Shown: positions 1 to 64,000 of the stretch, one piece after another
How the letters are laid out: the number at the start of each line of letters is the position of its first letter
How positions within the stretch are numbered: the stretch's first letter is position 1
Source of the DNA: Somniosus microcephalus
Taxonomy: Eukaryota
Reading direction: 5' to 3'
Length of the DNA stretch: 64,000 nt
NCBI GenBank assembly: GCA_052327205.1
Contig: CM126211.1
Location: 16,678,001-16,742,000, forward strand
Translations under genes and position numbers: made by a program
The notes under the pieces: generated by a model
What the model was told of the DNA's origin: nothing
The model's database searches: none
Seen by the model: the letters and a program-made list of their open reading frames with translations, nothing else

Positions 1-732
1 TTTTAAAGAATGTGCAGGGACAGAGGGACCTGGGAGTTAATGTGCATAGGTCCCTGAAGGTGGCAGGATATATTGAGAGAGTGGTTAACAAAGCATATGG
101 GATCTTGGGCTTCATAAATAGAGGTATTGAGTACAAAAGTAGAGAAGTTATGCTGAACCTTTATAATGCACTGGTTAGGCCACAACTGGAGTATTGCGTC
201 CAGTTCTGGTCACCACATTTTAGGAAGGATGTGAAGGCCCTTGAGAGGGTGCAGAGGAGATTTACCAGAATGGTTCTGGGGGTGGGGGATCTTAGCTACA
301 AGGACAGGTTGGAGAAGCTGGATTTGTTTTCATTAGAGCAAAGGAGGTTGAGGGGTGATTTGATAGAGGTGTACAAGATTATGACGGGTTTGGATAGGCT
401 AGATGGGGAAAGGCTGATCCCACTAGTTGATGGTACAAGGACTAGGGGACACAGATTTAAGGTTTTGGGCAAGAGATACAGGGGGGTGTGAGGAAAAACT
501 TTTTTATGCAGCGAGTGGTGATGACCTGGAATTTGCTGCCAATGGAAGTGATGGAAGCGGAGACACTCAATGTTTTCAAGGGGAGGAGACTGGATAGGCA
601 CTTGAGGGAAATAAACTTGCAGGACTACGGGGATAGAGCGGGGGAATGGGACTGACTGGATTGCTCTACAGAGATCCGGCACGGACTCGATGGGCCGAAT
701 GGCCTCCTTCTGTGCCGATATGACTCTATGAC
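1..732 (+). mobile_element. CR1-clade LINE, 3' part of ORF2 (RT C-terminus) plus 3'UTR/tail, cut by the window edge
   Basis: ORF 12..491 has the CR1 motifs LVRPQLEYCVQFWSP, LERVQRRFTRM and RRLRGDLIEVYKI; typical tail gggccgaatggcctccttctgtg...tatgactctatga. Confidence 0.93.
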
Positions 733-1315
733 CTATGGAAAGATTAGGTTGCCAATCAGATTTGCACGAAGGTGTTCAGCAAGACTAATGAATGTGGCTT
801 TATCGATGCTTCTAAAATAACTCAAAATTAGAGAGAAATTTTGTGACAATTTTCATCTACGATGACAAAGAGGGAGTGCGAGTGAGCAGATGCTGGCACT
901 GGCCGCAATATTTTTGCGGAGCCACGAGTAGCACTCTTGCTCATTCTAGGCCTCACAAGAATAGAAGACAGAGAGGTTCGGGGGCCCCTTTCATGGTTCC
1001 CTTGGTGACTGCTGGTCACACCGCTCACCGGCTGGTAGAAATGGGAGGAGTCTGACACACACTTCGCCCATTTGTACTTCAAAACTGCAGTTGGGGTCCT
1101 ACAATGGGGACCACAATTTGCAAATCGGAACAGAACCTCCAATGTTTCGGGTGGGCATGCTGTGCGACCATTTGCATCAGGCTGATGTTCCTCTGCCAGC
1201 CACCTGTTTTCAGGTGCGAATTAGCAGGGCCGCAGTTGAACATCACCTCTCACGTACCTTAACTGCACGTGCAAGAAAGATTAAAATTTGCAATGTGGTC
1301 ATGAATTCAGAAATG

Positions 1316-1950
1316 TAGGAACATCTACAGGAGGAGGCCATTCAGCCCCTCGAGCCTGTTCCTCCGTTCAGTTAGATCATGACTGATCTGTATCTTAACT
1401 CCATCCACCTGCCTTGTTTCCGTAACCTTTAATACCCTTGCCGCACAAAAATCCATCAATCTCAGTTTTGAAATTTTCAATTGACCCCCCAGCCTCAGCA
1501 GCTTTTTTGGCGGGCGGGGGGGGTGCGTGGTGGGTGGGGTGGGTGAGAGTTCCAGATTTCCACCACACTTTGTGCGAAGAAGTGCTTCCTGACATCACCC
1601 CTAAACGGCCTGGCTCTAATTTTAAGGTGATGCCCCCTTGTTCTGGACTCCCCCCACCAGAGGAAATAGTTTCACTCTATCTACCCTATCAAATCCTTTA
1701 ATCATCTTAAGCACCTCAATTAGATCGCCCCTTAATCTTCTAAACTCGAGGGAATACAAGCCAGTCTATGCAACCTGTCCTCACAATTTAACCCTGGTGT
1801 TATTTTGGTGAATCTGCACTGGACCCCCTCCAAGACCAATAAATCCTCTCTGAGGTGCGGTGCCCAGGACTGAAGGCAGTAATCTAAATGGGGTCTCACC
1901 AGAGTGTTATATAAATGTAATCTAACTTCCAACCCCTTTGTATTTCCAGT
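1316..1950 (-). mobile_element. CR1 LINE 3' fragment
   Basis: Minus-strand peptide LYNTLVRPHLDYCLQSWAPHLREDLLVLEGVQCRFTK; reverse-complement CR1 tail at ~1316-1400. Confidence 0.88.
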
Positions 1951-3132
1951 CCAGGGTGGGAGAACTGATTTTTTCTGCCTGGATGCAAAGGGGCTATGTG
2001 GAGCCCAGGACGAGTCAAGCCTTGTAGCGATGCCAACAGAAGTAGGGTTTATACCGTGGCCGACACTCACGGCAGCCACAAGTGCTAGAAAGGTAAACAA
2101 ATCATCCTCTGTGGATCTGGCATTTATTGAGGCGATTTACTTTGAAAATTGCGTCAGCTGCTTCATGAATAGAACAGACACCTGGCCTAATGTGCCTTTC
2201 GTGGAAAGGCTCTGTAGATCTTGACAAGAAAACAACAACATGCGCTTCAGAACATGGATAAATCCAGATTGTAACATTTACATTGCCCATGAGAATATTG
2301 GGTCCCATGGGCTTCCTTCTGCGTTGACATTTGAAAAATCATATCTTCTCGAGCGATTACGTGCAGAGTAGTGAGGAAGATAAATGAGGAACGAGAGGAG
2401 ATTCAGTGATTGTTCTGTTGCTTTCATCTCCTGTTGCAGATGTTTGGCCTATCATTTGTTGCTAATCGGAGAGACTAAGTGGCATTTCTGGGAGTATAAA
2501 GGCCCCTGCGATCGTTAAGCACGTGCCACGTGATGGGTGTCATTGCATGCTGGACCTCCACAAGGTGCTGGGTCATTGAATGATAAGATGCAGGTTTGTA
2601 TCCATAGCCCAAACAGAGCAACGATCACATTTTGCAAATTTAAAATCTTCCACTGAATTATAATTTTCAAGAGCTATATTTAGCAACTTAATTTTAATAG
2701 AAACTTTTGAAGTAAGGCCTTTCAGTTGGGGGAAATGGGAACACCAAACATCAACACCATTAGCAAGCACACACTTCCACTAAACCGGGAGATAATCTTG
2801 GGATCCTCAATACAGCTTCCACCCAAATATCCTTTCAGAGGGCAGTGAATGGGCACGACTGATATCCAACTGAACAAAGGCAATTGAACAAATCCAGCCC
2901 AACAATGCTCAAGCAATACAAATGCTTACAGGAAACAATTTCTTCCAATCTGTGTGGAGGCTGCTGACAAAATTCATGGCTGATAAGATTTAATATGCAT
3001 AGGATGGCGATGGACTGCTTATTATTGGACCAAACAGCCCGCAGCGTCTGCAGCACATGAACTGCTAATGAAATTAGCTTGTGCGTGCGCGTGTAGTAAA
3101 AATCACAAAGGAAAATTAATTTCATTATTAAT

Positions 3133-3846
3133 GGGCCGAAAGTTGCGGTCAGAGCCGTACCTCCGGAGTACGCCTCCGACTCGAAAAAATATACAAAGAT
3201 ACCTGCTGCTCTCCGGGGCTTCAGAGGCTTCGGGTCCTGGGCCTGCGGGCGTACGCCTGCGTAAAGGCCCATGGATCCCAGGGACGCGGGCGGTTCAGAA
3301 GCGTCCCTGGGATCACGTGGGCCATGCCACCCAATTAGAAAGGGGGGAATCTCCATAAGCTTATGGGAAAATCCCCAAATAAATAAACAATTAACACAAC
3401 TCTAATAAAAATAAATCTTACCATGTTCAAAATTAATTAAAATCCCTTTAATTAAGCATTTAAAATAATAATTTAATTTGTTTTTAACTTCTAAACATTT
3501 TAATCTAGGCCAAAATTTACATGAACTAATTTTAAATGTTTTTGTATGTTTTAATCATTTTAAAATTTTAATTTGATATTTATTTCAACCCTTACGCTGA
3601 TGAAAGCAGGCCCTGCGCCTGCTTTTACCAGGCGTGAGGGTTTGGTGGGCATTCGCTGGGCAGTAGTTGGGGAAATAGCCCCGACCCAGCACCAGCGAAG
3701 GTGTTTATGGGGTGCGTGCGGACGATCTGTCCAAGCGAAACTTGACAGATCGCACTTTCCGGGTTTTCACCCGTGCGCAGCGCATGCGGACACCCCGGAA
3801 CTTGCGACTGCATGCACACCGTCATCGGCCCCGCAGGATCCGGGCC
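3133..3846 (+). mobile_element. Non-autonomous PIF/Harbinger-like element (family C)
   Basis: Imperfect TIRs gggccgaaagttgcgg / ccgcaggatccgggcc; GC-rich arms around an AT-rich core; similar to 30654-30934, 32371-33072 and 49234-49939. Confidence 0.65.
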
Positions 3847-3923
3847 AGTGTTTTTACAGCCGTTACAGCCAGGCAGGTCAAAACTAGAGGGTGCTGCTTT
3901 TTTCCCAGGTCTGCTTTCACTGT

Positions 3924-4800
3924 GGGCTGGAATCTGCTGAAAAAAAATAACGGCGCGTGAACGACCGCACAGCATTGTTCACCTTCAAATCGGCCAGTAA
4001 CTTGTGGCGAGAAAGAGATACGGCGTGAATTGCGAATCGGCGAAAGTTGCTGGACGATTCGCGTCAGCTTCGCAGACACGGCAGATCACCCGCAACCTCC
4101 ACGTAAGTTTCATCAAGTTGCTGCGTTTTGTTTTTAATTTGTTCACGGGATGTGGGCGTCGCCGGCAAGGCCCAGCATTTATTGCCCGTCCCTAAATTTC
4201 CCTCGAGAAGGTGGTGGTGAGCCGCCTTCTTGAACCGCTGCAGTCCGTATGGTGAGGGCGCTCCCACACTAAACTTGTCGTAGCGGTTTGGTACAACTGA
4301 GTGGCTCGCTAGGCCAGTTCAGAGGGCAGTTAAAAGTCAGCCACATTGCTGTGGGTCTGGAGTCAAACTTAGGCCCAACCGGGTGAGGACAGCAGCTTTC
4401 CTTCCCTACAGGACATTAGTGAACCAGTTCTTACGACAATCCAGTAGTTGCATGGTCACCATTACTGATACTAGTTTTTTATTCCAGATTTATTTAATTA
4501 ACTGAATTCAAATTCCCCAGCTGCCGTGGTGGGATTTGAACTTACGTCTCTGGATCATTAGTCCAGCAACATAACCACTATGCAACCATTCCCGCATTTG
4601 CCCAGTAATTGCCCATTAAACTCACCACAGAAACGGTTGGTCCCGTCCTTCACCGAGGTCCGCCCTGTTGCCCTCGCCGCGCCATTATCAGCTCGCAACT
4701 TTCAGCAACTTTCAGGGCAAGTTCAGTTCAATTTTTGAGCTAAAGGGTGCAGGATAAAGTCTGAATAACAGGGCACTACACCAAATGCCGCGCTGTTAGT
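3924..4800 (+). mobile_element. Harbinger-like MITE (family D) interrupted by a SINE
   Basis: Starts gggctggaatctgctg; 4650-4760 (ccctgttgccctcgccgcgcc...atcagctcgca) matches 53730-53810 of the copy at 53119-53859. Confidence 0.5.
4130..4590 (-). mobile_element. tRNA-headed SINE carrying the 3' tail of a LINE family
   Basis: Reverse complement has a tRNA-like head (B-box-like gttcaaatcccaccacggc) and ends in the same cagcggttcaagaaggcggctcaccaccaccttctc...aataaatgctgg tail as the LINE at 45518-46030. Confidence 0.65.
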
Positions 4801-6767
4801 CACGCACTTGCATACCATGTCGAGGGTGAGGTGGGGAATGGAAAATCTCTGCTTTGCAGCAGAATCCTTGGGACCCTTATCTACCTGAGACAGGTTACAC
4901 AAAGTGCTGGAAAAATAGATGGATATATTAATACAATGCAATCTGGCTGGCTCACCATTCACGTTCTTTTCTCCTGCCAACATTCTCTCTACGCGAGGAA
5001 AATGTCCTCTTAGTCGCTGCATCAAATAGAACACACTCATCTCAAAAGCCGCGCCAATTTAGCTTCTTGACAGATGCAGTCAGAGACTTCCTCATTTCAG
5101 TGAGTTTATTGGCAAGGTGCAACAAATGGCAACACTCTTCCCCGCAAAAGGAACAAGGCTTGGATCTCAAGATGCTAAAATGACTGCGCGCTATCCCTGG
5201 GATCACTCACTGTTAAACTGTTGAATTTCACACGACTGCAAATATTTTTATAGCCCAAGGTTACGCATCTTGGGAACAAAGCAATGGAAAATGTGGACAT
5301 TTGGAAAAAAATACAGCTTTCAGATTTGAGACTTTCCAGCGAGATTGTGAGGACTGTGCCAAAACTATGAGACTTGCCAAAACTCAGCAAGAGCTGGCAC
5401 ACGTACCCTTGGCAAACAAACGTACGCATGCTAGATTGATTAGGTTTTTGTTCAGAACTGGGGTTAAACTGTGACTGGCAGAATTATTACAGATAAATCT
5501 CATTAGTGTGCATCCGCAGAGCCACCATCCCTCTTGCGAGGCACGCTGCTCACTTAAGACATGCAGACATTTGGCCATCGCTCATGTGACGTTCAAAAAA
5601 TAGGAAGCATCTCTAGTCCTAAATGCAAAAAAAAAGGGAGGTTCTGGCTTGTGTGTACTGCCCATTTACAGTGACACAGTGAGCACTGCTCAAGGAACGC
5701 CGGGCAATCCTCAAAACTGCATGCTTGGGGGGGGCGAGGATGCAATTTGTTGCTTTTTGATTGGCTCACTGCAGGAAATGAATTTTTTGTCTGGTTTAGA
5801 TTACGAAATAGGTGGCTGAGCATTTCTCAGTTACAGTGTGAAATAACTTTGATCAATTTTTATCCATCTATGTATAACAGCAATATAACTGGGCTAAAAA
5901 TCTTTAGTCCCCAGCGTGAATTTTACTCTCCGACCGGCACGACCATTTTCAGCAGTGACACCGACAACTTTTGTGTCGCAGTCCAATTTCTAGGCCATAC
6001 TTTTTCAATAAAATTACAAAGAATTGCATTACATGGGATATACTGCACAGAAAGAGGCCATGTGGCCCAACCAGTCCATTATGCTCCACTCGAGCCTCCT
6101 CCCGTCTTTCCTCATCTAAATCTATTGGCATAACCCTCTATTCCCTTCTCCCTCATAAGCTTGTCTAGCCTCCCCTTAAATGCATCTATACTAGTCACTC
6201 AACCACTCCCTGTGGTAGCGAGTTCCACATTCTCACCACTCTCTGGGTAAAGAAGTTCCTTCTGAATTTCCTATTGGATTTCTTGGTGACTATCTTATAT
6301 CGATGGCCTCAAGTTATGCTCTTCCCCACAAGTGGAAACACTCTCTCTGGCCAGAATTTTGCCGGCGCTCAGAGGGCAGGTTCGGAGGCGGGTCCGCTGT
6401 CAAAATCTAAAAGATTGACAGCGGGTCAGGATCCCGCTCTGAACCCGCCTCCATGTCAGTTTCCCCAAGTGCGGGGTCTGCCTGCGCTTTGCAGACCCGG
6501 CACTAAGCGGCAGGTCAGCCAATTGAGATAGTTAAGAGGGTCTTTAAAAGGTAGTTGAACAGCATTTTACCACCTTCTAACCATTTTTCCAACTTTTCAA
6601 CGAGGTTCCCGTCGCTCAGGGGTCACGTCAGGTAAGTGTGTTGGGTTCTCAGTGACTCTCCATTGCTGTGAATAGGCAACAACTGCAAAAGTGGTATAAA
6701 AGCTACCATTTCACAGCTGTTTACGTTCCAATCTCAGAAGCTTCAGCCTTCAGGATTTGGAAGACAC

Positions 6768-7685
6768 TGTAAGAATTCGCAATAATTTACAGTTCTGAAG
6801 ATCAATTTTTTTGATTAAAGAATCCCTGGGCGTTGTGCTTTTAAATTTCCAGGGATAAAAATGGCTGTCACCACATGGCCGAAGACAAAGGACAATGCTT
6901 TATTTACAAAGCAATTGAATGCTATTAGCATTTGTTTGTATATCGAGTGGCTACATCTAAACTGCAGAAGAGACTTTTGTACCTTGAATGGGAAACGTTT
7001 AAGAATTGAATGGGTTTTTAAATCACCCAGCACTGGACAATAGGGCTGTTGCATTCTCTTTTGTTTCAGCTCAGGGAGCTCCGGAAGACACATTAACCCA
7101 GCCTAACCACTTTGAGTTAGCCAATCACAGCTTTCTCTTGTGTATTGGACCCTTTGGGCGGGGAATTTTGCACACAGCCCTTGCAGGGCAGAATGGCAGG
7201 ACCTGACCAGGTATAAAAGATAGCTGCTGAGAAGCTATCTCTCTCTCTCTTACTTCGCTGGACCAAAGGTGAGCAGGGTGTTCTGACTCCTCAACAAGGC
7301 AACCTAGCAGGAGTTTGGGGTGGTGATTTAAGGGAATTGCTAAGATTGTTTAAATAACATTGTAGCCATTGTATCCCTCGTTTTTGCCGTCTGCAACCCC
7401 CCTGTTATATAGTTTTAATGTAATTACTGTGTTCGTGTGGTATAGTTTATTCTTTGGATTGTAGTTTATTTAGGTAATAAAACTTGATTTTTCTCTCATC
7501 CAAACCACTTCTTCCATTTTAATATCATTATTTATAAGTTCCTCCACTCAGAATTGAAGGTGGGGTAGCGATTCGAAACCGCTGTTTTAAAATTGGTTTT
7601 ATTGGAATTGGTCTGGGTGAAGGCAAAGGCTGCAAGACCAGGAAAATTACTTTAAACCAGTTTAAAGAAGCCCCCAACCCTTACA
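6768..7685 (+). mobile_element. Solo LTR (918 bp) nested in the Harbinger element
   Basis: TGTAAG...CTTACA termini, ACAC 4-bp TSD (6764-6767, 7686-7689), CCAAT 7121, GC box ~7156, TATAAAA 7212, AATAAA 7476. Confidence 0.8.
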
Positions 7686-8504
7686 ACACTTTTGAGCTTT
7701 ATGCAGTTTCGAAGTGTCACCTCCTTGGAGCAAGCTCTCTCACCATTGATAGATCGCTTCTGTCATCTCAACTTCAGCTGCCATCTATTGCAGCAGCATC
7801 GGTGCCCTTCAAAAAATCTCACCTTGGTCCTCAGAATCCCACCATGATCAGCCCCAACACCAACATCACCAGGCACACCAACATCACCAACCTTCTCTGC
7901 AATCAACTGATGCTGCACAGGACACAGGGCATCAGCACTCGACCACACTGCTGCCTGGGATGCCAGCGATGGCCTCACCATGGCCAGATTACTTCACTTG
8001 ATGCTGTACCACCTGCTTGCCACATGATGCGCCAGGTTGGCACCACCCCACGCCAGCACCATAAAGCATCGCTACAATGCCCAAGCCATTCCTTTCGCAC
8101 TCATCACCATTGCAGGGGGTACCGTTATGTCTCACCGTTCACTGCAACTCACTCAGCCACTTCCAAAGGGGCACACAAATCTGTCCAAGAACGCAAAGTG
8201 TTGAAAATAAAGATTTCAATGTTTGATACCACATTGCCAGAAACTTCGCATGAATATTGGCTAAACCACCCAAGTGCCTACCCTTGTGTGTTGTTAGTTG
8301 GTATGCTTGCAATAGGATGAGGGTGAGTGTGAGGGGTGGCAATGAAGTGGGGAAGTGATAATGTAGATAGAGAGGGCTGGGTGAAGGTGCAAGATAAGTT
8401 GGTGTGAGTAAGGATGTGCAGGAGTAGGGTAGGGAAGGCAGAGTGATGGGGATGTGATGAGTGGGACAGCAGGATAAGGTTAAGTGTGGCTTTGCAGTAA
8501 CATT

Positions 8505-8719
8505 TTGTGATCTACTGAGATCATTGAAAAGTTTGTGCCACTGCAGCCTGGTTGTCCTGACCACATCCCTGCTTGTGTCCTCCTGTGCAATGTGCAACCA
8601 GGCTGCGTTGGTCTCCTGGGGAGGTCTCTTCCACCATCGGAAGGGAAGAGAACCTCCTTGCCTGCTGTGACTCCATCCATTAGCATATGGAGGAAATCAT
8701 GGGAGAGCCTGGGTGCAGC
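8505..8719 (-). pseudogene. Frameshifted Harbinger Myb/SANT-like (NAIF1/Myb_DNA-bind_5-type) DNA-binding protein remnant
   Basis: Two frames join to AAPRLSHDFLHMLMDGVTAGKEVLFPSDG / PQETNAAWLHIAQEDTSRDVVRTTRLQWHKLFNDL, matching the PRFS..L..L...V...AW..IA.....R...Q..K.FNDL pattern of Harbinger Myb-like proteins. Confidence 0.72.
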
Positions 8720-9664
8720 CGTGCACCTCTGTGCAGTGATTGTCAGTGTTTGCAGCACCTCAATGCTGTAGAACACTGACAGCACAACTGTCAAAATCAA
8801 TGTGGCCGTGGCCCCTTTAAGGAAACTGGCTGATGACGCGTCATCAAATGACATCATCAAACCCGCTTCCTTTTATTTGGCCGGGAACTTCGTTGGGCAG
8901 GCCCAATCAATGTAAAATCACTTGGAGAGTGCGGGCTGGAGCAGGCAGCAGGCTGAGACCGCGCCACTGACCCCGGCCGCCCCGGACCTGCCTCGGTCGG
9001 CCAAATCGCGGCCTCTGTGTCCACCTCTATCCAAACCTTTCAGAATTTTAAAGGCTTCTATTAGGTCACCCACAGCCTTCCTTTTACAAGAGAAAAGAGA
9101 CCCAGCCTGTTCATCCTTTCCTGATATGTATACCCTCGCATTTCCGGTATCATCCTTGTTAATCTTCTCTGCACCCTCTCCAGTGCCTCTATATATTTTT
9201 ATAATATGGTGACCAGAATGAACTATTACGTTATTTTAAAAAATTCTAATTTTCCTTCTGGACCGATGGCCATATCAGTATACACTGAAAATGAAGAATT
9301 CAGAATCTGATTGGCATTTGGGATAGTCCTGCCACCATGGGGTTGGTGGGCACAGGCTTGCTGCAGGTAATCCTTCACACAATGAGTTCCTGATCTCAGT
9401 AGTGCCACTCAGGGAAGGAACCAAGCAGAGGCCAAGTGCCTTCCACAGGGAGAGGAAGTTGTGGAGAGTCACACTCTGCTAACGTCACATGTTTCCGTGG
9501 GGATAATTCCAGGAGTGGTACTGACAGATTCCCGCCGGCAAGGCGGGTCTCACGGTTGCAGGGGGTGAAGAGCCTGAAGAGAACCAAATAAGGGGGAAGT
9601 TGGAAAGTGGATAAAATAGCTCACCCTTTACAACCAAAAAAGAAATTCAAGTTCACTACCACAT

Positions 9665-10065
9665 CAGTTATGTGGAGAGATTGGAGAAGCCGGGATTGTT
9701 CTCCTTAGAGCAGAGAAGATTAAGGGGAGACCTAATAGAGGTATTCAAAGTTACGAGGGGTTTTCATAGAGCATGTTTCCTCTGGCAAGTGGGTCAGTAA
9801 CCAGAGGTCTTAGAGATAAAAAAATTGGCAAAAGAACTAGAGGGGAGAAATTTCTTTACACAGAGGGTTGTAAAGAGCTGGAATGCAGTACCTGACAGGG
9901 TGGTGGAATCCAATTGCATAGAAACTCTTCAAAGGCAATTGAACATGTACTAATTTGTAGGGTTATGGGGAAAAGCTGGGGTGTGGGACTAAATTGGAGA
10001 GCTCTTTCAATCAGCCGGCACAGGCGTGACGGGCCGAATGGCCTCCTTCTGTGCATGAAGTGTCT
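9665..10065 (+). mobile_element. Degenerate CR1 3' end
   Basis: ggattgttctccttagagcagagaagattaaggggagacctaatagaggtattcaa; tail gggccgaatggcctccttctgtg. Confidence 0.85.
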
Positions 10066-10624
10066 GTGATTGTAAATTTAAACTCAGCTGTGGATAGCCA
10101 GGCCAGATTACGATAACTCTCATGACACAGTCCAACACTCAGGAGACACGATTGCAATACACAATACAGTGGCAACCAATAGCAATGGCATCAGAAGGTT
10201 CTTCCTGCTACACAACCTGCACGGTGACTCTTGAAAGATGCAAAGAACCAGCAAAACAAGCCATTGGCTCTAGCAGCAACTGAAATCGTGATCAAACACC
10301 AACACTGATTCTACCTGAATTGTACCAGAGAACTCAGTACAACAGACCAACTGAAGTCCTTGACCTATAGATTCTTTCAGACGGCCCCATCTTTCCAATC
10401 CAGTACAGGTCACATAGAAATTACGCACTTCAGTATTGAGTGGTGCAATTAGAAATGAAAGCTCCTGGCTGTGTCATATCTGCCGTGCAATCAAGTAAAA
10501 GGATGATAATGGTGTTGTTGCTGTAATCACACCAGCCTTCACACCTGCCCAGCAATTTTGTGTTTGTGCTTGGCTTCCGCTGCAGTTTAGAAGCCACTGC
10601 AACTAGAAACTGAATTATGCTGAT

Positions 10625-10815
10625 CACGTTCCTTCGTCGTCGCTGGGTCAAAATCCTGGAACTCCCTCCCTAACAGCACCGTGGGAGCACCTTCACCGCA
10701 CAGGACTGCAGCGGTTCAAGAAGGCGGCTCCCCACCACCTCAAGGGCAACTGGGGATGGGCAATAAATGCTGGACTGGCCAGCGACGCCCACATCCCAGG
10801 AACGAATAAACTAAA
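10625..10815 (+). mobile_element. LINE 3' tail (same family as 45518-46030)
   Basis: gttccttcgtcgtcgctgggtcaaaatcctggaactccc...cagcggttcaagaaggcggct. Confidence 0.8.
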
Positions 10816-11715
10816 AAGTATCTAGCCAAAGCAAATGGCATATTGGTCCACCGGGATATTGAAGAGAATCCCAGTACACTTCCAACCAATGGATTGGTCT
10901 TCTTATCTGGTGTTAAAGGGGTTCATTCCTCAACAGTTTCCCCCAACAGATGCTAGGATTTTTTGAAATGCTAGGGTTTTTTGAGAAAGGAAGGTTAAAA
11001 GCTTTTATTCCGCCTTTCTGCCTTTTGTGCCATTTTTAGTTTTATGTTCACTCTTTCATCTTATCTCTCCCCTTCTATTTTTTGTCTCTTGTTTTTTCAG
11101 TCTTTATTTGTCCTCTCTGATGAAGGACCAAGTGCCGGGAGATATATTTAACGAACAATTCTCCGGTTCAAATGATCGGAGTCAAGGATGGGGCTGGCAA
11201 TTATGAGGTGGTGAAGACTCTAGCGAGTAGCTTACAAAGTCTTTCTTATTTATAGGATAAGCACTACATTGAATTACAACTCCAAATATAATTTTAATAA
11301 TTAAAATACTATCAGGCTGTGCTAGCCCCCAGTAATCGGCAGTGTAATGAAACCTGCAGTTTAAATCACATGGAACTGCAGCTTTGCAGTAGAAATCAAA
11401 TGATTGAATCAAAAAAGCCTGCAGCCATTATCCAGCAGGGTAGCAAGACGTAAACTTACCAAATATCACCTCATGCACTGCACCCCCTGTATGCAATATA
11501 TAGAATAATCTTATAACAGTATCATGTGGAACAATCCCTGTATCAGGATACAGATCAGCCATGATCTAATTGAATGGCAGAACAGGCTCAAGGGGCTGAA
11601 TGGCCTCCTCCTGTTCCTATGTTCCAATGTAATAACAGTATTTGAGACAGCATACAAGACAACAGTATTTTTTTATATAAATGACCAATATCTACAAACT
11701 GTTTGCCTCCATAAC

Positions 11716-12482
11716 AACATAGAAACATAGAAGGTAGGAGCAGGAGTAGGCCATTCGGCCCTTCGAGCCTGCTCCGCCATTCAATGTGATCATGGCTGAT
11801 CATCCAAATTCAGTACCCTGTCCCTGCCTTCTCCCCATATCCCTTGATCCCTTTAGCCTCAAGAAATATATCCAACTCTTTCTTGAATATATTTAATGAA
11901 CTGGCCTCCACCGCCCTCTGTGGCAGAGAATTCCACAGGTTCACCACTCTCTGGGTGAAGAAATTCCTCATTTCAGTCCTAAATGGCTTACCCCTTATCC
12001 TTAGACTATGACCCCTGGTTCTGGACTCCCCGGCCATCAGAAACATCCTTCCTGCATCTAGTCTGTCCAGACCTGACAGAATTTTATAGGTTTCGATGAG
12101 ATCCCCTCTCAATCTTCTAAACTCCAGTGAGTATAAGCCCAATCGACACAATCTCTCCTCATACGTCATTCCTGCCATCCCAGGTATCAGCCTGGTGAAT
12201 CTTCGCTGCACTCCCTCCATGGCAAGAACGTCCTTCCTCAGGTAAGGCGACCAAAACTGCACACAATACTCAAGGTGCGGTCTCACCAAGGCCCTGTACA
12301 ACTGTAGCAAGACATCCTTGTTCCTGTACTCGAACCCTCTTGCTACGAAGGCCAACATACCATTTGCCTTCTTAACCGCCTGCTGCACCTGCATGCTTAC
12401 CTTCAGCGACTGGTGCACAAGGACCCCCAGGTCTCTTTGCACTTCCCCTTCTCCCAATCTATTGCCATTCAAATAACAATCT
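11716..12482 (-). mobile_element. CR1 LINE 3' end, low divergence (open RT C-terminal frame)
   Basis: ORF 11810..12526 RDLGVLVHQSLK...LVRPHLEYCVQFWSPYLRKD...GIKGYGEKAG; tail catagaaacatagaa. Confidence 0.95.
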
Positions 12483-12536
12483 ATGAACTTCAAAGCAATA
12501 AATTGAGTCCATTGATTTGATGTCACAAAACACTAT

Positions 12537-13231
12537 GGCCTAGAAATTGAGTTGACGCCGCGCCAGGGCTTTAGCGCCGGAAATTTAGCGCCGGCGCTAA
12601 TTCCCTTGCGCGCGCCAAAAATTCAGTAGCGCCGCGCCCAGACGGCTGCCGGCGCTACTGGCGGGCGTGAGTGCCTCCCAATGGGCGCTGAGTGCCGAAT
12701 TGCGGTGCTAATCCGGCGCTGCGGCACCCGATGCGGTGCGGCAGGCTGGGGAAGTGCAGGCCTCCTCCTCCCGTTAAGGAGGCGCTGCCTTCACCCGATC
12801 GCTGGCCGTTTGATTTTTTCAAAAATGAGCCCGGCACCTCGGACAAGTGCCGGGCTTGCAGGCCAGACGCATCTGTTCCGCGGGGGGGGGTGGAGGAGTC
12901 CGGGGAGGGAGGTGCGGGCAGGCGGCCGGCGGGAAAGCGTCCGGCCGCCGCGCGACCTTAATGCACCGGCGCTAACTTGTGTAAGACTCGGTTGCCAGAG
13001 TCTTAGTTGCGGCTGCCACGGGCGAGGCGGCCGCAACTGAATTTCGGCGCTGGGGCCTGTCGGCATGGCAACCGGGACGCTGCGCACACCGATGACGTCA
13101 TCGGTGCTGGCGCAGCGCTACCGGTGCAACGCCGCTTTAGGGCCCCAGGGAATTTTTCAACTGGCCATAACTCTGGCGCTAGTCCCTCTAGCGCCTCAAA
13201 AGCGGCGCTAAGGCTAGTGAATTTCTAGGCC
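12537..13231. mobile_element. Harbinger-type MITE (family B, GC-rich)
   Basis: Perfect 12-bp TIR ggcctagaaatt/aatttctaggcc, TAT TSD, many subterminal tagcgcc/ggcgcta motifs. Confidence 0.85.
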
Positions 13232-13639
13232 TATATAAATGTAAACGGTATTTCTTTGCCGAGTGACTACTGCCAATGAACTGGAAACTACCAGAAGGTG
13301 CCGGAAGCTGTCATAAATGTTAACGTTAATCAATTGAACTTAAAAATTTTTATTTTCTTTAGTTCGGCCGCAGCGCTCTCTTCCCCCACACCCCCACCCC
13401 CCCCCCCACCACCCCCCCCCGGCCCCACTTTTCTCTCTCGGATCAGTGCGGCAGCGCATAAATGTTAATTCAACTTTTGATTTCGACTTTCTTCTCCTGA
13501 CGCGGCTCAGTTCGGCAGCAGCGATCAAACGTTTTAATTTTTATTTTCTTCAGCTCGGCGGCAGCGATCTCTTTTCCCCAACCCCCACCCCCTCCCCTCC
13601 TTTCACTCTCACCAAACTCTGTGGGAAGTCCGGCGAGAA

Positions 13640-13800
13640 CAGAGGTCGATCGATTTTTGAATATTAAGGGAATCAGGGGATATGGGGAATCGGGCGGGAA
13701 AGCGGAGATGCAGTTGAAGATCAGCCATGATCTCATTGAATGGCGGAGCAGGCTCGAGGGGCCGAATGGCCGACTCCTGCTCCTAATTCTTATGTTCTTA
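13640..13800 (+). mobile_element. CR1 3' tail
   Basis: gatcagccatgatctcattgaatggcggagcaggctcgaggggccgaatggcc...cttatgttctta. Confidence 0.85.
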
Positions 13801-14027
13801 AAAACACGATGGAACTGCGCATGCCCAACTACTTCATCTCGTTGGCAGCATTCCTGTCCTCATTCTCAACAATTGCTAATTCGTGTTTCAAGAATTTAAC
13901 TGGCGCTCAACACTCACTCTCAAGCTCTGTTGAACGACCTCAATGCCCGTGATGTGACAACACATATTCCAGCCTCATGTATATAAAATAAGTAAGGCAC
14001 TATTTAGCAAATCTTTCAACTTGGGTG

Positions 14028-14445
14028 TCAGCCTTGGCTCAGTGGTAGCCCTCTCACCTTTGAGTTCTAAAGGTTGTGGGGTTCAAACCCTACTCAAGAG
14101 GCTGGAGCACATAATCCAGACTAACACTCCCGTGCGGTGCTGAGGTAGCGCTGTGCTGCTGGAGGTGCCGTCCTTCAGATGAGCCATTAACCTGAGGCCC
14201 TGGTCTTCCACCTCAGGTGGACTTAAAAGGTATCTTGCTAATTTTTGAATACAAACAGGGAAGTTTAACCGGTTTCCTGGCTAACATTTATCCTGCAACC
14301 AACATCCCTAAAGAAGTAGATCATCTGGTCATTATCACGTTACTGCTTGTGGGAGCTTGCTGTGCACAAATTGGTTGCCGCGTTTCCTACATTACAATAG
14401 TGGCTACACTTCAAAGTACTTAATTGGCTGTAAAGCGCTATTGGG
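14028..14445 (+). mobile_element. tRNA-derived DeuSINE (SacSINE1-like); its last ~38 bp lie at 16431-16468, beyond an inserted CR1
   Basis: A box tggctcagtgg, B box gttcaaacc, Deu-domain ggaggtgccgtccttcagatgag; tail resumes as gtcgtgaaaggcattatataaatgc at 16431. Confidence 0.8.
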
Positions 14446-16430
14446 ATAGAATCATAGAATCATAGAAAGTTACAGCACGGAAGGAGGCCATTTCGGCCCA
14501 TCGTGTCCGCGCCGGCCAACAAAGAGCTATCCAGCCTAATCCCACTTCCCAGCTCTTGGTCCGTAGCCCTGCAGGTTAGAGCATCCCAAGTGCACATCCA
14601 AGTACTTTTTAAATGTGGTTAGGGTTCCTGCCTCTACCACCCTTTCAGGCAGTGAGTTCCAGACCCCCACAACCCTCTGGGTGAAGACATTTCCCCTCAA
14701 ATCCCCTCTAAACCTTCCCCCAATTACTTTAAATCTGTGCCCCCTGGTTTTTGACCCCTCTGCTAAGGGAAATAGGTCCTTTCTATCCACTTTATCTAGG
14801 CCCCTCATAATTTTATACACCTCAATAAGGTCCCCCCTCAGCCTCCTCTGTTCCAAGGAAAACAGACCCAGCCTATCCAGTCTTTCCTCATAGCTAAGAT
14901 TCTCTACTCCCGGCAACATCCTTGTAAATCTCCTCTGTACCCTCTCTAGTGCAATCACATCTTTCCTGTAATGTGGTGACCAGAACTGCACGCAGTACTC
15001 TAGCTGAGGCCTAACTAGTGTTTTATACAGTTGAAGCATAACCCCCCCTGCTCTTGTATTCTATGCCATGGCTAATAAGGGCAAGCATTCTGTATGCCTT
15101 CTTAACCACCTTATCTACCTGGCCTGCTACCTTCAGGGATCTGTGGACATACACTCCAAGGTCCCTTTGTTCCTCTACGCTACTCAGTGTCTTACCATTT
15201 AATGTGTATTCCCTTTCCTTGTTAGCCCTCCCCAAATGCATTATCTCACACTTCTCCGGATTGAATTCCATTAGCCACTGTTCTGCCCACCTGACCAATT
15301 TATTGATATCTTCCTGCAGTCTACAGCTTCCTTCTTCAGTATCAACCACACAGCCGATTTTAGTATCAGCTGCAAACTTCTTAATTATACCCCCTATATT
15401 CAAGTCTAGATCATTGATATATACCACAAAAAGCAAGGGACCTAGTACTGAGCCCTGCGGAACCCCACTGGAAACAGCCTTCCAGTCACAAAAACACCCA
15501 TCGACCATTACCCTCTGCTTCCTGCCTCCGAGCCAGTTTTGAATCCAACTTGACACTTTGCCCTGGATCCCATGGGCTTTTAACTTCGTGACAGTCTGCC
15601 ATGTGGAACCTTATCAAAAGCCTTGCTAAAGTCCATATACACTACATCAAACACACTACCCACATCTACTCTCCTTGTCACCTCCTCAAAAAATTCAATC
15701 TAGTTAGTCAGACACGACCTTCCCTTAGCAAATCCATGCTGACTATCCTTGATTAATCCGTTTCTTTCTAAATGAAGATTTATCCTGTCCTTCAGAATTC
15801 CTTCCAATAATTTTCCCACCACCGAGGTTAGTCTGACTGGCCTGTAATTACTCGGTCTATCCTATTCTCCCTTTTTAAACAAGGGTACCACTTCAGCAGT
15901 CCTCCAGTCCTCCAGCACCACACCTGAAGCCAGACAGGATTGGAAAATGATGGTCAGGGCCTCTGCTATTTCCTCTTTTGCTTCGCTTAACAGCCTGGGA
16001 TACATTTCATCCGGGCCTGGGGATTTATCCACTTTTAAAGCTGCTAAACCCCTTAATACTTCCTCTCTCACTATGTTTATTTCATTTAATATTTCACACT
16101 CCTCCCCCCTGATGGCAATCTCTGCTTCACCCCTCTCCTTTGTGAAAACAGACGCAAAGTATTCATTAAGAACCCTACCGACGTCTCCCGCCTCCACACA
16201 CAGATACCCCCATGATCTCTATTAGGCCCTGCCCATTCTTTAGTTATCCTCTTACTCTTTGGGTTTTCCTTGATTTTACTTGCCAAGAATTTTTCATGCT
16301 CTCTCTTTGCTTTCCTAATATCCTTTTTAATTGCACCCCTGCACTTTCGGTACTCCTCTAAATATTCTGCAGTATTTAGCCCTCGGTATCAGTCATACGC
16401 CTCCCTTTTTTTCTTTATCTTACCCTGTAT
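14446..16430 (-). mobile_element. ~2-kb 5'-truncated CR1 LINE (RT domain, frameshifted)
   Basis: Minus ORFs contain KSPGPDEMYPRLL, SGVPQGSVLGPLLFVVYINDLD, KFAADTK (FADD variant) and LVRPQLEYCVQFWSP; (ATTCTATG)n tail. Confidence 0.95.
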
Positions 16431-16604
16431 GTCGTGAAAGGCATTATATAAATGCATTTCCTTCTTTCTAACTGTCAATTCACTTTTGGGAAAGGCAACC
16501 TTATTATTGCCTCACGTACTCCACGATATCGACAGCTCAAATGCCACAGTTAGCTATATTACCTTTTGACATATATCTTGCCATTTCCCACCATGCAAGC
16601 ACAT

Positions 16605-16943
16605 TTAAGAAAGAAGTACTTGGATTTATATAGCAGCTTTCATGACCACTGGACATCCCAAAGCGCTTTACAGCCAATGAAGTACTGTTTTTTTTAAGTG
16701 TAGTGACTGTTGTAATGTAGAAACACAGCAGCTAATGTGTGCACAGCAAGCTCCCACAAACAGCAATATGACAATGACCAGATATTCTGTTTCAGTGATG
16801 TTGATTGAGGGATAAATATTGGCCAGGACACCGGGGATAGCTCCCCTGCTCTTCTTCAAAATAGTGCCATGGGATCTTTTATGTCCACCTGAGAGGGCAG
16901 ATGAGGCCTCGGTTTAACGTCTCATCCGAAAGACGGCACCTCC
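16605..16943 (-). mobile_element. DeuSINE, 5'-truncated
   Basis: Reverse complement of the Deu domain and tail seen at 44711-45180. Confidence 0.85.
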
Positions 16944-19900
16944 GCTTTAGCAAGCCCAGCTGCAGAAAGGTAGCGAAAACAAAACTTGACTTGCATTTAA
17001 ATCAACTGCTCCAGAACTACCAAGTAACAGAAAGTGAGTTTCAGGTTACAGATCGAATTCTAGAGTTTTGCAGACACTCCTGAGCCACAAAAGCAAAACT
17101 AAAGCAACTAATAAGATCCGCGGTCACCCATGACTCAATAAGGTTTGCACCACACTGCTGGTTGTCTGCTCCAGAATCAGCCATGATCTAACTGAACGGG
17201 GGGAGCAGGCTCGAGGGGCTGAACGGCCGGCTCCTGTTCCTATGTTCCTTCCGATGCAGTTTTGTTTCTCTTCCAAACATGGACGAGCACACGTTAAAAG
17301 ATCTCACGGCCATACGATAATCTGACAGGGCCCATTGGTTTCTAATGGACACGTGCCACATTGTCTCTGTTACAGTGTTCTTTTCTAGACATCAGCATCA
17401 TGCCGCCAGCATTCTCTCCTGCTCGTGTTAACAAAACGACCTTATTGCTTTGGAGAACAGAGATATCCACAGAAAGCACTTTTTCTAACAACAGAAATAC
17501 GGCTGCAAAATCTCACCCTGACACAGTCTGAGGCAGTGAAAAACTAATATTATCACATATTACAAAAACAAAGATAAAATCTGGCTGGGTGGGAGGCCAT
17601 AACAAGAGGACTGATTGGATCAGTAAACATATAGCATTCTACAGTCCTTGGTGATTACTAACTGTATGATGGTGCACAATAGGACCAGAGATCCAATAAA
17701 GTGATTACCGGGCCTGTCCAGCAATATTGACTATCGGTGCCAAGAGAGGATAATGTGAATTAAACCACTGGAGGGAAACCTTCCACATCGGGTTATTGAG
17801 GGACTCTCTGATTGTCAACAAATTGTACTGTAATGAGAAACTCATCATCGCACAGCAACAGTCAACCTATTTCAGATCCCTCTGCTATTTTAGTAATTGA
17901 CCATTTATCAGTTTGGCTGGAGTTTCGTTCTCACTCAATAACACTGTTTATCTCAAACTTCTGTCACTGGTGTCCACAAAGCCATTTATCATGCTTCTCA
18001 AGGTCGAATGTAACTACTGCATGAGAGCATTCTTGTTGACTGATTGGCTGTGTGGCGCCTGTGTCTGTCTGGGACTGCTTAAAGTCGAGATAATTTGACA
18101 GAGCAATAAATGGCTCGAGGAGAATTCTGGGACTGAGTTAACACAATTCATTAATTTAATGCGTTCATTAGACTTTGAAGGAATTTTTCTCCAATATCAG
18201 CTCGCGCTAATATTTCAGGGCTTCTACAGTTCCATTTTTTTTTAATCGGTGCGTTTACACATCGGGATAAGAAATGCCTCGTGTCTTTTTTTTTTGTAAA
18301 TGGTCTGCAGCATCCTTTTTATTGTACCAACTGATACTGCAGCAACAGAAGGGTTGTGTGGTGTGAAAAGGAGGAAGTAGATGGATGGAATGCCTTAAAA
18401 CTCAAACAGATCAATTCTCGCAAGCTTCGACCAATCTCAGCCTTTCTCCTCCCAATCACTGCCTGATAGCCTTGTCCAATGTAATGGTTTTTTTTTTATG
18501 TGTAGTTGTGTTTCGAGCTGACAGTCAATTTGCAGTGTCCCCTCCCCGCCCCCTTTCCAGTCACCAGTCCGGATTGACAAGCCGATCTGGAGAAAAATAG
18601 GAACTGCACACTGCGCTGTGCGTCTCCTCGACCAAAGGGATTTGTTACTGTCTCTACGCAGATTCTGCGGTGTAATCGCAACCTTTAAACCTCTAATATT
18701 ACCTTTCTCTTGCTCCACTGTCCTGGAGTCATCGGATACCTGGCACCAGAATGCATCCGCTGCAGATTAATAATTCATTCCTATTCAGCATCCTGAGTGT
18801 TCAAAGGGGATTTCCAGGCATTGTCCCAATTTACATGCTTGATGATATGCACATTCTAGTTACATCATGAGCATTTGAAATGGCAAACCTAACAGCAAAT
18901 CCCTGCACTGGCCGTCGATCCTACCTATTAATGAAACACTGCTGAGGTTCCCCCTCATTCTTTTGGCTGAATGATTCTGCTCTTGCTGGCCCTGATTTTT
19001 TTTCCAGTTGTTTATCACACCACAAACTGGCTTCTACCCTCCGTGAGAGTAGAGCTGTCATTGCTATTTTCTCTTCAGGGCACACACACACACACACACA
19101 CGTACTCTCTCCCCTGCTGTCGGAGTGAAAAGCAAAGGTGCATCGCTTTGATAAGGCTACACCTAAATCATGTGCGGATTCTCTAAGCAGCTAATTAGAC
19201 GCTTCTGGGCCACTGCAAGGCAAGCTGCTGTCCATCAAATTTGCTGGCCTAGTTGGCATTATCCATCTGCGTTGTGTTTTTTTTCCCTACGGTTTTTTGC
19301 CAGAAATTATATGACTTTATCAGTAGTCTATTTTTTTATTTTAACTTTTTCTTGTCTGAGTGTGTGTATCACTGTCTGCAGCGGCATGCTGAGTAGTTAA
19401 CCTATGGAAAAATGGGGCAATGGGTTGATAATTGTTATGAAGATATCGGTGAAAATAATCTATGGGTTCAGGGCGTGTCTTTATTAATGGCGAGTCATGA
19501 TTCTCTTGACCACTCCCAATACATCCCAATGTCGTTCCTGCGGGATTACCCTGAGTGCACTTAATGCATTCAACAAAGTGGCATTCTCGTTCAGGAGTTG
19601 TGAACTACCCAAATCTCCTCATCATATAACAAGCACACTACAGAAGTAAATCAACTTTCGGCAACTGTTTCCCCAATGAGGCATCTGCGGCAGAAGCTGC
19701 TGAACTGCCTCTAGCTGTTTACGAAGGCGCAGACTTAGGAACAAGAGGTTCCAACTCTCTACAGCTGTTTACCGTGTAAGAGAGGTGCAAACAGGAGTTT
19801 GTGAAGTGCCTACAGTTGTTTACCGTAGATAGCTTTTTTCCATAGAAAGAACACACAACAGAAGCCTCAGGACAAACTACATCTGCTTACAACAGAACAA

Positions 19901-20037
19901 CGTTGCAAGGGCACAGAGTATATTGGGATTTTTGCTAAGGCCGGTATACTAACGTCATCTATTTTGAAACATTTGCTCTTTGCCCCTCTCTCACCCCACC
20001 GCCCCACCAAAAAAAAATCCATTATGACATCTCCATT

Positions 20038-20418
20038 TGTCAACTGTGGCTCAGTTGGTCGCATCCTTGTCTCTGAGTCAGGAGGTTGTGGGTTCACAGT
20101 CCCCACTCCAGAGACTTGAACACAAAAATCTAGGCTGACACTCCAGTGCAGTGCTGAGGGAGTGCTGCACTGTTGGAGGTGCCGTCTTTCGGATGAGACA
20201 TTAAACTGAGGCCCCGTCTGCTCTCTCAGGTGGACGTAAAAGATCCCGTGGCCACTATTTCGAAGAAGAGCAGAGGAAGTTATCCCCGGTGTCCTGGGGC
20301 CAATATTTATCCCTCAATCAACATAATTAAAAAACAGATTATCTGGTCATTATCACATTGCTGTTTGTGGGAGCTTGCTGTGCGCAAGTTAGCTGTTGCA
20401 TTTCCTACATTACAACAA
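20038..20418 (+). mobile_element. DeuSINE (SacSINE1-like), 3'-truncated
   Basis: tggctcagttgg A box; gccgtctttcggatgagacattaaactgaggcccc Deu core. Confidence 0.87.
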
Positions 20419-20639
20419 CCATCACCAAAAATGCTTCATGACCACCTGAGAGAAAAGACATTTATATTGGGCTGACAGAAATAATGTTGGTTCTCTCCAT
20501 CAGAAGTCTCCACCATTAAACTCAGGCCCCATCTGCCTGGACCAGCTGTTGAGATGGATGTTAAAGCTCCCATGGTGCTGCTTGAGAAAGAGCAGAGAGC
20601 TCTTCCAGTGCCCTGGCCAACATTCCGAGGATCTCATGG

Positions 20640-21202
20640 CCGGGGCCTTTGTTACCTCTGGACTTGACTATTCCAACGCTCTCCTGGCCGGCCTCCCACT
20701 TTCCACCCTCCGTAACCTTGAGGTCATCCAAAACTCTGCTGCCCGTGTCCCAACTCGCACCAAATCCTGTTCACCCATCGCCTCTGTGCTCGCTGACCTA
20801 CATTGGCTCCCGGTTAAGCAGCGCCTCAATTTTAAAATTCTCATCCTTGTTTTCAAATCCCTCCATGGCCTCGCCCCCTCCCTATCTCTGTAATCTCCTC
20901 CAGCCTCGCAACCCCTCGAGATATCTGCGCTCCTCTAATTCTGCCCTCTTGTGCCCACCCGATTGTCATCGCTCCACCATTGTGCCTTCAGCAGCCTAGG
21001 CCCGAAGCTCAGCAAATCCCTCCCTAAACCACACCAACTCTCTACCTCTCTTCCCTCCTTTAAGACTCTCCTTAAAACCTACCTGCCCTAATATCTCCTT
21101 ATGTGGCTTGGTGTCAAATTTTGTTTGATAATCGCTCCTGCGAAGCGCCTTGGGCAATTTACTATGTTAAAGGCACTATATGAATGCAAGTTGTTGTTGT
21201 TG
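20640..21202 (+). mobile_element. L2-clade LINE 3' end
   Basis: AFVTSGLDYSNALLAGLP...IQNSAARV...LHWLPVKQRLNFKIL; tail aaatgcaag(ttg)n-like. Confidence 0.9.
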
Positions 21203-21254
21203 GGGGGAGGAGTCCAAGGCAGTAGAAGTACTTCTGCTCGTCCAGGCGGTGCAA

Positions 21255-21749
21255 TGAAGGTTCACTAGATTGATTCCTGGGGTGAGAGGGCTGTCCTATG
21301 AGGAGAGATTGTGTAGAATGGGCCTCTACTCGCTGGAGTTTAGAAGAATGAGAGGTGATCTCATTGAAACATACAAGATTCTGAGGGGGATTGACAGGGC
21401 AGATGCTGAGAGGTTGTTTCCCCCTGGCTGGAGAGTCTAGAACCAGGGGGCATAGTCCCAGGATAAGGGGTCAGCCATTTAAGACTGAGATGAGGGGGAA
21501 TTTCTTCACTCAGAGGGTTGTGAATCTTTGGAATTCTCTGCCCCAGAGGGCTGTGGATGCTGAGTTATTGAGTATATTCAAGGCTGAGATCGATAGATTT
21601 TTGGACTCTAGGGGAATCAAGGGATATGGGGATCGGGCGGGAAAGTGGAGTTGAGGTCGATGATCCGCCATGATCTTATTGAATGGCGGAGCAGGCTCGA
21701 GGGGAAGTATGGCCTACTCCTGCTCCTATTTCTTATGTTCTTATGTTCT
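21255..21749 (+). mobile_element. CR1 LINE 3' end
   Basis: FPLAGESRTRGHS...FFTQRVVNLWNSLP; (cttatgtt)n tail. Confidence 0.92.
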
Positions 21750-22704
21750 CACTTGGGCCTTAATTTTTTTTTTTACCTTAGTGGGGCTCGCTGGCTTCCC
21801 AGGTTAACCTGGCCGGGTTGTGGTGGCTGGTGAGCAGCTCAGGAGCTGCTTCAGATTCCACCGGGGTCCCGTGTACTTTGCGGGAGCCTGACTTGCATTT
21901 ACTAATGAAGCTCCCGCCCGAGTCATGCGGGAGAATCAGGCGGTGCCAAAGCCAACGGTGTGGGAACCGCAGATCGGCGAGAACGGGGCGGAATATGGAG
22001 TCAATCAGGGCGAGTTAAAATCGCCCCTCAAAAGCTCCTCTGGACTGATGACTCATTATTACCCAGTACAAAGTCCAAGAGCTCATAAACTAAGAATTCT
22101 AGCCCAGTAACTTACAAATAAAAGGAACTACTGCAGAGAGATTTTGCATTGACACTGAGAGTTAAATAGGCACCATGTTATTCAGAGGCTCACCCTTGTT
22201 AAACCAGCTGCTTTTCTGATTTTATAAGAAAATCGCAGGGTACCGATGGTAAACTTAATATCACACCCAAGCCTCTTTTTACCAGTGACAATGATCAACA
22301 GTGAGATGGATTTGGAAAACCATTTCAAGACATGGAACTGTTTCTATTTGTAACAGTGACATCCATTAAAATAGGTCAATTTTTAAAAAAAGCAAAATTG
22401 AAACATCCCCTTATAATGAGAGATGCTAGCAGATGAGCTGCTGGAAGACACTTACTATTTCACTAGATACTACACCTACATTCCTTCAACTGAATGAATA
22501 TACACAAATAAGTAAATCTGTTTTCTGATAGTTCAGTGTCACGAAGATTTCAATAAATTAATATAAAGTGGATAATCGCGTATTAGTGCGCATGACATTA
22601 CTTCATGTGGAGTTGCATTTGTGACTGAAGTCGTAATGCTTTGTGAAAATGAAAGCCTGCTGTGTACGTCTGAGATTGGGCAGACTCGAATACTACTTCA
22701 GTGT

Positions 22705-23085
22705 TAACCTGGCTCAGTGTTAGCATTCTTGCCTCTGAGCCACCAGGCTGTGGGTTTGTGCAATACTGAGGGAGTGCTGCGTTGTCAGAGGTGCCATTGT
22801 TCAGGGAGACATTAAACTAAGGCCCCATTTTTCCTCTTCCAGATGAATAGACCCCCTGTCGCCATGCAAGGAGGAGCTGGGAGTTTCCCTGGTGCCCTGG
22901 CAAGCATGGATCCTTCAGTTAACAGACTGAGTGGTCAGTTATCGCTTTGCTGTTTGTGGGACCTTGTTGGGTGCACATTGGTTACATAAAAACGGTAACT
23001 ACACTTCAAAAGTAATTCATTGTGAGATGCTTTGGGGCATCTTGAGGATCTGAAAGGTGCTATAATAAATGCAGGTTCTTTCTTT
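22705..23085 (+). mobile_element. Degenerate DeuSINE
   Basis: tggctcagtg head, actgagggagtgctgc, tail aaggtgctataataaatgcagg. Confidence 0.7.
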
Positions 23086-23584
23086 CTGATCATCCAGGAT
23101 GCTATTTATATTTATTGGCCTCCAAACTGCAAATCTGGTACCTGCTTTCCACCACAATCTGTACTCTGCAAATTTTGAAAAAATGCTAAAGAAAATATAT
23201 TTCAAATTTTCATTGCGACTTCATTAACAATCCAGCACAAGAATGCTAATTTAGATATTGCAAGGCCTGTCATTAGTTCAATGCTTCACTTAGTCAAACA
23301 CTCGTAGGGCTCATCACTTAGCTAAGTGAGCATGCCATTTACAGCTAATTTAGCTAACTCCACTTCTTCAGAATCTCGAGCTCCAATAGAATCGCGTATG
23401 AATTATGTCATATGCTGCGTGTAGAGACAAGACCGTCTGTGAATAATTTGCTGCAGTACGGTTTGGTTTCCTGTTATTGCCTTTATATCTGGCTGCAGAC
23501 CATTTCCCTCATAATATTAGTTTCCCCCCCCCCATCATGAGACGGAAGTCGCTAAATATTACTCAGTCAGACCATAGAGCCAAA

Positions 23585-24267
23585 GGGGGAAAAATTCAGT
23601 TGTTTGCGCCTCCCGTTAGCGCCTTAAGAGGGCGCTAATGGGGCGCAAAGCAACTATCGCCCGGGCGCGGCGATGTTTGCGTCGCTCGCGAAATTAACTA
23701 GACATTTTGCGGTGGCGCTAAACACTACCGCCACGATCTCTTGCGGCGGCAGATCGTGACGTCAGTCGAGTGGGCAACGCCCCGGTAGTGCCCTGGACCG
23801 GATATTGAGTGGCGCGCCCTGCCTTGCTGCCTGCCGCTAGCAACGACAGGTTGAGGGGAGCATTTTGCAGTCAGAAAGGGACTGGGGGAGCGCTATTTAA
23901 AGGTGACCGCTTCCTGCCTTTTTTTGTTGGTGACATTTTTGCACCACGCATTCTGAGAGAGAGAGAGAGAGAGAGAGACTTCTGGAGAGATTCAACGCTG
24001 TGTGAAGGAGTTTTGAGTACTGAGCAGCACTTTGCAGGTTTATTTTGATTTGCCCTTCCTTGCTTCGCCAGCGCTCTGAGGTAGCGCCTCGTTCCTCGGC
24101 CTTTGCGCCTTAAGACAGGTGTGAAGCGCCTGATTTAGCGCTCCAATCACCTCCAGGGGCAATAAAAGCCAAGTTTGCCGTCAGAGGCGATAATTAGCGC
24201 CAGGCGCTAAACTTTGCGCACGGCCGATAATGGCGCCCCAAAAGGGGCGATACTGAATTTTTCCCCC
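23585..24267. mobile_element. Harbinger-type MITE (family B related)
   Basis: Perfect 16-bp TIR gggggaaaaattcagt/actgaatttttccccc; flanks aaa/ata; repeated gcgcta/tagcgc motifs. Confidence 0.8.
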
Positions 24268-24469
24268 ATAGAGCCATAGACCATGTTTGAATGATGACAG
24301 CAGACAGGCTCAGAGAGGCCCGCAGTGTCCACTGCAGCAAGTTCTGTCATTAATATTGCTTATGATGTCACAACATAAGAGGGCTATGGGAGGGAGGGGT
24401 TCCAGTCCATGGGACACTGGCACCAGGACTGGGACACGAAGGAGCTGCTTACAGCTGAAAAGACAAGAC

Positions 24470-24840
24470 AAATAAGAGACCTGATAGAGGTTTTTAAAAT
24501 TAGGAAGGCGTTCAACAGGGTAGATGTGGAGAAACTGTTGCTACACGCTGGTGATTCCAGAATAAGGGAGCATCAATATAAAATAGCCACTAACAGATCA
24601 AATAAATAATTTAGGAGGAATTTATATACACCGAAGGAGAGAGGTGAGGATGTGGAACTCGTTACCACATAAAGTTATAGAAGCAGATGCATTCAAGGGG
24701 AGGCTGGATGCATCCATGAGGGATAGGGGAATAGAGGAATATGGTGGGGCTGAGTGGTAGGAGTCTTCTGTGGTATATACACACCAACATGGACCAGCTG
24801 GGCTGAATGGCCTGTTTCTATGCTGTAGATTCTATGTAAT
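24470..24840 (+). mobile_element. Degenerate CR1 3' end
   Basis: IRDLIEVFKI peptide; gggctgaatggcctgtttctatgctg tail. Confidence 0.75.
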
Positions 24841-24959
24841 CAAATTGCCTGAAGCTGAAGACTGTTTCAAACAGTGTTGAATGAGAATGAGTTACTTTTT
24901 TCCAAAATTAAATTAAGTTCTAAACAAATAATGATTATCACACTGCATTGGAACACCAT

Positions 24960-25795
24960 GGGCTGGATTTTCATTGAGGAGGTGGGTAGGAGGCGGGACT
25001 ACAACTTTCGGGGTTGTAGTCCCACCTCCATCGAGTTGTAGCCAACCCACGCGATTTAAACTTGATTGACCTTGTTGAGCCAGCCCAGCGGGCTCAGCAG
25101 GCCAATTAAGGGCCACCCGGCAACAGGTGACATCACAGATTTATATTTCATCTGTCAAGACCTTTTGACAGATGAAATATTAGCGTTTGACAGCTGTTTG
25201 AAGCTGCCAAACACTGACAATCTGTACTCTAAGTTAATTCCTTCCTCTCAGGATGATTTAGAGATCTCTCCGGAACAGAAAGCTGAATGATGCAATTTTT
25301 GACAGATCGCGGCCATTTTGCTTTCTGTGCCGGTGAGATGAGGGACTCCCGAGTCCTGAAGGAAGGAAGACTGTAAAGGTAAGTAAAATTTCTTTAAACA
25401 CTTTAAACACATCAAACACACTTACCTCTGCACTCATGCACCCATCACTCACCTGAACACCGGACATCTCGACCCCTCCAAGCCCTTCAGTCCGACGGCC
25501 CGCCTCGCTAACCTGGCGTGGCTTGGAGCCGTCGGGAATCCCACACTTCAAGAATGAAAATAGGGATTAAGCTAAAAACTGCCTGTTAACTACCTGTTAA
25601 CAGGCAGTTAATTGGCACTAATCCCCTTCCCGCCTCGGGGAGGTGGGTCCCAGTGCGGGTCGGGTACCCGCCTCCTTTGAAACTGGCATGGAGGCGGGTT
25701 GGGGGCGGGATGGGTTCGTGCCCCCCCTGATTTCGGGATTTTAACCCCCCACACGCCTCCAACCCCACCTCCACGGCCCAATGAAAATCCTGCCC
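24960..25795 (+). mobile_element. Harbinger-type MITE (family A, palindrome-rich)
   Basis: 17-bp TIR with one mismatch (gggctggattttcattg / caatgaaaatcctgccc), CAT TSD; three more copies in the window. Confidence 0.88.
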
Positions 25796-26006
25796 CATGC
25801 GCGCTACAACAGAAGATCTGGATTTTTATTACTTTTTCAAAAACGTGTTCTCCAGACATCTTTTAATACTACTGAAATTAATTGCAGCCCCCCCTCCCCC
25901 TTTCCCAAGGAAGAAAATGACAATTGTTTTCAAGAAAACTTGCATTTATATAGCACCTTTCACATCCTTGGGACACCCCAAAGTGCTTCGCAGCCAATGA
26001 ATTACC

Positions 26007-26263
26007 TGTTGTGTATGTAATATGTGTGCTACTTTGAACCTATGGACAGGACTGCACTACTTGTAGGGCGTAGTGATACGCAGTACCACTCCTGGCCATA
26101 GGGGTATAAATAGTTCTGTGGGTACTGATCTCCCCTCAGTTCCCGCCTGTGGGCATGAAGTAAAGACCTACGTATAGTCCCTACCTCCAACCAGTAAAGA
26201 CCTGTTTGAGTTATACGTTTAAGTCTTTGTGTTAATTGTTCAATACAATACACATACTTAACA
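26007..26263 (+). repeat. 5' LTR
   Basis: Differs from the 3' LTR by 3 substitutions and 1 indel (manual alignment); TATAAATA at 26105. Confidence 0.96.
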
Positions 26264-26264
26264 C

Positions 26265-26274
26265 TGGCGACGAG
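26265..26274 (+). promoter_or_regulatory. Primer-binding site TGGCGACGAG, complementary to the 3' end of tRNA-Ser(GCU)
   Basis: Lies 1 nt after the 5' LTR; complement of ...CTCGTCGCCA-3' (tRNA assignment from memory). Confidence 0.8.
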
Positions 26275-26937
26275 TCAGGTTCTTACCCTGCGGCAGTTGA
26301 AGAGAGGTTTCAAACATCACCACCCCACTAGAAGTAACAGGCTTTAGGACTCTGAAGCCTCCATCAGCGACTGAGCACTGGAGTGCAGCAGCCATCCTGA
26401 CAGCTTCCAGCGACTGACAGAAGTCTTTCTGCAGTTTCCTTGTTCAACCTAGGTGGTGGGGTAAGCCGTGCAGCGTTGGCTGCAAAGACAGGGCTGGGGA
26501 AGTTGGAGAAGATAAGGGCGATCGCAATCCCTGATAAGAGCCGCGGTGAAACGCGCGAGCGGGTAAGCCAGAGCCCGGGAGGGAGCGAGCAAGAGCCGCG
26601 CGAGCGGGTGAGCCAGAGGCCGGGAGCCGCTTCAAGTGCGAGGCGCAGCGCGGGCCAGCGATCAGGACCAAAGATAAGGGCCGCACTCGGACTGAAAGGC
26701 GCGGCGGCTGCAGAAGCTCAAGGTGCGAGAGCCGCGGTGCACAGCGCGGGCTATCGATCACGGCGAAGATAAGGGCCGCACTCGGGGGCTGAAGGGAGAC
26801 GGCGTCGGGGGACGGGTGAAGACCGCCAAGCGCGGGAAAACCGCCATTTTGTGGGCGGAGGACGACGGCAAGAGCGGGAAGCCGCCATCTTTGATAACAA
26901 GTAAAGAAAATAAAATCTGAGAAATTGCAAATCTACA

Positions 26938-29139
26938 ATGCCTAAACACGGGAATATTAGCACCTTTGATAGTGACCTCGAAGATTGGGCCATATATGTT
27001 GAAAGAGTAAAAAATTATTGTAAGGCCAATAAAATTCGTGACCAAGATAAAGCTCTAACATTATTAAATTTAATGGGTGCGAAGACATACGGGCAATTGA
27101 AACACCTGTTATCACCAGATGAACCGGCGGATAAGACGTTCGATGAGATTGTTACTGTCCTGAAAGATCATCTAAACCCCACGCCGCTGATGCTAGCGGA
27201 ACGATTTAAATTTTATGACAGAAGGCAGCTACAGCATGAAAGCAATGCTGAATATTTGCTGGAATTGCGTAAATTAGCGAAATATTGCCAGTTTCGAACG
27301 GGACTGACAGATGCACTACGAGACAAATTTGTGTGTGGTTTATTTAAACAGGATACACAAAAGCGACTGCTCGAGGAGAATGAGCTGACGCTTGAGAAGG
27401 CGGTCACTATGGCAGCAGCACACGAAGCCGCAGCGAGAGGCACGGCAGTAATGCAGCTACGGTCACCGGAGCTCAGTGCACACAAATTGGGTGTGAGTTC
27501 TGGCAAATGTTATCGTTGTGGAAAGACAACGCATGATCAGAACCAGTGTTGGTTTAAAAACCAAGAATGTAGAACTTGTGGTAGGCTTGGACATATAGCT
27601 AGAGTATGCAGGTCAGGGAAGAAGACCAGCAACAAGAAGTCACCGCAAGGAAAATACGCAAAGGTACACAAGGTGACCGAACAGGAGTCCGATTCAGACG
27701 CTAGCAGTAATGAACTGGCTAGCTTAAGCTGTAATGAACTGGCTAGCTTAAGAGTACTCAACGCTGGTAAGGGTGCAGGCCTCCAGACAATTTGGGTCAC
27801 TCTTCAGATAGAAGGAGTCCAAGTAAAACTGGAATTGGACACTGGATCGGCATTGACGGTCATAAATAAGAAAGATTACGGAAAGTTATTCCAACATATT
27901 CCCCTACAGGATACGGGGATTATATTGAAAACATACACGGGGCAAAGAGTGTACCCCATCGGGAAAATAGAGGTTGCAGTGGTCCACAAGGGCGAAGACA
28001 GTCAAATAATGGACTTATATGTGATATCTGAAGGAGGTTCTCCACTACTAGGACGGGAGTGGATTAGGAAAATGAATATGGACTGGCATTTCCTACAAAC
28101 AATAACGAGTGAGAACTCGGTGAAGATAGTCGGCCCAGACTCTGGAACGGATGATGGTAAGCCCAACTCAGGTGCAAAAGACAAAGTTTCAGCACAGAAT
28201 TCTACTGAGCAACAACAACATAGTTTAACTGTGGATTCTGAGTCTGGCAAGTCTACTGATGTGCCCATTTCTGAGGGACACCGGGCTCGAACTCAACTCC
28301 ATTTCAAACTACAACAGCAATTAGAACAAATGCTTCGCCGTTTTGAGCAAGAGTTGAATGCAACGAAAGAGTTCTTTGATATAGAGTTGGAGAATCTGGA
28401 AAGACAACAGAAGCAGCTGATGGAGAAAATGGAGCAGGAGCACACAAAACGTCTGATGTCAGAGGAGTTAACGGTCAGCCAACTCCTGCATATGCTGAAG
28501 GACAGGACTCTGAAATGGGAAAAACTTGAACACGAACTTCAATATTCAAACGAAAGGGGTTCGGAGCTCTCAAAGGTTATTGGAAGAGCTGAGGTGGCAA
28601 CACAGACTGAGATGACTGCAACAGAGCAGCCCTTGGATGCCAAAAGTACGCTGACTCACGTCAACGTAGAACAACAGACCGCTGAAACAGCTGCTCCGGT
28701 AGAGGGATTGAATAGTCCGATCAATCAATCTCCAAAAGAAGTTGAAGTAGTAAAATCTCAAATGAGGTCATTAGTAAACGACTTGCTGAAAGCCCAGAAA
28801 AAGCTGGATGAAGAGGTACGCATGAAGAAGTCTCTTCAGGAAAGATGTCTGGACTTGGAACAAAAGCTGGGTATGGAGGAAATAGAAGACCCTCTCGCTG
28901 GCCTAGATCAGGACGACACCGAATATTACTATGTCCTGTCCTGCCCAACTTGTAACTTCGACTCCCACCATACAGAAATCATGGAGGAGCACCGAAAGTC
29001 TACGGAACATCGGGAGAAGGTGGCTCTACTACGGAAAAAGGAGGAAGAGAAGGAGGAACTGCGCATGCAGCTGGCAGCTGACAGTGGAGCCCAGAGAGTC
29101 TCCAAGAAGCAGAAAAGGAAAAGTCGAAACAGAAGATGA
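26938..29139 (+). CDS. 733-aa chimeric Gag-protease-STK10-like-OPTN-like-zinc-finger polyprotein
   Basis: Uninterrupted ATG-to-TGA ORF. aa1-165 Gag capsid ([27 protein letters not shown]); two CX2CX4HX4C knuckles aa191-224; protease LDTGS aa300-304 and LLGREW aa370-375; host-like coiled coils follow. Confidence 0.92.
28273..28455 (+). other. STK10: Captured STK10 (LOK)/SLK coiled-coil (PKK-region) segment, aa446-506 of the ORF
   Basis: [57 protein letters not shown] versus remembered human STK10 [57 protein letters not shown]. Confidence 0.88.
28459..28869 (+). other. OPTN: Captured optineurin central coiled-coil segment, aa508-644 of the ORF
   Basis: [13 protein letters not shown]...EKLEHEL...EVATQTE...[43 protein letters not shown] versus remembered human [17 protein letters not shown]...ERLEVAL...EIETQTE...[43 protein letters not shown]. 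Confidence 0.85.
28942..29010 (+). other. Matrin/U1-type C2H2 zinc finger (C-x2-C-x12-H-x5-H), aa669-691 of the ORF
   Basis: [23 protein letters not shown] spacing. Confidence 0.65.
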
Positions 29140-29442
29140 CCCATCTGAACCATTATTACCTCTACCAGATCACACACGTGGTCCCTCCGAACGGAGCCAA
29201 TTCAGTTCGGAAGTTCAAACTGTTAAATCCATGGAAGGACTATTGAATGAGTCACTCCAGCAACGTGAACCGACTACACCACAGAGATTGAATCTGTGAA
29301 CTGTTTTCCGCAGAGACTGAATCTGTGATCTGTTTTGACATGAAGTTATCTATGTATCTATGTTATTCTGTTATGTAAACCTGAAGTTATATATGTATAT
29401 ATGTTATTACGTTATGTTAAATGGGGAGATGACTGTAAAGCT

Positions 29443-29455
29443 AGGAAGGGAGGAA
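29443..29455 (+). promoter_or_regulatory. Polypurine tract
   Basis: aggaagggaggaa directly abuts the 3' LTR. Confidence 0.9.
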
Positions 29456-29711
29456 TGTTGTGTATGTAATATGTGTGCTACTTTGAACCTATGGACAGGA
29501 CTGCACTACTTGTTGGGCATAGTGATACGCAGTACCACTCCTGGCCATAGGGGTATAAATAGTACTGTGGGTACTGATCCCCCTCAGTTCCCGCCTGTGG
29601 GCATGAAGTAAAGACCTACGTATAGTCCCTACCTCCAACCAGTAAAGACCTGTTTGAGTTATACGTTTAAGTCTTTGTGTTAATTGTTCAATACAATACA
29701 CATACTTAACA
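29456..29711 (+). repeat. 3' LTR
   Basis: Direct repeat of 26007-26263, followed by the TSD ttacc. Confidence 0.96.
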
Positions 29712-30653
29712 TTACCTTTGAAGCACAATCATTGTGTTGTGCAGGCAAACGCAGCAGCTGATTTGTGCACAGCAAGGTGCCACGTTCGCCAACCAAGATA
29801 AATAACCAGTTAATCTATTTTAGTAGGGTCGGTTTCAAGAGGGCACACGAGGTCGGGCACTTCCAACTGCCGAGAAAATCTTGCAATAATCATCATTATA
29901 AACAATATTTTATTTCACGGGCAACGTCGAATGGAATTTTCTCAACTGGCTCGCGTTCTATTTTGACAAGCTGAGAATAAACCTTCACAATTGAGAGAGT
30001 GGTCCTGTTAAACAATCATCTAGCGCTTCACTGAATTCAGCACAACTGCAGATATACGAGTGTGTTTAATTCTATGGGCGATGCTGGATTCTTTCCCCAC
30101 TATGCAATTGGTAATTATTATCCAGCGCATGAGTGAAGAGCCTCCAGGTGTCGTGTGCAGATCTGGGACGTGACTGCTGAATAAATACATTTCTTGGATA
30201 CTTTCTTTGTTATTACTAAATAAAATAGCCTTGTATGCTTCTTATATTGCTAATAAAAATAGAAATTAAGGAACGAAAGAAATACTCCTCAGCAGGCAGT
30301 GCACAGCAGATGACCAACTTCAAGTTGTGCAGCGGTTTTATGTGACGCTTGACCTGTGAAAGATTTATATGAATTCTGACCTGTGGAGGGAACGGTTCTT
30401 TGGCAAAAAATAAAGCTAATCATATTAAAATAGCGACAATGCCAATTAGAAAACTGTTTCTCTGAACTATTGACTCCGAGGTGATACAAATGACTGTCAG
30501 ATACAATTTCCCTACTTACAAAAATCAATTATTTCAAGGCTGTTTTCAGAAAAATCCAAACTTACTTGCAGATGCCAAAATCAGTAGCAGGAAAAACTGA
30601 GTCCATTTTCTTGCCTTCCTTCAAATGTGCTTTATGGAAACAAGTTAACACAG

Positions 30654-30934
30654 GGGCCCAACATTTGCGATCGGAGGATTCCCGCCGGCGGACGCCTCCG
30701 ACCTGAAAAATATCTACGCGTTTACCTGGTGACCCGGGGGATACGGAGACTCGCGATCCTGGGCCTCTCTCCAGCTCCGCGCGGGCAGAGCCCCACGTAT
30801 CCCAGGGGCGCAAACGGTTCGCAAGCGCTCCTGGGATCACCTGGGCCGACCCAACCAATAAAAGAAGTGAACCCCCATTCGTACTTATGGGAGTTCCGTA
30901 GGTATGCACTCGTAGGGTTCACAAAATACGGCCC
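30654..30934 (+). mobile_element. Short, internally deleted family C MITE
   Basis: gggcccaacatttgcga ... caaaatacggccc; shares gcaagcgctcctgggatcac with 3133-3846 and 49234-49939. Confidence 0.6.
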
Positions 30935-31409
30935 AAGATTTATTTTTATCATTTGTGGAAAACTGAGGTCAGCTTTTACACTACAGGTTTTTATTTCATC
31001 AGGCATTATTAGATTTTTTCCCTCACTGTTTAAAGGGTATGTTGTTAAGTAGGGTATTATTTCTTGGCAGGTAATAATACTCAAATGCCAAAAACAAGCT
31101 TGTTTCTGTGTGCTGTGATGGCCTGCGTTATGGGCCAAGAGCTATAGACAATAATTATTTTATTGCTATACCCTACGGAAGAAGCAAAGAGGCTTGCAAG
31201 GCTAAATCTTCCTCAGTTTGCTGAATATGCAACGAGGCCCCATTGTAACTCAGATATTAGGAAAGCTCTCCCTGCATTGAGGAGTTACATCCCAATGCTC
31301 AGACATAGCTCCAATCGATACCAGGCCCAGTACCAAGCAGTCCTCTAGAGTCCTGCCCAACAAGATATCTCAAATTACCTCCGTAACTTATGAAAGGCTG
31401 GAAAGAGGG

Positions 31410-31640
31410 AACAACAACAACAACGTGTATTTATATAGCACCTTTACCATTGTAAAACACCCCAGGGCTCTTCACAGGAACGTAACCCTTTTTTGACACC
31501 GAGCCAAAGAAGGAGACATTAGGACAGGTGACCAAAAGCTTGGTCAAAGAGTTATAAGGAACGTCTTAAAGGAGGAGAGAGAGGTGGAGAGGCAGAGAGG
31601 TTTAGGGAGGGAATTCCACAGCTGAGGGCCCGGGCAGCTC
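31410..31640 (-). mobile_element. L2 LINE 3' tail
   Basis: (caa)n...tatttatatagcaccttt...ggtgaccaaaagcttggtcaaaga. Confidence 0.82.
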
Positions 31641-32370
31641 AAAATGAAACTACAAACCAATGATACTACCAGCCAAGGTAGGGCAGCCCCTGTATATTCT
31701 TCCAGCAGCCTTCCTTCCCAACTCCACGGCAGCTGCCAACAAAACACCCTCCTTAAGTGTGTAACACTGATCTGAACAATCAGACCAACAGGCGTACTGT
31801 ATTGATATATACTGTAAAATACTATGTAAACAATAGAAACAAAAACTGCACCAACATGTAAACCAATACAAAATTGAGAAAATAGAAATAGTTGCAGAAA
31901 TAAAAAAGTAAATTTCACCCACTTTACAGTGCTGTTTGTGACATCAATGAAGATTATTATCTACTGACATTCATTAGCATTTCTCCAAGTGATGCCCTAT
32001 AGTCAATCACGTACAGCCTTTTAGCCCAAGGGAATGAGATCATAAAACACAGCACAAATATCATACCAGGATGGATATTTCTAACGTATAATCTGTCCTG
32101 GCAAAGGCGAGGGCGGGTGGGATGACAATTTGAATCAGTTCACGTTTTTCAGTCGTGCCTATAGTACAATTTATTTTCACTTAAATGGGTGTGAGGTAGT
32201 GACTAGACCCACAGAACTTTAAACCGACTCCCGTAATGTTGAGTCGCAGAAACCTTTATCCGTGCTTTTATAATTCCAAACTTGACATCTCCTGCGCCAT
32301 CCTTGCCAGTCTCTACCTTACAGAGACTACATCCCATCCAAAATACCACGCCTGTACCATGTCTCACGAT

Positions 32371-33072
32371 GGGCCAGAATTTGCGGTGGGTATGGCGGCC
32401 TACTCCGCCTTTGAAATGCACACTGAGTTCGGGATGTCCGCCTGCGCTTGCGCTAAATCCCGAACTTGCGATCTGTCAAGTTTCGACTCGGCAGATCACC
32501 CGCACTGACACCGCACTAACCAGAAAACCTAAGTGCTGGAGCAGAGTTCAGCTAATTTGCTCACCACCTGTCCAGCAATTACGCACGGAAATTTTCCAGC
32601 TGGTGGAAACAGACACAGGGCCTCTTTTCCACAGTGTAAGTAATGAAAAAAACTTATGAGGCCGGAAATTGAAGCATTTTAGGATTTTGTCCACGGAAAG
32701 TATTTGTCCATGAAAAGTTCGGAGGTAGAGGTTGCTACATTAATAAAAACATTTTTTTTGCATCTGCTTAAATTAAAATCCAAACTGAAAGTATAGATGT
32801 TTATCCCGGAAGGCTCGAGCAATGAGGGTGTTTTTTTCCTTTCCGGAGATTACAAATGAATGAGAGACCTTCTGTTTGTTGATTGGAGCACCAGGCCCAC
32901 GTGTTCCCAGGTACGCTTCCGCATACGCTGGGTTCCTGGGGTCCATGGACCATTCCCCTGCCCTCCAGTACACAGCGTCAAACAACAAGTTCATGAAGGA
33001 GGGTCCCCAGCAGGTAAGTTCACATTCTGTTCGGACGGCTACGGAGTACGCTGCCGACCGCAAAATCCATGC
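32371..33072 (-). mobile_element. Family C-related Harbinger-like MITE
   Basis: gggccagaatttgcgg ... ccgcaaaatccatgc; right arm resembles the reverse complement of 3133-3330. Confidence 0.55.
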
Positions 33073-33198
33073 AATTATGTCCTGCTTTCCTGTCACTCCT
33101 GTTATTACTAAACTCGCAGACTCGATTCATTAAATTCAAAAACCTCAGCCTGGTTTACAAATTTCCCTCATGTCCTCACCCCACTCTACCCCTGCAAC

Positions 33199-33575
33199 TT
33201 ATAAAATTCTAACAGGACGAGACAGACTAGATGCAGGAAGGATGTTCCCGATGGGCGGGGGAGTCCAGAACCAGGGGTCACAGTCTAAGGATAAGGGGTA
33301 AGCCATTTAGGACTGAGATGAGGAGGAATTTCTTCACCCAGAAAGTGGTGAACCTGTGGAATTCTCTACCACAGAAGGCAGTAGAGGCCAATACATTAAA
33401 TATATTCAAGAAGGAGTTCGATATATTTCTTAAGGCTAACGGGATCAAGGGATATGGGGAGAAAGCAGGGACAGGGTACTGAATTTGGATGATCAGCCAT
33501 GATCTCATTAAATGGCGGAACAGGCTCGAGGGGCCGAATGGCCTACTCCTGCTCCTATCTTCTATGTCTCTATGT
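33199..33575 (+). mobile_element. CR1 3' end (same subfamily as 11716-12482)
   Basis: GESRTRGHSLRIRGKPFRTEMRRNFFTQKVVNLWNSLP. Confidence 0.92.
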
Positions 33576-34537
33576 AACTCAGCTTGTGCCCCTTAACCTC
33601 CCATTTCTGGCCTCACGTGAACCTCCTTTGGCTCCACTTTGCCATCAGTGGCAGCAATGTTGGCCATCCTGGGTCTGCTCTCTAGTATTCCTTCTTTAAA
33701 CCCTTTGACTTGTTCCTTGCCTCCCCACCTTTAAAAGCCCTCTTAAAGTCCATCTTTTGAACCATACCTTTGGTCATCACTACCAACTCTTCCACTTCTC
33801 CTCCGTGATCATTTTCTCCGATTGAAAAGTGATAGATAAATGCAACGTCTTGTTGTGTTAAATAATCAAACATATTCAATAGCATTATATGGGCCCATTA
33901 TTAGATGACACATTCTGCTCCTGAGCCATGAATTTTCACCATGACAGGGTGGATGGTCCAAATATATATGAAAGAACATTAACTAATTATAATTTCTAGG
34001 ATGAATTCGCTTTTTATCATCGTGTTGAACAACGCTAAAGAAAATATATTTATTACTTGATCAATAAACCTGATACTCCTACTATTCAAATATCCCAAAC
34101 CACTTCGTTTGTCCATGGGCAGCACCACCGAACGTCAACTCGTTCTTTTCGAAAGAGTGAAGCTTCCGCATTGCAAAAATGTTCAGCGCCTTCCATTGTA
34201 GCATATCTGTTAGGTCGAATTAATCCCGCATTCCTTAAGATTATAGCTTGTTCTTTTTAATTCTAATACATATGCTAATTGCCCAGATGATAAATTGGGG
34301 ACTAAAAATATCCTGTGGCACAGTATTATGTTAGCAGCCTTCAATCAAGCAGGAGTGAAGAGCAGATTAAATGTGTTCAGCGTAAAAAGATCATGCCTCT
34401 GTCAGTTGCCTTAATGACAAATTGATTCTAAAAATTTCTGTCAATTAAGTCTTCGAATCAATTTGTCACATTGCATATCACTATGCTTATATTACATTAC
34501 GAGTTCCGTCGTAATTCATATTCGATCTGCAACTCAA

Positions 34538-34748
34538 TAACAACCACAACTTGCATTTATATAGCGCCTTTAATGTAGCGAAACATCCCAAGGCGTTGCA
34601 CAGGAACGTTATCAAAGACAAAATTTGACACCGAGCCACATAAGGAGATATTAGGACAAGCTTGGATTAAGTGGCAGGTTTTAAGGAGTGTCTTAATGGA
34701 GGAGAGAGAGGTAGAGGGGCGGAGAGGTTTAGGGAGGGAATTCCAGAG
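34538..34748 (-). mobile_element. L2 3' tail
   Basis: caacttgcatttatatagcgcctttaa...tttagggagggaattccaga. Confidence 0.82.
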
Positions 34749-34923
34749 ACTTACTTCAGAGAGTAAGTCCAAAACCTATGTGCACATTCCAAGTATTTGC
34801 ACGTTACATGTGATGAGGATTTTTTTCTTTTTCTGCTGAAATACATATCCATAGAGACTGATAACTCTCCAGTATCTCACCCAAGTGGCCATCCTTCATC
34901 TGTGAGCTTAGACAGAGTTGGAA

Positions 34924-35925
34924 ACAGCAACAACTTGCATTTATATAGTACCTTTAACATAGAAAACACCTCCCAAGGTGCTTTTCAGAAATGTAACCAG
35001 GCAAAAATAAGAGATATTAAGAGAATGACTAAAAGCTTGGTCAAAGTGGTAGGTTTTAAGGAGGATCTTAAAGGAGGAGAGAGTTGGAGAGACATAGGCC
35101 TAGAAATTGGCCTGAGGCGCCCAAGCGGCGCAAAGTTCGCTGGAATTTGCGCCGCGATCGCCACATTAGCGATCGCCGCAAATTCAGTTGAAGTGCCCCT
35201 AGAGGGAGACGGGGCGCGGCTCGAGGCGCTCCGCGTCCCTCTTAGGGCGCTGAAACTGAATATCGCAGTGCAACGTGCCGCAGCGCCACACGCTGCGGCA
35301 CGGCACGCTGCGGTACTGCAGGCCTTCCTCCCACTGTTAAGGGGGAGGGGCCTGCAACAGCGCGATCCCCGCTCGCGAGTGCCGGCAAACGAGCCCGGCA
35401 CCAAGGAGAAGTGCCGGGCTCTCGGGAAACAGCCGGCAATGCCGCGGGGGGGTGGTTAGGAGGCCGGGGACGGAGGTGCTGGCAGGCGGCCGCCCCGCAC
35501 CTCCACCTTAACTTGCGCCGCTGCCGGCACAGTAAGGCCCTGTGAACCGGGCGCGGGTAGCGAACGGCGCAAGTGCGGCGTTCGCTATCGGGCGCAAATG
35601 GGGTGCTGCGCACACCGATGACGTCATCGGTGGCTGCGCAGCGCAAATGGCTAATGCCACCATTAGCGCCCCTGCTGAATATCGCGGGAGGCGCAGCCAG
35701 TGGCGCTACAGCCACTGACTGCCTCTTTAGGCGCTAAGAGGTGGCGCTACTCACCCAATTTTTCCTCCATAGAGGCTTAGGGAGGGAGTTCCCGATCTTA
35801 GCGCCTAGGTGGCTGAAGGCACGGCCACCAATGGAGGGGCAAAAAGAGTGGGGAGAAGGGCTGTATGTCTGGAGGAGGTTACAGAGATAGGGTTGGGGCG
35901 AGGCTGTGAAGGATTTGAACACAGG
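34924..35925 (-). mobile_element. L2 3' fragment split by a MITE (34924-35096 and 35769-35925)
   Basis: ggagagagttggagagacata | atagaggcttagggagggagttcc is continuous L2 sequence. Confidence 0.78.
35097..35768. mobile_element. Harbinger-type MITE (family B)
   Basis: ggcctagaaattgg / ccaatttttcctcc termini, ATA TSD; shares gcgcacaccgatgacgtcatcgg with ~13082-13104. Confidence 0.82.
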
Positions 35926-36233
35926 TTATTGAATGTGGAGAAGTTGGGGGGGCTGGCGGGACCCATGAACGTGGAAAATTTGGAGCATTAGAGCTAAGCG
36001 ATCTTTCTGCCCGGGACTGCCTTCCAGCAAGGAAAATATGGGCAACAATCAGGATGGGAAACAATAGCTAATTTTCCCCCTCCATAGGCTATTAATATGG
36101 AGGTCAACCATCACATTCCTACCACTGTCCTCACTGAAATAAACTGACAGCACACGTCTAAGGCTCAGTACCATAGAGGATCGTGCATTTACCCATTGAA
36201 GCATTGGAAGACCAAACCAATGAACGTTGTTTT

Positions 36234-37737
36234 ACATAAGAGCTAAGAAATAGGAGCAGGAGTCGGCCATTCGGCCCCTCGAGCCTGCTCCGCCATTCAA
36301 TAAGATCATGGCTGATCTTCTACCTTATCTCCACTTTCCTGCACTATCCCCATTTCGTCCAGTGGTCATGAAAGGCACTATATAAATGCCAGTCTTTCTT
36401 TCTTTTCTTTATCCCTTGATTCCCTTAATATCCAAAAATCTATCGATCTCTGTCTTGAATATGCTCAACGACTGAGCTTCCACAGCCCTCTGGGGTAGAG
36501 AATTCGAAGATTCACCACCCTCTGAGTGAAGAAATGTCTCCTCATCTCAGTCCTAAATGGCTGACCCCTTACTCTGAGACTATGACCCCTGGTTCTGGAC
36601 TCCCCAGCCAGGGGAAACATCCTCCCTGCATCTACCCTGTCAAGCCCTGTAAGAATTTTGTATGTTTCAATGAGGTCACCTCTCATTCTTCTAAATTCTA
36701 GAGAATATAGGCCTAGTCTACTCAATCTCTCCTCACAGGACAATCCCCCCATCCCAGGAATCAGTCTGGTGAACCTTTGTTGCACTCCCTCTATGGCAAG
36801 TATATCCTTCCTTAGGTAAGGAGACCAAAACTGTGCACAGTACTCCAGGTGTGGTCTCACCAGGGCCCTGTATAACTGTAGTAAGACATCTTTACTCTTA
36901 TACTCAAATCCTCTTGTAATAAAGGCCAACATACCATTTGTTTTCCTAATTGCTTGCTGTACCTGCATGTTAACTTTCAGTGATTCGTGTACAAGGACAC
37001 CCAGACTCCTCTGAACACCAACATTTCCCAATCTCGCACCATTTAAATAATACTGTTTTTCTATTTTTCCTACCAAGTGGATAACTTCAAATTTCTCCAC
37101 GTTATATTCCATTTGCCATGTTCTTGCCCACTCACTTAGCCTGTCTATATCCCCTTGAAGCCTCTTTGCATCCTCCTCACAACTTACATTCCCACCCAGC
37201 TTTGTATCATCAGCAAACTTGGATATATTACATTTGGTCCCCTCATCCAAATCATTGATGTAGATTGTGAATAGCTGAGGCCCAAGCACTGATCCTTGCA
37301 GTACCCCACTAGCTACAGCCTGCCAACCCGAAAATGACCCGTTTATTCCTACTCTCTGTTTTCTGTCCGTGAACTAATTCTCAATCCATGCTAGTATATT
37401 ACCCCCAATCCCATGAGCCCTAATTTTGTTTAATAGCCTCTTGTGTGGCACCTTATCAAATGCCTTCTGAAAATCCAAATACACCACATCCACTGGTTCC
37501 CCCTTATCTATTCTGCTAGTTACAACCTCAAAAAACTCGAACAGATTTGTCAAACATGATTTCCCTTTCATAAATCCGTGTTGACTCTGCCCAATCCTAT
37601 TATTATTTTCTAAGTGCCCTGTTACCACGTCCTTAATAATAGATTCTAGCATTTTCCCTACTACTGATGTCAGGCTAACTGGTCTGCAGTTCCCCGTTTT
37701 CCCTCTCCCTCCTTTCCTAAATAGTGGGGTTACATTT
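36234..37737 (-). mobile_element. ~1.5-kb 5'-truncated CR1 LINE (RT domain)
   Basis: RPVSLTSVVGKMLE, QHGFMKGKSCLTNL, YLDFQKAFDKVPH, LGPQLFTIYINDLD, KFADDTK; a ~55-bp SINE tail is inserted at ~36356-36410. Confidence 0.95.
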
Positions 37738-38228
37738 TTAAAGGGAAAATAGGAAAGTGCCACATTATTACACAGAATAACATAAAATCTACACCACAGA
37801 AACAGGCCATTCGGCCCAACAGGTCCGTGCCGGCGTTTATGCTCCACACAAGCCTCCTCCCACCCAGCTTCATCTCACCCTATTAGCATATTCTTCTCTT
37901 CCTTTTCCCCTCATGATTGAACCTGGACACAAAACGTGTACATGAAGTTGAGTCTCCCCTACAGTCTTCACCCGTTCACTTCCACATAGCCAGAACAAGA
38001 ACTGCTGAATTGGTCAAAAGCTGCTGAGTAAATGTCTCTATCTGAGTTAGGGCCCATCATTTAACCGCTTTCTCTATAGACGCACTCTGGGACATACCCA
38101 GCCATGAGAACCCAGTGACTTAAATTCAGGTTTTGCAGGCATTTAAGATCGTCATTCATCAAAAGACAGAGCGACACCTAGCTGTTTGTTGGTGCTGAGC
38201 AAAGCTTAATCACATGGCCCAGCCATCA

Positions 38229-38592
38229 CAAAATTCTTACAGGGCTTGACAGGGTAGATGCAGGGGGGATGTTTCCCCTGGCTGGGGAGTCTAGACCACG
38301 GGGTCACAGTCTCAGAATAAGGGGTCGGCCATTTAGGACTGAGATGAGGAGGAATTTCTTCACTCAGAGGGTGGTGAATCTTTGGAATTCTCTACCTCAG
38401 AGGGCTGTGGAGGCTCAGTCGTTGAGTATATTCAAGACAGAGATCAATAGATTTTTGAATATTAAGGGAATCAAGGGATATGGGGATAGTGCAGGAAAGT
38501 GGAGATGAGTTAGAAAATCAGCCATGATCTTATTGAAGCAGGCTTGAGGGGCCGAATGGCCTACTCCTGCTCCTATTTCTTATGTTCTTATG
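38229..38592 (+). mobile_element. CR1 3' end
   Basis: MFPLAGESRPRGHSLRIRGRPFRTEMRRNFFTQRVVNLWNSLP. Confidence 0.92.
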
Positions 38593-40097
38593 TTATGTGA
38601 CTGCGCACTACAGCCCCAAAATGACTCTGCTCTGCTCGGAGTGTAGAGTCTTTCTTGACGGGAATGCAGAGCAGAGGCACTGGGTGTTAATGGGAGCGCA
38701 AACTAGCTCGGGAATTTCCCATTTTCTGACCACTGATTTTAATTGATTCTCCAATGTGTTGTTCCATCTGATGCGAGGCTCCAAGCCAGGAGTGAACTCT
38801 TTAAATTTTAGGTTCATGCGGCGTGTGTTAATTTTGCTTCGTTGTCTATGCAAAAATGATGCTGGAAATACGCTGAAGGGTCCCATAGGTTTCTCACTGA
38901 AATGGGGACAGACAGCTAATTAAAACAGGTGCCAAGGGCAGAGTGGATTCATTATCTTGAGTTCTCCTACTCAGCATTAAAAGCTGCTCGACCATTCAAC
39001 GAATCAGTCAGGAGATGGCTCAGGGTTAGCTTGATTTTATTTTTTTGTTCTCTTCCCTTCTGGCGGAATTCATCCTTTGAAAGCTTTCTTTTTACCTCTG
39101 TAGAAAGTCAGGATTCATCCTTCAATCCAAAGGCACTTCCCTGGAATAAATTGCTACTGTCCAGCCAATTGGAATCACAAGAGATACTGTGCTCAACTGT
39201 GCTTTAATCATCTAATAATTAGGTATGCATATACTTGGGCAACGGGTTACCATTGGGGTAGTAACTTGTTGGCATGGAGAGAAGCAGAATGCTAAGCACA
39301 CAGTGGCGTGTCAATACCGTGTGCTTTCATTCATTATTGCCACTGGATACAATTATTTCAACACAGTATTATAATAATAGTGGAATGAAACATGGCTGAG
39401 CCTTTGATGGTCTTTATTTGCACTGGCTCTGGGCAGATGTTTATACAGAGAGCTCCAGAGAACAGGCTTAAACCATTGCAAATGTGTTGCTCTCCGGGCC
39501 GATTAACTGGGTTTGATTTTATCATCTGGGCTTATTTAGTGCATTAATGCTGATGCACTGTCGGCAAATACGCACGCCAACCCAACGCACTTCAGTGTTG
39601 CGCCAATACCGGTCTTGCGCGACACTCTTAACTCATCACTTCAAATTGTTTCACCCCCGTGCCCCGCCACTACTATCATCAGCGCTTCACTCTGGCGTTA
39701 CGTCGACGCAAATGAGCTCCCCAGGCACAAGTCAAGTTTGAAAGGAAATTTAATTGGTATGAAAAATTCACAAACCCACCATGATGCTTTACTAAAATCA
39801 GAATGACAACTCTGTGAGCTTAGACAAGTGTCGGCCGGCTATTTAAGGTGGTGAAGGGGCAACAAGAAGAATGCAAAAAGGCTGGAGCATTACAGCCAAG
39901 CAATCCTTCAGCGCCCAAGTGCCTTGCAGCAAGGGAAATATGGTCAACAATCAGGATTGGGGAAAAAACAGCTATTTTTTTCCCCCTCTATAGCCTATTG
40001 ATGCTGAGGTCAACTGTCACACCCCTACTGATGTCCAAGCCGAGTTAAACTAACTCAAAGCATAGCCAAGGCACAGAGGATAGTGTGTTTACCTTTT

Positions 40098-40295
40098 TTT
40101 AAATCTTAATTCTTGGGATGTGGGCGCTGCTGGCTAGGTCACCATCAATAGTTGCCCTTGAGAAGGTGGTGGTGGGCCTTCTTCTTGAACCACTGCAGTC
40201 CGTGTGGTGAATCTACTCCCACAGTGCTGTTAGGTAATGAGTCCCAGGATTTTGACCCAGCGGCGATGAAGGAACGGCAATCTATCTCCAAGTCT
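40098..40295 (-). mobile_element. LINE 3' tail (family of 45518-46030)
   Basis: cccttgagaaggtggtggtgggccttcttcttgaaccactgcagtcc. Confidence 0.78.
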
Positions 40296-40344
40296 AACCC
40301 TAACCCAATGTTTTCCAATACCTTTTTATAAAAATTGTTGAGTG

Positions 40345-40902
40345 GATGTACTGCGTACAGTTTTGGTCTCCTTATTTAAGGAAGGATATACTTGCATTGG
40401 AGGCAGTTCAGAGACGATTCACTAGGTTAATTCCAGAGATGAGGGGGTTGACTTATGAAGAAAGGTTGAGCAGGTTGGGCCTATACTCATTGGAATTTAG
40501 AAGAATGAGAGGTGATCTTATTGAAACATATAAGATACTGAGGGGGCCCGACAAGGTAGATGCAGAGAGGATGTTTCCCCTCGTGGGGAAATCTAGAACG
40601 CGGGGGGTCTCAGTTTTAGAGTAAAGGGTCGCCCTTTTAGAACTGAGATAAGGAGAGATTTCTTCTCTCAGAGGGTCATAAATCTGTGGAATTCTCTGCC
40701 CCAGAGAGCCGTGGAGGCTGGGTCATTAAATGCATTTGAGGTGGAGATAGACAAATTTTTGCAAGATAAGGGACTGAAGGGTTATGGGGAGCGGGCGGGG
40801 AAGTGGCTTTGAGCCCAAGATCAGCCATGATCTTATTGAATGGTGGAGCAGGCTCGAGGGGCCAAGTGGCCTATTCCTGCTCCTATTTCTTGTGTTCTTA
40901 TG
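40345..40902 (+). mobile_element. CR1 3' end
   Basis: YCVQFWSPYLRKDILALEAVQRRFTRLIP. Confidence 0.92.
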
Positions 40903-41306
40903 CCCTTAGTTTTTGAAGATATGAAACATCCCCGACACAGTATGACTTATGCTGTTCCTATGGTGTGAATGTAAGTTTTAAGTGGACCCCATGCAAATCA
41001 GTATCAGACTGTGTCAAGTGTAAGGTCTGCCTTAGATACTCTGTCAGGTGCTAGTAATTTGCAGTCAGCCGTGAAGCAAAGCCGATCCCCTCTCGCCTCG
41101 AAGTAAGCTTCGCACAAAGACCTCGCGATCTCGGTGGCGAGGTGTTCACCTTTTCCAACGTGTAACTGAAATCAACGCAAGCTAATTGGGAATTCCCAAT
41201 GACGAGCTGCTGGGATGTCAACAAGCTGTCTAAGCAGCCCATCAAAATGCAGAATTCTCACAGACAGCGAAACCAGAAAGTGGGTAAGCTCCTAAAATTC
41301 TAAGGA

Positions 41307-41530
41307 GGGGAGAAATTCGGTGGCGCCCCCTCCGGGGCACTAACTTCGCCGCGGCGCTAATTTTAGCCCCCCGAAAAAGTTAGCGCCCCTGCGCCGTAAA
41401 TTCAGTGGTAGTGCCCCAATCAGGAGGCGGGGCGCTATTGGAAGCCCTCCAGCTCCTTCCTGGGGCGCTACAAGTGAATATCACAGCACTAGGTGCAACA
41501 GCGCCACGCGCATCGGGTGGACAGCGTAGC
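41307..41530. mobile_element. Family B MITE left-end fragment
   Basis: ggggagaaattcggtggcgcccc...ggcgcta motifs as at 55613. Confidence 0.6.
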
Positions 41531-42464
41531 CTCTGGAGGAGCAGTGAGCCCAGATAGAAATCATTAAGCTGCTTTATTTCACGTGCAGCTATTGCACATA
41601 CAGACTACAACTCCAGGAATTTCACGTTAGGCTGCGCTCGTGCTAAATCCTGAAGTGGCGGTCAGTTTCAAAGTCGAAATGATGTCGAACGCTGCCAGTT
41701 CACCATCACCAGGACCGCTAATTCCGGGCCCTTATGTTTAGGGATTTGTCCATACGGCCCGATATTTAACTATACGACAGCTTAGCTTGGGATGTGATCT
41801 GAACTGGATATGTGCCTTTCGCACCTCCCTCACATGCATCTCTCCAATCTCTTCGAAGGTGGACTGTGAACATTTAGAAAGGTGAGCCCAGAAGAACTCA
41901 TTAAGCTGCTTCACTTCACGCGCAGCTATTGCACATACAGAGCAGGAGTGAAAGCAAATTCTACCTAGTTAGCTCAATTTCACCTCTCCTTGAAAATGTG
42001 GGAAAAGAGTAATAAACCTCATGCCTTGTCCCTTTTCTGGTTTGCCTGTTTACTTCAACTAGAAAATCTGACCTCCTGCATACTTGGTCGCTAGCTCCAG
42101 GCCAATCCGCTATGTCTCACTGTGTTATGGTCAAAACATGATTTTCCATGTGTCCTTTTGTCTCTTTTTTTCTCTCCATTACTTACGGTCCCGGAAAGCA
42201 AAGGGGCAGTCTTCCCGGCACCTTTCTGGGCATGGATTTGCCAGCAGGCCTGTCAATCAAACCAAACACCTGCCTCCCTGTAGGCATTCCTTACAGGGCT
42301 GTGTACAGTGACACCACAAGTCCTGGCCAGAAGTTGGCTAATGATTTGGCTAACTCCCCCGTCAATCACTGCTGCAAGTGACTGGGATTGAATTTACGCA
42401 CGCCGTTTGTGCCATCCTCCACTCACTGCATTTTGCTGGAGTAATGTTCTTGCTTTTATCGGGA

Positions 42465-42820
42465 GACTTTGCTGTAGTTTCAGACATGAGTTCTGTTTGC
42501 TGTAGTTCCTAAAGGCTCTGTTTTTACTGAGTAAATAGACTGCTTGCTGTAGTGCGCTGCTTAAATAGACTCTGTTTGTTGCTTGCTGTAGTGCGCTGTT
42601 TAAATAGACTCTGTTTATTGCTTGCTGTAGTGCGCTGTTTAAATAGACTCTGTTTGTTGCTTGCTGTAGTGCGGTTTAAATAGACTCTGTTTGTTGTTTG
42701 CTGTAGTGGACTATTTAAATAGCCTGTTTGTTGTTTGCTGTAGTGGACTATTTAAATAGACTCTGTTTGCTATTTGCTGAGTAAATAGATTTTATTTGCT
42801 GTAAAATAGACTCTGCTGTA
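42465..42820. repeat. ~39-bp minisatellite, about 7-8 degenerate units
   Basis: Unit ttgctgtagtgcgctgtttaaatagactctgtttgttgc repeated head to tail. Confidence 0.9.
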
Positions 42821-43364
42821 AGTTCCGCCATAAGTCCCGCCCCACCTCCAACTCATTGGCTGATACAGTGGTGTCAATACTCACTTCGTTCGTACATGAA
42901 TAGAATCGTCCTGACCATAATCGGTGTGAATATTTGTTCGAACACTTGAGAGGAGATGATGAGTTTCTTAACAATTGGTTATTCCGTCTAATAGAGCTGG
43001 GATGAGACAATAAGATCCTTGCGTCAGTTTGAAATAAGCTCAAAGTGGTGGCATCCTCCCAAAGTGGCCTATCTGGCTTCATAATCTCCAATACCTGAAG
43101 CCTGTGGCCTTTCTTTTTAATCTGGTGTGAATTCACTTTGTTTTAAAACATCACCTTTAAACATAACTCAATCCCAAAATCTTTCATGTGAAGAAAAAAT
43201 ATCAGAAAATCCCAAAATGTGACAGAGAACAATATGCTCATGATTGAACAAAAATTTTATTAGGCCTATTTCTCTGAAGTCACAAGTCAGTGTGTGATTC
43301 TCACTATAAGAATTGCAAGGCAACTTGCTCTTAACCTTACAGATTGATAAGAGTTTAGCAGTAC

Positions 43365-43830
43365 GTCCCGTTCACCCATCATCCCTGTGCTCACTGATCT
43401 ACTTTGGCTCCCAGTCCGGCAGCACCTCAGTTTTAAAATTTTCATCCTTGTTTGCAAATGACTCCATGGCCTTGCCCCTTCCTATCACTATAACTCCTTC
43501 CCAGCCCTACAAAACGTTGTGATCTCTGCGTTCCTCCAATTCTGGCCTCTTGCGCACCCTCGATTTTCATCACACCGCCATTGACGGCCGTGCCTTCAGC
43601 TGCCTGGGACCTAAGCTTCCTAATTCCCTCTTTAAACCTCTCCGCCTCTCTCTCCTCCTTTAAGATGCTCCTTAAAACCTACCTCTTTGACCAAGCTTTT
43701 GGTCACCTGCCCTAATATCTCGTTATGTGTCTTGCTGTCAAATTTTGGTTGACAACGCTCCTGTGAAGCACATTGGGACGTTTTACTACTTTAAAGACGC
43801 AATATAAATGCAAGTTGCTGTTGTTGTTGT
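43365..43830 (+). mobile_element. L2 3' end
   Basis: ctccttaaaacctacctctttgaccaagcttttggtcacc; tail ataaatgcaagttgctgttgttgttg. Confidence 0.88.
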
Positions 43831-44710
43831 AGGAAACTGCACCTGCCAGCTTCATATTTTAACATGAAATAACCCTAAATAATTAGATGTGACATGTCTG
43901 AATTACTGACAGGCAAGTGCAAACTGTACAATGTCCCCTAATTCTGCTCTGGGAATCATCTCTGCTGCACTGAAAATGAGAATTCTGCATATATGACATA
44001 TTGAACATCATCAACAGCAACCTTTTGTATTTGCATCAAATAGAAGAAAGATCATTTTATTTGTTCAGTGACTTTTTGGAGACAGCATGGTATTCATGAA
44101 GGGCACTTGAGTTTAAAAATAAATGTTCTTTCCATAAATTTTCTTTCTTTAGATATGGAAATCTGCTAGATGCAAAACTTAAGATAGCTCATTTTTATTT
44201 CCAGGCATGTTATTAATTTCAATCGAGAGTTTTCAGCAGCTTCAATTCCTGTCAAAAATGAGAAACATCCCCCTCGGAGATGTCTGTGAAAGTGCATATG
44301 GTTAATACAGGCACCGCATCAGTTGCACTATGAATCTTCATAATGTGATTCATCGCTGGCTTAGATATGACATTGTCTTCATCTTCATTGTCAGCTTTTT
44401 AAATCGATGTTGGATGGGTGCAACATTCAATATAGTCAAATAATATTTTACAGCTATAAATATTTGATGAAGGTTCTCTTTGCAAACACAGGACATCAAC
44501 ATGGTCCTTCTTTATACCTGTTTAGTCTCACTGCTTGCGACAGTGACCTTCTGGTGGGGAGCGCACCAAGTGAAATTCCTTCAACTCTTACGACATGGAA
44601 AACTTTAAGAGACAATGTTCGAAAGGCACAGCAGTTCAATCAGCATCTGAAAGAGCAAGATAGGCTAATGTATCGATTGCAACTCTGTCAGCACCGATGA
44701 ATGCAGTCAG

Positions 44711-45180
44711 TGTCAGCCATGGCTCAGTTGGTAGCGCCCTCGCCTCTGAGAAGGTTGTGGGTTCACGGTCCCACTCCAGAGACTTGAGCACAAAAATCTA
44801 GGCTGACACTCCAGTGCAGTGCTGAGGGAGTGTTGCACTGTCGGAGGTGCCGTCTTTCAGATGAGACATTAAACCGAGGCCCCGTCTGCTCTCTCAGGTG
44901 GGCATAAAAGTTCCCACGGCCCAATTTTGAAGAAGAGCAGGGGAGGTCTCCCCAGTGTCTCGGCCAATATTTATCCCTCAACCAACATCACTAAAACAGA
45001 TTACCTGGTCATTATCACATTGCTGTTTGCGAGATTTTGCTGTGCGCAAATTAGCTGCCGCATTTCACATATTAGAACGGTGGCTACATTTCAAACAGTA
45101 CTTCATTGGCTATAAAGCGCTTTGGGATGTCCAGTGGCCGTGAAAGGCGCTATATAAATGCAAGTCTTTCTTTTTTTTTT
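44711..45180 (+). mobile_element. Full-length DeuSINE (SacSINE1-like)
   Basis: tRNA head tggctcagttgg, Deu domain, tail aaaggcgctatataaatgcaagtctttc. Confidence 0.9.
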
Positions 45181-45311
45181 CAGTTCTGACCAAGGGTCAC
45201 GCCAGAAACATTAACCTATCTTTCTCTCTCAGACATGACTCTTTTCATTTAAGATTTCCAGCTTTCTTGTTTAATCACTTTTTTTTTTTATTTGCACAGG
45301 CCCTCTTTGAT

Positions 45312-45510
45312 AGAAAGACTTGCATTTCTGTAGCACCTTTCACGACTTCAGGATGTCTCAATGTGCTTTACAGCCAATGTTCACAGCCAGGAAACACGGC
45401 AGCAAATTTGCACACAGCAAGCTCCCACAAACAGCAATGAAATACATAACATGATAATCTGGTTTAGTGATGTTTGGTTAAAGTGTAGTCACTGTTGTAA
45501 TGTAGGAAAG
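45312..45510 (-). mobile_element. Rearranged DeuSINE tail fragment
   Basis: agaaagacttgcattt...gcacacagcaagctcccacaaacagcaatg. Confidence 0.75.
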
Positions 45511-45517
45511 ATAGGGA

Positions 45518-46030
45518 CTACTCTCCACTTGCCTGGATGAGCGCAGCTCCAACAACACTCAAGAAGCTCGACACCATCCAGGACAAAGCAGCCCGATTGA
45601 TTGGCACCCCATCCACCACCTTAAACATACACTCCCTCCACCACTGGCGTACCGTGGCTGCAGTGTGTACCATCTACAAGATGCACTGCAGCAACTCGCC
45701 AAGACTTCTTCGGCAGCACCTCCCAAATCCACGACCTCTTCCACTTAGAAGGGCAAGGGCAGCAGACGCATGGGAACACCATCACCTCCAAGTTCCCCTC
45801 CAAGTCACACACCATCCTGACTTGCAAATATATCGCCGTTCCTTCATCGTCGCTGGGTCAAAATCCTGGAACTTCCTACCTAACAGCACCGTGGGAGCAC
45901 CTACACCACACGGATTGCAGCGGTTCAGGAAGGCGGCTCACCACCACCTTCTCAAGGGCCATTAGGGATGGGCAATAAATGCTGGCTTTGCCAGCAAAGC
46001 CCACATCCTATGAGCAAATATTAAAAAAAA
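45518..46030 (+). mobile_element. LINE (CR1/Jockey group) ORF2 C-terminus and tail, a family distinct from the main CR1
   Basis: WMSAAPTTLKKLDTIQDKAARLIG...SLHH.RTVAAVCTIYKMH...KSWNFLP; ends in an A-rich tail. Confidence 0.8.
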
Positions 46031-46902
46031 TGTAGGGATCCATGCCTGCTATCTGAACCCAGTTTCATCTGATAGGAAGACACTGGAAGAATATCAGGTA
46101 GCTTCCTCGAGCCATGGTCTGTCAGTAATCCTAAGGATTTTACTTTTAATTTTAACTGCAGAGGTGGCTGTACACTAACACGATGACCAGAGAGAGGAGA
46201 GCTCATCAGTAAGTTGCAATTTGCTAGTTTTTAAAATAATTGGCGGATCTCCTGTGGCATTGCTCAAGGGTAGTCTGAGGTCTGGAGCAACTTTGTGATG
46301 TTTAGCTGCTAACTTGGCCTCTCCCTTTTAAGGCCATTGCTTTGGGGAGCCGGACAGTGACTAACTGTATGTTAGAAGTGCCGGGTTAGCGGAGTGTTTT
46401 ATGTGGTTTCTCTCCTTTTTTTCTATAGTAATCTGGGATGTAATGTTTAAGTTATCCACCAGATGGAGCCAAAGATTAAGGGATCATATTCACCAGTGTT
46501 TAAGGTAATGTCCTGGTACACCAGTTAGTATGGTAATGTGGCATTGCATTATGGGTATGACTCAGAGGAGTTCCTCCATCTTGCATCGTGCAGTTAGAAA
46601 TACTGTGTTTTGCTTGCAGCCTGTAAGAGCTATGTCTCTCTGCTACACCGTGTAATAAACAATTGGGTTTTGTTCCTTAAGATCTCGCTTATCTCAGTTT
46701 CGGACCTTACCACTCAGATATCACATTTTCCTTATAAAACATTTAAGAGTCTTTTAGTATTGTGACAGGCCTTCCTGAATCCAAATCTCAAGTTCAAAAC
46801 AAAAATGTTGTTGAATATTTATGCTCATCATGGTAAGCACTGCTCATGCTGGGAAAAGCACCCAGAGTAGTGTCAAGTGCTCCCAGATCAGGTATAGTCT
46901 CA

Positions 46903-47048
46903 TTAGAACATAAGAAATAGGAGCAGGAGTCGGCCATTTGGCCCTTCGAACCTGCTCCACCATTCATGGCTGATCTTCTACCTCATCTCCCCTTTCCTGC
47001 ACTATCCCCATATCACTTGATTCCCTTAATATTCAAAAATCTATCGAT
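46903..47048 (-). mobile_element. CR1 3' tail
   Basis: agaacataagaaataggagcaggagtcggccatt. Confidence 0.85.
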
Positions 47049-47404
47049 TAGCGGGCGAGTCTACTCCCCCTGTTCTGCCTCGGCCTCAAAATCAAAAGAA
47101 CACTGATAACTGCGCCATTGTTCCATTTCCTTTGCTTAGTTGAACAATTACCTGGGAGTGTTGCAGTTTTTCGCAGCACATGTGGGCATTTTTCTTTGCA
47201 TTTTAAAGGACCCTGTAGTTGAATCATGCGATATAGGATCTCACAGGATATGACCTCTGTGATGTCGGGGCCCCACAGGAGGCCAGATTATTTTCAACAG
47301 TGAATTACACAAAAATTCAATGGCCCCCCAGATGTTATATTACAAAACAGATGTGTATCTGTGCGTGATAGTCTGTGAACTCTGTTTTAGAGTGAAAGGT
47401 TGTG

Positions 47405-47924
47405 TGTATATATAAAAAGGATCCATCCGTCTGTATGTCTGTCTGTATGTCTGTCTGTATGTATTTCTGTCCGCTATACACTCAAAAGTTATAGAGTGTA
47501 CCTACACATATGTTATATCAAAAGAAAGGTTATGATTAGGGGAGTGTCATAGGTGTATTTACTTTTTGGTCAGACAAAAATTGTTCGGACAGTATACAAA
47601 AAACGTTCAAAAATCCGCTCATTAGCGGTTGACCAATCCTACCACTCATTAGCATTGAGTGACGTGATGGTTGACCAATCCTACAGTTCAGTGATCAGGT
47701 CACTGAAATCAGTGCGTCACGGGCGGGACCTAATCCTGCAGCCTCCCGAAACGTTGCCGTCATTTTTTCCTCTGCTTTTCCTCAACAGCGAGCAGGGCAG
47801 CTGCGTCGGCCCGCCGGAGCGGGAGGTGAGTTGGGGTCACTCGGGCCGGGCCTCACAACTGCTTGGCCCGAGACACAGAGCGGGGGAGCGGCAGCGGGCG
47901 GCCGTGAAAATTCAAATTCTCTAG
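47405..47924 (+). mobile_element. Possible non-autonomous Helitron
   Basis: 5' tatatataaaa followed by a (TGTC/TGTA)n microsatellite; 3' GC-rich gcggcagcgggcggccgt then CTAG|T; no TIR or TSD. Confidence 0.4.
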
Positions 47925-48024
47925 TTTTCAGCATGTCAGTCAGTTATTTGTTATTCTTCACATTTTTATAAGATTTTCATGAATTATAAAGATGATACCA
48001 GAAATGTGATGTTATGAAAATCAG

Positions 48025-48425
48025 GAAAGATTGAACAGGCTGGGGCTCTTTTCTCGAGAAAAAAGAAGGCTGAGGGGTGACCTTATAGAGATCTTTTAAA
48101 GGGATTCGATAGGTTAGACGTAGAGAAGATGTCTTCACTTGTGAGGGAGTCTAAAACCAGGGGCCATAAATATAATATAGTCACTAATAAATCCAACAGG
48201 GAATTCAGGAGAAACTTGTTTACCCAGAGAGTGATTAGAATGTGGAACTCGCTACCACAGGGAGTGGTTGAGGTGAATAGCAGAGGGAAAGGGGGAAGTA
48301 CATGGGGGAGAAAGGAACAGAAGGATATGCAGATTGAATTAGATGAAGTAGGGCGGGAGGAGGCTCGTATGATGCATGGACTAGTTGGGCCGAATGGCCT
48401 GTTTCTGTGCTATAAGTTCTATGTG
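48025..48425 (+). mobile_element. CR1 3' end
   Basis: ESKTRGHKY...FRRNLFTQRVIRMWNSLP. Confidence 0.87.
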
Positions 48426-49233
48426 ATCTTTATCTTAATTGGCTTTCTTTTTAATCCTATTACATGGCTCACAAAGCCACAATTACCAGTCCAGTCTGGG
48501 CCAAAGCCACTTTCAGCATCACACACAGTTGCTGTGTTCTGGTTCTCAGTGAAATGAAGTGGAAATTCATTGCATCAGCCCTTCCAGTCACACTCAGGGA
48601 GTGAAATCCCATCGCCAGAAGAGCCAATCTCTGTTCTTAAGTCAAAACAGGGACACCATTCGCATTCAATTACTTTCCAGCTCTCCATCTTCATACAGTG
48701 AGCCGGGTTGCAATTTCCAGCCATTACTAACAGGCCAGCTACATTGTGAAGAGCCTTTTGATGTAAAACTGCAACCAGTTAGGATTTGATATCTTAAAAG
48801 ATCCAGACTCACAAATTTCATGCACCTGGGAATTTGAGTTTGATTTTCCAGCCTTATCCAGCAATCTAAGATACATATTAAGCCCCCAATGCGGTATATA
48901 AGGATGACATATTACTTGATAATGTAATTTACTATTTTCTGGTCACTTGTCGTGTTAACAATCAACCCTCCGCATCTTACATCCAGCAAATAAACCACAA
49001 CCCATCCAAATAGAGAAGGAAAGAAACAAAGAATGTTCTTCATTCTTTTTCTATAAATTGCACTGTCACTTCTCGCCAATCCTGCTTCACACTGAAGCTC
49101 TTAGAAACATGGGCTGCTTGCTTCCTTCTGACACAATAACATCGTTCCTCAAAATTTGCTTGAAGCTTATGGAACCTGTAAAGTTCGAGGAGCCACGCCT
49201 ACAGGAGGGTTAAAGGCTCAAACTCGAGATAAT

Positions 49234-49939
49234 GGCCCTGAGTTTCCGATCGGAGGCTTCCTGCGGGCAGATGCTTCCGATCCCGGACCTCTCCCTTTGG
49301 AAATGCGCAGAGGCCCACTTATCCCAGGGGTGCAGGCGGTTCGCAAGCGCCCCTGGGATTACGTGGGCTAGCTCAACCAATGGAAGAAGTAATTCCCATT
49401 CATACTTTTGACAGGTCCGTACGCACGGAACTGTCAAAAGTATGAATGGGGATGACTGCAAAAATGCACCAACACACTGAAATAAATAAAGAAAAACCAT
49501 TACATATATAAAATTAATTAAAATGACATTTACTTAAATATGTTAAACAAAAATTCAATTTTTTGAATTATTTTTAAATATGTTTTAATGGGGCTTAATA
49601 TATTGGACAGGGTTTTTAATTTATAAGTGAGTGATAAAATCTTATTTTTCTATTTTTAAAAATTCTTATGCTGGTAAAAGCAGGCCTTACTCCTGCTTTT
49701 ACCAGGCGTAAGAATTCTATGGCCTTTCAGCGGGCGAATGTTGAGGAAATAGCGCAACTCTCCCCCGGCAGAGGCACTTCTCCCGGGCAGGCGGATGATC
49801 TGTCAAGAAAATTCCTGACAGACCGCAAGTTCCGGGTTTCAGCGCGTGCGCTTCGCCTGCCTAAACCCGGAATTTGTTCGGCCCCGTATGGGCGCGTGCG
49901 CATCTCGTACGCACCCGTGGGGGTCGGAAATCCGGGGCC
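49234..49939 (+). mobile_element. Family C Harbinger-like MITE
   Basis: TIRs ggccctgagtttccga / tcggaaatccggggcc; internal aaagcaggcc...cctgcttttaccaggcgt shared with 3603-3636. Confidence 0.7.
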
Positions 49940-49962
49940 ATCGACACAGTGGCAAGCATAAG

Positions 49963-50365
49963 ACTCCAGAGACTTGAACACAAAAATCTAGGCTGACACT
50001 CCAGTGCAGTACTGCGGGAGTGCTGCACTGTTGGAGGCGCCGTCTTTCGGATGAGACGTTAAACCGAGGCCACGTCTGCTCTCAGGTGGAGGTAACAGGT
50101 CCCATGGCACTATTTCGAAGAAGAACAGGGGAGTCATTCCCGGTGGCCAATATTTATCCCTCAATCAACGTAACAAAAACAGATTATCTGGTCATTATCA
50201 CATTGCTGTTTGTGGGAGCTTGCTGTGCGCAAATTGGCTGCTGCATTGTCCTACATTACAACAGTGACTACACGTCAAAAAAAGCACTTTCATTGGCTGT
50301 AAAGCGCTTTGGGATGTCCGGTGGTCGTGAAAGGCGCTGTGGAAATGCAAGTCTTTCTTTTATTC
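49963..50365 (+). mobile_element. DeuSINE lacking the tRNA head
   Basis: actccagagacttgaacac...Deu domain...aaatgcaagtctttc. Confidence 0.87.
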
Positions 50366-51218
50366 TTTCCTTAAGGGGTGGCAAAAATATATCTGAAAAT
50401 AGAAGTACCTAAAACAAAAACTAAGAACCATTAACTTTTCTAGATATAGAATTCACGGTGGTATAACTACACACAAAGCCACAGGTAAGAATTATACTTT
50501 GATCTTTTACAACAAATTTTAAAAACCGAACTGAAGTTGTTTAGCTTTAAGCACTCCTTCACCTCCGGCCTTTTTAACAATGAGAGGGAATATAACCGTT
50601 TCATGTGAGCACTTAGTCCAACACAGGATATGGTTACATAATTGAGTATTTGGTAGAGTCAGTTAGCACTGCACAAACTCTATCTGTCCAAATAAAATTC
50701 TAAATGTATACTGTAACACAAGCTTCCAATTCTCAGTGAATTAAACTGCATTTAAACACATTTTGTCATCCCACCCTCTCAACTAACACATTCCCTGTCA
50801 GTGCTACTCCATTAAGAGGTTTTATACTCTTTGTGTCCTGTCCTCTAGACTTCTAACATATTTTAGTTGTAGTCAGAGAAGTTGGGGGTTGGAAATTGGA
50901 AGATATCAAAGTACTGCAAAAATAAGCATGCCACCCAGGACAGCTCGTGAGTGGCACATCATGTCAGCAGACTGCCCTTCCAGCTCAGGAACCTGGGTTT
51001 AAAACTAGCCTAGACCTTGGGGTTAAATGATTTTCTTTCCTTTCTCTGATACCTACAAGAGCCCCCAGTTCCAAACTACCCCCAAATTGATGCAAATTGG
51101 CAATCACTCCAGAAAGAATGAAACATTTCCACATTGGGACTCTTCCTCTAAGGTTGGACTTGTTGAGAGTGTTGTTCTGAGGTTTGTGGTTGAGAAGAGG
51201 CAGCATTAATCTGTATTC

Positions 51219-51548
51219 AACAACAGCAATGACTTGCATTTATACAGCACCTTCTAACATAGAAAAACATCACGAGGCGCTTCACAGGAGCGTTATCGGA
51301 TTAAAATTTGACACCGAGTCACATAAGGAGATATTAGCACAGGTAACCAAATGATTGGTCAAAGAGGTAGGTTTTAAGGAGCGTCTTCAAGGAGGAGAGA
51401 GAGGTAGAGAGGCGGAGATGGATGGGAGGAAATTCTGGGGTTTAGGGCCTAGACAGCTGAAGGCACGGCCACCAATGGTGGGGCGAAGGAATTTGGGGAT
51501 GCACAAGAGGCCAGAATTGGAAGATTGCAGAATTCTCAGTGGGTTGTA
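51219..51548 (-). mobile_element. L2 3' end
   Basis: ggtcaaagaggtaggttttaaggagcgtctt; cagctgaaggcacggccaccaatggtg. Confidence 0.85.
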
Positions 51549-52117
51549 GGGCAGGTGCAGGTTTCTTCAACCGGTAACATTCACTCTGTTTCTCTCTCCA
51601 CAGAGGCTGCCAGACCTTCTGAGTGTTCCCAGCATTTTCTGTTTTTTTTTCAGATTTCCAGCATTGTCTGTATTGTTTTAAGGCACTATTCAGCTGTTCC
51701 AGATAAGAGAGAACAATGTACATAATGCATCGACTGTATATTATTATATATAGTTTAAAAAAAAAGCCCTCTGACAGTTTTTATTTTGCATTAAGGCAGC
51801 ATGTGGTCTTAAAGTTCTACTGCGCCACTCCAAGGCTCAGTGACGATTCTTACAGAAACAACAGAGGTGTAATTAATGATTGACCTTATACTCCTCCATG
51901 TCTGTTGAGAAACTGTGGGTTTCCATATATAATTACACAGGCTGAGATCAATCACAAAAGACTAAAGATACCTTCTGTGCAAAACAGGCCACACTCAAGA
52001 ATGGCCTACTGGCGGGAAGGACCCCTGGTGTGTCTGCCATATTGGAATGTGCACAGAGGAGCATTTTCCGCTACAGCCTGGAAACAAATCGCAAGATTTC
52101 ACAGATTGAAACATGTG

Positions 52118-52958
52118 GGGCTGGATTTTCAGTCAGCAGTCGGGAAGGAGGCGGGACTATAACTTTCGGGTTTTAGTCCCGCCTCCATCGACGTCCGGCC
52201 AATCCACGCGATTTTCCCTTAATTGACCTTGTTGAGCCGCCCAGCGGGCTCAGCAGGCCAATTAAGGGCCACCCAGCAACAGGTGACGTCACAGACTAAA
52301 ATTTCATCTGTCAAGAGGTGTTGACAGATGAAATATCAGTGTTTCACAGCTGTTTGAAGCTGTCAAACACTGACAGTCTGACTTCTAACCTGAGTCCTTC
52401 TACGCAGACTCAGTTAGAACTCTCACCATCACTGAAAGTTGAAGGCTGTCACTTTTGACAGATCGCAGCCATTCAGCTTTCAGTGCCGGCTGAGTGATGG
52501 ACTCCCGACGCCTAGAGGAAGAAAGGCTGTTAAGGTAAGTACAGGTAATTTAAACTTCTTTACACGCTTTAGACACACCAAACACACTTACTTTTGCACT
52601 CATGCACCCATCACTCACCTGAACACTGACATCGCGACCCCTCCAAGTCCTTCAACCCGACGGCCCGCCTGCTCTAACCTGGCATGGTTTGGAGCAGTCG
52701 GGAATCCCACACGACACCCCTCAAAATAGGGATTAGGCTAAAAACTGCCTGTTAACTACCTGTTAACAGGCAGTTAATTGGCACTAATCCCTTCCCGCCT
52801 CGGGTCGGCGGGTCCCAGTGCGGGGCAGGTGCCCGCCTCCTTTGAAACTTACGTGGAGGCGGGTTTTGGGCGGGATGGTGTCGGGATCCCCGAATTCGGG
52901 ATTTTTGCCCCCCCGCACGCCTAAAAGCCCGCCTCACGGCACACTGAAAATCTGGTCC
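52118..52958 (+). mobile_element. Family A MITE
   Basis: gggctggattttcag / ctgaaaatctggtcc termini, GTG TSD; collinear with 24960-25795. Confidence 0.87.
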
Positions 52959-53118
52959 GTGATGTTCCTGAAATCTCAATTTACATGTAGCTGAAAATGC
53001 AATGCATTCCACCTCCTCTCACACAGTTTTCACTCATAGTGTGAAGGCCGCGTTACGGACTGCCACTGAGCACAGCAGCTGAGCCGGTTGAACAATTGCC
53101 CACCAAAAAAATCACTTT

Positions 53119-53859
53119 GGGCCAGAATGTCACTGTCAGAATAAAGCTACTGGCGCTCGTCGTTATTCATGCGTAAATGGTAGAGCAACTTCAGGCGAGG
53201 GGCAGATGGGCGCGTAAACGCAGAAACCCAAAAGCTGCTGTCCAAGATGCGCCACTCCGCCGTTAGCTTCACCTCTCGCCGTCTGCCTCACCGTTGAACT
53301 GAATTGAACGGCGTGAAGTTGCTGTATTTGCGCGGTGGATACGAACTAAACCCGCCACAGATATTTAGGGCTAGTGATTAGTAGAATAATTATTAGAATA
53401 AGTATCCTTTTAATGACATGATCAGTATTATTGACTGCCAAATCAATCTCACTTTCAGCAAAATATTTAATGTTGTATGTGTGAAGTCTCATTCCATCAG
53501 ATTTAGAATTTTTTGATGAGATTTTTAAAATTTAAAATTTTCCTCTCTCCTAATCCAATCTTTCTTGCCCTCTGTTTATTTCTCTTTCTGTACCTGATTT
53601 GACAGTGAATTCACCCACTTTAATTTACACTTCCTTCTCAGTCCTTGCACTGTTTAGTTCCCAATCCTTCAATCTGATTGCTTATGGAGATACCCTGTTG
53701 GATAGCCCTGTTCATTCAGTTTCCAGATGCCCTGTTGCCCTCGCTGCGCTGTGATCAGCTCGCACGTTAAGCAACTCTTTGAGCAAAGCTGTTTTGCGCT
53801 GAAGGGTGCAAGAACAAGGCAGATGCTGTTCGATGTCCTGCTACAGCAAAATCAGGCCC
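53119..53859 (+). mobile_element. Family D Harbinger-like MITE
   Basis: gggccagaatgtcactg ... cagcaaaatcaggccc termini; similar to 3924-4800. Confidence 0.55.
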
Positions 53860-54586
53860 AGTGTATTTTAGCAATACTTTAAAAAAGCTGACGGGTCACC
53901 ATCTTCGTGGAAAGAGTTGAGCGAATGCACTACTTGGAAGGGTGCTGGAAGTAGGTTAAATCGTATCTTTCAAAAGCCAATTGGATCTCTACTTAAAAAG
54001 AAAACATTTGCAGGGCTACGGGGAAAGAGCAGGGAAGTGGGACTAATTGGAGAGCTCTTTCAAAGGCGCGATGGGCCGAGTGGCTTCCTTCTGTGCTGTA
54101 CGATTCTATGATCCTATGAATCCAAGTGCCTCACCATTTGTTGACAAACACACAACACACAGTGGTGTCGGTCCGGTCAAAATGTGTCACTTGTGCGTGA
54201 AATCATCACAATGAAAATTGTGCACACCTCTCTCATCTCTTCTCCAACCCCAAATAATGTAAAGTTTGGCAAACAATTAATTTTCACAAAGACAGTGCCT
54301 CTTTAAGTCCTAGGTTTTGCCATACCCTCTCTATTCACTGTAAATTGTAAGGAGTGGGTCACCAGCCCTTATAATCAATAAAATGAGATAATTATCAGAG
54401 AACCTTGCACTGTGTTAAACACACTATGTACATCATTTGGGGTACAATATTTATTCTGCTCGCTACTGTGACCACTGCAACCTAGCAACCCTAGCAACAA
54501 CAGAACCGTAACCCAACCGCCCCCACCATCCCCCGCACCCCCCCCCCAACCCCGAACCTTTTGCTGTCCAATGACACAGCCTCTTG

Positions 54587-55060
54587 GGTCAGCTGTGGCT
54601 CAGTGGGCAGCTCCCTCACCTCTGAGTCAGAAGGTTGTGGGTTCAAGTCCCACTCCAGGGACTTGAGCACATAAAATCTAGGCTGCCACTCCCAGTGCAG
54701 TGCTGAGGGAGTGCTGCACTGTTGAAGGTGCCGTCTTTCGGATGAGATGTTAAACCGAGGCCCCGCCTGCTCTCTCTCAGGTGGATGTAAAAGATCCCAC
54801 GGCCCTATTTCGAAGACGAGCAGGGGAGTTCTCCCCGGTGTCCTGGGGCCAATATTTCTCCCTCAACCAACACAACAAAAACAGATTATCTGGGCATTTT
54901 CACATTGCTGTTTGTGGGAGCTTGCTGTGCGCACATTGGCTGCCGCGTTTCCCACATTACAACAGTGACTCCACTTCAAAAGTACTTCATTGGCTGTAAA
55001 GCGCTTTGACACGTCCGGTGGTTGTGAAAGGCGCTATATAAATGCAAGTCTTTCTTCCTT
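54587..55060 (+). mobile_element. Full-length DeuSINE
   Basis: tggctcagtgg A box, gttcaagtcc B box, Deu domain and tail. Confidence 0.9.
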
Positions 55061-55612
55061 GTGTTTTGACCCGTCACTGACTCCAAACTGACGTTATTGT
55101 ACTTTGATACTAGTCTTGCTTTACGCAACGCTTGCTACTGCTATGCATTGTAGTATCACATTTCAACTGCGAAATCGACGCAACGTTTAAATAATATTTT
55201 TCTACTATTAAGTTTCTGCAGATTTAAAATTGTTTACCAACCCTTGTTGCATTTGGGGGTTGGGAAAAAAGGCCAAAAAGGGGTTTGTGCGATTTTCACC
55301 ATGGTGATTTCACGCACAAGTGCCACAGTACACGTTTTGACTTGACTGACACCACAGTTAGAAGGTTCTGACAAATGGACGTTCCATATTAAGATTCAAG
55401 ATACTTTATTTTTGAAAATGTAGCTTTCTGATTCACTAATCCTAGGGCTCCACTATGACAAGTGGATCAATTTTGAAGCTATTCCTTCCACGCTTCATTA
55501 GCTACCGCTGTCCCATATATCGCAACAAGATATTCAGCAAATCAGCCATTTTCGCGATCACACACAAGCATAAAAATTGCTTTTGAAAAACAGCACATGA
55601 AAGAAAGTGTAA

Positions 55613-56293
55613 GGGGGGAAAATTGAGTCGCGCCCCCTTTGGGGCGCTAACTTTGCAAGTAGCGCCCCGAAAAAATTAGCCCCCCCCCACCGCCGTGGCC
55701 AAAATTCATTGGTAGCACCCCAAGAGGGATGCGGGGTGCGACTGGAAGTGCCCCGCCTCCCTCTTGGGGCTCTGCGAGTGAATTTCGCGGCGCTGCGGCA
55801 CATCGCGCCGCGGTACTGCAGGCCTTCCGCCCCTTCTTAAAGGAGAGGGGCCTTGCGCAGTGTGATCCGGGGACCAACTGGGCCACCAGGGATCGGAGTG
55901 CCGGCAGAAGAGCGCAGCCGGCACTCGGGGGAGGGGGGGGTGTGCTTCAGAGGAGGCCAGGGACGGCAGAGGGGGCAGGTGCTGGCAGGTGGCCAGCAAC
56001 AAAAATGGCCGCCTGGCACCTTCCCTTTAAATAGCGCTGCCCCGGCCGTAGGTAGGCCCCACTGACCCGGTCGGACCTAGCGTCCGGCAGTAAGTCGGGG
56101 GGCGCTATCGAAGATCGGGCCGGGGTGCGAGCGGGGCGCTGCGCACGGCGATGACGTAATTGCCTGTGGCGCAGCGCCGCGGGGCGCTAACGGTTACCGC
56201 CGTCACTAACCTCCCGTTGAATTTCACGGGAGGTGTTAGCGGCGCAGCGCCCGGGTGCTAACGGGAGGTGCAAAGCAACCGAACTTTTAGGCC
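55613..56293. mobile_element. Family B MITE with the canonical Harbinger TAA TSD
   Basis: taa|ggggggaaaattgag ... gaacttttaggcc|taa. Confidence 0.8.
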
Positions 56294-57271
56294 TAAGTGT
56301 TTACAAATGTTCAAAGAAACTCTGTCCAGGTTGCAACGTCATGAGTTTCAGGCTACCATGGATGGATTCCTGTTTATATGACTATCAGATCTTCAAGCTA
56401 GTTGCACAATATCATTGTATCTATCGTAAAACTTCAGTAGCTCATGACTATCCCCACTATCGATAAATAACAAGGTATTTGTCCAATTTTGCTGATGTCT
56501 ACGCTGATACGTGAGCAACCTGGACACAGGTATTATCCTCTGTGCGTTATTTTTAAAGAATGCACAAATGCAGTTAGAAATAGTGCCTTTACAGGTTTGT
56601 TAAAACTAACACACAGAGGAAAATATCGATGCGAGTTTGGGTTTACTAAAATGTGCTAAATGCAACCTGCTGATGGCTCTGCTTGACAATGATGACAACA
56701 GCTCCCCCTATTGGAGACAGCCAGAGAAACCACCATCGTCCAAACATCGGAACGGGAGGAGGCCATTCAGCCCGTCGAGCCTGTCCCGCCATTCAGTTAC
56801 ATCATGGCTGATCTGTATCTTAACTCCATTTACCCGTCTTGGTTCTGTAACCCTTGATACATGTACCGAACAAAATTCTCAGTTGGTCTATCAATCAAAT
56901 GCACTTGAATATTCCCACGCAGATATGTTAGAAATACAGGCTAGAAGTGACTGTTGGTGATGTTATTCAAACACTTAACACTCTCGTCAACCCTCCAGGA
57001 TTGTCTTGGCGTATCCAGGACTTAAAAGATTAATCTCTAGCACACTGCTACAAGCAAATCCAGGGGAGAAAAAATACTTGGGGTATTTAAAAAAACAGGG
57101 GGGAAAAATTGGGTTGCTTTGCGCCTCCCGTTAGTGCCTGGGCGTGGCGCCGTTAATGCCTGCCACGAAATTCAGCGGGAGGCTAGCGGCGGCGGTAACC
57201 GGTAGCGATGAAGTCATCGCCGTGCGCCACGTCCCTTGGTGTTTTATTTTCCCATTGTCCTTGAACGCTTT

Positions 57272-58111
57272 GGCCTAGATTTTCAGTGTGCTGTGAGGCG
57301 GGCTTTTAGGCGTGCAGGGGGCTAAAATCCTGAATTCGGGGGTCCCGACACCATCCCGCCCAAAACCCGCCTCCATGTAAGTTTCAAAGGAGGCAGGTAC
57401 CCGCCCTGCACTGGGACCCGCCGACCCGAGGCGGGAAGGGATTAGTGCCAATTAACTGCCTGTTAACAGGTAGTTAACAGGCAGTTTTTAGCCTAATCCC
57501 TATTTTGAGGGGTGCCATGTGGGATTCCCGACGGCTCCAAACCACGCCAGGTTAGAGCAGGCGGGCCGTCGGGTTGAAGGACTTGGAGGGGTCGTGATGT
57601 CGGTGTTCAGGTGAGTGATGGGTGCATGAGTGCAAAGGTAAGTGTGTTTGGTGTGTCTAAAGTGTGTAAAGAAGTTTAAATTACCTGTACTTACCTTAAC
57701 AGCCTTTCTTCCTCTAGGTTTCGGGAGTCCGTCACTCAGCCGGCACTGAAAGCAGAATGGCCGTGAGCTGTCAAAAGTGACAGCCTGCAGCTTTCAGTGC
57801 CGGTGAGAGTTCTAACTGAGCCTGCGTAGAAGGACTCAGGTTAGAAGTCAGACTGTCAGTGTTTGACAGCTTCAAACAGCTGTGAAACACTGATATTTCA
57901 TCTGTCAACACGTCTTGACAGATGAAATTTCAGACTGTGATGTCACCTGTTGCCGGGTGGCCCTTAATTGGCCTGCTGAGCCCGCTGGGCGGGCTCAACA
58001 AGGTCAATCAAGTGAAAATCGCGTGGATTGGCTGGATGTCGATGGAGGCGGGACTAAAACTCGAAAGTTGTAGTCCCGCCTCCTTCCCGACAGCTTAATG
58101 AAAATTGACCC
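57272..58111 (-). mobile_element. Family A MITE (inverted)
   Basis: Close reverse complement of 52118-52958; no matching TSD (ttt/cag). Confidence 0.87.
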
Positions 58112-58119
58112 CAGTGGGT

Positions 58120-58438
58120 TAAGAACATAGGAACAGGAGGAGGCCATTCAGCCCCTTGAGCCTGTTCCACCATTCAATTAGATCATGGCTGATCTGTATC
58201 TTAACTCCATCTACCCGCCGTGGTTCCTTAAGCTTTAAGACACTTACCTAACAAAAACCTGTCAATCTCAGTTTTGAAATTTTCAGTTGACCCCCCCCCC
58301 CCCCAGCCTCAACAGCTTTTTGGGGGAGAGAGTTCCAGATTTCCACTAGCCTTTGTGTGAAGAAGTGCTTCCTGACATCACCCCTGAACGGCCTAGCTCT
58401 AGTTTTAAGGTTATGCCCTCTTGTTTTGGACTCCCCTA
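58120..58438 (-). mobile_element. CR1 3' tail (same subfamily as 1316-1950)
   Basis: aagaacataggaacaggaggaggccattcagcccc...aatctcagttttgaaattttca. Confidence 0.85.
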
Positions 58439-59136
58439 ACTCTGTTAAAATAGAGGAGATGGGAATTAGATCTCAGTACGTTAGGCATTTGTATGATGAC
58501 ATTGCTGACGGTCACTCCTTCGCTAATGAGGTGAGAGTATATCAATGAATCAGTCATTTGTCCCAGCCTGTTAAAATGCTCGTGCCACAAAGCTCTGTTC
58601 ATAGTGCATGATGAGCATACATAGTGCCAGTAACATTGATATTTGCCAGTGACACATAGATGCACAATTTATGACATTGGTAACATCACCATGTGATGTC
58701 CAACATTGTCAATCAAACACCTGCCAACTTGTTGATTGTAAAATACAAATGTGTTTCGATTTTTATTTAAATTATTCAAAAAATATATACATGAACAGAT
58801 TTGATAGTTTGATCTATATATGAACGTTTTCATGTGAACATCTCTTGACATTCAAGCCAACACGATTCGTTAAAAAAAACACTGCATACTTGTTTCCAAC
58901 AGTGATTTTACAAAGTTCAAGCTTGGTGCTATAAACTCAAATTACTATTGAAATACTTTGAACTATTCTAAGATGTTTGTTTTCCATGAAGAGCCAGGAA
59001 TTTATTTCTAGGTGCTGTATGTGATAAGGTTCTGCAGGAAGTGTAAGGAAGGAGGCTCCAGTTTGGGTCCCTCTGACACCTTCTCCACAGAAGAACTGTG
59101 CACTCAGCTTGTGATAAAATGACCTGTTGAGTTATT

Positions 59137-59951
59137 GGGCAGGATTTTCATTGGGCCGTGGAGGCGGGATTAGAGGCGTGTGGGGGGGTTAAAACCGAAA
59201 TCGGGGGGCACGAACCCATCCCGCCTCCATGCCAGTTTCAAAGGAGGCGGGTACCCGACCTGAGCTGGGAGCCGCCTCCCCGAAGCGGGAAGGGGATTAG
59301 TGCCAATTAACTGCCTGCTAACAGGTAGTTAACAGGCAGTTTTTAGCCTAATCCCTATTTTTATTCCTGAAGTGTGGGATTCCCGACGGCTCCAAACCAT
59401 GCCAAGTTAGCGAGGCGGACCGTCGGGCTGAAGGGCTTGAGGGTTCGAGATGTCAGTGTTCAGGTGAGTGATGGGTGCATGAGTGCAGAGGTAAGTGTGT
59501 TTGGTGTGTGTAAAGTGTTTACCTTTTCTTACCTTTACAGCCTTCCTTCCTTCAGGTCTCGGAAGTCCCTCATCTCACCGGCACAGAAAGCAGAATGGCC
59601 ACGAGCTGTCAAAAGTTGCAGCATTCAGCTTTCTGTTCCGGAGAGATCTCTAAATCAGCCCGAGAGGAAGGAATTAACCTGGAGTACAGACTGTCAGTGT
59701 TTGACCGCTTCAAAGAGCTGTCAAACGCTGATATTTCATCTGTCAAAAGCTCTTGACAGATGAAATGTCAATCTGTGATGTCACCTGTTGCCGGGTGGCC
59801 CTTAATTGGCCTGCTGAGCCCACTGGCTAGGTTCAACAAGCTCAATCAACTGAAAATCACGTGGGTTGGCCACAACTCGATGGAGGCGGGACTACAACCC
59901 CGAAAGTTGTAGTCCCGCCTCATACACGCCTCCAGTATCAAAATCCAGCCC
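59137..59951 (-). mobile_element. Family A MITE (inverted)
   Basis: att|gggcaggattttcattg ... aaaatccagccc|att; closest to 24960-25795. Confidence 0.88.
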
Positions 59952-60942
59952 ATTGTGTCCAACGCCCAAAGGACAATCAAGCAAATAAGGAAAAAGATTA
60001 CTAGCCTCAGGAAATCCTTCATGGCAAGGCCTGCCAGTTTTTCTATCTACCAAATAGAGGGGCAAAACATACCTGACAAAAAAGACTTCTTCTCAACCTG
60101 TTACACCATGACTGAGGCTGTATGCTGATCTGTCAGACAAAGACAGTTCTTTCAAAGCCGTACCTGCATGCCCATTGGAACTACTGGAAAGGTGAGCCCA
60201 CAAAAGCATTACAGCATAACTTAACTGGACGATGCCTTTTCATTCAGCGGTGATGCAGGGTGGACAATTTGGTCTCACTCTACATTGTCTTTAAGCTTCC
60301 AACGTCTCAGCACAACTTCTGTCCTTGCAGGACAAGGTGGCGCAAAAACAAATGGGGACAAACGTCAATGAGGAAAGGCCCCCGTGATATTAAAGCCTTA
60401 GGTTCCTTTCAGGCAGTGCTGGACATCCTGGGACCAGAATATTGAGGGAGCGAAACAGAATGCAGCCAGAATCCTCCCCAAAGCCAAGGGTTAGCACCAT
60501 CCTTTTACACTTATCCTTACTCTATTCACTCACAAGCATGAAATCCAGCATATCATCAAGACACACATTTGAGGTACGCAATCATTGTGTGAAGGGATGT
60601 CTTACAGCTAGCATTCTTCCATATATTCCTCTTCTCGTTCAATAAGTGACCCCCCCCCCCCCCCCCACCGCCCCGCCAAGAATCAGCCCTCCCTGCCCGA
60701 AACGGCCAGTAACCCAGCACCTTCTGTGAAGCACGCCACTGGTAGGATTCACCAGCACAGGTACTTATATTTAAATAGTGAGTGTGAGGAAAGTGGACTG
60801 AGTGACTCACAAAGCACAAGTGACCAGATGCGTGTGATGGTGGCAGAGAAGATGCAGCAGCCTGCTGCTCAGAAGTCCAGCTCAAGTCCTCCTTGATTTT
60901 TCCAATCATCCTTGCTGGTGTGACAGCGGCAACAGAGGGTTC

Positions 60943-61425
60943 AACAACAGCAACTTGCATTTACATAGCGCCTTTAGCATAGTAAAACGTCCCAAGGTGC
61001 TTCAAGGGAGCGTTATCAAACAAAATTTGACACTGAGCCACAAAAGGAGATACTAGGACAGATGACCAAAAGCTTGGTCAAAGAGGTAGGTTTTAAAGAG
61101 CGTCTTAAAGGAGGAGAGAGGTAGAGAGGCAGAGAGGCTTAGGGAGGGAATTCCAGAGCTTAGGGCCCAGGCAGCTGAAAGCAGGGCCGCCAATGGTGGA
61201 GTGATTAAAATTGGGGATGCGCAAGAGGCCAGAATTGGATGTGCGCAGAGATCCCAGAGGGTTACAGAGATAGGGAGGGGTGAGGCCATGGAGGGATTTG
61301 AGAACAAGAATGAAAATTTAAAAACTTTTGCGTTGCCAGAGCAGGAGGCACTGTAGGTGTGCGAGCCCAGGGGTGATGGGTGAACGGGACATGATGCGAA
61401 TTAGGATACGGGCAGCAGAGTTTTG
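60943..61425 (-). mobile_element. L2 3' end
   Basis: FKTLFKTYLFDQAF peptide; caacttgcatttacatagcgcc tail. Confidence 0.88.
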
Positions 61426-61867
61426 GGTAAGCGCAATTGGTTCCACTATGTCATGATCGCTTATCTGAAGTACAGTCTACCATGGAGTGTGAGGCAACTT
61501 CTGGGGCATTTGTACCTCTGTGCACTGAAGCTCCTCCACAATAGAGGTCCCACGCAGAATGGGAGAACCTCCACTGAATGCTTATCTTACTGTCACAGAG
61601 GTCTTGGACTCTAGTCTCCAGGAGGCTCTTCTGTCTGGCTTTTAACATGATGGATGGTCGGATGGAGGGAGCCATTTCGCTCTCCTCAGTGTTGGTTGGA
61701 CATCTGCCTCTACACAGATTACTGGACATGTTGAGGTAAGGCTGAGCAGCAGGAGCACAACAACAACAACAACTTGCTTTAGTATAGTGCCTTTAATGTA
61801 GGAAACCATCCCATGGTGTGTCACAGGTAGGTAATCAGACATAAATTAACACCGAGTCAAAGAAGGA

Positions 61868-62028
61868 GATATATTTCTTAAGGCTAAAGGGATCAAGGGA
61901 TATGGGGAGAAAGCAGGGACAGGGTACCGAGTTTGGATGATCAGCCATGATCTCATTGAATGGCGGAGCAGGCTCGAGGGGCCGAATGGCCTACTCCTGC
62001 TCCTATCTTCTATGTTTCTATGTTTCTA
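61868..62028 (+). mobile_element. CR1 3' tail abutting an L2 tail (61757-61867, minus strand)
   Basis: gggatcaagggatatggggagaaagcagggacagggtac...(tatgtttc)n. Confidence 0.85.
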
Positions 62029-62525
62029 TATTGGGAAGCGGGTATAAATGAGGCTGCTGTGTGTCTGGACCATCTAGCACCCTCTCAACCCCCATTCAAA
62101 TAACAGTGGATGTGCAAAGAAGAAGCCAAGGAAATCATAAGCTGCTATCAGGCTATTTCATGACCTCTGCATTATAAATATCAGTTTATAATTTAAACCT
62201 GTAGTTTAAGTACTTAGGCACAAACAAGGGATCTCATTACCATGTCAGATTGCATTATATATTAGAAAATGTGTACTATAAATAAATAATTTTCAAAGGA
62301 ACACATTCTATTACAGATCTACAAATCTAGCTAATCTCTCTCACAGAGCAATAGTGCAGTTGAATGCATTAATTAAGCAGAGTCAAAATACAAATACACA
62401 CCAGGTAAAATATTAGGAAATGAAATGATCATCACACTACCAGACAGATGCTTATGTGACTTGAAGAATCAAAGAATTAACTGGAGCTCAAAGGGCCCCT
62501 GGAGTTCCATCAAGAGTTCCTCTTT

Positions 62526-63035
62526 ACAACAACAACAACTTGCATTTACATAGCACCTTTAACGTAGTAAAACGTCCCAAGGCGCTCCACAGGAGCGCTA
62601 ACAGACAAAATTTGACACCGAGCCACATAAAGAGGTATTCAGCACAGGTGACCAAAAGCTTGGTCGAAGAGGTAGTTTTAAGGGGTGTCTTAAAGGAGGA
62701 GAGAGAGGTAGAGAAGGGGAGATGTGTCAGGAGGCAATTCCAGAGCTTAGAGCCGAGGCAACTGAAAGCACGGCCACCAATGGTGGAGCGATGAAAGTCG
62801 AGGATGCTCAAGAGGTCAGCGTGGGAGGAAGTCAGAGATCTTGGAGGTTTGTGGAGCTGGAGGAGGTTACAGAGGTAGGGAGGGGTGAGGCCATAGAAGG
62901 ATTTGAACACGAGGATGAGAATTTTAAATTCAATGCATTGCTGGACCGGGAGCCAATGTAGGTCAGCGAGCGCAGTGGTGATGGGCGAACAGGACTTGGT
63001 ACAAGTTAGGATGCGGGCAGCAGAGCTTTGGATGA
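62526..63035 (-). mobile_element. L2 3' end
   Basis: FKSFYGLTPPYLCNLL...GGRAFSCLGSKLWN. Confidence 0.88.
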
Positions 63036-63448
63036 GTGCAATCTGTAGCTTAAGTTATTTCGCAGAAGACCAAGAATCTTCGATTTGTTTGGAAAAGTGT
63101 GCTGGTGAACTCCACAAGCAGTTCTACTGTCAGGGTTATGTCAACAGCTTTTGATGTCTCAGCAACAGCCTCACATACCTGAACCCAAAACACATGGGCC
63201 CAGGGTTGTGATCCCAGCAGTTGTGTTTGCCAACGCCCGCCTGCACTAGAGAGTTTGCAGGGTCAGTGGAGGGCATCTCATGGGGCTAGCAGCATCTGCA
63301 CTAATTTTGCTGCCTACCTGTCCCATGCTACTAGAAAATCCAACACTTGCCGTAGACGCCATACAGTCCCCTGTGAAATGGAGTCGCTAGTTAATTTATA
63401 CCCAACGTGGGAGTTCAAGCCGCTTCCCTGGTCTGCCGCCCTCCTCTC

Positions 63449-63856
63449 AACAACAACAACAACTTGTATTTATCTAGCGCCTTTAACATAGTAAAACGTC
63501 CCAAGGTGCTGCACAGGAGTATTTTAAGACAAAAATTTTGACACCGAGCCACATAAGGATAAATTAGGGCAGGTGACCAAAAGCTTGGTCAAAGAGGTAG
63601 GTTTTAAGGAGCGTCTTAAAGGAGGAAAGAGAGGTAGTGAGGTGGAGAGGTTTAGGGAGGGAATTCCAGAGCTTAGGGCCCAGGCAACAGAAGGCACGGC
63701 CACCAAAGGTTGAACGATTATAATCAGGGATCCTCAAGAGGGCAGAATTAAAGGAGCGTGGATATCTCGGGGGGTTGTGGGGCTGCAGGAGATTAAAGAG
63801 ATAGGGAGGGGGCGAGGGCCATGGAGGGATTTGAAAACAAGGATGAGAATTTTGAA
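63449..63856 (-). mobile_element. L2 3' end
   Basis: GGRAFCCLGPKLWNSLPKPL...FKTLLKTYLFDQAF. Confidence 0.88.
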
Positions 63857-64000
63857 ACTCTCCCCCAAACTCCCCACCTCCCCCATCCCCACTCCGATGA
63901 AGCCCCCCTTCCAATATTTTGCAAGCTGGGATGCCTAAGCTCAGTGGACCTACTGGGTTCCAGTCTTATGTTTGGATCCTTGTGGGACAGAGAGTTGGGA

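What the first reader, a model, noticed from the sequence alone, without database searches (positions are those of the whole stretch)
26007..29711. Young LTR retrotransposon whose RT/integrase is replaced, in frame, by pieces of several host genes (Gag-PR-STK10-OPTN-ZnF)
Seen: complete cis structure (LTR pair, 5-bp TSD, PBS, PPT) and one stop-free 733-aa ORF. After the protease (ending ~aa389) it continues into coiled coils, not into RT; there are no YxDD, RNase H or HHCC/DDE motifs. Established: Mag-clade Gypsy elements have two CCHC knuckles followed by PR-RT-RH-IN, and retroelements can capture co-packaged mRNAs by template switching, as in the gag-onc fusions of acutely transforming retroviruses. 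Inference: this is a non-autonomous, trans-mobilised element that captured at least two unrelated host mRNAs in series. Every junction kept the frame, which suggests selection on the chimeric protein, i.e. a mobile exon-shuffling vehicle or a capsid carrying host-mimic domains.
Basis: partly seen in the sequence, partly recalled or inferred. Interest (0 to 1): 0.93.

Follow-up and report, generated by a model that had tools for sequence, protein, structure and literature searches.

The report
Shark retrotransposon carrying captured host RNAs
A shark jumping gene, present in thousands of copies, has swapped its copying enzymes for spliced pieces of three host genes, the first apparently taken as one full turn of a circular RNA, and the intermediate stages still sit in the same genome.

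Summary
Real, and richer than reported. 26007-29711 is a complete non-autonomous Gypsy-type LTR element. Its 733-aa frame is Gag-protease plus spliced pieces of STK10, OPTN and DNAJC21, with no RT, RNase H or integrase. One junction motif occurs 9,568 times in the genome, and sense RNA is seen in one stranded library.

The genome keeps the intermediates. Family B (1,111 junction matches) carries five STK10 exons in back-spliced order, exactly one 1,245-nt turn plus 11 repeated letters: the mark of a reverse-transcribed circular RNA. Family C adds OPTN. The window's family A adds DNAJC21 and deletions.

Silent changes exceed a spectrum-matched null for STK10 (P=0.002) but not OPTN (P=0.2). Each ingredient has precedent (Bs1; Tan 2016; Dong 2016). 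I did not find this scale, the graded series or the one-turn capture in the library searched. Whether the cargo does a job is open.

The parts
26002..26006 (+). 5' target-site duplication TTACC
   Evidence: same 5 letters at 29712-29716
26007..26263 (+). 5' LTR (257 nt, TG...CA, TATAAA at 26105-26110); first ~167 nt are 85-92% like the LTRs of related loci L014-L017
26265..26274 (+). Primer-binding-site motif TGGCGACGAG, also found in relatives L014 and L017; priming tRNA not identified
   Evidence: no tRNA gene in the window
26275..26937 (+). GC-rich leader with short direct repeats; differs between copies
26938..29139 (+). Single ORF, 733 aa: Gag-PR-STK10-OPTN-DNAJC21
   Evidence: intact in 21 of the 27 nearest copies
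26938..27687 (+). Gag with two CCHC knuckles (aa ~190-224); 73% aa identity (Gag-PR) to families B/C, 50% to the autonomous relatives
27784..28106 (+). Aspartic protease, DTG at aa 301
28107..28455 (+). STK10, three in-frame pieces (aa 400-425, ~449-478 and 617-676 of P0035, including the start of the PKK coiled coil), joined by 69-nt and 417-nt deletions
28447..28880 (+). OPTN aa ~226-380 of P0003: four host exons joined without introns, with 21-nt and (this subfamily) 15-nt in-frame deletions; lacks the NEMO-type N-terminal domain and the C-terminal domains
28873..28890 (+). Short return to STK10 (MEEIED, from the far side of the back-splice) through an 8-nt microhomology
28891..29130 (+). 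DNAJC21-derived C2H2 (zf-met/jaz type) zinc finger and basic SKKQKRK tail, strongly diverged
   Evidence: 10 of 10 hits are DNAJC21-type proteins, 9 of them named so, best E 9.4e-5; alignments; Atlas 0.96 to zf-met/jaz clusters
29131..29251 (+). STK10 remnant (aa ~327-354 and ~376-388), out of frame with the ORF; it lies downstream of aa 617-676, so the permuted order is kept
29252..29302 (+). Remnant of the pol 3' end (...PQRLNL*), as in autonomous L015/L017 and family B
29444..29455 (+). Polypurine tract
29456..29711 (+). 3' LTR (256 nt)
29712..29716 (+). 3' target-site duplication TTACC

Best explanation
This is one copy of a roughly 10,000-copy non-autonomous Gypsy (Mag-like) family in a shark genome, built by repeated template switching during reverse transcription. 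Step 1: RT jumped from the pol 3' end onto a co-packaged back-spliced circle of five STK10 exons, copied one full turn plus 11 letters, and jumped back just after the protease, so RT, RNase H and integrase were replaced in frame (family B). The product is shown; the circle as template is inferred. The stop after one turn fits RNase H having already nicked the part of the circle copied first (inference). Step 2: a 417-nt deletion and capture of spliced OPTN over the back-splice junction (family C). Step 3: further deletions, a Gag-PR and LTR from other lineages of the group, and capture of a DNAJC21 finger with a basic tail that now ends the ORF (family A). The order is inferred from nested shared junctions. 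The element makes Gag-PR-cargo and is copied in trans by autonomous relatives that share its LTR ends, PBS and PPT (inferred). Selection acts on the element's own replication: strongly on Gag-PR and on an open frame, weakly on the cargo, which most likely serves as a tolerated helical spacer ending in a basic, possibly RNA-binding or nuclear-targeting tail, without the host genes' signalling role.
For: Host STK10 exons on C8 have AG and GT/GC ends, total 1,245 nt without a stop, and match family B at 97.5-100%. B joins the last donor to the first acceptor. Entry and exit motifs lie exactly 1,245 nt apart in 3 of 3 B loci, and both persist in 3 of 3 C loci. Only one such acceptor and one such donor exist in the assembly, 6.5 kb apart in normal order. 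Six host OPTN exons are joined in C at 96-99% apart from one 21-nt deletion. Microhomology at 8 of 8 junctions examined. Counts of 9,568 and 1,111, controls 0. A 5-bp TSD in 5 of 6 two-LTR loci checked, 4 of 5 letters in the sixth. L017 has RT, RNase H and integrase in one 1,348-codon frame. dN/dS about 0.16 for Gag and 0.15-0.31 for protease. Silent codons host-to-window 26 observed vs 15.4 expected, P=0.003; shifted frames and the out-of-frame remnant not significant. Families A and C end in long basic runs of different origin, and B keeps the Arg-rich pol tail.
Against: The circle was not seen as RNA, and B copies would mimic its junction reads. The autonomous loci found are only 50% identical in Gag-PR, and no closer helper was found among the loci fetched. 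OPTN alone shows no silent excess (P=0.20), amino-acid changes are only slightly fewer than expected (48 vs 53.9, P=0.06), and 3 of 3 C copies show no signal. Some host-to-window silent changes arose on the host side. B and C loci were picked by protein searches that favour open frames. The host DNAJC21 gene was not located. No protein product was tested.
Confidence: 0.72

Rival explanations
1. The cargo is pure stuffer. Capture happened as described, but only an open frame (escape from nonsense-mediated decay, cis-preferential packaging after translation) and genome length are selected. In-frame junctions also arise because microhomologies between coding RNAs tend to be in codon phase.
For: Other frames hold 19-49 stops. 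The cargo is repeatedly deleted (417, 138, 69, 318, 21 and 15 nt). OPTN P=0.20 and C copies show no signal. Tan et al. report 14 of 17 young cases in frame (PMC5131818, passage).
Against: Silent excess in STK10 pieces (15 vs 7.1, P=0.002), absent from the out-of-frame remnant and from shifted frames. All four zinc ligands are kept while about half of the finger differs from teleost DNAJC21.
Confidence: 0.4
2. The cargo is an evolved tool of the element. The coiled coils help the Gag fusion assemble, and the finger plus basic tail bind RNA or direct nuclear entry, which lets family A out-compete its sisters and helpers.
For: The most derived family has the highest count of the two counted (9,568 vs 1,111). 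AlphaFold2 on the single sequence gives one continuous helix across the STK10/OPTN junction, aa 446-560, pLDDT mostly above 90. The DNAJC21 piece differs between L012 and the window at 13 sites in 54 codons, changing 11 codons' amino acid with 1 silent. Basic C-termini recur.
Against: The excess of amino-acid changes in the finger region is not significant (P=0.07 for at least 11 changed codons). Family A also changed its Gag and LTR, which could explain its success. The finger did not fold in the single-sequence model. Family C was not counted.
Confidence: 0.3
3. The permuted STK10 order came from a linear RNA (trans-splicing, exon repetition or a since-lost genomic tandem duplication), or from an extra template jump on a normal mRNA.
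For: Sequence cannot tell back-splicing from trans-splicing. Dong et al. note that non-colinear junctions can have other sources (PMC4897178, part 1 of 2 of the text).
Against: The junction falls exactly on a donor and an acceptor. Both sites are single-copy in the assembly. Entry and exit coincide within 11 nt on a 1,245-nt unit, which independent break points would give about 2 times in 100 (my estimate).
Confidence: 0.12
4. The family is kept for the host, for example as a dominant-negative Gag fusion that poisons particles of the autonomous elements, or as a source of small RNAs against STK10, OPTN or DNAJC21.
For: Abundant sense RNA in one library. Truncated Gag products are known restriction factors in yeast (recalled, no call).
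Against: Changes private to single copies look neutral (95 amino-acid-changing, 30 silent, 4 stops, inflated by one poorly aligned locus). The family is dispersed and still near-identical, as expected of a selfish burst.
Confidence: 0.08

Closest known systems
Maize Bs1 LTR retrotransposon
   Same: LTR element that took up pieces of three host genes into a chimeric ORF reported as transcribed and translated (PMC13317346, passages).
   Different: Plant. Here a vertebrate, about 10^4 copies, intermediates preserved as large families, and one source circular. I did not read Bs1's copy number or its primary papers.
LTR-mediated retroposition in metazoans (Tan et al. 2016, PMC5131818)
   Same: Internal ORFs replaced by mRNA pieces through microsimilarity, multi-parent chimeras, sense transcription, further rounds as non-autonomous elements (passages read).
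   Different: In the passages read, those are small sets of retrocopies (15 in fly, 3-10 in other species) and most older ones had loss-of-function changes. Here whole families amplified with the fusion frame open, and Gag and protease stayed under purifying selection.
circRNA-derived pseudogenes, mouse circRFWD2 (Dong et al. 2016, PMC4897178)
   Same: Back-splice junction fixed in genomic DNA, multi-copy (33), no poly(A), LTR sequence enriched nearby (part 1 of 2 of the text read).
   Different: That paper calls the mechanism mysterious. Here the circle sits inside a complete LTR element with both switch points visible, spans exactly one turn, is in frame with Gag-PR and has at least 1,111 copies.
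Mag clade of Ty3/Gypsy (Metaviridae)
   Same: Two CCHC arrays (PMC2577118, passages). Autonomous relatives have a single Gag-Pol frame with PR-RT-RH-IN and no env.
   Different: RT, RNase H and integrase are lost here. Clade placement was not tested against reference RTs.
Acutely transforming retroviruses (gag-onc fusions; recalled)
   Same: Helper-dependent genome in which pol is replaced by spliced host sequence fused to Gag.
   Different: No env, germ-line amplification, no catalytic host domain kept (the STK10 kinase and the DnaJ domain are absent), no sign of a growth effect.

Membership tests
Ty3/Gypsy LTR retrotransposon | Paired TG...CA LTRs, short TSD, PBS, PPT | tested here: met
Ty3/Gypsy LTR retrotransposon | Gag with CCHC and aspartic protease | tested here: met
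   motifs; Pfam hits below cut-off in the window, protease above cut-off in L051
Ty3/Gypsy LTR retrotransposon (autonomous) | RT-RNase H-integrase after the protease | tested here: not met
   absent from the window; present in that order in relative L017, so the window copy is a non-autonomous derivative
Mag clade | Two CCHC arrays in the nucleocapsid | tested here: met
   feature from PMC2577118 passages (shared with Micropia/Mdg3)
Mag clade | Single Gag-Pol frame without env in autonomous members (feature recalled) | tested here: met
   L017, 1,348 codons
Mag clade | RT phylogeny with named Mag elements | not testable with these tools
LTR-mediated retrocopy (Tan 2016) | Intronless host sequence replacing internal ORFs | tested here: met
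   STK10 five exons, OPTN six exons; DNAJC21 host exons not in hand
LTR-mediated retrocopy (Tan 2016) | Microsimilarity at switch points | tested here: met
   3-9 nt at 8 of 8 junctions examined; no null model run; DNAJC21 and pol junctions not testable without their sources
LTR-mediated retrocopy (Tan 2016) | Sense transcription from the element | tested here: inconclusive
   run X7 about 13:1 in the direction expected for sense RNA over the DNAJC21 part; run X8 shows no bias; start site not mapped
circRNA-derived retrocopy (Dong 2016) | Non-colinear exon-exon junction at true splice sites | tested here: met
   family B; in the window the junction itself is overwritten by OPTN but the permuted order remains
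circRNA-derived retrocopy (Dong 2016) | Only exons of the circle, no poly(A) | tested here: met
   all 93 matches at 47 scored loci lie within aa 290-704, give or take alignment overhang; three loci read in full
circRNA-derived retrocopy (Dong 2016) | The parent circle exists as RNA | not testable with these tools
   needs RNase R-treated RNA and host-allele-specific reads
Acutely transforming retrovirus | Retroviral (env-bearing) helper and a transforming host domain | tested here: not met
   no env-type Pfam hit in L017; kinase domain of STK10 not captured

The most novel reading that the evidence does not exclude
A vertebrate retrotransposon lineage is evolving a new protein module in real time. 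It began by capturing one turn of a host circular RNA, added two more host RNAs, and trimmed them into a coiled-coil, zinc-finger and basic-tail cargo that is selected because it improves the parasite's own packaging or nuclear entry. The one-turn-plus-11-nt insert would also be a direct record of how LTR reverse transcriptase handles a circular template.
Probability: 0.3. Interest if true: 0.95.

Novelty: new variant of a known kind. Interest (0 to 1): 0.86.

Why it matters
It gives a nearly complete natural record of how an LTR element picks up, trims and stacks host coding sequence, with each stage still present as a family in one genome. Family B offers a concrete, testable mechanism for circRNA retrotransposition, which Dong et al. 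(PMC4897178) left open: template switching inside an LTR particle, ending after one turn. If all 9,568 junction matches were full length, family A would be about 35 Mb, roughly 0.5% of the assembly (my arithmetic; an upper bound). The thousands of intronless STK10 and OPTN look-alikes will also mislead annotation and RNA-seq mapping in this species. With so many copies, the old question of whether genes captured by retroelements are selected for the element can be tested with real statistical power.

Tried and rejected
PDB sequence searches found only nucleocapsid-type fingers for the whole protein, nothing useful for the OPTN part and no hit for the finger part. Pfam did not recognise the OPTN part.

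The finger's source was missed by a single-sequence word search (0 of 70 candidates), by phmmer on cluster representatives (2 hits: OPTN and one unrelated) and by the first Atlas call (best 0.88). A two-sequence profile found it. Looking for host DNAJC21 with PF21884 gave 2 exon-sized hits; the one read looks like DNAJC2 by recall. The host finger exons therefore remain unlocated and no host-to-element comparison was possible for them.

My first neutral test counted only amino-acid-changed codons and gave P=0.06 for STK10. The NG86 values (STK10 0.32, OPTN 0.44-0.46 against C copies) look stronger than the spectrum-matched test and should be read with it. The host OPTN exons carry two single extra letters relative to the elements, so only gap-free codons were used.

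The run index listed no RNA holder; that is no evidence either way. The LTR search returned only 10 matches because common words are skipped, and candidate counts of 21,798-42,268 are not copy numbers. Contig C1607 repeats this locus with its flanks and was not counted as independent. Earlier findings of the scan held nothing on this family. No fold search or complex prediction was run.

Literature: searches (listings only) showed no report of these families. The library lacks most subscription journals, and repeat databases were not available, so an existing Repbase or Dfam entry is not excluded. Supplements were not opened; those of PMC4897178 and PMC5131818 may show how the mouse RFWD2 copies sit in LTR elements.
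Full report
What is there. The window is G000:C10:16678001-16742000 in a 6.45-Gb assembly. The best protein hits are from sharks; I did not pursue the species. Bases 26007-29711 form a complete LTR element: LTRs of 257 and 256 nt that differ by 3 substitutions and 1 gap, TSD TTACC, a PBS motif and a polypurine tract. One ORF of 733 aa runs from 26938 to 29139. It has two CCHC knuckles and a DTG protease. It has no YxDD, and the Pol of a relative finds nothing in it. 'Young' holds in sequence terms only; shark substitution rates are low (recalled), so no age in years is given.

The cargo. Residues 425-733 hit shark optineurin (E 3e-46) and shark STK10. Alignments place STK10 aa 400-425, about 449-478 and 617-676 at aa 391-506, and OPTN aa 226-380 at aa 505-649. 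The last 80 residues were found only with a two-sequence profile. All 10 hits have the DnaJ plus zinc-finger make-up of DNAJC21 and 9 are named so; the named ones are from bony fish, best E 9.4e-5. The four zinc ligands and the basic SKKQKRK tail are colinear with DNAJC21, while about half of the finger has changed. DNAJC21 is a 60S assembly J-protein with two C2H2 fingers (PMC6710477, passages). After the stop codon, STK10 resumes in another frame (aa about 327-388), followed by the last codons of pol.

It is a large family. A DNA search scored 40 of 63 candidates, all 95-100% identical. A pattern across the STK10/DNAJC21 junction matches 9,568 times with up to 2 mismatches; the reversed control matches 0 times. 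Of 30 loci fetched, 26 gave a readable 3' flank and 24 flanks are distinct. After dropping the window itself, its duplicate contig and one tandem duplicate, 21 of 27 have an intact ORF; these are the nearest copies, so this is not the family average. Six more copies all end at KRKSRNRR. Reads were laid at 82% likeness. In RNA run X7 the DNAJC21 part has depth about 920 in the direction expected for sense RNA against about 70, the unique flank has 0, and 5,624 of 34,123 laid reads are 99% or more alike. Run X8 shows similar depth in both directions. These runs carry one of two species labels and are not the assembled individual.

The intermediates. Searching the genome with whole STK10 gave 47 scored loci, of which 46 show intronless aa 376-704 followed at once by aa 290-389 and one a shorter second piece. 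Three were read in full: LTR, Gag-PR, permuted STK10, pol tail, LTR, all in one frame (family B). The host gene was found by splice-site patterns, one acceptor and one donor, 6.5 kb apart on C8. Its five exons (135, 675, 131, 124 and 180 nt) sum to 1,245 nt and match B at 97.5-100%. B joins the end of the fifth exon to the start of the first. An 11-letter host motif stands at both the entry and the exit, exactly 1,245 nt apart. This junction matches 1,111 times, mostly with the host's own letters in the 100 rows listed. Searching with whole OPTN gave 66 scored loci with longer OPTN pieces. Three were read. L051 and L053 have B's ends, a 417-nt STK10 deletion and OPTN aa about 131-428 laid over the back-splice. 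L052 has a further 138-nt deletion that creates the MEEIED junction seen in the window. Six host OPTN exons on C17 are joined in these copies. The window shares these junctions and adds its own. The nested order B, C, A follows from that. Eight of 8 junctions examined have 3-9 letters shared by both sources.

Mosaic origin and helper. Gag-PR of A is 73% identical to B/C and 50% to autonomous loci. Its synonymous distance to B/C is 0.8-1.1 in Gag, against 0.28 between the host and the STK10 cargo. So A's Gag-PR most likely came from another lineage by recombination (inference). A's LTR shares its first 167 nt (85-92%), its ends, the PBS motif and the PPT end with L014, L015 and L017, which encode Gag-Pol; RT, RNase H and integrase domains were confirmed for one of them. 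That group is the likeliest source of enzymes in trans. This is inferred from shared cis signals only.

Selection. By my tally from the alignments, 12 of 13 rearrangement junctions on the path to the window keep the frame; the exit from DNAJC21 does not. At one chance in three each, that is P=1.7e-5. This overstates the case. The other frames are full of stops, microhomology between coding RNAs is probably biased to codon phase, and B and C were found by protein searches. Codon tests are more telling. Gag and protease are clearly constrained. For the cargo, with the observed substitution types re-dealt at random, silent codons are 15 vs 7.1 expected in STK10 (P=0.002), 11 vs 8.4 in OPTN (P=0.20) and 26 vs 15.4 together (P=0.003). 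Amino-acid changes are 48 vs 53.9 (P=0.06). The +1 and +2 frames and the out-of-frame remnant show nothing, and neither do 3 of 3 C copies. The host side contributes few changes: host and B differ at only 7-8 silent sites in 417 codons. I read this as weak constraint on the translated cargo, short of proof of a function. AlphaFold2 without an alignment draws aa 446-560 as one helix across the STK10/OPTN joint and does not build the finger.

How it most likely works. Shown: the structure, the sources, splicing, the permuted order, the junction series, amplification, and RNA from the family. Inferred: co-packaging of host RNAs, template switching, a circular template with RNase H ending synthesis after one turn, trans-mobilisation, and any role for the cargo. 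I put about 0.95 on serial capture by template switching, 0.85 on the circle, and 0.3 on a specific selected function of the cargo.

Comparison. Multi-gene capture by LTR elements is known from maize Bs1 (PMC13317346 and PMC5408686, passages) and from animals (PMC5131818, passages). circRNA-derived pseudogenes with nearby LTR sequence are known in mouse, mechanism unresolved (PMC4897178, part 1 of 2). Two CCHC arrays fit the Mag clade (PMC2577118, passages), but placement by RT was not tested. Ten searches of the held library (listings) showed no report of these families, or of a one-turn circRNA inside an intact LTR element. Verdict: a new variant of a known kind, unusual in scale and completeness; interest 0.86.

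Noticed in passing
L051 and L053, OPTN part (about aa 186 of P0003): Family C keeps an 'SFVEI' motif like optineurin's LC3-interacting region (label recalled). Family A has deleted it.
   Followed up: no
3' ends of ORFs in L051-L053: Family C ends in a poly-arginine run made from the pol tail, while A ends in a lysine/arginine run from DNAJC21: two separate routes to a basic C-terminus.
   Followed up: partly
G000:C8:167193683 (L056): One intron of host STK10 has a GC donor (GC-AG intron).
   Followed up: no
L059:656-794 and 1347-1540: Two host OPTN exons each carry one extra letter in a short homopolymer relative to the element copies; an assembly error or a real allele.
   Followed up: partly
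window 28939 and 28465, run X8 loose ends: Hundreds of RNA reads leave the window sequence at these places, one set reading like a variant of the finger's N-terminal flank: further transcribed sub-families exist.
   Followed up: no
L012:4301-4462 vs window 28891-29060: The DNAJC21 piece differs at 13 sites in 54 codons, nearly all amino-acid-changing, against 27 sites in about 600 codons elsewhere in the ORF.
   Followed up: partly
G000:C1607 (L011, L018): A 26-kb contig repeats this locus at 100% with its flank: probably a redundant haplotig.
   Followed up: yes
L035, L021, L014, L016, L017:8238-9998: Nested or clustered Gypsy elements: family A copies inserted in other Gypsy pol genes, four related LTRs within 7 kb in L016, and an unrelated Gypsy Gag-Pol beside L017.
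   Followed up: no
window 24945-25798 (also 52105-52952, 57278-58113, 59134-59965): An 850-nt interspersed repeat, four copies in the window at 83-89%, lies just left of the element.
   Followed up: no
window 11813-12532 and 36468-37373, minus strand: Decayed LINE reverse-transcriptase fragments of CR1/L2 look (label recalled).
   Followed up: no
window 27703-27750: A 24-nt in-frame tandem duplication in the Gag-protease linker, absent from L012.
   Followed up: no
G000:C41:31584181 and C17:58361008-58366411: A second NEMO-domain locus (probably IKBKG, not checked) and a zuotin-domain gene that reads like DNAJC2.
   Followed up: partly

Follow-up and report, generated by a model that had tools for sequence, protein, structure and literature searches.

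The open reading frame at 26938-29139 of the window (the whole 64,000-nt stretch of DNA that was analysed) runs from a retroelement Gag through a protease into pieces of host genes, among them a block of the kinase STK10. How did host coding sequence come to lie there, and does it do anything for the element? In this study, we believe that the best explanation as a whole is a non-autonomous Gag-protease element that captured a circular host RNA, and we hold this view with good confidence.

The element in the window and the source of its STK10 block

The window contains a non-autonomous Ty3/gypsy element, 26007-29711, composed of Gag, protease and host cargo (Table 1). All the LTR hallmarks of Ty3/gypsy elements are present, that is, the TG...CA LTRs (257 and 256 nt), the primer-binding site, the polypurine tract and the target-site duplication. 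The reverse transcriptase (RT), RNase H and integrase that an autonomous element would encode gave no Pfam match in the window ORF.

Table 1. Features of the element in the window, with positions counted from its first letter
Feature	Position	Strand	Remarks
Left target-site duplication, TTACC	26002..26006	+	Repeated at 29712-29716
5' LTR (TG...CA)	26007..26263	+	3 substitutions and 1 indel vs 3' LTR
Primer-binding site, TGGCGACGAG	26265..26274	+	Start matches that in autonomous relatives
Single ORF, 733 aa: Gag, protease, host cargo	26938..29139	+	ORF and Pfam
Gag with two CCHC knuckles	26938..27615	+	Pfam, motif
Aspartic protease, DTG motif	27796..28068	+	Pfam PF13975, E 0.0015, under cut-off; motif
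STK10 exon B nt 192-269	28107..28184	+	88% to host
STK10 exon B nt 335-431	28181..28277	+	85% to host
STK10 block: exon D nt 38-124 and exon E nt 1-95; start of first PKK repeat	28273..28455	+	
Optineurin central coiled coil, aa 226-383 of P0019	28447..28873	+	90% nt to type IIb copy L084
STK10 exon A nt 73-90, remnant	28873..28890	+	Downstream of exon E (permuted)
C2H2 zinc-finger insert, then charged helix	28891..29130	+	Less diverged L086: Pfam zf-C2H2_jaz, E 5.4e-8
STK10 exon A end and exon B start, exon B nt 111-159	29131..29251	+	Exon junction at 29158/29159
Degenerate remnant of the parent's integrase C-terminal tail	29252..29330	+	
Polypurine tract	29443..29455	+	
3' LTR	29456..29711	+	
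Right target-site duplication, TTACC	29712..29716	+	

The preliminary description had assigned the block at 28273..28455 to the start of the STK10 coiled-coil region and had preferred STK10 to SLK. Its translation read as quoted there, and Pfam PKK (PF12474) matched aa 458-508 with an E value of 2.5e-8, over the curated cut-off, covering positions 1-51 of the 139 in the profile. All 16 protein matches were cartilaginous-fish proteins with kinase and PKK domains at 77-81% identity (15 named STK10, one a hypothetical protein). The host STK10 gene (L018, contig C8) aligned with the block at 94.3% identity over 88 nt of exon D and at 90.5% over 95 nt of exon E, and the paralogous loci L019 and L020 gave no blastn match, their amino-acid identity to the block being 55-61%. 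A generic coiled-coil match was ruled out by the STK10-type protein matches together with the host-locus alignment, and an SLK origin by the paralogs lacking a nucleotide match. The two paralogs are further STK10/SLK-like genes, on C30 near 27.43-27.49 Mb and on C8 near 2.28-2.42 Mb, respectively. The edges of the host STK10 exons were read as AG/GT with one GC donor, namely that of the intron after exon C (L018:4884).

The junction of exons D and E lies at 28359/28360 with the intron gone, which indicates an origin from spliced RNA. Capture of an mRNA had been proposed; the spliced RNA stands, and the linear template is corrected to a back-spliced circle by exon order and length, as described below. 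The suggestion that the linker at aa 390-445 came from the same transcript was borne out by the two exon B pieces, and sequences of 4-6 nt are shared at the joins near 28184, 28277 and 28455 (read from alignments); the description had proposed to look for microhomology near 28105, 28273 and 28456. The kinase domain is absent from the window element, as had been stated; the window ORF lacks the combination of kinase domain and two PKK repeats of a functional STK10/LOK. Two things were missing from that description, whose overall interpretation is partly supported: the STK10 remnants at about 28873-28890 and 29131-29251, which derive from exons upstream of those in the block, and the optineurin piece. 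The latter lacks the NEMO-like N-terminal domain, the LIR-like motif, CC2-LZ and the zinc finger of optineurin.

The zinc-finger insert presumably resembles DNAJC21. For its donor, a search of representative proteins gave three weak unrelated matches, Atlas scores were all below 0.9, and the PDB gave generic fingers only. Other repeats were also seen in the window. Inverted arms of 676 nt at 52237-52912 and 57317-57992 are 95% complementary and 4.4 kb apart, and related arms lie at 24953-25703 and 59215-59958; this set is possibly a DNA transposon family. Many fragments of LINE reverse-transcriptase C-termini, which we take to be CR1-like, occur at 150-491, 11810-12394, 14536-15508, 36465-37112 and elsewhere.

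Origin of the STK10 insert

The least reduced form of the insert (type I) was found in a search with the STK10 stretch that is missing from the window, which gave 89 matches, 3 of them host exons. Nearly all of the other 86 were contiguous across exon junctions. At the nine type I loci examined, STK10 aa 387-708 are followed in frame by aa 291-388. The host exons in the insert, A, B, C, D and E, measure 135, 675, 131, 124 and 180 nt, respectively, in sum 1,245 nt, and their order in the element is B(mid)-C-D-E-A-B(start). All joins lie at splice sites, including that of the E donor to the A acceptor (AAGAAAGAG followed directly by CACCCT). The insert is 1,245 nt long, or 415 codons without a stop, which is exactly one turn of the five exons. 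The pattern of the E-to-A join occurred 1,141 times in the genome at two mismatches or fewer (control, 0). At 21 distinct type I and II loci (23 rows, 2 of them duplicates), the motif was matched in 19 and carried one substitution beside the join in 2.

An exact non-colinear exon-exon join is the mark by which retrocopies derived from circRNA are recognised, and it is present in types I and II and in the ankycorbin piece described below. In the window copy itself, the back-splice join is absent, having been overwritten by optineurin, and the permuted exon order survives. The exon order, the exact join, the length and the lack of outside sequence point to a back-spliced circle that was copied once around. 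Judged from the sequences, the insert very probably arose when a back-spliced STK10 circle was copied into the element of an autonomous parent. Capture of a linear mRNA as the whole story was ruled out by the exon order and the length.

The parent is represented by the autonomous copy L089, whose PR-RT-RNaseH-IN order places the family rather than the window copy, and whose protease has a PF13650 match over the cut-off. L089 and type I are 98.1% identical over the 5' 2,210 nt and 97.7% identical over the 3' 406 nt, and type I equals L089 with 2,649 nt of pol exchanged for exactly 1,245 nt. The protease/RT boundary of the parent shares 11 nt with STK10 exon B, and the entry match TATTGGATGAG was found in all six RT-bearing copies examined as well as in host exon B. 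At the switch point in the integrase tail, parent and STK10 share 3 nt. LTR retrocopies of the kind described by Tan (2016) are characterised by spliced host RNA in place of an internal part of the element and by short matches where the template was switched, as seen here. Type I copies differ from host STK10 at 11-16 sites over about 1,258 nt, 7 of them common to nearly all copies, and with so few differences, the capture is recent when measured by divergence from the host. The private changes of type I comprise 30 nonsynonymous and 14 synonymous ones. A search with the kinase domain gave no multi-copy matches; its 96 matches were exons of STK10, of its paralogs and of other kinases. On the minus strand of L013, a frame of 370 codons adjoins a type I copy, and we assume that it resembles a Harbinger-type transposase.

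We propose that a particle of the autonomous parent enclosed an STK10 circle together with the element RNA. While the minus strand was being made, RT may have switched from the integrase tail of the element RNA to the circle at the 3-nt match, gone round the circle a single time, and switched back at the protease/RT boundary, where the 11-nt match would have guided its return to the element RNA. Destruction of the copied template by RNase H is established RT behaviour, and a single turn would follow if RNase H had already destroyed the starting point on the circle. The same route was very probably taken by an ankycorbin circle and probably by an EVI5 circle. The resulting element would use its own Gag and protease, and very probably borrows RT and integrase from autonomous relatives.

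Sequence alone cannot separate a circle from a trans-spliced RNA, and non-colinear joins can arise in other ways (Dong 2016, PMC4897178, as far as its available text goes). A linear RNA with scrambled exons, produced by trans-splicing or a transient tandem duplication, or RT jumps on a linear mRNA that landed on exon edges through the AG/G consensus, might then have been the source; the introns flanking the STK10 circle showed no inverted repeat between them at E<1e-8, which speaks for such a source. However, the insert has exactly 1,245 nt with nothing from outside the five exons, and the host region read (L018, L031-L033) holds a single set of exons A-E. Moreover, a random back-jump would land within 1 nt of both the end of an exon and the start of an upstream one in about 2 of 10,000 cases, yet such a join is found in two or three genes, and the EVI5 piece also ends just short of its own start. 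We consider a scrambled linear source very unlikely and retain the circle.

Descendant types, spread and transcription

In the descendant types, the STK10 insert was shortened, and pieces of optineurin, a zinc finger, ankycorbin and EVI5 were added in frame. The order of types given here reflects nested shared breakpoints rather than a rooted tree. In type II, the stretch from B431 to D37 was deleted in frame. In type IIb, optineurin was inserted between E125 and A50 or A73, and this insertion erased the STK10 back-splice join. L086 adds the zinc finger at A90. Type III, to which the window copy belongs, has the type II deletion and the A73 and A90 joins in common with these, shows further deletions, and keeps optineurin aa 226-383. 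Its remnants of exon A and the start of exon B still lie downstream of exon E. Because of these permuted remnants and the deletions in common with types II and IIb, we trace the window copy to the circle as well. Owing to a frameshift near 29080, the ORF stops at 29139, and the STK10 tail, which runs up to the exit point, is left outside the main ORF in type III.

The STK10 pieces of type III are 85-94% identical to the host, while its 5' half (26007-28106) is closer to the RT-bearing L091 (698-5709) than to L089. Gag-protease identity is 88% to L091 vs about 80% to L089, which suggests that the 5' half was swapped between subfamilies. The optineurin piece is colinear and gives no sign of a circle. 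The host optineurin gene was masked by element copies in the genome search, and the optineurin reference used here is another element copy. Type IIb (L079-L088) carries a longer optineurin piece, from about aa 131, with a DSFVEI motif that we take to be LIR-like and that was lost in the window's type; the type IIb search gave 4,329 first-look candidates, which is not a copy number.

Type IV was reached through loose read ends in the RNA-seq alignment, and its junction pattern had 3,367 matches (control, 0). It adds ankycorbin, and some copies also add EVI5, with the STK10 D/E coil cut to 46 codons. The ankycorbin piece is permuted. In the host ankycorbin gene (C13), the penultimate exon ends in TGTTCAG before gt, and a far upstream exon starts with GAGTTAG after ag. 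Of 15 distinct type IV loci, 14 have those two edges joined exactly, including one that carries a substitution at this point, and the fifteenth is interrupted by a LINE; exon end and acceptor share 5-6 nt of chance identity at this join. The EVI5 piece consists of aa 637-641 followed by aa 416-636 with an internal deletion, and stops just before its own starting point. Its join, DLEIQ/HK, was found at 4 distinct loci, and both sides coincide with the edges of isoform indels in other sharks. As read from the sequences, the exact back-splice join of ankycorbin indicates a circular source, and EVI5 probably had one likewise. Two circles are thus backed by the exon edges of this genome and the third by proxy, since the EVI5 edges come from isoforms of other sharks. 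The host ankycorbin-like gene itself holds the RT-bearing L091 and a type IV copy (L100:8222-8854, minus strand), and a type III copy lies downstream of its last exon (L091, L100, L103 region).

Deletions and further captures (optineurin, zinc finger, ankycorbin and EVI5) gave rise to the later types, and the captured pieces are all read in frame with Gag-protease. The frame at the joins bears on whether chance was enough. Rearrangement joins were in frame where first seen in all 16 mappable cases. Chance shared words among these coiled-coil sequences are in frame in 45-70% of cases, and those of pol and STK10 in about 30%. Because chance words are often in frame and a protein-led discovery favours open frames, this bias is suggestive, not final.

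In the genome of 6.45 Gb, the 150 best-scoring of 16,202 first-look candidates for the STK10 block showed 100% identity to it without exception. The window's type is marked by a 24-nt pattern that spans the STK10-optineurin join; this pattern occurred 4,308 times (reversed control, 0), and the three non-overlapping types together gave at least 8,816 pattern matches. Target duplications of 5 bp flank the copies with two LTRs (of 36, 2 were imperfect and 1 was without an LTR pair), and LTR pairs at nine type III loci are 98.8-100% identical. Dispersed copies with distinct target duplications indicate further retroposition as a non-autonomous element. A domesticated host gene, that is, a single fixed locus without hallmarks of mobility, was ruled out by the 4,308 junction matches and the near-identical LTR pairs.

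In two RNA-seq runs, 18,293 and 17,347 reads matched at 90% identity or more and covered all 30 bins of the element; these reads represent the family as a whole, and the species under which they are labelled is possibly not that of the window. In run X23, most first mates fell on the minus strand, in 5- to 34-fold excess across the ORF; provided that the library follows the usual stranded design, the transcripts are sense. Among runs X1-X13, ten runs with three organism labels from four studies hold at least two-thirds of the element's words. Runs of organism D hold a share of 0.31-0.41, and their contigs include the optineurin part. No RNA run holding the element's words was found among the indexed runs, where shares below 0.2 were left out. 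The element family may span several species.

Role of the cargo and comparison with known systems

Selection was assessed by re-dealing the observed substitutions to random sites and taking the ratio of observed to expected amino-acid changes. The ratios of Gag and protease in the window were 0.59 and 0.67, respectively (P<=0.0002), and those of the STK10 linker, STK10 coil and optineurin were 0.91, 0.79 (P=0.13) and 0.91, respectively. All window cargo taken together gave 0.88 (P=0.049), and the out-of-frame tail 1.12. Gag and protease are under purifying selection, and the window's cargo barely so. In three type IV copies, the coil pieces gave 0.51-0.91, with P<0.04 in 8 of 9 tests, and the STK10 linker piece gave 0.84-1.07. 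The AlphaFold2 single-sequence model has helices at aa 446-560, 599-646 and 676-732, and the STK10 and optineurin pieces form one helix of 115 residues in it. Continuity of the heptads across the STK10-optineurin join was not found, the phase shifting there. A homodimer prediction for aa 446-652 scored 0.00 and was given no weight either way.

The preliminary description had also suggested a function for the STK10 piece, either in directing Gag particles to the cell cortex or as a dominant-negative fragment. It is indeed the D/E coil that all types retain in frame from STK10, this coil is constrained in two of three type IV copies (0.72 and 0.69), and the family is transcribed. However, of the two PKK repeats, the window piece retains about a third of the first (51 positions out of 139); 8 of its 59 residues are changed, and with 8 amino-acid changes vs 10.1 expected (P=0.13), it is under no significant constraint in a test of low power. 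Across the lineage, the piece was progressively trimmed, and the shortened type IV version has drifted to 70-85% identity while other coiled coils join it. We consider an STK10-specific role extremely unlikely.

Judging by these sequences, we lean towards a cargo that is generic, open and mostly helical filler in place of Pol. Selection would then act on the frame and weakly on helical character, and not on any STK10 interaction.

A more specific job for the coils is tentative. Captured coiled coils might replace RT as a dimerising or assembly partner behind the protease, a good coil giving better maturation and amplification. Dimerisation of Gag-Pol sets off protease activation in HIV-1, where Gag cleavage is also increased by a fused leucine zipper (available text of PMC5899837), and an involvement of RT in this is stated in the accessible part of PMC11998509. 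Coiled-coil regions came from four of five donors, the coil pieces of type IV are under the purifying selection given above, and the lineages gained sequence rather than deleting the insert. On the other hand, the window's own cargo is nearly neutral, its heptad phase is discontinuous, and the optineurin reference is an element copy, not the host gene. The common Glu, Lys and Gln codons would favour switches between coiled-coil RNAs even without selection, and HIV is a distant analogy. We regard a dimerising role as possible but doubtful.

At the other extreme, the captures may all have been microhomology accidents and the cargo a pure passenger, with copy number set by the LTR and Gag-protease halves alone. 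Neither the STK10 nor the optineurin piece of the window is under significant constraint, type III took on a new 5' half, as its closer match to L091 suggests, and one frameshift was tolerated close to the 3' end. Against this, 16 of 16 joins in frame would have, at 0.5-0.65 each, a chance of about 1e-5 to 1e-3 (hand arithmetic, before ascertainment bias), and a shuffled null puts a stop into the window cargo in 95% of trials, where none is present. Open frames of at least 720 codons also contain 116 of the 150 best-scoring copies, which are biased to young ones. A pure passenger is unlikely, and we keep to a cargo maintained mainly as an open helical frame.

We would also raise, as speculation that we do not favour, that circles are a preferred and repeated cargo, packaged and copied for one turn, and that coiled-coil circles in phase were selected for a structural job of Pol. 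If this were true, Gag-protease elements whose polyprotein tails are newly built from host circles would form a class of their own and would have outgrown their autonomous parents. In shark genomes, such copies could pass for duplications of host genes.

The backbone of the family is that of Ty3/gypsy elements with a single Gag-Pol frame, which we take to be Mag-like: LTRs, primer-binding site, polypurine tract, 5-bp target duplication, two CCHC knuckles and protease agree. The parent keeps the PR-RT-RH-IN order, whereas the window's type has host cargo for RT, RNase H and integrase. In the literature searched, with subscription journals thinly covered, no paper was found on the capture of one turn of a circRNA into a Gag-protease frame or its recurrence, or on 'circSTK10'.

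Studies have shown that circRNAs can give rise to pseudogenes. For example, the mouse circRFWD2 pseudogenes are many copies from one circle, 33 of high confidence, and their carrier and route are stated to be unknown in the available text of PMC4897178. Like the shark element, they are numerous, lack poly(A) and join exons in non-colinear order exactly at the splice sites, and LTR sequence is enriched in their flanks. In contrast to what that text describes, the shark case has an autonomous parent, both switch points and a one-turn length, and its circle is read in frame with Gag-protease, is present in thousands of copies and recurs with other circles. As far as the available text of a 2025 review goes, Dong 2016 is still cited for the class of circRNA-derived pseudogenes (PMC12747553).

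LTR-mediated retroposition, as described in the main text of PMC5131818, is similar in several ways: host RNA takes the place of an internal part of the ORF, the two switch points show short matches, neither LTR is lost, and further non-autonomous rounds and multi-gene chimeras occur. The cases described there are low-copy, and neither 'circular' nor 'in frame' appears in that main text (0 times each), whereas the shark element reaches thousands of copies and has a polyprotein tail that is read in frame. Maize Bs1 is likewise an LTR element with three host-gene pieces in one translated chimeric ORF (PMC13317346). It comes from a plant, and no circular template is reported for it in the accessible text, whereas the shark lineage has five donors, nested intermediates and a kept protease.

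A preprint on a shark genome (10.1101/2024.09.09.611499) reports single-exon OPTN copies next to LINEs or LTRs, which may resemble the cargo of the element. It reads them as retrogenes or gene duplications, and the main text is without circles or element cargo. With fragments of STK10, optineurin, ankycorbin and EVI5 in the pattern matches counted above, analyses of the duplication and expression of these four genes in such sharks can be badly confounded.

The ingredients of this case, namely LTR-mediated retroposition, circRNA-derived pseudogenes and elements such as maize Bs1, are known, and the record here is unusually complete: host exons, parent, both switch points, one-turn insert and nested descendants are all kept in one genome. 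Capture of circles by template switching would have happened two or three times in one lineage, and the copies may serve as fossil evidence of circles present in shark germ cells. The available text of PMC4897178 leaves the route of circRNA retroposition open, and the shark genome makes a template-switch model for circles directly checkable.

What the first reader, a model, noticed from the sequence alone, without database searches (positions are those of the whole stretch)
28459..28869. Optineurin central coiled coil captured next to the STK10 piece: possible autophagy/innate-immunity decoy on a Gag polyprotein
Three collinear OPTN signatures occur in order: [10 protein letters not shown].xTQTE and EVE....Q..SL...L..A..KL.E...MKK.LQE.C..LE.K. 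They start two residues after the STK10 block (junction ...[15 protein letters not shown]...). Established: OPTN is a selective-autophagy receptor and TBK1 adaptor. The captured part lies after the TBK1-binding and LIR segments and before the UBAN. Inference: an effector-less OPTN coiled coil released by the element's own protease could associate with host OPTN or its partners and blunt clearance of particles. This functional idea is speculative.
Basis: partly seen in the sequence, partly recalled or inferred. Interest (0 to 1): 0.8.

Follow-up and report, generated by a model that had tools for sequence, protein, structure and literature searches.

The report
Shark retrotransposon carrying captured host RNAs
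A jumping gene in a shark swapped its own copying enzymes for pieces of host RNA, first one full turn of a circular STK10 RNA and later optineurin and other genes, and spread to thousands of copies; the optineurin piece is real but looks like replaceable filler rather than an immune decoy.

Summary
The optineurin capture is real. Window 28447-28873 is four spliced exons of the host optn gene (81-94% DNA identity, introns gone), read in frame after Gag-protease-STK10 in a young LTR retrotransposon without RT or integrase. Its STK10|OPTN joint occurs 4,306 times in the genome. That joint is a secondary deletion: about 1,500 sister copies carry a longer OPTN piece with the LIR intact. The larger result is the vehicle. 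1,139 copies hold STK10 alone, with its 12th coding exon joined exactly to its 8th. The cassette enters and leaves STK10 at one site and sits where pol was, which fits one reverse-transcribed turn of a circular RNA. OPTN, a jaz-type zinc finger, a myosin-tail coiled coil and titin-like Ig domains were added in frame in different lineages. The family is transcribed. The frame is kept (8 of 8 joints in frame, no stops), but amino-acid constraint on OPTN is weak (omega about 0.77, not significant; Gag 0.14-0.19). The most numerous subfamily lost the LIR, and other rods can replace OPTN. An autophagy decoy is unlikely (about 0.1); in-frame filler replacing Pol is more likely. New variant of LTR-mediated and circRNA-derived retrocopies.

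The parts
26002..26006 (+). 5' target-site duplication (TTACC)
   Evidence: same 5 bases at 29712-29716
26007..26263 (+). 5' LTR (TG...CA), 257 nt
   Evidence: 98.4% identical to the 3' LTR: 3 substitutions and 1 indel
26265..26274 (+). primer-binding site, the same 10 bases as in the pol-bearing relative 'A'
26938..27672 (+). Gag with two CCHC knuckles (from 27508 and 27568)
   Evidence: Pfam zf-CCHC E 0.003, under cut-off; 81-93% DNA identity to relative A in 200-nt windows; omega 0.14-0.19
27796..28089 (+). aspartic protease (LDTGS at 27835)
   Evidence: Pfam gag-asp_proteas, RVP and Asp_protease_2 under cut-off here, over cut-off in sister L031
28107..28277 (+). captured STK10 linker (9th coding exon), with a 69-nt in-frame loss
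   Evidence: 88% and 85% to host stk10 exon; joints
28273..28454 (+). captured STK10 PKK coiled-coil start (11th and 12th coding exons, spliced)
   Evidence: Pfam PKK E 2.5e-8; 94% and 91% to host exons
28447..28873 (+). captured optineurin piece (5th to start of 8th coding exon, spliced; shark OPTN ~226-384); no TBK1-binding part, LIR or UBAN
   Evidence: predicted helix - disordered stretch - helix
28873..28890 (+). remnant of STK10 8th coding exon (MEEIED), downstream of exons 9-12: the permuted order left by the circle
28891..29117 (+). third captured piece: C-x2-C-x12-H-x5-H zinc finger plus basic helix, probably from DNAJC21
   Evidence: sister versions hit Pfam zf-C2H2_jaz (E 3e-10; over cut-off) and Atlas clusters including ZUO1-like_ZHD proteins; host exon not found
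29118..29287 (+). STK10 exon 8/9 remnants, mostly behind the stop codon (29137-29139) and untranslated
   Evidence: 83-87% to host exons and to sisters L031 and L157
29443..29455 (+). polypurine tract
   Evidence: sequence
29456..29711 (+). 3' LTR
29712..29716 (+). 3' target-site duplication (TTACC)

Best explanation
A non-autonomous Gypsy-type LTR retrotransposon whose RT-RNaseH-integrase region was replaced by host RNA through template switching. Step 1 (joint shown, circle inferred): reverse transcriptase copied one turn of a 1,245-nt circular STK10 RNA (coding exons 8-12), entering and leaving at the same site, in frame with Gag-protease. Step 2 (shown): spliced OPTN mRNA (exons 3-8) replaced the stretch around the back-splice joint; other lineages took other cargo. 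Step 3 (shown by sister structures, order inferred): in-frame deletions removed the LIR, a zinc-finger piece was added, and the cassette recombined onto a different Gag-protease/LTR backbone, giving the 4,306-copy window family. Working (inferred): each copy makes its own Gag-protease-cargo polyprotein, co-assembles with a pol-bearing relative and borrows its RT and integrase. The cargo is selected mainly as an open, soluble, largely helical stand-in for Pol: it keeps translation running to near the 3' end and keeps the polyprotein fit for assembly. OPTN's own binding functions are not what is selected.
For: Spliced exons at 96-99% (one exon 86%, with a deletion) in long copy L031 and 81-94% in the window. 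Microhomologies of about 4-11 nt at the capture joints. Exact exon-12 donor to exon-8 acceptor joint in 3 of 3 fetched loci and 1,139 pattern matches, control 0. The five exons total 1,245 nt with no stop round the circle. The host has one copy of each of the two exons in 180 kb. Outer joints match the pol-bearing relative A after the protease and at the integrase end. Window Gag-protease is 81-93% like A, the cassette 74-92% like sister B (tree, 100/100). 8 of 8 joints in the window ORF are in frame; no stop among ~67 branch substitutions (P about 0.04). Cargo is interchangeable. RNA covers the whole ORF in 2 of 2 RNA runs.
Against: No direct test of translation, assembly or helper use. Raw pairwise omega against the host is below 1 (0.43, P 0.0009 for all captured parts), so some sequence-level selection is possible. 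The zinc-finger loop changed 11 of 12 residues with all four ligands kept, which pure filler does not predict. 28 of 30 long copies keep the SFVEI motif, though they are still close to the host. Microhomology between similar codons itself favours in-frame joints, and loci found by protein search are biased towards open frames. The circle itself was not seen in RNA.
Confidence: 0.6

Rival explanations
1. The captured coiled coils do a specific job for the element: they dimerise the polyprotein behind the protease, replacing the RT-RT contacts that help protease activation.
For: Independent captures favour long helices (STK10 PKK, OPTN, myosin-tail type). The window deletion fuses PKK and OPTN into one predicted helix of about 110 residues. 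In HIV-1, a leucine zipper behind the protease raises Gag cleavage (PMC3291649, abstract).
Against: Titin-like Ig domains were also taken. Constraint on the helices is no stronger than on the disordered part (omega 0.43, 0.50, 0.50). In the HIV work the zipper lowered particle yield.
Confidence: 0.17
2. One reading: the OPTN piece, with or without the LIR, binds host OPTN, LC3/GABARAP or partners and blunts autophagic or innate clearance of particles.
For: OPTN oligomerises and uses its LIR to bind LC3/GABARAP (PMC5962687, passages and section 4). About 1,500 copies carry the LIR region; OPTN-bearing classes outnumber back-splice-joint copies about 5 to 1; the family is transcribed.
Against: The largest subfamily lost the LIR. 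UBAN and the TBK1-binding N-terminus were not in any of the 30 best long copies. OPTN constraint is not significant (P 0.23). Lineages without OPTN also spread.
Confidence: 0.1
3. The cargo is a pure passenger; open frames reflect youth and microhomology bias, not selection.
For: Spectrum-corrected omega about 0.77, P 0.16. Young LTR retrocopies are mostly in frame anyway (14 of 17 in Drosophila; PMC5131818 passage). In the window family the last STK10 piece did drop out of frame.
Against: The window cassette is 6-19% diverged from the host and went through 8 rearrangements without a frameshift or stop.
Confidence: 0.13
4. Alternative source of the scrambled STK10 joint: trans-splicing between two STK10 pre-mRNAs or a tandem exon duplication, not a circle. 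This is independent of the function question.
For: A linear RNA with an exon 12-to-8 joint would give the same DNA. No inverted repeats were found between today's flanking introns at E < 1e-8.
Against: No duplication in the host locus. In the 12 loci compared with the host gene or a shark STK10 (window, B, L031, L055, L157-L159 by DNA; the rest by reading of translations) STK10 sequence came only from exons 8-12. Entry and exit overlap at one 14-nt site.
Confidence: 0.12

Closest known systems
LTR-mediated retrocopies (Tan et al. 2016, PMC5131818; passages read), including maize Bs1 as cited there
   Same: Partial spliced mRNA between discontinuous LTR-element parts, microsimilarity at joints, several parent genes, sense transcription, further rounds as a non-autonomous element.
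   Different: The passages describe single or few insertions per retrocopy. Here there are thousands, with a conserved Gag-protease fused in frame, serial cargo exchange and a backbone switch.
circRNA-derived pseudogenes (Dong et al. 2016, PMC4897178; main text read; supplements not seen)
   Same: Non-colinear exon joint, only circle-resident exons, LTR context.
   Different: There, 33 high-confidence mouse circRFWD2 copies and a mechanism called 'mysterious'. Here 1,139 copies, both template-switch points visible against the parent pol, one complete turn, fused in frame to Gag-protease and used as a platform for later captures.
Mag-type Gypsy (Metaviridae) LTR retrotransposons (clade name recalled, not tested against references)
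   Same: LTRs, 5-bp TSD, PBS, PPT, two CCHC knuckles, one gag-pol frame in relative A.
   Different: RT, RNase H and integrase are replaced by host sequence.
Oncogene-transducing defective retroviruses (recalled)
   Same: Gag-cargo fusion replacing pol, helper dependence, capture of spliced mRNA.
   Different: No env was seen; catalytic and effector domains (kinase, UBAN, TBK1-binding part) are absent; no host phenotype is known.

Membership tests
Gypsy-type LTR retrotransposon (autonomous) | Paired LTRs TG..CA, TSD, PBS, PPT | tested here: met
Gypsy-type LTR retrotransposon (autonomous) | Gag with CCHC knuckles and aspartic protease | tested here: met
   Pfam under cut-off in the window, protease over cut-off in L031; 80% protein identity to pol-bearing A
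Gypsy-type LTR retrotransposon (autonomous) | RT, RNase H, integrase | tested here: not met
   no such Pfam hit in the ORF; present in relative A by reading of its translation. Filed as a non-autonomous derivative.
Mag clade | RT phylogeny with reference elements | not tested
   no reference set at hand; label recalled
LTR-mediated retrocopy | Introns lost | tested here: met
   3 OPTN introns in the window, 5 in L031; STK10 introns too
LTR-mediated retrocopy | Flanked by discontinuous parts of one LTR element, with microsimilarity at joints | tested here: met
circRNA-derived retrocopy | Exact non-colinear exon joint | tested here: met
   in sisters L157-L159, read again in L160/L161, 1,139 matches; lost in the window copy, where only the permuted order remains
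circRNA-derived retrocopy | Only circle-resident exons; no tandem duplication in the host | tested here: met
   a sample of loci, not the whole family
circRNA-derived retrocopy | The circular RNA exists in the host | not testable with these tools
   needs RNase R data; element transcripts carry the same joint
OPTN-type autophagy receptor or decoy | LIR | tested here: not met
   absent in the window; SFVEI in 28 of 30 long copies
OPTN-type autophagy receptor or decoy | UBAN / zinc finger and TBK1-binding N-terminus | tested here: not met
   the OPTN 3' part matched only the host gene (4 matches of 19 candidates); long copies start in the third coding exon
OPTN-type autophagy receptor or decoy | Binding to host OPTN or ATG8 proteins | not tested
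   no binding data obtained

The most novel reading that the evidence does not exclude
A host circular RNA became the protein-coding core of a large, expressed retrotransposon family that keeps sampling the host transcriptome, and selection among lineages picks working host domains (the OPTN LIR and coiled coils, a zinc finger now diverging fast with its ligands kept) that help the element assemble or evade host control: a natural domain-shuffling experiment with thousands of recorded outcomes.
Probability: 0.22. Interest if true: 0.9.

Novelty: new variant of a known kind. Interest (0 to 1): 0.72.

Why it matters
It gives a readable mechanism for how a circular RNA gets into a genome, which Dong et al. 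left open: both switch points and the parent pol are visible, in over a thousand copies. It dates a back-splice event in a shark lineage. It shows LTR-mediated capture building new multi-gene ORFs at a scale (about 6,950 copies if the three counted classes do not overlap) that allows tests of what selection keeps. In practice, thousands of expressed OPTN and STK10 exon copies will confound annotation, expression estimates and circRNA calls in this genome.

Tried and rejected
Pfam gave no hit for the OPTN piece and PDB none for the captured region; the identification rests. The representative-protein search found no chimeric protein among 16 hits (10 of them read). DNAJC21 origin of the tail: a homolog search with sister B's tail found nothing among 122 candidates. 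The ZUO1 family search found only DNAJC2-like exons (name recalled). A dnajc21-like gene at C1:2.675 Mb showed four 5' exons, but no zinc-finger exon in 105 kb that holds two assembly gaps, and the region further on was not seen. The jaz family search was filled by long-ORF matches, the 2 fetched being element copies. So DNAJC21 stays probable, not shown. The dN/dS rows for captured parts were dropped because two exon ends were set wrongly; one search replaces them; the gag and protease rows stand. One search failed on an offset and was redone. In the tree row L159 was a wrong extraction (a neighbouring element) and is ignored; element C was left out. Complex prediction of two copies of the PKK-OPTN fragment: no answer. 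No listed holder of the stretch was on record as RNA; RNA evidence comes only. No inverted repeats between the introns flanking the circle. Literature searches (listings only) showed no report of this family; PMC8633312 (passages) was irrelevant. Repbase and Dfam could not be searched, so the family may be catalogued there. Earlier scan findings: none. The intronless STK10 3' copy at C3:354.66 Mb covers residues ~753-977 only and is not the donor.

Full report
1. Observation. The finding lies in a 733-aa ORF (26938-29139) between two LTRs (26007-26263 and 29456-29711; 3 substitutions and 1 indel), with a TTACC target-site duplication, PBS and PPT. The ORF reads Gag with two CCHC knuckles, aspartic protease, an STK10 piece (Pfam PKK, E 2.5e-8), the OPTN piece and a zinc-finger tail; there is no RT or integrase. 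The stretch 28459-28869 hits 22 proteins among 441 candidates, all with optineurin's Pfam set, best E 7e-43, residues 226-384 of a shark OPTN. The host gene is on C17. The window DNA matches four consecutive exons at 81-94% with introns absent. The capture is real and came from spliced RNA. The host is a shark, inferred from the closest OPTN and STK10 proteins.

2. The family. A DNA search gave 40 scored matches at 95-100% from 63 candidates; 23 of the 30 fetched keep the whole ORF (these are the copies closest to the window). A 30-base pattern across the STK10|OPTN joint matches 4,306 places, control 0. Searching with OPTN gave 66 scored intronless matches. The 30 fetched are Gag-protease-STK10-OPTN-STK10 elements with OPTN residues ~131-420, or ~131-384 in a shortened variant. 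In L031 six host exons are joined at 96-99%, one at 86% because of a 21-nt loss. 28 of 30 keep the LIR core SFVEI, and a LIR pattern matches 1,506 places including the host gene. So the window joint is a later deletion between two similar spots, and the LIR-less form is the more numerous.

3. The vehicle is a captured circle. In long copies the STK10 pieces are permuted: residues 385-478 and 616-687 precede OPTN, 307-388 follow it. I predicted that older copies would show a back-splice joint. A search with the end of the host's 12th coding exon gave 40 of 40 scored matches at 100% from 958 candidates. In 3 of 3 fetched loci that exon end is joined exactly to the first base of the 8th coding exon, and the joint matches 1,139 places, control 0. 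Exons 8-12 total 1,245 nt, in frame, without a stop round the circle. Only the two bases AG are shared at this joint, against about 4-11 nt at the template-switch joints. The cassette enters and leaves STK10 at one overlapping 14-nt site, and its outer joints match a pol-bearing relative, A, just after the protease and at the end of integrase. The host has no second copy of these exons in 180 kb. One reverse-transcribed turn of a circular RNA replacing pol explains all of this; trans-splicing is the remaining rival. A 138-residue part of the circle was already missing in all copies examined. OPTN later replaced about 55 + 52 nt around the back-splice joint.

4. Serial capture. The window tail derives from a jaz-type zinc-finger piece (Pfam E 3e-10 in L161; Atlas neighbours include ZUO1-like_ZHD clusters). 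DNAJC21 is the likely parent (name recalled; host exon not found). Other lineages carry a myosin-tail coiled coil (L160, L161) or titin-like Ig domains (L158). The window family is a recombinant: its Gag-protease is 81-93% like A and 67-79% like sisters B and L031, while its cassette is 74-92% like B (tree).

5. Expression. 18 of 24 listed runs hold some of the stretch, 11 at least half of its words, under four coded organism labels. In two RNA runs 14,228 and 14,048 reads were laid and all 30 bins were covered. In X23 first mates lie mostly on the minus strand (1,030 against 61 over 28653-28767), which in most stranded libraries means sense RNA; X24 is mixed. Reads at 92% likeness can come from any copy or sister; tissue is unknown; translation is not shown.

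6. Selection. Gag is strongly constrained (omega 0.14-0.19; protease 0.17-0.47). Against the host, the window's captured parts give omega 0.43 (P 0.0009) and OPTN alone 0.52 (P 0.043) by simple counting, but this includes host-branch change and ignores mutation bias. Counting only changes on the window branch (host and L031 agree) gives 43.5 N / 23.5 S. Against 70.5% N expected from the spectrum of 118 private mutations in 34 young copies, omega is about 0.77 (P 0.16); OPTN alone 22.5 / 12.5 (P 0.23); no stop among about 67 changes, P about 0.04. The test is small, and RT errors may have another spectrum. All 8 joints in the window ORF are in frame; 1 in 6,500 if each were one in three, though microhomology inflates this. 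Against pure filler: the zinc-finger loop diverged sharply with ligands kept. The fold model shows a helix of about 110 residues across the STK10|OPTN joint, a disordered stretch and two more helices (single sequence, pTM 0.29).

7. How it most likely works. Shown: structure, RNA origin, copy numbers, transcription, open frame. Inferred: the element supplies its own Gag-protease, borrows RT and integrase from relatives like A, and keeps host-derived sequence as an in-frame stand-in for Pol (0.6). Rivals: a dimerising role behind the protease (0.17; precedent in HIV-1, PMC3291649 abstract), passenger (0.13), OPTN-specific decoy (0.1). The decoy fails mainly because the LIR was lost in the largest subfamily, UBAN and the TBK1-binding part were not captured, OPTN is dispensable and exchangeable, and constraint is weak.

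8. Comparison and novelty. It meets the features of LTR-mediated retrocopies (PMC5131818, passages) and, through its sisters, of circRNA-derived pseudogenes (PMC4897178, main text; supplements not seen). It is not an autonomous Gypsy element and not an autophagy receptor. Different from those reports: scale (about 6,950 copies in three classes), a visible full-turn capture with both switch points, in-frame fusion to a conserved Gag-protease, and repeated cargo exchange. Seven literature searches showed no report of this family; repeat libraries and subscription journals were not searchable. Verdict: observation confirmed, interpretation partly supported, new variant of a known kind, interest 0.72.

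Noticed in passing
L160 (G000:C3:13264200-13268200), L161 (G000:C6:64213800-64217800): Sister lineage without OPTN: a 220-aa myosin-tail-type coiled coil (Pfam E 2e-16; resembles CGNL1, recalled) inserted in frame in the STK10 PKK piece, back-splice joint kept, plus the zinc-finger piece. The shared zinc finger in OPTN and non-OPTN lineages implies recombination between cargo variants.
   Followed up: partly
L158 (G000:C1:337870980-337874041): Copy with titin-like Ig domains (best PDB hit titin, E 3e-35) in frame after the back-splice joint, and another unidentified C2H2-like piece after the protease (weak hit to Zn-C2H2_12, E 0.015).
   Followed up: partly
window 28942-29010: The zinc finger keeps all four ligands and spacing while 11 of 12 loop residues differ from sisters; 18 of 36 nt differ in the loop against 15-16 of 108 outside, nearly all non-synonymous. 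Positive selection or a patch from another RNA.
   Followed up: partly
L031:1722-2600 against host optn: The long OPTN piece starts 8 nt inside the third coding exon and ends within about 5 nt of the end of the eighth. The closeness to exon edges is unexplained; an exon 3-8 circle or fragment as donor is possible.
   Followed up: no
window 28465, RNA runs X23 and X24: 118 and 128 reads join the OPTN piece in frame to a different, unidentified upstream sequence: probably a further cargo variant.
   Followed up: no
G000:C17 ~85884790 and ~85885360 (L075): The assembled host optn has two single-base insertions in A-runs (end of 5th, start of 6th coding exon) that break its frame. 6 of 21 scored long element copies also break at or next to an A-run, so assembly error is likely, but a broken host allele is not excluded.
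   Followed up: no
G000:C3:354658271-354658948 (L078): Intronless copy of the STK10 3' end, 98-100% identical to host exons: a separate young retrocopy.
   Followed up: partly
L094-L111 (around host stk10): At least four pol-bearing relatives and one chimeric copy lie within 180 kb; all pol-bearing ones seen are interrupted. L043, L047, L048 and L159 lie in or beside such relatives.
   Followed up: partly
window 15026-15610 and 36468-37373 (-), and dispersed repeats: RT fragments (Pfam RVT_1) and many dispersed repeat families, probably decayed LINEs and SINEs; 5 other ORFs scanned had no Pfam hit.
   Followed up: no
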